A stretch of 39,868 nucleotides of DNA from contig JBDRCS010000011.1 of assembly GCA_043821615.1 (NCBI GenBank), forward strand, positions 1 through 39,868. The letters are read 5' to 3'. A program made the translations under genes and the position numbers. Positions 1-39,868 of the stretch are shown piece after piece. Each line of letters starts with the position of its first letter. Position 1 is the first letter of the stretch. Under the pieces are notes generated by a model. It made no database searches. It saw only the letters and a program-made list of their open reading frames with translations, and was not told the DNA's origin. Source of the stretch: Patescibacteria group bacterium. Its GTDB lineage: Bacteria; Patescibacteriota; Patescibacteriia; UBA9570; JAHJKD01.

Positions 1-2
1 CC

Positions 3-317
3 AATTCATTTATTATGGCTAAATTAAAGATTAAAACTAAAGGCAAGTTTCTATGGCTAAGAACTATTACCTCCACAATCTTCGGTGAAGGCCTGGATAC
101 AACCTTATTTGTTGTTGTTGCTTTCTGGGGAGTTCTGCCTCCTGAATTATTATGGTCGGTCATAGTATCTAATTATATATTCAAAGTTCTAGTAGAAGTT
201 GGCTTTACTCCTATTACTTATCTGATTGTGGGCTTCTTGAAAAAACGAGAACATGAAGACTACTACGATTATAAAACTGATTTCAATCCATTTTCACTGG
301 CAAGGAAATCAAATTAA
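3..317 (+). CDS. Queuosine precursor transporter (YhhQ/VUT family), C-terminal part, truncated at window start
   Basis: Frame open from the window edge (NSFIMAKLK...); motifs WLRTITSTIFGEGLDT and terminal DYYDYKTDFNPF resemble the VUT family. Confidence 0.8.
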   Translation, partial: NSFIMAKLKIKTKGKFLWLRTITSTIFGEGLDTTLFVVVAFWGVLPPELLWSVIVSNYIFKVLVEVGFTPITYLIVGFLKKREHEDYYDYKTDFNPFSLARKSN

Positions 318-325
318 ACAATAAC

Positions 326-345
326 AAGGGCCCTGGCCCTTTTTA
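326..345 (+). terminator. Probable intrinsic terminator
   Basis: AAGGGC-cctg-GCCCTT stem followed by T-rich tail just after the stop at 317. Confidence 0.55.
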
Positions 346-381
346 TTATATAGAGTCATTTGACAACTAACCGAAGGGAAG

Positions 382-759
382 GTGCTCATGGACCAGGTGA
401 AAATCGCTTGGGAGAGGGATGAAAAATTATCCCGTTACATCCATGTGCGCGCCACCACCCCCGGAAATCCGTCTTTGGCAGAAGTTGAAGCCGATGAATT
501 GGCGCGTTTTCAGGACATGGCGGCCTACAGTGTTCAGAAGATCGTATGTCTGAACATCGATGCCCGCCTGCGTCCCCACATTACTGCCCAGCTTATTTGT
601 GCGATTACGGACAGGCCGCCCCAGGCCATTACCGTATTCATGCCCCAGGAAAATTGTTTTCTGGTGGTCTGGTCACGTCGCAAGGCAGAAGTAAAGCGCG
701 GAGAACGCTTCCGCATCAAATCAACCAGGATTGTGAAGATCCAACCGAACAGGAGGTAA
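382..759 (+). CDS. Hypothetical protein (higher GC than flanks)
   Basis: 125-aa ORF with purine-rich GAAGGGAAGG upstream; no recognisable family. Confidence 0.5.
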   Translation: MLMDQVKIAWERDEKLSRYIHVRATTPGNPSLAEVEADELARFQDMAAYSVQKIVCLNIDARLRPHITAQLICAITDRPPQAITVFMPQENCFLVVWSRRKAEVKRGERFRIKSTRIVKIQPNRR

Positions 760-763
760 GATT

Positions 764-850
764 TTGAAAAAAAGGGCAATAGAACCAATCACCATCTTCC
801 TCCTGCTGGCATTGACTGTGGCCGCGGTCATGGTGCTCCGCCTTCGTTAG
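764..850 (+). CDS. Putative 28-aa single-helix membrane peptide MKKRAIEPITIFLLLALTVAAVMVLRLR
   Basis: AGGAGG at 751-756, TTG start at 764, TAG at 848-850; hydrophobic core with basic ends; below the ORF-track cutoff. Confidence 0.45.
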   Translation: MKKRAIEPITIFLLLALTVAAVMVLRLR

Positions 851-964
851 GGGAGAGAGGCACCAGGAATGACGGGAATGACACCACCATGTCAAACCCG
901 CATTCCTGCCTCGACTATACTTTTAACTAGCTTAAAATTATTGAGAGGTTAACCATAATGGTCC

Positions 965-1049
965 GTTAGCCCCGGGCGCAGAGGCCCGAGGCTAACTCCC
1001 TGAAAACAAGTAGGGATAGCACGGGGCCTCCGTGCCCCGTGATTATCCC
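965..1049. repeat. Pair of GC-rich REP-like palindromes
   Basis: GTTAGCCCCGGGC/GCCCGAGGCTAAC (965-996) and GTAGGGATAGCACGGGGC/GCCCCGTGATTATCCC (1010-1049). Confidence 0.6.
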
Positions 1050-1057
1050 GGGCCAAA

Positions 1058-1084
1058 TTAGCACTCTTGACAGGAGAGTGCTAA
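1058..1084 (+). promoter_or_regulatory. CIRCE operator (HrcA site) overlapping a sigma70 promoter
   Basis: Perfect TTAGCACTC-N9-GAGTGCTAA; the N9 contains -35 TTGACA (1067-1072), then 17 bp to -10 TATCAT (1090-1095). Confidence 0.97.
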
Positions 1085-1101
1085 TTTTATATCATGTCTG
1101 T

Positions 1102-1809
1102 ATGTCTCAAATGGATGCTAAAAAACAGGCTTTTTTAAGCCGATTAATTGAAGAATATACGAAAACTGCCAAACCGGTTGGTTCCAAGTATATTGTGGAA
1201 AAATGCAAGCTGGATATCTCTCCGGCCACAGCCCGCAACTACATGGCTGCCTTAGAGCAAGAGGGTTTCATTAATCATCCTCATACCTCTGCCGGCCGTA
1301 TCCCCACTGAAAAGGGCTATGCTTTTTATATTGAAAATTTCCTCAAAGATAAAGAATTAGATAAAAAACAGGCTGATGTTTTGGATAAAATTCTCAAAGA
1401 CAAATCTGTCGAGAAAGAAGAGAAGATTAAAAATATAGCCAAGCATATTTCTGAAGTTTCAGACCAGGCCGTAGTCCTGTCTTTAAGCAGAAATTCATTT
1501 TTCTATACAGGCATCTCCAATATTTTAAAAAAACCGGAATTTGCCGAATTAGACATTATTTATGGCCTGGGTGAAGTTGTAGACCAATTAGACGAAGTTA
1601 TGGCCGGCATTCATTCCCAAGTTAGAGATGAAGTGGAAATTTATATCGGCAAGAATAACCCTTTTTCAGAAAACTGTTCCTCCATTTTAACCAGCTATCA
1701 TTTAGATAATGATACCCGGGGAGTATTTGGAATCCTTGGCCCGGTTCGCATGGACTATTCCAAAAATTACTCTTTAGTAAAATTTTTAAACCAAACAATA
1801 AATGGATAA
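1102..1809 (+). CDS. hrcA: Heat-inducible transcription repressor HrcA (short form)
   Basis: PVGSK, SPATARNYMAALEQEGFINHPHTSAGRIPTEKGY and GILGPVRMDY motifs; CIRCE directly upstream; start moved to ATG 1102 because the GTG at 1039 lies upstream of the promoter. Confidence 0.95.
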   Translation: MSQMDAKKQAFLSRLIEEYTKTAKPVGSKYIVEKCKLDISPATARNYMAALEQEGFINHPHTSAGRIPTEKGYAFYIENFLKDKELDKKQADVLDKILKDKSVEKEEKIKNIAKHISEVSDQAVVLSLSRNSFFYTGISNILKKPEFAELDIIYGLGEVVDQLDEVMAGIHSQVRDEVEIYIGKNNPFSENCSSILTSYHLDNDTRGVFGILGPVRMDYSKNYSLVKFLNQTING

Positions 1810-2329
1810 TCCTAAACAAAAAAAAGGTAGTGTAAAGACAACCCTCGGGTTGTCTCAAGATAAGAAATTAGAGAAATTGCAAAAAAAATGCGATGAATAT
1901 TTAAACGGCTGGAAGCGCGCTCAGGCAGATTATCAAAATTTGCAGAAAGACACAGAAAAAAGAATGGGAGAATTTAGAAAGTATGCTTGTGAAGACATGC
2001 TCCAGCAAATCCTGCCTTTGGTAGATTATTTCAAACATGCCTTTGCTGCTGTTCCGGAAGATGAAAAAGATTCTGACTGGCTAACCGGCATTAAGCACAT
2101 TCAAGATTATTTATATAAATTTTTGGAAGATAACGGCATAGAAATTATAAAAACAGTCGGGGAGAAGTTTGATCCGGAATTACACGAAGCCATAAAGGAA
2201 GAAAAGTCCGGCGAGCAGCCGGACTCAGCAATGGCTGAGGAACCTATAATTTTAAAAGAAACCCAATCCGGGTTTAAGTTAAACGGCAAGGTCCTCGTTC
2301 CTGCTAAAGTAATAATAAGTAAAAAATAA
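1802..2329 (+). CDS. grpE: Nucleotide exchange factor GrpE
   Basis: KRAQADYQN, FDPELHEA, GFKLNGKVLVPAKV; position in the hrcA operon. Confidence 0.95.
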   Translation: MDNPKQKKGSVKTTLGLSQDKKLEKLQKKCDEYLNGWKRAQADYQNLQKDTEKRMGEFRKYACEDMLQQILPLVDYFKHAFAAVPEDEKDSDWLTGIKHIQDYLYKFLEDNGIEIIKTVGEKFDPELHEAIKEEKSGEQPDSAMAEEPIILKETQSGFKLNGKVLVPAKVIISKK

Positions 2330-2333
2330 TTAT

Positions 2334-2744
2334 ATGCATCGATTAGTAAAATGGTCTCCATTTATGGAAATGGAAGACATGGAAAACAATTTTCAAAGAA
2401 TGCAGGGCTTTGCCCCGGCCATGGATGTTTACGAAAAAGACAACAGCATCATGGTGGAAATGCCAGTCCCTGGTTTCGATGAAAAAAATGTGGATATTTC
2501 AATTGAAGAAAACGTACTTACCATTAAAGGTAGTACGGAAAAAAAGAGCGAAGTAGACGACAAAGCTTATTATCGCAAAGAAGTTCAGCAAGGTTCTTTT
2601 TCACAATCCTTTGCCTTTCCAGTGGAAGTAGAAGGGGATAAAGCTACAGCTGACTATGAAAAAGGCGTGCTCACAATCAGTGTCCCTAAAAAGGAACAAC
2701 CAAAACCAAAAAAGAAATCTATCAAAGTTAATATAAAAGAATAA
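2334..2744 (+). CDS. Small heat-shock protein (Hsp20/alpha-crystallin family)
   Basis: PAMDVYE, LTIKG, GSFSQSF, ADYEKGVLTISVPK. Confidence 0.93.
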   Translation: MHRLVKWSPFMEMEDMENNFQRMQGFAPAMDVYEKDNSIMVEMPVPGFDEKNVDISIEENVLTIKGSTEKKSEVDDKAYYRKEVQQGSFSQSFAFPVEVEGDKATADYEKGVLTISVPKKEQPKPKKKSIKVNIKE

Positions 2745-2766
2745 TTTTTAAATCATTCTCAGTGCC

Positions 2767-2819
2767 CTCGCCGGAAGGCTCGGGCTATTGGGATCGAATA
2801 GGGCGAGCCTTCTGGCGAG
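2767..2819. repeat. Inverted repeat, REP-like; one arm recurs at 6018-6031
   Basis: CTCGCCGGAAGGCTCG (2767-2782) / CGAGCCTTCTGGCGAG (2804-2819); CGAGCCTTCTGGCG seen again at 6018. Confidence 0.65.
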
Positions 2820-2857
2820 CCTGCTAATCAATAATATATAAATAATATAATAATTTT

Positions 2858-4819
2858 ATGTCAAAAATTCTAGGTATCGATCTCGGTACAACAAATTCAT
2901 GCATGGCTGTCATTGAAGGTGGCAAGCCAAAAGTATTGGAAAACAAAGAGGGTGGCCGAACCACTCCTTCAATGGTGGCTATTAATAAATCAGGGGAGCG
3001 CCTGGTTGGCCAGCTTGCTAAAAGACAAGCTGTCACCAATCCAAAAAACACTCTCTTTTCCATTAAGCGTCTTATCGGCCGTAAATGGGATTCCGAGGAA
3101 ATAAAGAAAGACAAGGAAACCATGCCCTACGAAATCGTTCAAGACGGAGAGCGCGTAAAAGTTAAAATGGGTGATAAGGATTATACTCCCCAGGAAATTT
3201 CCGCTATGATCCTGCAAAAAATGAAAGCTGATGCCGAAGCCAAGCTGGGTGAAACTATCACCGAAGCCGTAATCACTGTACCGGCTTACTTTGACGACTC
3301 TCAAAGAAATGCCACCAAAGACGCCGGTAAAATTGCTGGCCTGGAAGTAAAAAGAATTATTAACGAACCAACTGCCGCCGCTTTAGCTTATGGCATGGAC
3401 AAAAAGAAAAATGAAAAAATCTTGGTCTTTGACCTTGGTGGTGGTACCTTTGATGTTTCTGTCCTGGAAGTAGGGGACGACACTGTCGAAGTGCAGGCCA
3501 CTGCCGGTGACACTCACTTGGGTGGCGATGACTTTGATAAAGTGATCATTGACTGGATTATTGAAGAATTCAATAAGCAGGAAGGTGTAGATCTTTCCAA
3601 AGACGAGCTCGCTCTGCAAAGACTGAAAGACGCAGCTGAGAAAACCAAGATTGAGCTTTCTACGGCCATGGAATCAGAAATCAATCAGCCTTTTATTGCG
3701 CAAACAGATTCGGGCCCAAAACATCTGGTAATGACCCTTACCCGGGCTAAGCTGGAAGAATTATGCGCTGATTTGATTGATAAGACTTTTGAACCGGTTA
3801 AAAAATGTCTGGAAGATGCCAAAACTGACGCTCAGGGCATTAATGAAATTATTTTAGTTGGCGGCCAGTCTCGAATGCCTGTCATTCAGGAAAGGATTGA
3901 AAAGTTTTTCAGCAAAAAACCAAATTCCACAGTAAACCCTGATGAAGTTGTTGCTATGGGTGCATCTATTCAAGGTGGTGTACTTGGCGGAGAAGTAAAA
4001 GACATTCTTTTACTAGACGTCACCCCTCTTACTCTTGGTCTAGAAACTTTAGGTGGCGTCCGCACTCCACTTATCGACCGCAACACTACTGTCCCAACGT
4101 CCAAACAGCAAATCTTCTCAACTGCAGCCGACAATCAAACCTCTGTTGAAGTTAATGTTCTCCAGGGCGAACGTGAAATGGCGGCTGATAATAAAACTTT
4201 GGGCAGATTTATTCTTTCCGGTCTGCCTCCGGCGCCGCGCGGCATTCCCCAGGTTGAAGTCAAATTTGATATCGACGCCAATGGCATTCTAAATGTTTCT
4301 GCCAAAGATAAAGCCACCGGCAAGGAACAATCAATTCGCATCGAGGCCTCTTCCGGCTTAAATGAAGAAGAAGTGGAAAAGATGAAGAAAGACGCTGAAG
4401 CTCACGCTGATGAAGACAAGAAGAAAAAAGAGGTTGTTGAAACAAAAAATCTGGCCGAGACTTTGGTTTTCTCCACAGAAAAAGCTCTTAAAGATGTTGG
4501 TGACAAAGTTAAAGAAGACGAGAAAAAGAATGTTCAAACCAAGATTGATGAGCTTAAAAAAGTTATGGACGGTGATGATGTAGAAGCTATCAAGAAGAAA
4601 ACTGAGGAGCTTTCTCAGGCCGCTCAAAAGATTGGTGAAGTTCTTTACAAACAACAACAAGAAGCTGAAGCTGCTAAAGGTGGCGCCCAAGGACAACCCG
4701 GCCAACCTGGTGCCAAACCTGGTGAAGACAAGCCAAAAGATGAAAAAGCCAAAGAAGGTGAAGTTCAGGATAAAAAGAAAGACGAACCCGAAGAAGGCGA
4801 CTTCAAAGAAAAGAAATAA
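2858..4819 (+). CDS. dnaK: Molecular chaperone DnaK (Hsp70)
   Basis: [41 protein letters not shown]. Confidence 0.99.
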
Positions 4820-4841
4820 ATAATATCTTAATAGTTCGTGT

Positions 4842-4866
4842 AAGGGTAGAACGATGTTCTACCCTT
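4842..4866. repeat. REP-like palindrome
   Basis: AAGGGTAGAAC-gat-GTTCTACCCTT, perfect 11-bp stem. Confidence 0.6.
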
Positions 4867-4880
4867 CATGAAAAGCAGGC

Positions 4881-5474
4881 ATGAAAAAAAATAATAAAAT
4901 TTGGGTTTTAATTGGTGGAATTATTAGCGAAATAATATTAATTGGTGTTTATTATAATTATTTTTCATTAAATGATAATGGTATAGTTAGTAATTCAATT
5001 TTATTAATAACTTTCTGGGGTTTAGCATGGTACGCATTTGAAACATCTGGTTTAAGAAGGGAGGCGGAAAAAACCAATATAAATAATATCAAGCCAATTT
5101 TTCAAATTTATAAACAAAAGCCATCGAGTATTTGGGAATATAGATTAAAAAATGTTGGGAAAGGTTCTGCATTTAATATTCAAGTCAATTCACTGATTGA
5201 TAATGAAGAGAAAGAGACGTATTTAGCAGAGTATTACAATCAAATGGCCTGTGATGGTGACACCAAGTCTATAAAAATCTTAAAAAATGAACATAATTTA
5301 TATAATGTAACAGATTTTGAGAAAGAAAAGAAAGACGTAAAAATTCTTATAAATTTTATAGATGTAAATGGAAGAGAATATCATTCCTTTTTTCATTCAT
5401 TTAAACCGGGTAAGCCATTAATTTTTAAATTTCAAAAAGAAGGAAGCAATAATATTAATAATTTTTCAAAATAA
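4881..5474 (+). CDS. Hypothetical protein with two N-terminal TM helices (very AT-rich)
   Basis: 197-aa ORF; hydrophobic N-terminus; [12 protein letters not shown] segment in the soluble part. Confidence 0.7.
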
Positions 5475-6007
5475 TGCCCGCAACCTACTACCAAACCCTA
5501 AATATAAAAGAAGATGCTTCAGCTGAAGAAATAAAGCAAGCCTTTATTAAGTTAGCTAAGGTCTATCATCCAGATAAAGGGGGAGACGAGGCCAAGTTCA
5601 AGGAAATAAACGAAGCCTACCAAGTATTAGGCAGTCCAACCAAAAAAGCCGAGTACGACGCAACCGGAAAGACATTCGACGAGCAAGGCGGTTTCAATAA
5701 TGGAAAAAACTGGGACGATTTTATGAACTTTGCCAATGGCCAGGCCATTAAAATGGGTAGCAAGGGCTCAGATTTTGACTTTGACGGGCTAAGATTGGTT
5801 TTTGCTGGTATAATAGGTAAAACCGAAAAATTTCCCGGCGAACAAATGGTAGAAAATGTAATCGACGGTGCCACTGGCGGAGTTGCCGGCAATGCCATGG
5901 AAGCCGGCATCCAAGGCGTCAGTGATGTGGTTGATGAATTCTTTGGCGGTGCCAGCGATATCGTAAATAGCAAAAAAGAAGAAGACGAAGACGAAATTAA
6001 TAAATAA
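5474..6007 (+). CDS. J-domain protein (truncated DnaJ paralogue)
   Basis: [24 protein letters not shown]-domain; no zinc finger or C-terminal domain. Confidence 0.88.
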
Positions 6008-6080
6008 CCAAATACCCCGAGCCTTCTGGCGTGGGCATGATATAAATAATAAATTATAAATAAACATCTTCTCTTTGGGT

Positions 6081-6121
6081 TCCCCCTCTCCGGTTAGCGG
6101 AGAGGGGGACAGGGGGAGAGG
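6081..6121. repeat. REP-like palindrome
   Basis: TCCCCCTCTCCG-gttag-CGGAGAGGGGGA followed by CAGGGGGAGAGG. Confidence 0.65.
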
Positions 6122-6135
6122 AACATGAGGAAAAT

Positions 6136-7248
6136 ATGGGAAAAGATTACTACGAAATTCTAGGTGTGGAAAAAGGCGCTGATCAAGACGAGATCAAGCG
6201 TGCTTTTCGTAAAAAAGCGCACCAGCTGCATCCGGACAAGGAAGGTGGAGACGAAGAAAAGTTTAAAGAAGTAAATGAAGCATACCAGGTGCTTGGTAAC
6301 GAAGAAAAGAGACAGCAATATGATCAGTTCGGCGCTGACTTCAATCAGCAAGGCGGATTCGGTGGCGGCATGAATTGGGAAGACTTTATGAGACAAGCTC
6401 GCCAGGGCGGAGCCGGCTTTGGTGGCGCTCAAGGATTTGGCGGTGCCCAAGGTGTAGACCTGGGAGAAATCTTTTCCGAAATATTCGGCTTTGGCGGCGG
6501 AGCAAGAGCCCGGCGCAGAGCAGCTGGCCAACACGGCTCAGACATTCAGGTAGACATGGAAATCGATTTTAAAGAGGCAGCCTTTGGCGTAGACAAAGAA
6601 GTAGAAGTCTATAAGGATGTTGTATGCGATCATTGTAAAGGCAATAAGGCCGAGCCCGGTACACCGATCAAGGAATGCAAAGAATGTAATGGCGCCGGCG
6701 TGATTGAAAAACAACAGCAAACCATCTTAGGCATTATGCGTTCCCAGGCAGTTTGCCCATCCTGCCAAGGTGAAGGCAAAACCTCAGAAACTAAATGTAA
6801 AAAATGTAGCGGTACTGGTATTACCAAAGACAACGCCAAAATAAAAGTGAAGATCCCAGCCGGCATAGACGACAACCAAGCAATCCGTCTCTCTGGAGAA
6901 GGGGAGGCCGGGCAAGGCGCTGGCCAGGCTGGCGACTTTTATGTGAATGTCCATATTCAAAAGCAAGATAAATTTAAGCGAGACGGCTTTAATGTGCTCA
7001 CCCAAAAAGAGATCGGCTTTCCTAAGGCAGCCCTGGGCACCAAAGTAGACATAGAAACCATTGACGGCGAAGTTGAGCTTAAAATTCCGGCTGGTACCCA
7101 GTCTGGAAAAGTCTTTAAGCTTAAAAATAAGGGCATTACCGTGTTAGGTAGCTCTGGCAGAGGGGACCATCTAGTTGAGCTTATCGTTGCAACCCCTACC
7201 AAATTATCCCGCAATCAAAAGAAGCTTTTAAAAGAGTGGGATGATTAA
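6136..7248 (+). CDS. dnaJ: Chaperone DnaJ
   Basis: J-domain HPD, G/F-rich region, four CxxCxG(x)G-type motifs, IPAGTQSG. Confidence 0.98.
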   Translation: MGKDYYEILGVEKGADQDEIKRAFRKKAHQLHPDKEGGDEEKFKEVNEAYQVLGNEEKRQQYDQFGADFNQQGGFGGGMNWEDFMRQARQGGAGFGGAQGFGGAQGVDLGEIFSEIFGFGGGARARRRAAGQHGSDIQVDMEIDFKEAAFGVDKEVEVYKDVVCDHCKGNKAEPGTPIKECKECNGAGVIEKQQQTILGIMRSQAVCPSCQGEGKTSETKCKKCSGTGITKDNAKIKVKIPAGIDDNQAIRLSGEGEAGQGAGQAGDFYVNVHIQKQDKFKRDGFNVLTQKEIGFPKAALGTKVDIETIDGEVELKIPAGTQSGKVFKLKNKGITVLGSSGRGDHLVELIVATPTKLSRNQKKLLKEWDD

Positions 7249-7330
7249 TATTGTCTTCCAATATCAAATATGCTATAATATAAATGGTTAAAAAATAACC
7301 TAAAAATTATGGAGGCAACTTTGGAGGAAA

Positions 7331-7990
7331 ATGTCATTCAACTTGCGGCAAAAGAAAGAAGAAAATTCCTCAAAAAAGAAAAACAAAGAAGAGAAAAATC
7401 AAACTTCCATTGACGAAACAGTAGTAACTGAAGAAGAGGGGGTTACAACAGCGACTTTGTCGGTAGACAAAATGTCCAAAGATTTAGGTCTTAAAAATAT
7501 TGATATGGCAAATCCTTCATGGGATTTGTTTTTAGTTGGCTTCTTCTTGGTCGGATCCCTCCTCTACGGATTATCCTTGGGTAAAGACAGAATCATCGCC
7601 ATTCTCATGAGTATTTACATGGCCTTGGCCGTGGTAGACAAATTACCGGACTTTGTTGTAAACATAAACGTAAACGAAGGCTATGCCTTTCAAATAACCA
7701 CTTTCATCGCTGTTTTTGTCGCCATGTTCTTCCTGCTTTCCCGCACAGCCATTGCCCGCGCCTTGCCCCCTTCAAACAGGGGAGGCATCATCCAAACAAT
7801 AGTCCTCTCATTTCTTCATGTCGGCCTGATTATTTCAGTTGCTCTCTCATTTATGCCTCAGCAGTTCCTGGACAGATTCTCAGAAACAACCCAAAAAATA
7901 TTCACCGGCGAATGGGCCGCTTTCATTTGGATCATCGCTCCGATTATTGCCATGATAGTCTTTGGCCGGGGCCAGAAAGAATTAGATTAG
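7331..7990 (+). CDS. Membrane protein, possibly CvpA-like
   Basis: GGAGG RBS at 7323; charged N-terminus then about five hydrophobic segments. Confidence 0.65.
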   Translation: MSFNLRQKKEENSSKKKNKEEKNQTSIDETVVTEEEGVTTATLSVDKMSKDLGLKNIDMANPSWDLFLVGFFLVGSLLYGLSLGKDRIIAILMSIYMALAVVDKLPDFVVNINVNEGYAFQITTFIAVFVAMFFLLSRTAIARALPPSNRGGIIQTIVLSFLHVGLIISVALSFMPQQFLDRFSETTQKIFTGEWAAFIWIIAPIIAMIVFGRGQKELD

Positions 7991-8853
7991 CCCAGCACCA
8001 CAATAATCACCGCTCCAATAACCATTACAGCCGCGCCAATCAGGCGCGGTTTTAAGTGTTTCTCTTTAAAGAGGACTTTGCCTAAAATTGTGGAATAAAG
8101 CGAACGGGTTTGTTTGATGGCGCCTACATAAGGTACCAAGATAAGGGCCATGGCCATCATTTCCAACAAGGCTGCCAATCCCCAAAGATTTCCAATCAGG
8201 AAAAATTTCCATAAGTGTTTTGCAAACTGTTCTTTGATTTTGTCCCTGAATCTTATTAAAACAATTCCGGTAAATATTAAAGCTAATATGAATATAAAAA
8301 TCGTGGTAAAAAATACCTCGGAAGAATTATCAATTGCTATCTTGGCAATCGGGCCGGTAATGCTCCAGATCAAATCAATTATGAGAATATACATTGCCCC
8401 TTTATTCCTAAACATGGATTTTAGCGGTGCCAGAATGCCTTTGCGTTCATGATCCAGGCCATGTATCCAGGCACCAAAAATAATAATTATTATTGCCATC
8501 AGTCCCCAAAAGTTCGGCAATTGTCCAAGGATAATCCAAGATGTAAAAATTAAAAATGCCGGGGTAAAGGCCATAAAGGGAATGCAGTCGGAGAGATCAG
8601 AGAGTTTGATTGCCTTATAAAAATATATTTCCCCAAAACAAATAAGAATAGCCATAAAAACTGCCAAGGGCCAAAACACCCAGTCTACAGAAGGAATGCC
8701 ATCAATAATTAAAAAAATAAATAGAAGCGGCAGAGAGCACAAAAAAATACCCCATATACTAATGTAGGTATTACTTTTTTTTAGAACTACTTTTCTTCCC
8801 ACATCAACTAGTGAAAATAAAACCGCTCCAATGGCAGCAAATAAAAATCCCAT
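7987..8853 (-). CDS. EamA/DMT family transporter
   Basis: 288 aa, ~10 TM segments in two repeats; KAIKLSDLS..PF, LFKEK..RLIGAAVM. Confidence 0.88.
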   Translation of the reverse strand: MGFLFAAIGAVLFSLVDVGRKVVLKKSNTYISIWGIFLCSLPLLFIFLIIDGIPSVDWVFWPLAVFMAILICFGEIYFYKAIKLSDLSDCIPFMAFTPAFLIFTSWIILGQLPNFWGLMAIIIIIFGAWIHGLDHERKGILAPLKSMFRNKGAMYILIIDLIWSITGPIAKIAIDNSSEVFFTTIFIFILALIFTGIVLIRFRDKIKEQFAKHLWKFFLIGNLWGLAALLEMMAMALILVPYVGAIKQTRSLYSTILGKVLFKEKHLKPRLIGAAVMVIGAVIIVVLG

Positions 8854-10251
8854 TTATTGTTTTTTCTTTAATTCCCAGCCCTTTTTCGTATCTTCTATTA
8901 AATATCCTTGTTTTAAAATTTCATCCCGCAAATCATCAGCTGCTTTCCAATTTTTTTCGTCTCTGGCTAGCTGCCTTTGTTCAGCCAGAGTCAAGATTTC
9001 ATCAGGAATTTCAGCTTTCTCTTCTTCAGCATTCTCAAAAGCATTTCTTAAGCCAAGCCCAAGCACTCGGTCAAAATCAAACAGGGTCGCCAGCTTTTTA
9101 GATTCTTCCAAGTCAGATTTCACCAATTCCCACACCAAAGCCAAAACTCCAGGCATATCCAGGTCATTGTTTATCAAGGCTACAAACTTTTCTTTGTAAG
9201 TCGTATCTACATCAGTCGGGTCGTCATATTCATAAATCGCCGCATAAAGTTTATTTAAAGCATTTTGGGCTCCGTCCAGGGCTTCCCAGGAAAAATTAAG
9301 CTTGCTTCTATAGTGCGCGCCCAGGCAAAAGTAACGATAGGCCAGGGGATTATAGCCTTTTTCCATTAACACCGCCAAAGTTACGAAGTCTCCCTCACTT
9401 TTCGCCATCTTGGCTTCCTTCATCAATAAAAATTCACCATGCAGCCAATAGTTAGCCATCTTTTTATCAAGAGCGGCTTCACTTTGGGCAATTTCATTGG
9501 TGTGATGTACTGGCACATGATCCACGCCACCAGTATGAATATCAAAAGGTTGTCCTAAAAATTTTGTGCTCATGGCAGAGCATTCCAAATGCCAGCCCGG
9601 AAAGCCCTTTCCCCAGGGGGAATCCCATTCCATCTGACGCTGGCTATCTTTAGGAGAGAATTTCCACAAGGCAAAGTCGGTCAGATTTTTCTTCTCTTTA
9701 TTTTTTTCCACGCGCGCCCCTTCTTCCAGTCCGGCAATATCCAGCTTGGCTAATTTGCCGTAGTCTTTTAATTTGGAAGTGTCAAAATATATTCCGTCGC
9801 TAGTTTTATAAGTAAAATCCTTTTCTTCCAGTTTTTGCACCAGCTCTATTTGATCAGTAATGTGGTCGGTCGCTTTTGGCGTTTCTTCAGGAGTCTCAAT
9901 ATTAAGGTCTTCCAGATCCTGAAAAAATACCTTAGTGTAATACTCGGCAATTTCCCAGACGGTTTTTTTTTCACGCTCTGCACCTTTTTCCATTTTATCT
10001 TCACCTTCATCTGCATCAGAGGTCAGATGCCCAACATCAGTAATATTCATTACCTGATTAACTTTATAGCCATTGTATTGCAAAACACGTCTGAGAATAT
10101 CCTCAAAGATATAAGTTCGCAGATTACCAATATGGGCAAAATTATAAACAGTCGGGCCGCAGGTATACAGTCCGACTTCCATGTCTTTAATTTCCTTAAA
10201 ATACTTTTTCTTTCGGGAAAGGGTATTGTAGAGTTTTAAGCGCTTGTTCAT
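8854..10251 (-). CDS. cysS: Cysteine--tRNA ligase
   Basis: [37 protein letters not shown]. Confidence 0.98.
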
Positions 10252-10260
10252 GCTTATATT

Positions 10261-10770
10261 TTACTCTAAATGCCGCAAGGAATCAACTATTTGTTTTAAA
10301 TTATGAAGAAAAAAATACTCTTTTGGATTGGTTTCCTGAGGATATTTATTTTTAAGGGCATCAATGCCCTGGGAAAGGTTTAAAATTATTTGCTGGACCT
10401 GTTCCTGATATCCTTCTGTTCTTGGATCAAGGCGTTCTGTAATTGCATCATATATCTGCTGCCTTAACCTAGTCTCAAAAAATAGTTCTTTCAATTGATT
10501 TATCGTCCTTAAGCGGGCTATATCCAGAATCTGGTTTCTTGTTTCAACCGGCATATTACTGCCATTGCCCTTTTTAGCATCCTTAATAAAAGGTTCCATA
10601 GATTCCATTAACTTTAAAACTATTGAATATTTTTCAATTAAATCATCCTTCCCATCTCCTATCTCGGGAAGATCTTCCTCTAAACTTCCTGTAAGATCTA
10701 AATCAGTCTCATCTTCATCAGGTTTATATATGGGAGAGCCTAAATCAATAGGTTCTCTTCTTTTTGGCAT
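10261..10770 (-). CDS. Hypothetical protein
   Basis: 169-aa ORF tightly packed between corA and cysS on the same strand. Confidence 0.7.
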   Translation of the reverse strand: MPKRREPIDLGSPIYKPDEDETDLDLTGSLEEDLPEIGDGKDDLIEKYSIVLKLMESMEPFIKDAKKGNGSNMPVETRNQILDIARLRTINQLKELFFETRLRQQIYDAITERLDPRTEGYQEQVQQIILNLSQGIDALKNKYPQETNPKEYFFLHNLKQIVDSLRHLE

Positions 10771-10775
10771 ATATT

Positions 10776-11705
10776 TTATTTAGTCCAATGCTTTTTCCAA
10801 ATAAATATCAGAGTTAGTATTGATCCAAGTATTGTGATTCCCAATATCATCCAAAATCCATTCGGGTGGGCGGCCAAAGGCATAAATCTTGCATTCGTGC
10901 CAAATAGCGAAGTAATAACCGTGGCTGGCAGCAATACCACGGAAAAAATTGTAAGAACCTTCATTACATCGTTCAGGCGGAAAGATATTAATGATTCATT
11001 AGTTTCTTGCATAGATTCAATCGATTCCTTAAAGCTTTCAAGCTGATCCCAGATTTCCTTGGTATAATCAATCAGGTCGTCGTAATAGTCATGATATTTT
11101 TCAGCAATCACAAAATCAGCCGGACCTTTTTTAACCAGTCTTTCCAAAGTGGCCTGATGGGCGTCCATAATTTTTCTAAAGTCAGTAATATTTCTTCTGA
11201 TCTCCATGATTTGTTTTACCATCTCTTTTTCCTTACCGGTAAAAATCTGCTTTTTAATAGTAGTAATATCCAAAGAAATATGATCCATCATGGGATAAAC
11301 ATAAAGATGAAGCTTTTTTAAAATATTATAAAGCAACATTGGTGGAGAATCGCCGAAATTTGTTTCTCTGGCCTGCTCATTAGCTTGTGCCAGCTGAGAA
11401 AGGTCTACCAAAGGAGGCAGATCACCTTTGTGAATTGAAATCAAAAAGTCTTTTCCAATAAAGAAATCCACTTCCGAAGCGTCAATTTCCTTGGTTGTAC
11501 GGTTATAAACGGGGAACATTAAAATTAAAAAAGCATAATCGTTATATCTGTCGATTTTACTTCTTTGGGTGGGATAGAGCACATCTTCAAGATCCAGGGG
11601 GTGAAAATTGTACTTTTCCCGAAGATATTGAATTGCTTCTTTATCCGGGTTTAATATGTCTACCCAGGTAAAACCATTGTGTTTGATTTCTTTTATTGTA
11701 TTCAT
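10776..11705 (-). CDS. corA: CorA family divalent cation transporter
   Basis: FHPLDLED, QRSKID, LNDVMKVLTIFS, two C-terminal TMs; signature reads GTN. Confidence 0.92.
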   Translation of the reverse strand: MNTIKEIKHNGFTWVDILNPDKEAIQYLREKYNFHPLDLEDVLYPTQRSKIDRYNDYAFLILMFPVYNRTTKEIDASEVDFFIGKDFLISIHKGDLPPLVDLSQLAQANEQARETNFGDSPPMLLYNILKKLHLYVYPMMDHISLDITTIKKQIFTGKEKEMVKQIMEIRRNITDFRKIMDAHQATLERLVKKGPADFVIAEKYHDYYDDLIDYTKEIWDQLESFKESIESMQETNESLISFRLNDVMKVLTIFSVVLLPATVITSLFGTNARFMPLAAHPNGFWMILGITILGSILTLIFIWKKHWTK

Positions 11706-11714
11706 AGTACATAT

Positions 11715-11743
11715 ATTGTATCATAAAATTAGACTTTCGTCAA
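11715..11743 (-). promoter_or_regulatory. sigma70-type promoter of the corA-hyp-cysS-eamA unit
   Basis: Minus strand TTGACG-17 bp-TACAAT with extended TG, 9 nt before the ATG. Confidence 0.7.
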
Positions 11744-11816
11744 ATTGATTGCTTGTTATTTTTTTAAGAAAATGGTATATTTTATTCGTTAAAATTTTTT
11801 TATTCCTCAAAAATAA

Positions 11817-12371
11817 ATGCCCAAACAAAAATTTTCAAAATTAACCAAACCTTCCCAGGAAACAGTCATGGGAGGGGTCAATAATATTAGTCCGGAAACA
11901 CCTTTACCGGAAAAACAACCATTAGGACCGGAAAAATTAGAAACACCGCAACCAGTCGAACAAGCAGAAAAAGTAGAAACACTCCAACCAAAGAAACAGG
12001 AAGAAGCCCCCTTACCAACCGGAAAAAAAGCCGTTTCCAATAAGGATGACGTAGTTTCGAAAGAAAAAACCCAAACCCGAAAAAAAATTGAGGCTATCAT
12101 GCAGGAAGATGTTCGCGAGCTTTATCAGTCCATGAATGCTGAAGAACAGGAAAAGTTCAGGGACAAGGGGATGGAAGTAGGTAATAAGATAGAAATTCTA
12201 ATTACTACTTTCAAGGCAAAAGCGAGAAATTTATTGAAATTGTTAATGGGCTGGTTGTTGCTGGTTCCGAAAGCAAACAAATATTATTTGGAACAGGAAG
12301 CCAAGAAAAAAACTGAAGAATTAATTGAGCTGGCCCTGGAAGAAAAACAAAAAAATAAATTAAAAAAATAA
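11817..12371 (+). CDS. Hypothetical protein
   Basis: 184 aa; Pro/Glu-rich N-terminus, helical C-terminus (WLLLVPKANKYYLEQEAKKK). Confidence 0.8.
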   Translation: MPKQKFSKLTKPSQETVMGGVNNISPETPLPEKQPLGPEKLETPQPVEQAEKVETLQPKKQEEAPLPTGKKAVSNKDDVVSKEKTQTRKKIEAIMQEDVRELYQSMNAEEQEKFRDKGMEVGNKIEILITTFKAKARNLLKLLMGWLLLVPKANKYYLEQEAKKKTEELIELALEEKQKNKLKK

Positions 12372-12380
12372 AAATAAAAC

Positions 12381-14927
12381 ATGGAGGCCTTTTTATTCAT
12401 TCTTGAATCACCCGCATTTATTCTATTTGTAGGAATTTGCATTATATTTGGCTTTAGCCTCAGTGTTTTATTTATCTTGCGCACTATCACCAGGCGGCTG
12501 GTAAAAAAACCCGAAGCCTTTCATCGAAAATTATTGCTCATTAAGGTCCCCAAAGAAGAAGATACCCAAGGCCAGTCTGATAGCCCTTCATATCGCCGGG
12601 AAAGCATGCAGCAGCAGATTTCCATTGCCGACAGCATGTACGCCACTTTAGGCGGGCTTAAGCCGCAAAGAGGCTGGGATGTTTTTTGGTATGGACGCAA
12701 CGATCATTTATCTCTGGAAATTGTGACTGATGAAGAGCAAATGATAAGTTTTTACGCTTCCACGCCGCTTTATTTAATAAAATTGTTAGAACAGCAATTA
12801 CAAGCTCAATACGAAGACGCCACTATTGAAGAAGTTGATGAATATAATATTTTCAATCCCCAGGGGGAGGCTTTGGCCAGCAATTTAAAGCTTAGCAAGG
12901 AATATTTTTTTCCCATTACCACCTATGACAAAATGGAAACCGATCCACTTAATGCCCTTACCAACGCCATGTCCAAATTTGACAAAGGCGAGGGCGCAGC
13001 CATTCAAATCATTATTCGTTCGGCTGATGCCAGTTGGCATACTGTTCCTGCCAAGTTAGCCACTGTCATGCAGCAGGGCAAGAAATTTTATCAGGCCCGT
13101 CGTGAAGTACTGGGAAATCCCTTTTTAAAAAGTTGGCAATATTTTACCCGCGTTTTCTTAAAAAGAGAAGAAAAATATCAAAAGGGCTTGGATGTAAAGA
13201 CCGACAGGGAATACAGGCTTTCTCCCATGGAAGAGGAAATGGTTAAATCCTTTGAAGATAAAACTGCCCATGCCGGTTTTGATGTAAATATTAGAGTGGT
13301 TGCTTCATGCGCTAGCAAGGAAATTACTGAATTTAAATTAAACAATATTTTAAATGCTTTTGCACAATATTCCAGCCATGAATACGGCAATTCCTTCGAG
13401 GCCAGCTCTCCCAGCAAAGACAATGAACTTTTAGAAAACTTTATTTATCGGAATTTCAATCCCAAAAACAGTATGCTTCTGAACACCAAGGAAATGACCT
13501 CTATATTTCATTTGCCGTTATCAACTACGGAAACACCGAATATCAGATGGCTGATTGCCAAAAAGGCGCCACCGCCATTTAATATGCCAAAAGAAGGTAT
13601 TATCCTCGGCAATGTGGAATATCGCGGTAAAAAAACACCGGTCAGAATATACAGGGAAGATCGCAGGCGGCATGTTTATGTAGTTGGTAGATCCGGTTCC
13701 GGTAAATCTGTCTTGTTATCCGACATGGCTATTCAAGATATCCAAAATGGTGAAGGCGTGGGTGTTATTGATCCTCATGGCGACCTTATTGAAGATATCC
13801 TGCCTCACATTCCCAAAGAGCGGGCCGATGACGTGGTTATTTTCAATCCATCCGACATTGAAAGGCCACTGGGCTTGAATATGCTTGAATTTGACAGTAA
13901 TGAGCAAAAGGATTTCGCGGTTCAGGAAATGAACGCCATTTTCTATAAATTATTTGGTGCCGAAATGATCGGCCCCATGTTTGAGCATTACATGAGAAAT
14001 GCCATGCTCGCCCTGATGGACGACGAAGAATCAGGCGCTACCATTATTGAAGTTCCCAGAATGTTTACGGACAATAAGTTCAGGGCGGACAAGCTAAAAA
14101 ATGTCACCAACCCCATTGTCAGAAATTTTTGGGAACAGGAATATGAGCAGTCCCAGGCCGGCCAGCAAGCTGCGGACATGCTTTCCTATGTCATTTCAAA
14201 AATTGGTAGATTCCTTACCAATGACATGATGCGCAATATTGTGGGCCAGGCCAAGTCCGGCTTCAATTTCCGCGACATTATGGACAATCAGAAAATTATT
14301 CTCTGCAATCTCTGCAAAGGCACAGTCGGAGAAGTGAATAGCTCTTTATTGGGCTTGATTATGGTGTCCAAGATTCAGATGGCTGCCATGGCCAGAGCCA
14401 CCATGAAAAAAGAAGATCGCAAAGATTTTTACCTGTATATTGATGAGTTTCAAAACTATACGACAGATTCCATCGCCACTATCTTGTCTGAGGCCAGAAA
14501 ATATATGCTTGATCTAACTTTAGCTCACCAATACATTGGCCAGCTGGTCAAAGATAATGATACTTCAATCCGCGATGCTGTTTTTGGCAATGCCGGCACA
14601 ATCATCTCTTTCCGCGTAGGCGTAGAAGACGCTGAAACCCTAGCCAAGGAATTTGCCCCGGTTTTCAATGAAAATGATGTTATCAATGTGGAAAAGTATA
14701 CAGCCAATATCAAGCTATTAATCCAGAATACGGCCAGCCGCCCCTTTAATATGACCACCTTTATGCCTGATCCCGGAGATGAAAAAATCGCTAAAAATCT
14801 CAAGGAATTATCCAGGCTCAAATTTGGCAGGGATAGGGCAATTGTTGAGGCGGAAATCAAGGAAAGAAGCGCTATGGATCAGCTTGGCGGCGGCGCAGGA
14901 CTTGCCGGACCGGAAAGTTTCATATAA
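12381..14927 (+). CDS. Membrane-anchored VirD4/TraD/HerA-like P-loop ATPase
   Basis: N-terminal TM; RRRHVYVVGRSGSGKS Walker A, IDPHGDL, LYIDEFQN Walker B, LSEARKY..LAHQY..Q. Confidence 0.9.
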   Translation: MEAFLFILESPAFILFVGICIIFGFSLSVLFILRTITRRLVKKPEAFHRKLLLIKVPKEEDTQGQSDSPSYRRESMQQQISIADSMYATLGGLKPQRGWDVFWYGRNDHLSLEIVTDEEQMISFYASTPLYLIKLLEQQLQAQYEDATIEEVDEYNIFNPQGEALASNLKLSKEYFFPITTYDKMETDPLNALTNAMSKFDKGEGAAIQIIIRSADASWHTVPAKLATVMQQGKKFYQARREVLGNPFLKSWQYFTRVFLKREEKYQKGLDVKTDREYRLSPMEEEMVKSFEDKTAHAGFDVNIRVVASCASKEITEFKLNNILNAFAQYSSHEYGNSFEASSPSKDNELLENFIYRNFNPKNSMLLNTKEMTSIFHLPLSTTETPNIRWLIAKKAPPPFNMPKEGIILGNVEYRGKKTPVRIYREDRRRHVYVVGRSGSGKSVLLSDMAIQDIQNGEGVGVIDPHGDLIEDILPHIPKERADDVVIFNPSDIERPLGLNMLEFDSNEQKDFAVQEMNAIFYKLFGAEMIGPMFEHYMRNAMLALMDDEESGATIIEVPRMFTDNKFRADKLKNVTNPIVRNFWEQEYEQSQAGQQAADMLSYVISKIGRFLTNDMMRNIVGQAKSGFNFRDIMDNQKIILCNLCKGTVGEVNSSLLGLIMVSKIQMAAMARATMKKEDRKDFYLYIDEFQNYTTDSIATILSEARKYMLDLTLAHQYIGQLVKDNDTSIRDAVFGNAGTIISFRVGVEDAETLAKEFAPVFNENDVINVEKYTANIKLLIQNTASRPFNMTTFMPDPGDEKIAKNLKELSRLKFGRDRAIVEAEIKERSAMDQLGGGAGLAGPESFI

Positions 14928-14979
14928 AATACATATCCAATAATTAAAAACAAATAACTAAAAACTAAAAACCAAAAAA

Positions 14980-15642
14980 ATGACAGAAGAAAACACAAAT
15001 CAAATTAATGAATTACTGCAATCCATTGAAAATGCCCAGGCCAATTTATCCCGCGCCAAACAGCTAATAGGTGATTTGGGACCGGAGGAATTAGCAGAGG
15101 TTGCGGAAAAAGCCAGGGAAATAGGTTCTATTGATAAAAACAAGGGCCAGCAAATAATAGAAGGCGTCTTCAACGGCCAGAACATGGTGGGGCCGGACGG
15201 TGAAATATTCACCATTCCTGCCAACTATGCCTCCAAGTCAAAATTAGTAGAGGGCGATATTCTTAAATTAACCATTTCTTCAGACGGAACCTTTGTTTAC
15301 AAGCAAATTGGTCCGGTTGAAAGAAAGCGCCTTACCGGAGACCTGGTTAAAGATGAAGAATCCGGAGAATACAGGATGGTCGTCAACGGAAAGAGCTATA
15401 AATTAATTTTAGCCTCGGTTACATATTACAAAGGCGAGCCTGGTGATAAAGTAGTTGGTTTGGTGCCAAGCGATGATGGCTCCAAATGGGCAGCCGTGGA
15501 AAACATTATAAAGGAAGGCGAAGAAGGGAATTTTGAAGCTGGTCAGCCTCAATTATTAGAAGTTGGTGATGATGCTGAGCTAGAATCTGGTGATGATGCT
15601 GAGCTGGGAATCGGCGTAGATCTACAGCTTCCAAAAGAGTAA
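14980..15642 (+). CDS. Conserved hypothetical protein
   Basis: IEGVFNGQNM..PANYASKSKLVEGDILKL; acidic tail with a 24-bp-period duplication (GDDAEL x2, 15564-15605). Confidence 0.8.
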   Translation: MTEENTNQINELLQSIENAQANLSRAKQLIGDLGPEELAEVAEKAREIGSIDKNKGQQIIEGVFNGQNMVGPDGEIFTIPANYASKSKLVEGDILKLTISSDGTFVYKQIGPVERKRLTGDLVKDEESGEYRMVVNGKSYKLILASVTYYKGEPGDKVVGLVPSDDGSKWAAVENIIKEGEEGNFEAGQPQLLEVGDDAELESGDDAELGIGVDLQLPKE

Positions 15643-15666
15643 AATTTATACCCAAATTATCTATTT

Positions 15667-15694
15667 AGACCCTCTTGTCAAAGGGGGTCTTTTG
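15667..15694 (+). terminator. Intrinsic terminator overlapping a candidate dnaX promoter
   Basis: AGACCCTCTT-gtca-AAGGGGGTCT then TTTG; TTGTCA (15675)-17 bp-TAAGAT (15698). Confidence 0.6.
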
Positions 15695-15713
15695 TTATAA
15701 GATAAGTCTTACC

Positions 15714-17405
15714 ATGAGTGAAGCATTATATAGAAAATATAGACCCCAAACCTTTGCCGATGTGATGGGGCAAGACCATATCAAAACGGTCATTTTGAAT
15801 GAATTAAAAAGCGGAGATGTTCCGCACGCTTTTTTATTTACCGGACCCAGAGGTATTGGCAAGACCACGGTCGCCCGCCTAATCTCCAAAAGTCTAAATT
15901 GTGAGAATCCTCAAGCAGGCGAGCCATGTAATGTTTGTGAGGCTTGCGTGGCTATAAATTCAGGATCAGCCATGGATGTTATGGAAATTGACGCGGCTTC
16001 TCATACCGGCGTAGACAATGTCCGGGAAAACATCATAGAAAATTCCCGCGTTGCTCCCACTAATTTTAAAAATAAAGTTTTTATCATAGATGAGGTTCAC
16101 ATGCTTTCTGTTTCAGCTTTTAACGCCCTGCTAAAAACCCTGGAAGAGCCACCAGCCAATACTTATTTTATTCTGGCCACTACCGAGGCTCATAAAGTTC
16201 CGGCCACCATTATTTCCCGTTGCCAGCGATTTGATTATAAAAATGTTCCCATCAAGCAAATAGTTATTAAGCTGGAAAAAATTATTCAGGCAGAAAAAGC
16301 CAATGTCGATCTTGATGTTCTGGAGCAAATTGCCATTCATGCCCAGGGCGGAGCCCGGGATGCCGAGTCCCTGCTGGGCCAGATCCTTTCCCTGGATGAA
16401 GACCCGGTTACCAGGGAAGTGGCCGAACTGGTGATTCCCCGTTCCGACGTAAACATGGCCGCAGAATTATTTTTTGACCTTTTACAGAAGAATTCCAAAG
16501 ACGCCATTGAAAAAGTAAATAAATTAATTGAAGAGGGGGTAAGTCTTTCTAATTTTACCAATTTGGAAATCGAATTTCTGAGAAAAATAATGCTTTACAA
16601 GGTAAACCAAAAATTAGAAAATTTGGATTTCCTTGAACTGGACGATTCAAACAAGCAAAAGCTAATAACTTTGTTGGAGCAAACGAAAATAGACGAAATA
16701 ATTTCCATGTTGAATATTTTTATTGAAAAAATCGCTGATCTAAAAAATGCTGACATTCCTCAGCTTCCTTTGGAAATGGCTGTTGTTGAAATTTGTTTTA
16801 ATATTAAACCAGAAATATCACAACCAGAAGCAGTTTCTGCTCAGGCACCCAAACCACCAACCAATGACCAGAAACCAGAAACTAAAGCAGTAAAAAAAAA
16901 TTCTGTAAACCTTAAAACGCCGCCGCCTTTTATTTCGGTTAAGCCGGAACCAGTTAAAAGCAGCCAGACCGAACAATCAACCGAAAAAAAAGCGATGAAT
17001 TGTGAAGAGCTTGAGAAGGTAAAAAAAGTTTGGCCCGAAGTGATTGAAGAGTTGAAAAATAATAATCATTCCTTAGCCAATACGGTCCAGCTTTCTCACC
17101 TGGTTTGCCTGGAAGGGAATGCCCTGTCTCTGGGTCTTAAATATCAATTTCATTCGGACCGAATTTGCGAGCCTCAGAATCTCGAGACTTTGGAAAAAAT
17201 AATTGTTGATAAAACAAATATCAAAGTTAGGGTAAAGTGCATCCTCGGAGAAGAATTTGATATTACCAAAGATGTGATAAAAGCGGCAAAATCTGATAAT
17301 ATAGAAGTACCATCCGATGAAGAAGTCGGCAATGTCTGGGATCTGGCTAAGGACACTTTTGGAGATAATGTAGTCAACGCAAATAGTAATCCGCCTACGC
17401 AATAG
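15714..17405 (+). CDS. dnaX: DNA polymerase III subunit gamma/tau
   Basis: ALYRKYRPQTF, GPRGIGKTT, zinc Cys cluster, EIDAASHTGVD, IIDEVHMLS, SRCQRF; start set at ATG 15714. Confidence 0.97.
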   Translation: MSEALYRKYRPQTFADVMGQDHIKTVILNELKSGDVPHAFLFTGPRGIGKTTVARLISKSLNCENPQAGEPCNVCEACVAINSGSAMDVMEIDAASHTGVDNVRENIIENSRVAPTNFKNKVFIIDEVHMLSVSAFNALLKTLEEPPANTYFILATTEAHKVPATIISRCQRFDYKNVPIKQIVIKLEKIIQAEKANVDLDVLEQIAIHAQGGARDAESLLGQILSLDEDPVTREVAELVIPRSDVNMAAELFFDLLQKNSKDAIEKVNKLIEEGVSLSNFTNLEIEFLRKIMLYKVNQKLENLDFLELDDSNKQKLITLLEQTKIDEIISMLNIFIEKIADLKNADIPQLPLEMAVVEICFNIKPEISQPEAVSAQAPKPPTNDQKPETKAVKKNSVNLKTPPPFISVKPEPVKSSQTEQSTEKKAMNCEELEKVKKVWPEVIEELKNNNHSLANTVQLSHLVCLEGNALSLGLKYQFHSDRICEPQNLETLEKIIVDKTNIKVRVKCILGEEFDITKDVIKAAKSDNIEVPSDEEVGNVWDLAKDTFGDNVVNANSNPPTQ

Positions 17406-17419
17406 CTACGGCGAGATAT

Positions 17420-17550
17420 AATGGGGAGTCGCCATCCTTCTACGCCACTCGCTTACGCTCGGGCTTCGCAGGGATTAGCTCAGAATATTGAGCCCCAATT
17501 CCTTCGAAGCTCTAACGCAAGTTAGAGCGAAGTAGAATGGGGAGTCGCCA
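17420..17550 (+). repeat. 15-bp direct repeat of the tRNA-Gln 5' end flanking a ~100-bp hairpin-rich insert
   Basis: AATGGGGAGTCGCCA at 17420-17434 and 17536-17550; inner hairpins include GCTCTAAC-gcaa-GTTAGAGC. Confidence 0.75.
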
Positions 17551-17608
17551 AGTGGTAAGGCACACGGTTCTGGTCCGTGGATCGGGGGTTCGAATCCCTC
17601 CTCCCCAG
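17538..17608 (+). tRNA. tRNA-Gln(CUG)
   Basis: Acceptor TGGGGAG/CTCCCCA, anticodon arm CACGG-ttCTGgt-CCGTG, T-loop TTCGAAT; CCA not encoded. Confidence 0.95.
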
Positions 17609-17712
17609 CTAGTAAATCGGGGTTTTTACCCACCATAGCGAAGCGTAGGTGGGCAAGTCCCTGCCCCTGAGCAATTATTAGCCAATATTAGCAAAATAAA
17701 ATTATAATATCA

Positions 17713-17741
17713 TTGACTTTTTCTATAAAATATGCTAATTT
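17713..17741 (+). promoter_or_regulatory. Candidate sigma70 promoter for the DGR target gene
   Basis: TTGACT-17 bp-TAATTT with extended TG. Confidence 0.5.
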
Positions 17742-17960
17742 ATCCAATTAGCTCTTTTTATTTTATTGGTGTGTTTTTTTATTAGTAGCTCAAAGCATAA
17801 AAAAGCTTGTTTTTATGTTGCGAGCTGCGAGTGATCAGGCACACTTTAAACTTGGAAGCTGTTTCCAAGAAGGCGTGTTTGACTTCGTTTCGCAAAGCGA
17901 TAGGCCGTAACTCAAGCTCCTGTGAGCAAGACAGGCGGTAAATCGCAATCGGAGGTTACC

Positions 17961-18518
17961 ATGGCCCGTGAGAAGTCCGAGTACTTGAGCGCGTTCGGCA
18001 TCGCGTTCAGGATCTTCAAGGCCGTTGCCGACGCCGTGCTGCGCGCTGGCGGCAATGACGAGGCCCTGCGCCTCGCCGAGAAGCCCGAGGTCGCGGACAA
18101 GCTCGCCGCGGTCCTCATGGCCGAGGCGAGCCAGAAGGCCGAGAAGCCCCAGCCCGACCTGGACGGCCTCTCCGAGGTGTTCGAGGTGAAGGTCAGGGGG
18201 CGCACGGTGAAGTGCGCGTGGATCCCACGGAACTACTTCTCGTCCGACCCCACCAACCAGGAGGTGATGGACGAGACCAGCCGCCGCCACCTTCGCTGCC
18301 CCAGCCGAGAAATCGCTGTGGCGGCCTTCGACCTCAAGAAGAGGGAAATGGCCGCGAACCCCAGCGTGGCCATCGATGGCCTGGTTCAGACCGGCGCGGA
18401 CGGCAACCAGATCGTCGGCTGCGTCAATGAGCGCGCCATTGGCCGCGACCTCGACCTCGACGGTCTGCAGGGCTACTGGTATCGGAGCTACCGCTTCCTG
18501 GTGGTTGTCAGCGAGTAG
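17961..18518 (+). CDS. DGR target (variable) protein, 185 aa, C-terminal VR
   Basis: GGAGG RBS at 17951 precedes ATG 17961 (the track's GTG 17922 is less likely); the last 46 codons are the VR; strongly GC-rich codon usage. Confidence 0.92.
   Translation: MAREKSEYLSAFGIAFRIFKAVADAVLRAGGNDEALRLAEKPEVADKLAAVLMAEASQKAEKPQPDLDGLSEVFEVKVRGRTVKCAWIPRNYFSSDPTNQEVMDETSRRHLRCPSREIAVAAFDLKKREMAANPSVAIDGLVQTGADGNQIVGCVNERAIGRDLDLDGLQGYWYRSYRFLVVVSE
18378..18516 (+). repeat. DGR variable region (VR)
   Basis: 139-bp ungapped match to 18929-19067 with 13 mismatches, each opposite an A in the TR. Confidence 0.97.
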
Positions 18519-18536
18519 TTTGGCTCTTGGGCCATT

Positions 18537-18567
18537 GGGCACTTGGACCTTTTTGGTCCTGGTGTCC
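18537..18567 (+). other. Hairpin just downstream of VR (candidate DGR homing cis element)
   Basis: Core GGACC-ttttt-GGTCC (18545-18559), extendable to GGGCAC/GTGTCC. Confidence 0.55.
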
Positions 18568-18928
18568 CTTGACCCTTGGCCCTCAAGTTGGCACAAAAGG
18601 TTTCTGCGGTGATACCTTCACAAAACTCACCGCACATTTCCAAAAAATATAATTAGCTTTGTATTGTTTGGAAATGTATAATATAATAATACTTGGATAG
18701 TAAGCGAATCAGCCCATGGTTACGACCATGGACGGTTGAATTCTAAATTTATCAAAAAACGAGAATCCTTTATAAGCCATGGCTTAGAGGAGGGAGTTAT
18801 TGTTAAATTTTTAAACTAAAACTACTCGGTGCCTTATACTGGTGGATTATTATATCCCGAATAAAATACAGCGCGAAGATATCACTTCAACGCGCAGTGC
18901 CTTTGATGGTATTTTGCACTAAGGTTCA

Positions 18929-19067
18929 GGCCTGGTTCAGACCGACGCGAACGGCAACCAGATCGTCGGCTACGTCAATGAGAACGCCAATGGCCGCAAC
19001 CTCAACCTCAACGATCTGCAGGACAACTGGAATCGGAGCTACCGCTTCCTGGTGGTTGTCAGCGAGT
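18929..19067 (+). repeat. DGR template repeat (TR)
   Basis: Adenine-rich copy of the VR: 10 AAC/AAT codons and 34 adenines in the VR reading frame. Confidence 0.97.
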
Positions 19068-19452
19068 GTTTTAGCCAGCCCCCAAGCATTTTTCCTGTTT
19101 CTTCCAAAGGCGAAGAAATGCGGGCATAAGCCTTGTGATCCAAGGCTTTTGCCTGCCAGGCGATTTGCAAGAAATATTTTAAAGCGTCGTGCTTAGTGAT
19201 GGCTTTTTGCACGGCGGCTAGTTTTTGCTTTTCATTGGCATAGGCAGAGTATAAGATGAGCTCCAAAGTTTCCGTGAACAGACTATCGATTTTCGCTCCT
19301 AATGTATAGCGCGATAATTTTTCCATTTGCCGCATGGCCAGATGCCATTGCAGATAGGCTTGCGTTATTTTCTCAAGGATCGGCAAATCATTTGTTTTGC
19401 CAGCTCCGTTGGGGGGGGGGATATTCCTTAATTGATTTTTTAGTGAATTCAT
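19039..19452 (-). CDS. avd: Avd-like four-helix-bundle accessory protein
   Basis: LPILEK..Y..WH, RYTLGAKID, LKYFLQIAW, LEETGKMLGGWLK match the Avd/four-helix-bundle pattern; lies between TR and RT. Confidence 0.9.
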   Translation of the reverse strand: MNSLKNQLRNIPPPNGAGKTNDLPILEKITQAYLQWHLAMRQMEKLSRYTLGAKIDSLFTETLELILYSAYANEKQKLAAVQKAITKHDALKYFLQIAWQAKALDHKAYARISSPLEETGKMLGGWLKHSLTTTRKR

Positions 19453-20454
19453 ATGAAAAAGTTTATTAAATCTTATGACGAATTGATTTCTATTGAAAAT
19501 TTATTATTGGCCTGGCAAGAATTTTTACGGGGTAAAAGGAGTAAGCCAGATGTGATAATATTCGCCAGAAATTTAATAACAAATATTTATCAGCTTGATA
19601 ACCAGCTCAAAAATGAGTCTTACCAACATGGCGGTTATCATCATTTTAATATCGCTGATCCCAAGCCAAGGCAAATCCATAAAGCTTCAGTCTACGACAG
19701 GTTACTACATCATGCTTTATATCGTCAACTTTATCCTTTTTACGATACTATATTCATCGCTGATTCTTTTTCCTGCCGTAAAGGCAAGGGCACCCACAAA
19801 GCCGGGAAACGGTTCAGAAAGATGCTTAGCCAGGTCGGTAAAAACAATACCAAAACCTGCTGGGTCCTTAAATGCGACATTAAGAAGTTTTTCGCCAGTA
19901 TTGACCAGAATATTCTAATGAATATTTTAAAACGGCGCCTGGAAGATAAGCGCTTGTTTAGTTTACTTGAGAATATTATTTATAGCTTTAAGATAGGAGG
20001 CAAAAATATTGGTTTGCCGCTTGGCAATCTGACTTCGCAATTGTTCGTTAATATCTATATGAACGAATTTGACCAGTTTATGAAGCACGAACTAAAAGCT
20101 AAATATTATCTTCGCTATGCTGATGATTTTGTTATTTTATCTTCAAGTCGCGAGGAGTTAATTAATCAAATACCTATAATTTCATACTTTTTAAAACAAA
20201 AATTAGCTCTCACTCTGCATCCGCGAAAAGTTAAAATCCGGCCTTTAGCTTCGGGAGTTGATTTTCTGGGCTGGATTTATTTTCCTCACCATAAAGTATT
20301 AAGAACCGCTTCAAAAAGACGTATGTTCCGCCGGATCATCGAACAACCAAATGAACAAGCCAGGCAATCTTACAAAGGCATGTTAAAACACGGTGATGCT
20401 AATAATTTAGAACAAGAATTTGATAATTTATATGGATTACTAAATCCTATCTAG
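19453..20454 (+). CDS. DGR reverse transcriptase
   Basis: KPRQIH, DRLLHHA, CDIKKFF, GLPLGNLTSQ (SQ motif typical of DGR RTs), YLRYADDF, GVDFLG; 333 aa, no endonuclease or maturase extension. Confidence 0.97.
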   Translation: MKKFIKSYDELISIENLLLAWQEFLRGKRSKPDVIIFARNLITNIYQLDNQLKNESYQHGGYHHFNIADPKPRQIHKASVYDRLLHHALYRQLYPFYDTIFIADSFSCRKGKGTHKAGKRFRKMLSQVGKNNTKTCWVLKCDIKKFFASIDQNILMNILKRRLEDKRLFSLLENIIYSFKIGGKNIGLPLGNLTSQLFVNIYMNEFDQFMKHELKAKYYLRYADDFVILSSSREELINQIPIISYFLKQKLALTLHPRKVKIRPLASGVDFLGWIYFPHHKVLRTASKRRMFRRIIEQPNEQARQSYKGMLKHGDANNLEQEFDNLYGLLNPI

Positions 20455-20491
20455 GTTAGCAAAAAGAAGAAAAAAGTGATAACATTACATT

Positions 20492-21085
20492 ATGATAAAA
20501 GCCCTCTTAATATTAAAAAAACATCTCGGCTTTTCTAAAGCCGTGTCCTTAGGATTAGAAGTTCAAAAACAAGTCAAAGCCGGCGAGCCTTTCAAAGATT
20601 TTGATCCACCCAGAGACGAACGCGAAAAACAGGCCAGAGAGCAGGCCGCGCCTGCTTTTGTTTTGTACAAATTACTGAAGGCTGAGTTTTCTCAAGAGAA
20701 GGCATATCAAATAACAGAAGAAGTAGTAAAAGACGCCGCTGTTTCTACTCTTAAAAAATCTCTTCCTTCTATATCACCTCAATGGTATAAAAATCTAGAC
20801 AATAAAAAAGCAGAGTTAAAAAAAGCCATAGAAAATTCTCCCAACACCAAAATAGGGGAGATGGAAATAAATGAGGATTCTTTTTCTTTTCAAGTAGCTC
20901 GTTGTGATTTTGTTGAGTTTGCTAAAAAATTAAATATGCCTGAAGTCGCCCCGGTCTTTTGTTCGGGAGATGGTCTATTTTTTGAAAAATTCACACCAGA
21001 AATAAAATTTGAACGGCCTCAAAAGCTTTCTGACGGGGGAGAATATTGTGATTTTCGTTTTCAGCTTAAAAATGATAAAATATAA
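20492..21085 (+). CDS. L-2-amino-thiazoline-4-carboxylate hydrolase-like family protein
   Basis: RCDFVEF..FCSGD..FERPQKLSDGGEYCDFRF three-Cys pattern. Confidence 0.75.
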   Translation: MIKALLILKKHLGFSKAVSLGLEVQKQVKAGEPFKDFDPPRDEREKQAREQAAPAFVLYKLLKAEFSQEKAYQITEEVVKDAAVSTLKKSLPSISPQWYKNLDNKKAELKKAIENSPNTKIGEMEINEDSFSFQVARCDFVEFAKKLNMPEVAPVFCSGDGLFFEKFTPEIKFERPQKLSDGGEYCDFRFQLKNDKI

Positions 21086-21107
21086 ATATAATTTATAAAA
21101 TCAATAT

Positions 21108-21485
21108 ATGAAAAAAAATCCGTCATTGGCCGGAAAAAAATTAGAATTATTAACTTGTTATATTCACAAGAAGAAATTATTAGACGAAGTTCTGGAAAGA
21201 CTTATCGAGCTTGATGTTGGGGGAGTGACCGTGCAAGACAGCACTGGCATTGGCCGAGCCCAGATTCATGATATTGTTCTGCATTCCAGTTTCAAGAACA
21301 TTTTAAATCAGGGGAAAAAGGATCATTATACTGTTCAATGCATTATTCCTGCCACGGAAGTTAATCTAATTTCAAAAGAACTTACTAAAATTTACGGAAA
21401 TTTTAAAGAACAGGGAATAGGATTTTTCTTTACTTCACCGGTAAACAAGGCCTGGGGTATTAATTTGCCAAATAATAAAAAATAG
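21108..21485 (+). CDS. P-II-like signalling protein
   Basis: GGVTVQDSTGIGR and GIGFFFTSPV motifs; 125 aa. Confidence 0.7.
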   Translation: MKKNPSLAGKKLELLTCYIHKKKLLDEVLERLIELDVGGVTVQDSTGIGRAQIHDIVLHSSFKNILNQGKKDHYTVQCIIPATEVNLISKELTKIYGNFKEQGIGFFFTSPVNKAWGINLPNNKK

Positions 21486-21486
21486 C

Positions 21487-21777
21487 ATGACCTATGGAAT
21501 GGGACAGCAACAATTAGAAATGGCCAAAAGAAATTTGGATTTAGCCAGGCAGTCTTTTGATGTCGATCAAAAAGCAGTCGATGATTTAAAAAGGTCATTA
21601 AGAATGGCAGAAATGAAAGCCCGGCAAGCTGAAAGAAAAATGCAGGAAGCAAAAAATAAATTAACCATGGCGCAAAGAACGGCTGATGAAGAAGATACCA
21701 AGCAAAGAAAAAAAGCAGCTGATGATAAATTTGATGCCAAGATGGCAGGAAAAGATGAAAAAAAAGGCTGGTTTTAA
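21487..21777 (+). CDS. Small coiled-coil hypothetical protein
   Basis: 96 aa, heptad-like charged sequence ending KKGWF; packed directly after the P-II-like gene. Confidence 0.7.
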   Translation: MTYGMGQQQLEMAKRNLDLARQSFDVDQKAVDDLKRSLRMAEMKARQAERKMQEAKNKLTMAQRTADEEDTKQRKKAADDKFDAKMAGKDEKKGWF

Positions 21778-21780
21778 AAA

Positions 21781-21856
21781 CGGGCTGTAGCGCAGTTGGT
21801 AGCGCGCACGCCTCGGGTGCGTGAGGTCGTGGGTTCGAGTCCCGCCAGCCCGACCA
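21781..21856 (+). tRNA. tRNA-Pro(CGG)
   Basis: Acceptor CGGGCTG/CAGCCCG, anticodon arm CACGC-ctCGGgt-GCGTG, TTCGAGT, encoded CCA. Confidence 0.96.
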
Positions 21857-21860
21857 AAAT

Positions 21861-21888
21861 TTGCATTATAATATTAATTTGTTATAAT
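21861..21888 (+). promoter_or_regulatory. sigma70 promoter upstream of the riboswitch
   Basis: TTGCAT-16 bp-TATAAT with extended TG. Confidence 0.65.
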
Positions 21889-21913
21889 ACTTGCAGATCT
21901 TTCCACAACTTAA

Positions 21914-22006
21914 AATATCAAGAGAAGCACGAGGGATTAGGCCCGCTGACTGCTCACCAACCCGGATTAAGCTGGGTGGTACAACCTACCCCTTGGGAGT
22001 GATATC
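21914..22006 (+). ncRNA. SAM-I (S-box) riboswitch aptamer
   Basis: P1 ATATC/GATAT, ATCAAGAG, GAGGGA..GGCCC..TGA P2 module, ACCAACC..GGTGGT P3, pseudoknot TAGG/CCTA. Confidence 0.85.
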
Positions 22007-22012
22007 ATAAGA

Positions 22013-22060
22013 CAAAAGGCTTCTTATCCGAATACATTGGGGTAAGAAGCTTTTTGTTTT
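22013..22060 (+). terminator. Riboswitch expression-platform terminator
   Basis: GCTTCTTATCC / GGGTAAGAAGC stem followed by TTTTTGTTTT. Confidence 0.8.
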
Positions 22061-22110
22061 CCCGCGGGCAAGCAAAAAGAAACCCTCAACCGGCCCAAGG
22101 AGGTGCAGTT

Positions 22111-22230
22111 ATGGCTGCAGTTTTTCAAAAGTTCTACAACCAGGTCCTCACCCCAGAGGAACGCAACCTGTGGGACATGAAGTCCCCGGAGTGGCGCGTC
22201 GCCTATTACTATTGGCGTATCTTGCGCTGA
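22111..22230 (+). CDS. 39-aa ORF MAAVFQKFYNQVLTPEERNLWDMKSPEWRVAYYYWRILR
   Basis: Strong AAGGAGGT RBS 6 nt upstream of the ATG; first ORF after the riboswitch; absent from the ORF track. Confidence 0.65.
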   Translation: MAAVFQKFYNQVLTPEERNLWDMKSPEWRVAYYYWRILR

Positions 22231-22487
22231 ATCGCCCTCAAGGCTGCTACCTCTGTATGAGAATTCCCTAGGGAGTACTTATACAAGTAGCAGCTGGGCG
22301 AGAGATTATTTATACACAGCTCACCTTAGCAGGACATTGACGGTCTAAAAGTGAGTGATAAAATAGATATGGATAAAAATATGGAACAAGAACCTCCCGA
22401 CTGCCTGAAAACAGCCACAACAATCAAAAAATTATTAATTAAAATGACCCATCAAAACTGAGACCTTGCTTGGTTTTTTTTAATTCT

Positions 22488-23579
22488 ATGAATATTGGTT
22501 TTGTTTACAATGTCCGCCATGTCAAACCAGACCTTCAAAATCCTGATTATATAAAACAGGCTGAATTTGACGAGCCTTCAACAATTTCAGGAATCTATGA
22601 TGCCCTGCGTGAATTAGGTCATGAAATTTACTGCATTGAGGCGGATGAAAACGCTTATACAAAATTAAAAAGCCATAAAGATAAATTGGACCTTGTTTTT
22701 AATATTGCTGAGGGTCTTCATGGCCGTGACCGTGAGGCGCACTTGCCGGCAATATTGGAAATGCTCCAAATTCCCTATACCGGCCCTTCTCCCCTGGGTT
22801 ATGCTTTGGGGCTGGACAAAGCTTTAGCAAAGGAAGTGATGATTACAAACGGCATTGCTACCCCGGATTTCGTATTAATTGAAGATATTAATCAGCTAAA
22901 AGAAGAAATGGTGCCGTTTTTGCCGGCAATCGTAAAACCAGTGGGAGAGGGCTCCAGCAAGGGGATTACTGCGAAAAATCTTGTTTTTGAATTCGAGGAG
23001 CTTAAGGAAGTCGCTGAGGAAATTATCAATGAGCACAAGCAGGCAGTGCTGGTTGAAAAATATTTAAGAGGCCGGGAATTTACAGTCGGGGTTTTAGGAA
23101 CACCTGCCCGGACTCTTCCTATTATTGAAATTACATTCAATGGTTTGCCGGAAAATATGCCGAAATTTGACCATTATGAAGCCAAATGGATTTTTGATAA
23201 TCCAGAAAAAGGAACAGATCCTTTGATCTGTCCGGCTAAATTATCCATTTCTCTGAGACAAGAGATAATTTCCATTACCTTAAATGCTTTTAAGGCCTTG
23301 CATATGGCAGATTGGGCGCGGTTTGACTTGCGCTTGGATGAAAATAAAAAACCAAGCATACTTGAAGTCAACTGCCCCCCCGGCTTGATACCCAATCCAG
23401 AGGAGAATTCCCGTTTTCCTCGCGCTGCTCTTTCAGCCGGCCTCGAATTCAAAGATGTTATTGAGGAAATTTTGAAATCTGCCTGCATGCGATATGGCAT
23501 CCATTACCAGGGGAAGAGAAAGAAAAATTATTTCATTTTTAAAAAAAATGCTAAGCGTCAAACTATCACCACATCTTAA
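22488..23579 (+). CDS. ATP-grasp ligase, D-Ala-D-Ala-ligase-like
   Basis: VFNIAEG..GRDRE, IPYTG, IVKPVGEGSSKGI, VEKYLRGREFTV, ARFDLR, ILEVN.PPG; start set at ATG 22488. Confidence 0.9.
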   Translation: MNIGFVYNVRHVKPDLQNPDYIKQAEFDEPSTISGIYDALRELGHEIYCIEADENAYTKLKSHKDKLDLVFNIAEGLHGRDREAHLPAILEMLQIPYTGPSPLGYALGLDKALAKEVMITNGIATPDFVLIEDINQLKEEMVPFLPAIVKPVGEGSSKGITAKNLVFEFEELKEVAEEIINEHKQAVLVEKYLRGREFTVGVLGTPARTLPIIEITFNGLPENMPKFDHYEAKWIFDNPEKGTDPLICPAKLSISLRQEIISITLNAFKALHMADWARFDLRLDENKKPSILEVNCPPGLIPNPEENSRFPRAALSAGLEFKDVIEEILKSACMRYGIHYQGKRKKNYFIFKKNAKRQTITTS

Positions 23580-24474
23580 AAAACTTACCAAATCCTGTCC
23601 CGCCATCCATAGGCAATTCATTCCTGTGAAGGATGAAGGCCAGGAGGAAGAGCTAACTACCCCGGATCCTCTCCTTGAAGAGGATCACACGGTTACTCGA
23701 GGGCTAGTCCATAAATATGGAAACCGGGCATTAGTTTTGTTAACAATGAATTGCGCAGCTTATTGCCGTTTTTGCACGCGTCAGCGCAAGGTCTCTGATA
23801 TTGAGAAGGGTATTATTACAGACACGGATCTGGATAAAATTGTAGATTACTTAAAAAAACATTCTGAAATTAAAGAACTGATAATTTCTGGGGGAGATCC
23901 TCTTACCGTGCCTAAAATATTAAAAAAAGCTCTAAAAAAATTCAGCGCTCTGCCTCAGATAAGGATTTTTCGCATAGGCACGCGCCTGCCAGTTTCTCAT
24001 CCTCAACAAGTTAACAATGAGGTAATTAGTGCAATTAAATCCGTAAAAAAACAACCCATTTACTTAATGGTTCATTTCGAACACCCGGCGGAAATTAATA
24101 AGCCCACTATCGCCGCCATAGAAAGGTTGCGTCCCAATGTAACCATGATACTTTCCCAGTCAGTTTTCCTAAAAGGGGTAAATGATAAAGTCGAAACACT
24201 ATATTCCCTCTTTTCTGGATTAGTGGAAATAGGGGTAAAGCCGTATTATCTATTCCGTTGCGATTATGTAAAAGGGGCTGAGCATTTTATTGTAGATTTT
24301 AAGAAGGAATTAAAAATAATGACAACCTTACGCAGTCGACTTTCTGGTTTAGCCTGCCCCTTGTATGTAGTTGATGTGCCTGGTGGAGCCGGTAAAGTTC
24401 CACCGCCGCTAGGTTTCTGGAAATGTGATTACAAGGCTTATCATGATTTTAAAGGGAAAAAAATATTGACTTAA
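23548..24474 (+). CDS. KamA-family radical SAM/PLP aminomutase (lysine 2,3-aminomutase-like), short N-terminus
   Basis: LVHKYGNR, CAAYCRFCTR, SGGDPL, RIGTR, PYYLFRCD, VVDVPGGAGK. Confidence 0.92.
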   Translation: MLSVKLSPHLKKLTKSCPAIHRQFIPVKDEGQEEELTTPDPLLEEDHTVTRGLVHKYGNRALVLLTMNCAAYCRFCTRQRKVSDIEKGIITDTDLDKIVDYLKKHSEIKELIISGGDPLTVPKILKKALKKFSALPQIRIFRIGTRLPVSHPQQVNNEVISAIKSVKKQPIYLMVHFEHPAEINKPTIAAIERLRPNVTMILSQSVFLKGVNDKVETLYSLFSGLVEIGVKPYYLFRCDYVKGAEHFIVDFKKELKIMTTLRSRLSGLACPLYVVDVPGGAGKVPPPLGFWKCDYKAYHDFKGKKILT

Positions 24475-24523
24475 AATATATCTAGGTGTTTAATTAGTAA
24501 TTATAGATTATTAATATTTTTTT

Positions 24524-25060
24524 ATGAAAGAATATAAAAGTGCTTTGGTAAAAGAGTATATGTGCGGCTGGGTCAATAAAATTGACAAGAATGCCACTCT
24601 GGGCGAAGCCCTGAAACAAATGGTTGATGAAAAAACTAACAGTTTGGTGATAGTTGATAGCAAAAATCGTCCCAAAGGCGTAATTTCTTCACGCCTGATT
24701 ATTAAGGAAGTTGTACCGGAATATTTAAGGGATGATGAAATTACCTCGCAATTCGGTGCACACGGCAGCTTGGCCAAATATGCCATTCAGCAAAAAGACA
24801 AGATAGTAAAAGATTTTATGTACAAGGATTTTCATTGTCTTGACCCGGATGATGCCATGATTGAAGCTGCAACTTATGCTACCAAAGGCGCGCGGCGCAT
24901 TTTGCCGGTGGTAAACAAAGAGGGCGAGCTAATTGGCGCCATTACCAGAACAGCTATTAAGATAGCGATTTATAACACAATTTATGGCGAAGACAGGATC
25001 GATCCGCAGGCTGTTGTCTGTCCTCATGAGGTCAAAGAGAAATTAAAGGAAGAAAAATGA
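24524..25060 (+). CDS. CBS-domain pair protein
   Basis: VKEYM..LVIVDSKNRPKGVIS and VKDFM..LPVVNKEGELIGAIT. Confidence 0.88.
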   Translation: MKEYKSALVKEYMCGWVNKIDKNATLGEALKQMVDEKTNSLVIVDSKNRPKGVISSRLIIKEVVPEYLRDDEITSQFGAHGSLAKYAIQQKDKIVKDFMYKDFHCLDPDDAMIEAATYATKGARRILPVVNKEGELIGAITRTAIKIAIYNTIYGEDRIDPQAVVCPHEVKEKLKEEK

Positions 25061-26376
25061 CAGAAGCAACCGAAATCCTACAATCCGAGGTAACTACTGC
25101 AGCTGTTATTGCTGCTTTACTTATCTTCCTGGGCAGTTATGCCCTGATTATATCTGAAAAGGTTCACCGTACCATTGTAGCCCTGATTGGGGCGGCCGCA
25201 GTCATTATTTTAGGCATTTTTTTGGATTTTTACAGCCAGCACGAAGCTGTAAGTGCCATCGATTTTAATACCATCGGCCTTTTAATCGGTATGATGATTA
25301 TCGTGGAAATCATGAAACACACCGGTCTTTTTCAGTATGTCGCTATTAAGGCTGCCAAGAAAGCCAAAGGCCAGCCCTGGATGATAATGATAATCTTTGC
25401 CGTTATCACGGCTTTATTTTCCGCCCTATTAGACAATGTGACCACTGTTTTATTATTAGTCCCAATTACCATAGTTATTTGCGACAATTTACATATCAGC
25501 CCCAAGCCTTTTTTGCTTGTGGAAATATTTATGAGTAATATCGGTGGCACGTCCACGCTTATTGGTGATCCGCCAAATATATTAATCGGTTCTGCAGCCG
25601 GCCTTTCCTTTATGGATTTTCTTTTAAATCTTGGCCCGGTTGTAGTAATTATGTTTTTAGTAATGATTCCGTTTTTTAAATGGAGGTACGGCAAAAAGAT
25701 TCAGACAGAAAAAAAGTATATGGAGAACATCATGAATCTTAATGAAAAAGAAAGTATCAAAGATCCAAAATTATTGAAAAAATCTTTAGTGGTTTTAGGC
25801 TTGGTCATATTAGGCTTTTTCTTTCACGGCATGCTTGGCCTGGAAGCCGCCACCATTGCCATTCTCGGGGCCGGAGTAATGCTCTTTTTAGAGGGAAAGA
25901 ATTTAGAAAAAGCTCTAAACGGAGTTGAGTGGACCACTATCTTTTTCTTTGTCGGCCTTTTTGTATTGGTTGGTAGCCTGGAAAGTGTTGGGGTAATTTC
26001 CTGGGCTGCTGAAAAAGTTCTGGCTATTACCCAGGGAGAGCTTATTGCCACCTCCATGGTTATTCTCTGGGGTTCGGCAATATTTTCCGCTTTTGTAGAT
26101 AATATCCCTTTTGTGGCCACCATGATCCCCTTGGTAGGGGATATGGGCTCCACTTTCACAGACCTTAATCCATTATGGTGGGCCCTGTCTTTAGGCGCCT
26201 GCCTTGGTGGTAATGGCGCCTTAGTGGGCGCAAGTGCAAACTTAGTTGTGGCCGGCATGAGTGAAAAGGCCGGCTATAGGATTACCTTCATGGAATTTTT
26301 AAAGACCGGCGTCTTTGTAATGCTTATCACGGTTGCAGTTGCTAATATTTATTTATGGCTAAGATATTGGATGTAA
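25057..26376 (+). CDS. ArsB/NhaD (IT superfamily) ion transporter
   Basis: SALLDNVTT, SNIGGTSTLIGDPPN, SAFVDNIP, LGGNGALVGASAN. Confidence 0.92.
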   Translation: MTEATEILQSEVTTAAVIAALLIFLGSYALIISEKVHRTIVALIGAAAVIILGIFLDFYSQHEAVSAIDFNTIGLLIGMMIIVEIMKHTGLFQYVAIKAAKKAKGQPWMIMIIFAVITALFSALLDNVTTVLLLVPITIVICDNLHISPKPFLLVEIFMSNIGGTSTLIGDPPNILIGSAAGLSFMDFLLNLGPVVVIMFLVMIPFFKWRYGKKIQTEKKYMENIMNLNEKESIKDPKLLKKSLVVLGLVILGFFFHGMLGLEAATIAILGAGVMLFLEGKNLEKALNGVEWTTIFFFVGLFVLVGSLESVGVISWAAEKVLAITQGELIATSMVILWGSAIFSAFVDNIPFVATMIPLVGDMGSTFTDLNPLWWALSLGACLGGNGALVGASANLVVAGMSEKAGYRITFMEFLKTGVFVMLITVAVANIYLWLRYWM

Positions 26377-26439
26377 TCTTGACAAATTCGTAATTTTACT
26401 ATATTATTAAAATCTAATTAATAATTAATGGTAAAATAT

Positions 26440-26493
26440 ATGAAAAATTTAGGACCTGAAGGCGGTTGTGGTTGTGGTGGTGGTTGCTGCTAA
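26440..26493 (+). CDS. 17-aa Cys/Gly micropeptide MKNLGPEGGCGCGGGCC (21 aa if ATG 26428 is used)
   Basis: GC-rich GGT/TGT codons within AT-rich spacer; own promoter TTGACA(26379)-17-TATTAT(26402) and own terminator. Confidence 0.6.
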   Translation: MKNLGPEGGCGCGGGCC

Positions 26494-26510
26494 CCGAAAT
26501 AAATTTTCAC

Positions 26511-26542
26511 AAAGAGGCGTATTAATAATATGCCTCTTTTTT
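26511..26542 (+). terminator. Intrinsic terminator
   Basis: AAAGAGGCGTATT-aat-AATATGCCTCTTT plus T run. Confidence 0.8.
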
Positions 26543-26618
26543 AGTTTTTAAAGTCTTGCATTATTGAATAATAAGGGTTATTATAATGTCTGTTAAAAAT
26601 AATAAATTTAAAAAATAA

Positions 26619-29600
26619 ATGGAAAATTTAAAGTTAAATTCAATCGGTAAATTTGCTCAGTTTTTTATTAAAAATTACCAGGTATCAATATTAGTAATAT
26701 TGTTCATCATTATTGGCGGAATCGGCGGATACTTGCAATTACCAAGGCAGGGAATGCCTGATGTAGAAATACCTTATACAGTAGTAACGACAATTTACCC
26801 TGGAGCCAGCCAGCAAGAAATTGAAGAAAATGTGACTGAAAAAATAGAAAGCGCTATTGATGGTGTTGATGGAGTTAAATCAGTGTCATCTTCATCTTTA
26901 GAGGGGGTGTCATCAATTTTTGTGGAATTTGAAGCCGACGCCAAGCCAAAGAAAGCAACTGAAGACGTGAGAAGAGAAGTAAATAGTGTCACCAACCTTC
27001 CTGAAGACGCAGAAAATCCGAATGTGATTTCCCTGGAAGCCGACATGGAAGATGTTATTATCAGTGTTGCTGGTGAAAAATCAGCCAAAGAATTGGCTGA
27101 AGTGGCCGAAGAATATAAGAAAGAAGTTGATAATCTTGAAGGAATTGATTCTGTAAATATTTGGGGTGACAGTGAACAAGAAGTGAGTATTTCTCTTGAT
27201 ATAGATGAAATTAATAAATTAGGCCTCACTTACCAGGATATTTCTCAGGCCATTGCCGGTTCAAATTTCAACATGCCTGGTGGAAATCTGGAACAGGGCG
27301 AGGAAGATTTACCTATTCAGATCGAAGGTAAATATAATAGTATTGAAGACCTGGAAAACACACCAATCGGCTTTGGAAAATTAAAAGATATCGCTAATAT
27401 TGAAAAACAAGATGTGGGCACGGCCAATGTTTATAGAACCGGTTATGTAAATCAAGAAGAAATGGTTACATCTGAAACTGTTGTTCTCTTAGTCAAAGTA
27501 AAAAACGACGCTGATGTGTTAAAAGTTAGTGAAGAAATCACCAACACTTTAAACGAATTTGATGAAAAAAATGAAGAACTTGTTTCCGGTTTAGACCGGG
27601 TTGTTGTTTATGACGCTGCCAAAGAAATTGACTTGCTCTTGGGCAGTTTATTTACAAATGCCTGGCAGGGCTTGCTTGCGATCCTTATCGTTCTGTTTGT
27701 TTTCATTAGTTTTAGAAGCGCGATAGTGGCTGCTGTTATCATTCCCTTGGTAATGCTTTCCTCTTTCTTGATTATCAGTTTCACAGACCTGTCCCTAAAC
27801 TTTATTACTCTTTATGCTCTAATCTTGTCGTTGGGAATTATTATTGATAATGCGATTGTGGTTGTGGAGGGAATTCAGCGGAAAATTAGGGAAGGTGAGT
27901 CAAAGATGAAGGCTGCTATTTATGCTGTTAATGATCTTGGCCCGGCTTTAATTGCCGCCACAGCTACCACAGTCTTGGTGTTTATTCCTATGATGTTTCT
28001 GGGCGGCATTACCGGAGAATTTGTAAAATACATTCCTTATACTGTTGTTATCACACTTATTGTTTCCTTGTTCCTGGCTTTTTCCATTACTCCGTTCTTG
28101 GGTCGCTTTATTCTGGGTTCAAAAAAAGCTAAAAATGCCCATCAAAGCGTTGGTAAATATACAGAAATTTTTATCAAAGGCATTAATGGTATTGTTAAAT
28201 TTATATTAAAGAAAAAATCAAATATTGTTATCTCCTTACTAATTGCAACTATTCTTTTTGGAGCCAGTGTTTTTGTTGGTTATAAATCAGAGGTTAATTT
28301 GTGGCCGGAAGTAGATGATGCCGAGTATTTTCAAATTGAAGTAAAATATCCCAAGAATGCTAATGATGAATTAAAAAAAGAAAAGCTGGCTGAAATGTCT
28401 GATAAATTAGTAGAAGTGTATGCTGAAAATGAAGTTGCCCAGGAGAATGTGGTAAATTTTGCACCCCTCACATTCCCCAGAGACAGTATGTTTGGTGATC
28501 AGGAATTGTTTATTGTAAATCTTGTCTCTTCCAAGGATGCGACTGTCAATAATAAGGAAATTATTAATTTGTTCCAAGACAAGGTTGAAGAAGTTGAAGA
28601 CTTAGAAATAAAAGTATCCGGCTTTATGTCCGGCCCTCCCGCCAGTGAATATCCGATCGAGGTTCAGATCACGAATGACGATTTAGGCGTTCTTGAAAAT
28701 GCTGCCAACAATCTTGGAGACTATGTGACTGATTTAGATGGTGTAAAAAAAGTTGATTATGGCTTAGCTAAGGATAAGGCGCCTCAGGTTAGCATTGTCT
28801 TAGACAGAGAAAAGATTGCTGATTCTGGTTTGTCGCCAATTATAGTGGCCAGCCTTATTCGCTCAGTTTATAATCCTCAAAAAGTAACAGAAATTAAAGA
28901 TGCTGAATCCGGAGAAACTCTGGAAATAAAAATGGGTTATGAAACTGAAGCGGGGATCAATGCTATCAAGGAACTGGCAGTCGGCCCCAAAGAATTACAG
29001 GATTTAGCTACTATTGAAGAAGTCGATGTTTTTAAGTCTATTAGTCATTTTGATTCAAAGCGCTTAATAGAGGTGAAGGCTTCCGTAGAAGAAGATGTTG
29101 ATGCCTCTGTAATTACTCAAAGTATTCAGGATTATTTTACGGAAGAAAAATTAGATGAATTAAATTTGGATGCGAAGGCTGTTTCGTATCGCGGAGAGTT
29201 TGAATCAGAAACCCAGGCCTTTGATGATTTCTTAATGATGATGATTATTTCCATGATCGCCATTTTTGCCCTGTTGGCCTTTCAGTTTAAATCATTTGCT
29301 CAGCCCTTTATTATCATGCTTGCCATTCCCTTGGCCAGTATCGGCGTTTTCCCTGGCCTTTTCCTGGCCGGACAGCCCATCAGCTTCATGGCTCTAATTG
29401 GCATAGTGGTTCTCATTGGCATCGTCGTAAATAATTCCATTATCCTTATCGACAGGTTTAATAAGCTCAGATTGGACCCTCAATACAAATTAGAGGAGGC
29501 CGTATTAGAAGGCGTTTCTCAAAGAACGCGACCCATTATTGCCACCACGCTTACCACGATTGCCGGTATTCTGCCCCTCACCATTACCGAGTATTATTGG

Positions 29601-29741
29601 ACAGCCATGGGCGTCACTATTATTGGCGGTTTGGTCGCCTCAGCCATTTTTGTTCTTATAATCATCCCGGTTGTTTATTATCTTTATATTGCGCTGGTTG
29701 TGAAAATGAAAGAAAAGGCCAGCCAACGAAGCAAAGCCTAA
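26619..29741 (+). CDS. RND family efflux permease (AcrB/SwrC-like)
   Basis: 1040 aa; YPGAS..EIE, LGIIIDNAIVVVE, GIVVNNSIILID, RTRPIIATTLTT. Confidence 0.95.
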   Translation: MENLKLNSIGKFAQFFIKNYQVSILVILFIIIGGIGGYLQLPRQGMPDVEIPYTVVTTIYPGASQQEIEENVTEKIESAIDGVDGVKSVSSSSLEGVSSIFVEFEADAKPKKATEDVRREVNSVTNLPEDAENPNVISLEADMEDVIISVAGEKSAKELAEVAEEYKKEVDNLEGIDSVNIWGDSEQEVSISLDIDEINKLGLTYQDISQAIAGSNFNMPGGNLEQGEEDLPIQIEGKYNSIEDLENTPIGFGKLKDIANIEKQDVGTANVYRTGYVNQEEMVTSETVVLLVKVKNDADVLKVSEEITNTLNEFDEKNEELVSGLDRVVVYDAAKEIDLLLGSLFTNAWQGLLAILIVLFVFISFRSAIVAAVIIPLVMLSSFLIISFTDLSLNFITLYALILSLGIIIDNAIVVVEGIQRKIREGESKMKAAIYAVNDLGPALIAATATTVLVFIPMMFLGGITGEFVKYIPYTVVITLIVSLFLAFSITPFLGRFILGSKKAKNAHQSVGKYTEIFIKGINGIVKFILKKKSNIVISLLIATILFGASVFVGYKSEVNLWPEVDDAEYFQIEVKYPKNANDELKKEKLAEMSDKLVEVYAENEVAQENVVNFAPLTFPRDSMFGDQELFIVNLVSSKDATVNNKEIINLFQDKVEEVEDLEIKVSGFMSGPPASEYPIEVQITNDDLGVLENAANNLGDYVTDLDGVKKVDYGLAKDKAPQVSIVLDREKIADSGLSPIIVASLIRSVYNPQKVTEIKDAESGETLEIKMGYETEAGINAIKELAVGPKELQDLATIEEVDVFKSISHFDSKRLIEVKASVEEDVDASVITQSIQDYFTEEKLDELNLDAKAVSYRGEFESETQAFDDFLMMMIISMIAIFALLAFQFKSFAQPFIIMLAIPLASIGVFPGLFLAGQPISFMALIGIVVLIGIVVNNSIILIDRFNKLRLDPQYKLEEAVLEGVSQRTRPIIATTLTTIAGILPLTITEYYWTAMGVTIIGGLVASAIFVLIIIPVVYYLYIALVVKMKEKASQRSKA

Positions 29742-29753
29742 AAATATATTCCT

Positions 29754-29781
29754 GACCCCTCTTTTAAGAGGGGTCTTTTTT
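29754..29781 (+). terminator. Intrinsic terminator
   Basis: GACCCCTCTT-tt-AAGAGGGGTC then T run. Confidence 0.8.
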
Positions 29782-29817
29782 ATGGTATAATAAAGCTATA
29801 AAAATTAAAATAAATTT

Positions 29818-30528
29818 ATGGGTATGAACTGGGTAGCCTGGCTATTATTTGCCTTTAGCGGCTTTACAATTTTTGTCACAAGTATTGTTTTTATTATTTT
29901 GCTCGCAGTTAAGAAAAAATTTGTAGTTATTCTTCTGGTTTGCCTGCCCTTGTTATTTATCGGCTGCGGCCTTGGCGGCGCTGCCACTGTTGTGGGAGTT
30001 TGGAATTCCGGCTGGTGGACAGAGTTGCTTAATAGCGGCACTAATGATTATTACTACGATGATTACAATTATAACTATAATTATAATTACAATGATAATA
30101 TTAATTATGATTCCAGCTTAAATGGCTACAATGATTATCCTGACTATGCGTCCCAGGGAATGCTGGTAAATGATTATGAATTTTTTGCAGTTGATGTGGG
30201 TAAGGAGTATGTGGATTATTTCACCGTCATGCCCGTTTATGTGGACAGCAGCTTTGCCTTAGCCTCTTATGCCTATTGTTATGATACCGTTGAAACATAT
30301 AGCGATGACATGAATTGTCCGGAAGGATATGTCACTGCCTTTACAATTGACGTGATGGATCAGACTCAATATGAGGCGGCCAATCAATATGGTTTTTACA
30401 ATCTGATGTATACGGACGGTTATTATAATTATGTGCTGTCGCATCCCAATGGACTTTTACCCTCGGACACGCCTACTACGGATGAGTTTTATAATCAAGT
30501 GATAGATAGTTTTGAATTCATTCAATAA
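29818..30528 (+). CDS. Membrane-anchored Tyr/Asn/Asp-rich protein
   Basis: Two N-terminal TMs, YNYNYNYND low-complexity linker, acidic domain. Confidence 0.75.
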   Translation: MGMNWVAWLLFAFSGFTIFVTSIVFIILLAVKKKFVVILLVCLPLLFIGCGLGGAATVVGVWNSGWWTELLNSGTNDYYYDDYNYNYNYNYNDNINYDSSLNGYNDYPDYASQGMLVNDYEFFAVDVGKEYVDYFTVMPVYVDSSFALASYAYCYDTVETYSDDMNCPEGYVTAFTIDVMDQTQYEAANQYGFYNLMYTDGYYNYVLSHPNGLLPSDTPTTDEFYNQVIDSFEFIQ

Positions 30529-30529
30529 A

Positions 30530-31357
30530 ATGGCAAAATATTTATTTTTTGCTTTATTTTGTTTCGGTCTCCTGCTGTGTGCGCCGGCGTCGGCCACTGT
30601 TTATTCCACGGAATTTATCGCCAATGGAGATTTTTCCGAGGGTTTAGCCGGCTGGGATTGCTACTTGGCCTATGATTTGTCTGATGAAAACGGCCAGGCT
30701 TGTCCGGATTCTATCATTAAGCAGGAAGATGACATTTATTATATTGATATGTCTTCCAGCGAATATCATTATGTTGTTTTAATGCAGGACATTATTGTTC
30801 CGTCTGATATTGGAAAGCTCACAGGCAGTTTTGATTATTTATTTGATACAACAAATATTACCGGAGATTCGTATTTTCAGTTCAAATTATCAAATACTGA
30901 TACAGACAAAGAGCTGGTATCTGAAGTTTATAATTTTCAATCAGGCAGTCTCGGCACCTGGACCGGTTATGAAAAAAACCTTAATGCTTATGCTGGCCAG
31001 ACACTGCAAGTAATGTACATTATTTATAATGACAGCATCCAGGAATCTACATCAGCCCTGGTGAAAAATATTTCCATGTTTGGCAAAAGCTATCCTTCTT
31101 TGCGCGGCGTGGTGAAAGAAAGAAATAATGAAACAGGCCAGATAAAAAAAATAAAAGGCGCCAAAGTTCGGTTGCGCACTCCCGGAAACACATTGCTCTG
31201 GAAGGGAAAGACGAAAAAGAAAGGAAAGTTTACAGCTAAAAATGTCCGCGGCTACAAGAAAAAGGCCAGGATAATCATTCGCCACAAGGGTGAGAAGAAG
31301 GTTTTTAGACGGAAAATAAAATGGGGAGTGGAGTATAAATATATTTTCTGGATATAA
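30530..31357 (+). CDS. Secreted protein: acidic beta-rich domain plus very basic C-terminal domain
   Basis: Signal peptide ending APASA; IANGDFSEGLAGW (jelly-roll-like start); K/R-rich last ~85 aa. Confidence 0.75.
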   Translation: MAKYLFFALFCFGLLLCAPASATVYSTEFIANGDFSEGLAGWDCYLAYDLSDENGQACPDSIIKQEDDIYYIDMSSSEYHYVVLMQDIIVPSDIGKLTGSFDYLFDTTNITGDSYFQFKLSNTDTDKELVSEVYNFQSGSLGTWTGYEKNLNAYAGQTLQVMYIIYNDSIQESTSALVKNISMFGKSYPSLRGVVKERNNETGQIKKIKGAKVRLRTPGNTLLWKGKTKKKGKFTAKNVRGYKKKARIIIRHKGEKKVFRRKIKWGVEYKYIFWI

Positions 31358-31358
31358 T

Positions 31359-32171
31359 ATGAAACGTATCAATATTAGCGTAGGTAATTCATTGCTAGGA
31401 ATACTCTTCTTTTTATTAGTGGGAGCATTTTTTTATTTTCGGTTTATGCCTTCGGAAAAATTGGAATTTATAAAAAATCCGAAAGGCATTATAGGCAAGG
31501 TTGTTTGCGCCAATCCAGTTATTATTACAAATAATTTAATGGACCCGCTATTAAAGAAAGGAAGGGCAGCCTATTTTACAAAATGTTATTCTCAGAAAGA
31601 TCTCTCGCCCGGAACATTTATATATTTTAAGAACGGTGAAAGGGAAATTGGAAAATTAGATGCGAGTAGTGAAAATATAATTCAGGAAAATTCCGAGCTC
31701 GCCTACAATCTTAATGAAGTAAAAATTTTAGGAGTCAAGCCGTCAAAAGAAGACATTAAAACTTTTTCCAGTAGCGTTTATCCCTTTAATTTCACCTACA
31801 ACGCCATGGTATATACAGTAACGGAAGAAAAAAATACATTAAGGGGAACAGCCCAGGAGGTTGATCAGGTAAAAATTGAAGCTGAGAGTGAAATTTATTG
31901 TCCGGAAACTGTAATTATTTATCAAAGCGATAATAATCTGGAAACCGAACTGGTGGAAATGGATTACCGCATAACCGGAGACAGATCAAAAATTAATGTA
32001 GACGGCATAGAAGCGGACATGTTGAAAGGCATTCTTACTCAGCAGGGCACTCCTTGTGAAGACGATGTCATTGAAGTTGCCTTTGAAAAAGACGGCGCGG
32101 TTTATGTCATAAAGGCTTTCAAGGATTCTGAATATTTGCTTAACAAAATAATTGAAAATATTAATTTTTAG
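31359..32171 (+). CDS. Membrane-anchored hypothetical protein
   Basis: Single N-terminal TM; 270 aa; operon-like packing. Confidence 0.75.
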   Translation: MKRINISVGNSLLGILFFLLVGAFFYFRFMPSEKLEFIKNPKGIIGKVVCANPVIITNNLMDPLLKKGRAAYFTKCYSQKDLSPGTFIYFKNGEREIGKLDASSENIIQENSELAYNLNEVKILGVKPSKEDIKTFSSSVYPFNFTYNAMVYTVTEEKNTLRGTAQEVDQVKIEAESEIYCPETVIIYQSDNNLETELVEMDYRITGDRSKINVDGIEADMLKGILTQQGTPCEDDVIEVAFEKDGAVYVIKAFKDSEYLLNKIIENINF

Positions 32172-32187
32172 TGATAAAATAAAATAT

Positions 32188-32688
32188 ATGATTGAAATAA
32201 AAAAAGGAGACATTACCAAAGAGAAAGTTGATGCCATTGTCAACGCCGCCAATAGCACGCTTACGGCTGGCGGGGGAGTGGATGATGCCATTCACGAGGC
32301 AGCCGGGCCAGAGCTGCAAAAGGTCTGCTCAACTTTGGGCGGGTGCGAAACCGGTAAAACTAAAATTACCAAAGGCTTTAATTTGCCGGCCAAATATGTT
32401 ATCCACACTGTCGGTCCTATTTGGATGGAAGGCAAGTTTGATGAAAATGAATATCTGCGCGATTGCTATGCCAACGCTTTAATGCTGGCAGATGAAAAGG
32501 GTTTAAAAAGCATTGCCTTTCCCGCTATCAGCACGGGCGCCTATGGCTATCCTCAGGAAGCGGCTGCCAAGATCGCCATAAACACGGTTCAGGAATATCT
32601 TAAAAAAAGTAAGACCAATATTGAAAAAGTGATCTTTGTTTTATTCAAGGATGAGGATTATAATATCTACAGTAAAATTTTAGGATAA
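32188..32688 (+). CDS. Macrodomain protein (O-acetyl-ADP-ribose deacetylase, YmdB-like)
   Basis: GDIT, DAIVNAAN, GGGVD.AIH.AAG, VIHTVGP, SIAFPAISTGAYGYP; start set at ATG 32188. Confidence 0.95.
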   Translation: MIEIKKGDITKEKVDAIVNAANSTLTAGGGVDDAIHEAAGPELQKVCSTLGGCETGKTKITKGFNLPAKYVIHTVGPIWMEGKFDENEYLRDCYANALMLADEKGLKSIAFPAISTGAYGYPQEAAAKIAINTVQEYLKKSKTNIEKVIFVLFKDEDYNIYSKILG

Positions 32689-32693
32689 TTTCT

Positions 32694-33003
32694 GACTAGA
32701 GGAGGAGTGACCTATGTTTTATCTCCTGCTTAAAAAAAGCGGGTGAAGCCTTAGCAATCCGGAAGTTGTCCGGATTGAAATCAGGCTCAATGGTCCGCCT
32801 GAGGAGGGTGGCGGCACCTTTCTGCCGTGTCATTCCTGCACCAAGCAAGAGGGATGCCAAATCAGACTCGTCCAGCTGGCCATCGAAGGCGAGCTAACAA
32901 ACGGTTGCGTAAGCCGTCATGGTTGGTTCAGAAACCGCAATCGGACGGAAGAAATTTGGACTGGTCTCTTGCAGGGAAGGAGATACGGATGTGGTTGCTA
33001 GTT
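32694..33003 (+). ncRNA. Candidate large structured RNA of unknown family (strand not certain)
   Basis: GC-richer intergenic block with end-to-end pairing and at least six internal helices; G-U pairs favour the + strand. Confidence 0.55.
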
Positions 33004-33070
33004 TTTCGGGGTCCCTGTCTACTGGAAGAAGACACACCCCCAAATTTAATTAAATTTTTTAAAATAGATT

Positions 33071-33412
33071 ATGACCAAAGAACCTAAAGGAAATTATCCG
33101 CCCAAGTCCATTTTACTGGATGACATGGGAAGAATGAAAGAAAGGGGATTAAAAAGAATGGACCGGAACAGGGACGGCCTTGTTGCTCTTGATGGAGTTG
33201 AATTACAGAAAGGAACAAAATATCAATTTATTGCCCAAAGGCAGGACGTCCAAGGGGTGCTAATTGGCATAAATGGAGAGCAATTAAAGTTTTCTGTAAC
33301 GAAAGATGCTAAGGGACACATCCTGCCTTTAAATACACTGCCCAATGTTCCTCGAAGACTAAGTACAATGACTCTTTTAATTGAAGATATTAAGGATTTT
33401 AAAAAATTATAA
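33071..33412 (+). CDS. Hypothetical protein
   Basis: 113-aa ORF with host-like codon usage. Confidence 0.6.
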   Translation: MTKEPKGNYPPKSILLDDMGRMKERGLKRMDRNRDGLVALDGVELQKGTKYQFIAQRQDVQGVLIGINGEQLKFSVTKDAKGHILPLNTLPNVPRRLSTMTLLIEDIKDFKKL

Positions 33413-33417
33413 AAAAA

Positions 33418-33445
33418 GTAGAGACGTGCCATGGCGCGCCTCTAC
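33418..33445. repeat. GTAG-type REP palindrome between convergent genes
   Basis: GTAGAGACGTGCCATGGCGCGCCTCTAC. Confidence 0.75.
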
Positions 33446-33458
33446 TTGTCTAGTTGGC

Positions 33459-33932
33459 TTAGTTATATTGCCTGTTGGCCGTATAATTTCCCTTCCAGGT
33501 ACAACCGGCATATTCGTGAGTATATTTACCGGTAATTTTTTTTTGGGTAATCTTGCCCGTTACATGGCCTTCAAATCCGGAAGAGTCGCTCTTCTGAGGA
33601 TAAAGGAAATTAACTCTGAATTTTCCATTTTTCTTATAAACCTTGCCTCTTATTTTCATAGAGCTATTATCAAACCAAACCTTATTAACATTGGGCTTGG
33701 TAGTTTTTAATTTTCCTTTTTTCTTTAATTTCAACTGCTGGAAATAAATAGCACCGGTATTGCCTACGTTATAAGGCTCGCAAGGGTCTGATGTAACTTC
33801 CCAAGTGCCGGAATAAGCATTATTGTTAAATCTTTTTTTAATTGTTTTTGCTTCCGCATCCATTGGAGCAATTAAAGTAAAAGCCAAGACTCCAATAAAA
33901 ATTGCCAGAAACAGTGGACAAATTTTTCTCAT
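33459..33932 (-). CDS. Secreted basic hypothetical protein
   Basis: Signal peptide ending AEA; beta-rich, Lys-rich mature part with two Cys. Confidence 0.75.
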   Translation of the reverse strand: MRKICPLFLAIFIGVLAFTLIAPMDAEAKTIKKRFNNNAYSGTWEVTSDPCEPYNVGNTGAIYFQQLKLKKKGKLKTTKPNVNKVWFDNSSMKIRGKVYKKNGKFRVNFLYPQKSDSSGFEGHVTGKITQKKITGKYTHEYAGCTWKGNYTANRQYN

Positions 33933-34015
33933 ATAATTATTTTAATTATTATTGTTTATTATAGCTAAAAGCATGCAATTTGTTAAATGAAGAAAAACAA
34001 GCTAAAATATATATT

Positions 34016-35083
34016 ATGTTAGAAACAATTTTAAATTGGGATTTTTGGAACATAGTAATCTGGAATAACACTGTTTTTACCTATATAAAAGCCTTATTTT
34101 TATTTATTCTGTTTTTATTGATTTTACACCTGTTCCAGTCTGCCTTGCTTAATTTTTTTGGAAAAAAAGCCAAAAAAACAAAAACAGAAATTGACGATGC
34201 CCTTATTAAAATTGTGGCCACCATTAAACCCCCTTTTTATTGGTTTCTGGCTTTCTATCTGGCTTTGCAATTTGTGGTTTTGCATCAGACCGCACAAACA
34301 ATAATTGATTACATTCTGCTGATCTGGGTTGTTTACCAGGCAGTCCAGGCTTTGCAAATTCTCATTGACTTTATAGTGAGAAGAAAAATTGCCGGAAGGC
34401 AAAACGATCCCAATACCAAGGCAGCTGTTAAAAATCTTGGCCGCATTGCTCAGTTTTCCATCTGGATCATTGGTTTTCTTTTTGTGTTGTCAAACATGGG
34501 CATCAATATCACTTCTTTTATTGCCGGCTTGGGTATCACGGGCATAGCTGTTGCCTTTGCCCTGCAAAATGTTTTGGGCGATATCTTTGCTTCTTTTGCC
34601 ATCTACTTTGACAGGCCTTTTGTTATTGGTGACTACATCGAATCTGGAGACAAAAGCGGTACCGTGGAAAAAGTCGGCATCAAGTCTACTCGTCTCCGTT
34701 CTTCCCATGGCGAAGAGCTTATTATTTCCAATCAGGAGCTCACCAATAAATCCGTTCATAATTACGGGCAAATGAAAAATAGAAGAGTTGTCTTCTCTCT
34801 GAATATTTCTCCTCAAACCGAGCATGGCCAGCTGGAAAAAGTAAACAAAATAATTATCGATATCCTGAAAAAGCAAAACGGAGTAGAGCTGGATCGGGTT
34901 CACCTCAAAGACATCACTTCCACGGGATTCAATTTTGAAGCCGTGTACTACTTGTCTCCCTCCGACATTAAAAATCATCTGGATGTCAAGCAAAATATCA
35001 ATCTGGAAATAAAACAGATTCTGGATAAGGAAAAAATTCAACTCGCTTTCCCGGATTACTATTACCAAAATAATAATGGATAA
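34016..35083 (+). CDS. Mechanosensitive ion channel, MscS family
   Basis: GLGITGIAVAFALQ, DRPFVIGD, GTVEKVGIKST, ISNQEL; start set at ATG 34016. Confidence 0.95.
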   Translation: MLETILNWDFWNIVIWNNTVFTYIKALFLFILFLLILHLFQSALLNFFGKKAKKTKTEIDDALIKIVATIKPPFYWFLAFYLALQFVVLHQTAQTIIDYILLIWVVYQAVQALQILIDFIVRRKIAGRQNDPNTKAAVKNLGRIAQFSIWIIGFLFVLSNMGINITSFIAGLGITGIAVAFALQNVLGDIFASFAIYFDRPFVIGDYIESGDKSGTVEKVGIKSTRLRSSHGEELIISNQELTNKSVHNYGQMKNRRVVFSLNISPQTEHGQLEKVNKIIIDILKKQNGVELDRVHLKDITSTGFNFEAVYYLSPSDIKNHLDVKQNINLEIKQILDKEKIQLAFPDYYYQNNNG

Positions 35084-35906
35084 AGAAAAATCCCTTTTCG
35101 GCAATGCTATCTTAATATTTCTCCTGGTTCAGGCATTCGGGCTTTTTTCCGGATACTACCTGGAAAATCAAATAGAGCCGACTGATGTCTTTTTGTATTT
35201 TTCTTTGGGCGATTTATTGCCGGAAATTACATTCGGCCTGCTGTTAGGGATACTTATTTTGGTATTCCTGTATTTCATGCGCAATAATAAAAACTTACTT
35301 AAAATATTTTTCGGAATTTTTCTTTTTGTGGGATCATTTTATATTTTTCAGATTTATTTTCAATTATTCCTCGCTCTGCTGTTTTCCATGATGCTGGTAA
35401 TTCTCTGGCTGAAACTGAAAAAGGTCTGGGTCCACAATCTTGCTATCGGCCTGGTTATTTGCGGGCTGGGCGTGGATTTTGGAAACATGATTCCCACGCA
35501 AATGATCCTCATTATCTTGGCTGTTCTTTCCCTTTATGATTTTTATGCTGTTTTGAAAACAAAAGTTTTAGTGAAAGTATTTTCCGGCCTGGCTTCGCAT
35601 GGCATGGTTCTGGCCATGATTATCCCTGCCCGCCTTCAAAACCTTAATGAAGAATATGACCACCTTTCTCCCAATAAGCAATTTTTTTATTTAGGCACCG
35701 GTGATCTGCTCCTGCCCCTCATGCTGGCCGTATCCTTAATCGGCTCATCCCTAGCCAGTGCTTTTTTAGTGTCTCTGGGAGCGGCCACAGGCCTGGGTTT
35801 TTTATATTTCTACATTCATGTTCTAAAAATTACCCGGCCCATGCCGGCTCTGCCCCCGATTGCCTTCTTCTCAATAATTGGTTTTATTATTTCAATTTTT
35901 ATTTAA
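35076..35906 (+). CDS. Presenilin/SPP-type (GxGD, peptidase A22-like) intramembrane aspartyl protease
   Basis: YD motif (SLYDFYAV), LGTGD and PALP motifs in order; multiple TMs. Confidence 0.88.
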   Translation: MDKEKSLFGNAILIFLLVQAFGLFSGYYLENQIEPTDVFLYFSLGDLLPEITFGLLLGILILVFLYFMRNNKNLLKIFFGIFLFVGSFYIFQIYFQLFLALLFSMMLVILWLKLKKVWVHNLAIGLVICGLGVDFGNMIPTQMILIILAVLSLYDFYAVLKTKVLVKVFSGLASHGMVLAMIIPARLQNLNEEYDHLSPNKQFFYLGTGDLLLPLMLAVSLIGSSLASAFLVSLGAATGLGFLYFYIHVLKITRPMPALPPIAFFSIIGFIISIFI

Positions 35907-35909
35907 CTT

Positions 35910-36314
35910 ATGTATTTAATAATCGAAAATTCATATAATGATAAGTCTGTTGTTGCCCTGGGAGAAGGGGATAAGATCATAAAGAAATTGGAAAAAAAAA
36001 GAAGCTTTAAAGAATCGGAAAATTTGCTTGAATTAATCCATGAATTATTATCCGGTAAAAAAATAAAACCCAAAGATTTGGAAGGCATTATCGTCATCAC
36101 CGGCCCGGGGTCATTTACAGCCCTAAGGATCGCCTGCGTCATTGCCAATACTTTTGCCTACGTAGAAAAAGTGCCTCTTTTTGGATTCAAGAAAACAGAG
36201 TATAATAAACTAGAAGACTTACTAAAAAAGACGGCAAAGAAAAAAGGTGAAAATCATCTGGAGCCGTTTTATAATAAAAAACCAAATATCTCAAAACCCA
36301 AAAAGAAAAAATGA
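35910..36314 (+). CDS. tsaB: t6A biosynthesis protein TsaB (short form)
   Basis: SENLL, GPGSFTALRI, terminal EPFYNKKPNI. Confidence 0.88.
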   Translation: MYLIIENSYNDKSVVALGEGDKIIKKLEKKRSFKESENLLELIHELLSGKKIKPKDLEGIIVITGPGSFTALRIACVIANTFAYVEKVPLFGFKKTEYNKLEDLLKKTAKKKGENHLEPFYNKKPNISKPKKKK

Positions 36315-37630
36315 CCTTCGAACAAAAAATTCAAAAAAGTCAGTTATCCCGCTTTGTTATAAAAAGTCGGTGGTGGGTATTTGCCGCCATTGCTTTAACC
36401 GGGGTTATTCATAAAGTTCTCGGGGGTACGGAATTTTCCACATTTAATATCATTCTACTATTAAGCATCGGTTACTTTTTTAATTTAATCTATTTCTTGG
36501 TCCTTAGAAGGAATCCCCGAAATATTTCCAGTCAAATGGTTAATTTTTTGTGCGTCTTTCAGATAATTGTTGATTTGATATTATATACAATCGTAATTTA
36601 TATGACTGGCGGAGTAGAAAGCCTTGCCTTCCTGTTTTATTTCTTTGCTATTTTTATGGGCCTGATTATTCTCCGGGAAAAGCAAATCATTGGCATTACT
36701 CTGATTGCCTTACTAATGTATATAAGTATTATTGTTCTTGAATACGCGCAAATAATTCCGCATATTCCATACTTTCCGGACGGTAAGGGCTATTATTTGG
36801 ATCTTAACATTACTCTTAATAACACCATTACGGTTACCTTGGCTTTTCTCTCCAGCGCATTTTTTGTTTCCATTCTCTCCCAGCAAATCAGGAAAAGGGA
36901 AGAAGAGCTTATGCGGGAAAGAGACAGAGTCAAAGATCTTTCTGAAATCAAGGAAGAGTTCATTTCCGTGGCTGCCCATCAGATCCGCTCCCCATTAAAT
37001 TCCCTGAAGTGGTTGTTCCGTTCTTTATTAGAGGGCGATGTCGGCAAAATAAATAAAAAACAGGAACATTTTCTGGAAGAGGGGCGTGACCGGACCGACA
37101 AACTGATCCATGTATTAAATGATCTTTTAGATGTTTCCAAATTTGAACGCGGCGGCTTTGCTGAAATTAAAACCAAAGTGGATATTAGCAATTTAGTTTA
37201 TGAGGTCCTGGATCAATATTTTCCTAATGCCAAAGAAAAAGACATTGATCTCCAATTTAATTATAAAATAAGGGTTCCTGAATTTAAGGTTGATAAGGAA
37301 AAAATAAAAATGGTAATAGAAAATTTAGTGGATAATGCCATTAAATATAATAAAGACGGGGGAGTAGTGGAAATTGGCTTAAAGCGCTTGAATGATTCCA
37401 TTGTTCTTTCCGTTAAAGATAATGGCATTGGCATCCCTAAATCAGAAGAGAAAAAGATATTTTCAAAATTCTTCCGCAGTAAAAACGCCAAATTAGTTGA
37501 AGTTACCGGTTCTGGCCTGGGTTTATATATCAGCAAAGAGATAGTTGATGCCCATCAGGGCAAAATCTGGTTTAAAACCAGCGAAAATAATGGCACCACT
37601 TTCTTTGTGGAGCTTCCTATTATGGAATAA
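36311..37630 (+). CDS. Membrane sensor histidine kinase (no adjacent response regulator)
   Basis: ~6 TMs; AAHQIRSPL H-box, NLVDNAIKY, DNGIGI, GSGLGL. Confidence 0.95.
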   Translation: MTFEQKIQKSQLSRFVIKSRWWVFAAIALTGVIHKVLGGTEFSTFNIILLLSIGYFFNLIYFLVLRRNPRNISSQMVNFLCVFQIIVDLILYTIVIYMTGGVESLAFLFYFFAIFMGLIILREKQIIGITLIALLMYISIIVLEYAQIIPHIPYFPDGKGYYLDLNITLNNTITVTLAFLSSAFFVSILSQQIRKREEELMRERDRVKDLSEIKEEFISVAAHQIRSPLNSLKWLFRSLLEGDVGKINKKQEHFLEEGRDRTDKLIHVLNDLLDVSKFERGGFAEIKTKVDISNLVYEVLDQYFPNAKEKDIDLQFNYKIRVPEFKVDKEKIKMVIENLVDNAIKYNKDGGVVEIGLKRLNDSIVLSVKDNGIGIPKSEEKKIFSKFFRSKNAKLVEVTGSGLGLYISKEIVDAHQGKIWFKTSENNGTTFFVELPIME

Positions 37631-37702
37631 ATTGACATCAATTTATTACTATTATAAAATTATTATCCAACACCCAAATTAATTATTAAAAATTTGGGAT
37701 TT

Positions 37703-38107
37703 ATGAACAAAAAAGACTTAAAACAAATCAAGGGAGTTATTGATGATTCAATTGCAGTCAATAACAAACAAATCAAAGAGGTTATTGATGATTCAATTGC
37801 CAGCAATAATGATGTCTTAAAAAAGGATTTAAGGCTGGAATTCGGTGAAATTATTGAAAACCAAATTAATCCTCAATTTGAGGCCATTGATAATCGTTTT
37901 GAAGATATGGACAAACGATTTGATAGGCTTGAAAAAAGAATGGATACGCATGAAAACAGGACAGTAAGAGATAGAGGTGATTTAACTGTTTGTGTAAAGA
38001 AAGGTGATAAAAAAATCAATAAATTATCAAAATTACTACATCGCAAGAAAATTTTATCTGATAGTGAGTTAAAACAATTAGAAAATTATAAGGTTTATAC
38101 CGGTTAA
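37703..38107 (+). CDS. Coiled-coil hypothetical protein with internal 45-bp duplication
   Basis: KQIK(G/E)VIDDSIA twice (37721-37755, 37766-37800); IDNRFEDMDKRFDRLEKR heptads. Confidence 0.7.
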   Translation: MNKKDLKQIKGVIDDSIAVNNKQIKEVIDDSIASNNDVLKKDLRLEFGEIIENQINPQFEAIDNRFEDMDKRFDRLEKRMDTHENRTVRDRGDLTVCVKKGDKKINKLSKLLHRKKILSDSELKQLENYKVYTG

Positions 38108-38133
38108 TTAAGTTTTCCACAATTTTGACAAAG

Positions 38134-38159
38134 TACCCCTTAATATGGGGTATTTTTTT
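38134..38159 (+). terminator. Intrinsic terminator
   Basis: TACCCC-ttaatat-GGGGTA followed by T7. Confidence 0.7.
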
Positions 38160-38163
38160 GGTT

Positions 38164-38254
38164 AAAGTGGTTGCATGTTATTGCAAAGTGGTGTATAATG
38201 GATTAAAAGGGTTAAAAAGTGGATAAAAGTGGGGATAACCCACCCCAAAAGTGG
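38164..38254 (+). promoter_or_regulatory. mraZ promoter with MraZ-binding repeats
   Basis: AAAGTGG at 38164, 38185, 38216, 38226, 38248 plus degenerate copies at 38195 and 38205 (~10-bp phasing); TTGCAT(38171)-17-TATAAT(38194). Confidence 0.85.
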
Positions 38255-38265
38255 ATAACAAATAT

Positions 38266-38697
38266 ATGTTTATAGGCGAATATTCGCACAATTTAGATGA
38301 AAAAGGCCGATTAGCTATTCCTATCAAGTATAGGGATGATTTAGCTAAGGGGGCTGTTGTCACTAGGGGACTTGATAATTGTTTATTCCTCTATCCTAAG
38401 GAAGAATGGGAGAAATTAGCTCAAAAACTGGCGAATTTATCCATATCAAAGAAAAATACCAGGGCTTTTGCCAGATTAATGCTGGCCGGAGCCATGGATG
38501 TAGAGCTGGATAAACAGGGCAGAATAGTAGTGCCGGAATACCTGAGAATTTTTGCCGGCATGAAAAAGAAGCTGGTTGTTACCGGGCTCATGAATCGCAT
38601 GGAAATCTGGGACGAAAGCAAATGGAACACCTATAAAAAATCCACTGAAGCAGACAGCACGGATATAGCGGAAACACTAGATGAATTAGATGTCTAA
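38266..38697 (+). CDS. mraZ: Division/cell-wall cluster transcriptional repressor MraZ
   Basis: MFIGEY, LDEKGR.AIP, TRGLDNCL, LDKQGRI, MEIWD. Confidence 0.97.
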   Translation: MFIGEYSHNLDEKGRLAIPIKYRDDLAKGAVVTRGLDNCLFLYPKEEWEKLAQKLANLSISKKNTRAFARLMLAGAMDVELDKQGRIVVPEYLRIFAGMKKKLVVTGLMNRMEIWDESKWNTYKKSTEADSTDIAETLDELDV

Positions 38698-39628
38698 AGA
38701 ACATATTCCGGTTCTTTTACAGGAGGCAATAGAAGGTCTAAATCCTAAGCCTAACGAGAATTTCATTGATTGCACCGTGGGTTTGGGCGGACATAGTGGG
38801 GAGATACTTAGGAGGATCTCTCCACAAGGACAATTAATAGGTTTTGATAAGGATCCTAAAGCAATCAAGCTGGCGGAGAATAATTTAAAGGAGTTTAAAG
38901 GCAGATTTAATTTAATAAACGACAATTTCAAAAACATAAACAAATATGAACACTCAGCATTATCTAAAATTAACGGTATTTTATGTGACCTTGGGATATC
39001 TAGCCTTCAAATCTCAGGTGGTGACCCACGTGGCTTCTCCTTTAAGGAACCTGAAGGATTTCTGGACATGAGAATGGACCCAAGAAGTCCGCAAACTGCC
39101 GCCGATATCTTGAACCACTATTCCGAAAATGAATTAATAAGAATATTTAAAGAGTACGGAGAAGAAAGATACTCCAAACAAATTGCTTGTCGTGTCGTAA
39201 AAAATAGAAAACAAAAAAAGTTTAAAAATGTCAGTGATCTTTTACAAGTAATAGACGAGGTTTATAAAAATAAGCCCAAGCCAAAAAAAATCAATCCGGC
39301 CACTAAAACTTTCCAAGCCCTTAGAATAGAAGTAAATCAGGAATTACACGACCTCATTGATTTTTTACCAAAAGCTCTTGATTACTTGTCTCCCGGGGGG
39401 AGGCTGGTCATTATCTCCTTCCATTCCCTGGAAGACAGGATAATCAAGCATTTTTTCAAACAAGAAAGCATTGATTGCCATTGTCCCAAAGAATTCCCCC
39501 AATGCGTATGCGGACACAAGAAAAAAATAAAAATTATAACTAAAAAACCAATCACGCCCGGCCAAGAGGAGATGGAAGAAAATCCTCGGGCACGGTCAGC
39601 CAAATTAAGAATTGCTGAAAAAATATAA
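38690..39628 (+). CDS. rsmH: 16S rRNA m4C1402 methyltransferase RsmH
   Basis: HIPVLL, DCTVGLGGHS, DLGISS, LDMRMD, FQALRIEVN, SFHSLEDR, NPRARSAKLR. Confidence 0.98.
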   Translation: MSKEHIPVLLQEAIEGLNPKPNENFIDCTVGLGGHSGEILRRISPQGQLIGFDKDPKAIKLAENNLKEFKGRFNLINDNFKNINKYEHSALSKINGILCDLGISSLQISGGDPRGFSFKEPEGFLDMRMDPRSPQTAADILNHYSENELIRIFKEYGEERYSKQIACRVVKNRKQKKFKNVSDLLQVIDEVYKNKPKPKKINPATKTFQALRIEVNQELHDLIDFLPKALDYLSPGGRLVIISFHSLEDRIIKHFFKQESIDCHCPKEFPQCVCGHKKKIKIITKKPITPGQEEMEENPRARSAKLRIAEKI

Positions 39629-39631
39629 ATT

Positions 39632-39868
39632 ATGTCAAAATTCTTTCTCTTTTCCAGACACAATCGCAAAAAACACACTCATGTAAAGAAGCAGGGGAAA
39701 GTTATTATATTTGCCCTTAATTTTAAAAATATAAATTATATAATTGTTGCCCTCGTAATAGTGCTGGGATCGGTTTATATCGGCATTGTAAATAGCACGG
39801 CTGACAAGGGCTTTGAAGTGGATGAAATGCAGAATAGGATTGCGGAACTAAAAAAAGAAAATAAAACT
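39632..39868 (+). CDS. FtsL-like cell division protein, truncated at window end
   Basis: ATG right after rsmH; basic N-terminus, one TM (YIIVALVIVLGSVYIGIV), then a coiled coil (MQNRIAELKKENK). Confidence 0.7.
   Translation, partial: MSKFFLFSRHNRKKHTHVKKQGKVIIFALNFKNINYIIVALVIVLGSVYIGIVNSTADKGFEVDEMQNRIAELKKENKT

Follow-up and report, generated by a model that had tools for sequence, protein, structure and literature searches.

A hypervariable simple repeat in the inverted avd gene of a Patescibacteria DGR as a candidate ON/OFF switch

The window, that is, the whole stretch of 39,868 nucleotides from a Patescibacteria contig (JBDRCS010000011.1) that we analysed, contains a DGR whose target gene (17922..18518, plus strand, 198 aa, taken from the ORF list) is unusually GC-rich, with a GC content of 0.60-0.70 vs ~0.35 in the flanks, and was matched by no Pfam or NCBIfam family in profile searches. 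The 3' end of this gene is occupied by the variable repeat (VR, 18378..18516, plus strand), which was delimited by alignment to the template repeat (TR, 18929..19067, plus strand) and ends at the stop codon of the target gene; the region 18474-18600, which includes sequence downstream of the VR end, gave a fold z-score of -2.53 at this single locus. VR and TR differed at 13 of 139 aligned columns, with 13/13 mismatches opposite TR adenines, and the TR/VR pair with adenine-only mismatches that is the hallmark of a DGR is thus present. It is the plus strand that carries the TR adenines, which makes the TR RNA plus-sense. The reverse transcriptase (RT, 19453..20454, plus strand, 333 aa) scored 83.1 bits against Pfam RVT_1, had its closest solved relative in 8ub7_A (E 3.1e-43), an entry titled DGR ribonucleoprotein, and carries the YxDD box as YADD and the DGR signature [I/V/L]GxxxSQ, as defined in the excerpted text of PMC7826257, in the form LGNLTSQ.

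Between TR and RT, the avd coding sequence occupies the minus strand (19039..19452, 137 aa with its tract at C10; placed by the ORF list, profiles and a structural model), with its ATG start read from CAT at 19450-19452 and its TAG stop from CTA at 19039-19041. Past the Avd core, the open reading frame merely extends to the first in-frame stop. The preliminary description had named a profile search as the test of whether this frame is related to Avd, and its identity was confirmed: Pfam bAvd (PF22296) matched residues 25-129, a core at about 19066-19380, scoring 43.3 bits where the cut-off is 40 (E 5.7e-11), and AlphaFold modelled a four-helix bundle (pLDDT 91.6; helices 24-40, 45-71, 74-100 and 106-136) that superposes on Bordetella phage Avd 4dwl with a TM-score of 0.87 and an rmsd of 1.6. 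NCBIfam DivGenRetAVD (NF033474) was fully covered over profile positions 1-104 at 59.5 bits, below its cut-off of 80 (E 3.2e-16), and by these profile scores the protein is a divergent member of that family. It is basic (pI 9.87). A single-sequence search of the PDB with Avd returned nothing relevant, and the sole match of the corresponding profile search was 4dwl_A at E 0.26.

The coordinates bear out the arrangement first noted, in which avd is antisense to TR and RT, touches RT at zero spacing and runs 29 bp into TR. The RT start ATG (19453-19455) directly abuts the avd start within TTCATATGAA, a perfect 10-nt palindrome at 19448..19457 that contains both start codons; its CATATG centre results from two touching divergent ATGs, and the flanking TT/AA from both second codons starting with AA. 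Neither the head-to-head starts nor the run into TR exceeds chance by itself. CATATG is shared by one relative (L077), and CATG overlaps occur in three others (L022, L049 and L074). At 75/80 related loci, what lies directly upstream of RT is an Avd homologue on the minus strand; the remaining five are cut by contig ends and have at most 88 nt of contig there. No novelty attaches to the layout: TR, a reverse-strand avd and RT follow one another here in the order of the published architecture B3, TR-(avd)-RT, to which the excerpted text of Wu, Gingery, Zimmerly et al. (NAR 2018, PMC5758913) assigns 90% of its CPR set, and the locus is an ordinary CPR-type DGR in this respect. The layout by itself adds nothing to published knowledge. 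A start of avd at 19452 would require a promoter within the RT gene, as had been proposed, and in most relatives the avd ATG falls within RT codon 6-8. A search for an avd promoter signal through synonymous-site conservation over RT codons 1-118 brought out only one prominent column, that of a His codon.

The last variable adenine of TR is at 19031, which places the avd stop and its last 8-9 codons (19039..19067) in the invariant 3' end of TR. Among 61 relatives, the distance from the TR end to the avd stop had a median of +19 nt (range -29 to +48), and avd and TR overlapped in only 4/61 in addition to the window, which is an outlier; these figures speak against the overlap as a designed feature, and it would instead be incidental. 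The TR/VR homology here appears to exceed that of relatives by about 30-50 nt at its 3' end, and this extension would cover the site of a terminator-like hairpin in or near which the avd stop normally lies. Such a hairpin with a T-run was found 7-32 nt after TR in 53/60 relatives against 8.4% of control windows, by a per-locus scan that selects hairpins by construction and was run with controls. Stems and loops vary in length, for which reason MAFFT-based consensus folding of the hairpins recovered only the 4 outer pairs; the evidence for the hairpin is therefore the scan against its controls. In the window, the terminator scan found 0 sites and no post-TR hairpin was seen; a possible degenerate remnant at 19045..19073 on the plus strand (CTTCCTG / CAGCGAG followed by TGTTTTA), weak and picked out by eye, gave a fold z-score of -0.29. 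With the post-TR terminator hairpin absent, the TR RNA here may read into antisense avd.

Directly 5' of TR, at 18797..18927 on the plus strand, lies a structured RNA domain resembling RT-16, recognised from covariation and an Rfam match. In 59 sequences it comprised 19 pairs, 17 of them with compensatory changes, and included a long-range stem formed by 18829-18840 and 18908-18919. Rfam RT-16 (RF03019) matched 18797-18927 over its full length at 24.7 bits, below its gathering score of 50, and the two have in common the blocks CUAC..GG, AAUAAAAUACAG and GGUG as well as nested stems. Among 16 relatives searched at the gathering threshold, Rfam reported tRNAs only and no RT-16, and among 7 searched at E up to 10 there was again no RT-16 and one weak RT-7 match (L016). 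RT-10 lies 3' of TR, whereas the domain described here lies 5' of it; RT motifs other than RT-10 were speculated to serve DGRs in the excerpted text of Weinberg et al. (2017, PMC5737381).

These observations bear on the central proposal of the preliminary description, namely that the TR transcript continues through antisense avd to supply the spacer RNA for priming, and that the avd and TR-RT transcripts, convergent or divergent, pair and thereby gate mutagenesis. The 385 nt between the TR end and the RT start are wholly antisense avd (332-451 nt in relatives), no terminator-like site follows TR in the window, the plus strand of 19060-19200 folded better than its shuffles (z -2.95), and the 3' spacer of the Bordetella phage system both binds Avd and provides the site of priming according to the excerpted text of PMC7826257. 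Against it, a check of synonymous-site constraint found none in the avd core, whose third codon positions are saturated (1.7-2.0 bits at four-fold sites), the hairpin follows TR in most relatives, and the covarying domain lies 5' of TR. We regard this proposal as quite improbable. The idea that one stretch of DNA serves both a protein and a functional RNA was supported in part, in that the DNA of the avd 3' end in relatives also encodes a terminator-like hairpin and T-run on the plus strand; the spacer role received no support. The RNA partner of TR would mainly be the covarying domain 5' of TR rather than antisense avd.

A notable feature of avd is a G10 run on the plus strand (19411..19420), which avd reads as C10 across its codons 11-14. 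This simple repeat is hypervariable and a candidate ON/OFF switch, and it exceeds in length all other G/C runs of the 971,730-bp genome. The tract is retained, either as homopolymer or as dinucleotide repeat, at 72/74 loci of the genome set and 46/55 de-duplicated metagenome loci, with (GA), (CT) or (CA) repeats in place of the homopolymer at 6 loci. Its Pro codons are CCC in 70/73 and 66/74 sequences, while conserved Pro columns outside the tract use all four third bases. An ATG-led open frame runs into the tract at 72/72 and 46/46 loci against 54% (2188/4074) of control anchors. This ATG usually lies antisense to a His codon of RT, and that codon reads CAT in 61/62 relatives; His codons elsewhere in the same RTs are CAT and CAC in a ratio of 651 : 493. 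By prediction, C10 yields full-length Avd and C9 or C8 yields 28- or 20-aa stubs. Tract length differed among independent runs, with G9 in X3 and X5 and G8 in X2 and 0 other differences over 19101-19900 (in X4, contigs end on both sides of the tract), and one tract G was the sole difference in 3262 bp between relatives L017 and L111; all of these lengths were taken from assembled contigs, in which homopolymer errors are possible. When metagenome contigs were searched for the two tract flanks as exact patterns, there were 0 matches; the RT identity of the metagenome relatives was at most 63%, so there is no same-species copy among them. No description of a tract in avd was apparent in an abstract-level search of the DGR literature that excluded Paul et al. 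2017 and supplements.

That the contigs are the source of the lengths would suit a reading without regulation, in which errors of assembly account for the length differences and translation of avd begins at a TTG or GTG past the tract. In the window, a 115-aa Avd could begin past the tract at the TTG of 19384-19386, and a TTG or ATG occupies the aligned codon at 30/74 loci. The conservation of the repeat at the nucleotide level, the CAT bias and the restriction of the only difference in 3262 bp to the tract all stand against this reading, as do the 25/74 loci in which no in-frame ATG, GTG or TTG separates the tract from Avd helix 1, and we consider it extremely unlikely. The tract might instead serve mainly RT, as the -35/-10 spacer of its promoter or as an element of its 5'-UTR, with the Pro codons as a by-product. 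A promoter-like TTGCCA-17-GATATT on the plus strand (19397-19425) spans the tract with its spacer, and about 20 relatives, counted by eye, show the tract followed by TANNNT, 7 nt and ATG; yet the promoter scan found 4 sites where 3.2 were expected, which is not above chance and makes it uninformative, and both the selected antisense ATG and the ATG-led open frame into the tract at every locus are left unexplained. This reading is very unlikely in our assessment.

The ATG ahead of the tract is in frame with the Avd core at only 17/72 and 12/46 loci, the +1 configuration is the commonest (38/72 and 22/46), and two groups of DGRs in the +1 configuration (L053 and L042) have clearly been active since their samples differ only in VR. 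The dominance of +1 could mean frameshifting or transcriptional slippage instead of an ON/OFF switch: the tract would act on RNA or the ribosome, through +1/-1 frameshifting on CCC-C or RNA polymerase slippage, to give a low constitutive Avd level with tuned dosage. Consecutive Pro codons are known to cause slippage or stalling, which would agree with this. The 6 loci with (GA), (CT) or (CA) repeats suit slippage of DNA but not of tRNA, and the length differences are seen directly in DNA; on balance we regard this alternative as unlikely.

The tract probably switches the element on and off. Avd would be translated from the ATG at 19452 through the C10 tract, a repeat prone to slipped-strand events, and the length of the tract would set mutagenesis ON or OFF stochastically, because in the Bordetella phage system cDNA is made only when Avd is present along with RT (PMC7826257, excerpted text). 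A simple-repeat switch is a better fit to the data than a switch based on RNA pairing, and we think it moderately likely that a B3 DGR, an incidental TR overlap, an RNA partner 5' of TR and a slippage tract acting as ON/OFF switch together explain the locus. Counted against this explanation were the +1 dominance, the active +1 DGRs, the contig-based lengths, the TTG at 19384-19386 and the hairpin-less window. A broader reading, for which we see about even chances, is that in the large CPR clade of DGRs a hypermutable G/C tract or dinucleotide repeat, placed a few codons into avd, forms a stochastic master switch of the mutator, with the upstream ATG placed antisense in N-terminal codons of RT, a recruiting RNA 5' of TR and a terminator in the avd 3' end. 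Under such a master switch, the mutator would be OFF in most cells and ON in a minority, the domain recruiting RT-Avd would have moved 5' of TR, and the terminator would have become embedded in the avd 3' end.

These details matter for DGR function in the bacteria in which DGRs are most abundant. They suggest that the Bordetella phage model, with its spacer RNA 3' of TR, is not transferable unchanged, that the overlapping DNA probably holds three separate transcription units, for TR RNA, avd and RT, and that a contingency-type repeat may govern whether the mutator runs, a second stochastic layer atop targeted mutagenesis. They also suggest that annotations of such genomes will often wrongly give Avd as truncated or absent.

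Compared with known systems, the locus agrees with B3 in how TR, inverted avd and RT are ordered and oriented and in its Patescibacteria (CPR) host; the excerpted text of PMC5758913 makes no mention of an avd/TR overlap, head-to-head starts, an avd tract, a post-TR hairpin or a 5' RNA domain. With the Bordetella phage BPP-1 element (avd-TR-Sp-brt) it shares an RT that is a full-length homologue of 8ub7_A, the Avd fold (4dwl), adenine-only mismatches and the RT motif [I/V/L]GxxxSQ. It differs from BPP-1 in having an inverted avd between TR and RT, in lacking the 140-nt non-coding spacer, and in that the conserved structured RNA is 5' rather than 3' of TR. Simple-sequence-repeat contingency loci, with poly-G/C tracts in 5' coding regions, occur in genes of Campylobacter, Neisseria and Haemophilus. 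The avd tract resembles them as a homopolymer or dinucleotide repeat just past a start codon that is conserved as a repeat and not as a sequence, whose length differs between otherwise identical genomes (in contigs only) and by prediction sets the reading frame. It differs from contingency loci in that the gene that the repeat is a candidate to control is part of a mutagenic retroelement and not a surface antigen.

The window contains a complete diversity-generating retroelement (DGR), as established from the ORF list and the alignment of the variable repeat (VR) with the template repeat (TR). On the plus strand, the target ORF (17922–18518), whose 3′ end is the VR (18378–18516), is followed by the TR (18929–19067) and the reverse transcriptase (RT) ORF (19453–20454), which carries the motifs LGNLTSQ and YADD and has 8ub7_A as its closest solved structure (E = 3.1e-43, residues 8–328); the helper gene avd (19039–19452, 137 aa) lies on the minus strand. 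TR and VR show 13 mismatches over 139 aligned columns, 13/13 at plus-strand TR adenines, the last variable adenine being at 19031. In profile searches the avd product scored 43.3 bits against Pfam bAvd (cut-off 40) and 59.5 bits against NCBIfam DivGenRetAVD, below the cut-off of 80 yet covering the whole profile. Its AlphaFold model (61 aligned sequences as input; pLDDT 91.6) is a four-helix bundle, with a predicted pI of 9.87 for the protein, that superposes on the Bordetella phage Avd 4dwl (TM 0.87, rmsd 1.6) and also matches Avd in the DGR ribonucleoprotein structures 8ub7/8ubb/8ube. The RT start codon (19453–19455) directly touches the avd CAT (19450–19452) within TTCATATGAA (19448–19457), and the avd stop and final codons occupy 19039–19067, inside the invariant TR 3′ end; the preliminary description of avd as antisense, back-to-back with RT at zero spacing and overlapping the TR 3′ end by 29 bp was thus correct in every detail. 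The target gene, preceded at a distance of about 310 nt by a tRNA gene (17538–17608, Rfam 58.1 bits), has a GC content far above its surroundings (final 450 nt 0.67, versus 0.36 for RT and 0.40 for the window), giving rise to a long spurious antisense ORF (17835–18596). GC-rich targets are general in the clade (3′ 450 nt median 0.59 versus 0.38 for RT; difference at least 0.10 in 51/58 loci). Just 3′ of the VR and target stop, 18474–18600 has a favourable predicted fold (z −2.53) that includes a GGACC-TTTTT-GGTCC hairpin within a longer stem; this may represent either the target-site hairpin described for other DGRs or a terminator of the target gene.

To place this arrangement, we surveyed the best 80 RT relatives in species-representative genomes, nearly all Patescibacteria MAGs at 55–62% identity (loci numbered L). 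A minus-strand Avd homologue lay directly upstream of RT in 75/80 loci, and the other five (L035, L036, L044, L061, L069) had at most 88 nt of contig upstream of RT. The window's layout of TR, reverse-strand avd and RT is identical to architecture B3, written TR-(avd)-RT by Wu et al. (2018, PMC5758913) to denote an inverted avd; B3 made up 90% of their CPR set, which comprised 126 DGRs. The layout is therefore not new, the outcome that the preliminary description had itself named as removing novelty. In 61 relatives with an identified TR (that of L009 having a faulty start and a usable end) plus the window, TR end and avd stop were separated by +19 nt at the median (range −29 to +48); besides the window (−29), overlap was confined to L014 (−2), L016 (−1), L043 (−2) and L078 (−24), so that tight convergent packing is the rule and true overlap the exception. 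The 332–451 nt from TR end to RT start in relatives are wholly antisense avd. Exact CATATG abutment recurred only in L077, the two starts overlapped as CATG in L022, L049 and L074, and L041 had a 1-nt gap, the avd ATG sitting 15–21 nt inside the RT coding sequence in most relatives. Head-to-head, tail-to-tail packing is general, and the window's overlap and zero spacing are local variants of it.

Immediately downstream of the TR, a per-locus scan found a hairpin followed by TTTTGTTTT, beginning 7–32 nt past the TR, in 53/60 relatives, compared with 191/2273 control windows (8.4%), a comparison that constitutes the test, as the scan picks hairpins by construction. The stem has 5–12 bp with at least 3 G-C pairs; its outer arms read CTCYCC/GGRGAG, its inner pairs vary, and the element resembles an intrinsic terminator of the TR RNA. 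This hairpin contains or adjoins the avd stop, and its 3′ arm together with the T-run is antisense to the stretch encoding the Avd tail K[QEK][NT][SP]P, which is conserved, so the avd 3′ end in this family shares DNA with a plus-strand RNA element. Neither a terminator scan nor the per-locus scan found such a hairpin in the window, where TR/VR homology continues to GAGT, immediately 5′ of TGTTTTA, and by eye only a degenerate hairpin remnant persists at 19045–19066 (fold z-score −0.29). The 29-bp avd/TR overlap most plausibly reflects a displaced TR boundary rather than a design feature.

Near the start of avd lies a repeat tract, which in the window is G10 on the plus strand (19411–19420), reading as CCC codons 11–14 of avd. 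A C6–C11 or dinucleotide repeat occupied this position in 72/74 genome-set loci (duplicate L058 removed) and in 46/55 metagenome loci (14 near-identical duplicates removed), with (GA)10 in L001, (CT)6 in L015, (CA)10 in L033 and (CA)8 in L040. Tract columns were CCC in 70/73 and 66/74 sequences, versus third bases of G23/T12/C17/A23 and A25/G17/T15/C18 at two other conserved Avd proline columns, a pattern indicating that the tract is kept as a repeat and not as proline. In the window's own 971,730-bp assembly (L085), which has one DGR RT, it is the longest G/C run. In the literature searched, no description of an avd repeat tract was found. Elsewhere in L085, a G8/C8 tract (C47:42239–42246) links two open reading frames on the minus strand (342 aa and 275 aa), the former opening with a signal-peptide-like sequence, and possibly marks a second repeat-controlled gene.

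An ATG-led open frame entered the tract within 75 nt in 72/72 genome and 46/46 metagenome loci, compared with 2188/4074 (54%) control anchors antisense to RT coding sequence. This ATG is usually antisense to a conserved RT His (residues 6–8), whose codon was CAT in 61/62 cases, against 651 CAT to 493 CAC elsewhere in the same genes and CAT in 28–46 of 70 sequences at five other conserved RT His columns; where RT lacks that His, as in the window, the avd ATG lies between tract and RT start. In 25/74 loci, the segment separating the tract from Avd helix 1 had no in-frame ATG/GTG/TTG codon. Together these three observations indicate that translation of avd begins upstream of the tract and passes through it. 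Nine relatives (L002, L003, L009, L020, L021, L042, L051, L054, L065) have no ATG downstream of the tract where RT would be expected to begin, and their RT frame continues uninterrupted across the G tract as GGG; their RT may use a non-ATG start, or the tract may also lie within RT coding sequence.

Relative to the Avd core, the ATG frame was in frame, −1 and +1 in 12, 22 and 38 genome-set loci (any in-frame ATG, 17/72) and in 11, 13 and 22 metagenome loci (any in-frame ATG, 12/46). In silico, C10 or C7 gave an Avd of 137 or 136 aa, and C8, C9, C11 and C12 gave 20–29 aa, so the window's G10 is predicted to be the ON frame. Four independent sequencing runs (X2–X5) carry the window's locus, every tract length being read from assembled contigs: X2, X3 and X5 showed 0 other differences over 19101–19900, with tracts of G8 (X2) and G9 (X3, X5), while X4 contigs end at 19399 and resume at 19453. 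Likewise, one tract G was the sole difference in 3262 bp between L017 and L111, and L028 and L105 (97.8% identical) differed by 2 nt at the tract. A 142-nt contig in X2, X3 and X5 over 18985–19126 (TR and avd 3′ ends) has seven non-adenine differences (C>T, T>C, G>A and T>A at 19015–19096) and may be a strain variant or second copy. In X3 and X5, contigs that extend upstream into the VR flank depart from the TR sequence at adenines including 18962, 18977 and 18978, where the window's VR equals the TR; the VR thus varies between samples of the window's organism, which suggests past DGR activity. Most likely, slipped-strand changes in tract length would shift Avd into or out of frame, thereby gating cDNA synthesis. 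Frameshifting on CCC-C or transcriptional slippage could also contribute to Avd expression: the +1 configuration is over-represented, and the L053 and L042 groups, whose between-sample differences lie in the VR only (13 and 21–22) and which have therefore been active, are in that configuration, both counting against a clean ON/OFF reading, whereas the dinucleotide-repeat loci speak for a DNA-level mechanism such as slipped-strand gating. The tract also lies inside the spacer of an RT promoter-like site (19397–19425), in a promoter scan that was not above chance.

The tract is a better switch candidate than the antisense RNA of the preliminary description, in which antisense avd would double as a functional spacer RNA and pairing transcripts could control mutagenesis. 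Synonymous-site conservation, its own suggested check, revealed no constraint: across 75 Avd sequences third positions were saturated (four-fold about 1.7–2.0 bits, two-fold about 1.0 bit), the tract being the sole exception. A functional antisense avd RNA draws some support from the window, where 19060–19200 folds with z −2.95 and the lack of a terminator makes read-through of TR RNA into antisense avd possible; the saturated third positions and a covarying domain 5′ of the TR weigh against it, and the antisense-RNA switch is unsupported. Overall, the earlier interpretation is partly supported. Four features are undescribed: the repeat tract, the RT-embedded avd start, the putative terminator that relatives carry where avd ends, and the RNA domain 5′ of the TR.

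This 5′ domain is a conserved RNA structure in the 150 nt upstream of the TR in 58 relatives plus the window (L022 omitted for a long insertion, L053 and L058 as near-identical), with compensatory changes in 17 of 19 predicted pairs, for example pair 91–227 (GC 26, AU 25, UA 3) and pair 98–133 (GC 32, CG 13, AU 7, UA 5); its long-range stem (18829–18840/18908–18919) ends 9 nt before the TR. Rfam RT-16 aligned full-length to 18797–18927 with the same sequence blocks, but at 24.7 bits, below the gathering score of 50, and was not detected in 16 relatives at the gathering score, nor in 7 at E up to 10. Weinberg et al. (2017, PMC5737381) reported RNA motifs RT-1 to RT-19 near RT genes, located RT-10 in the Bordetella phage TR-RT spacer and, speculatively, assigned a DGR role to other RT motifs. 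That phage's 140-nt spacer, 3′ of the TR, binds Avd and provides the priming site A56 (PMC7826257). In the window's clade, the counterpart of this spacer domain is most likely located on the 5′ side of the TR.
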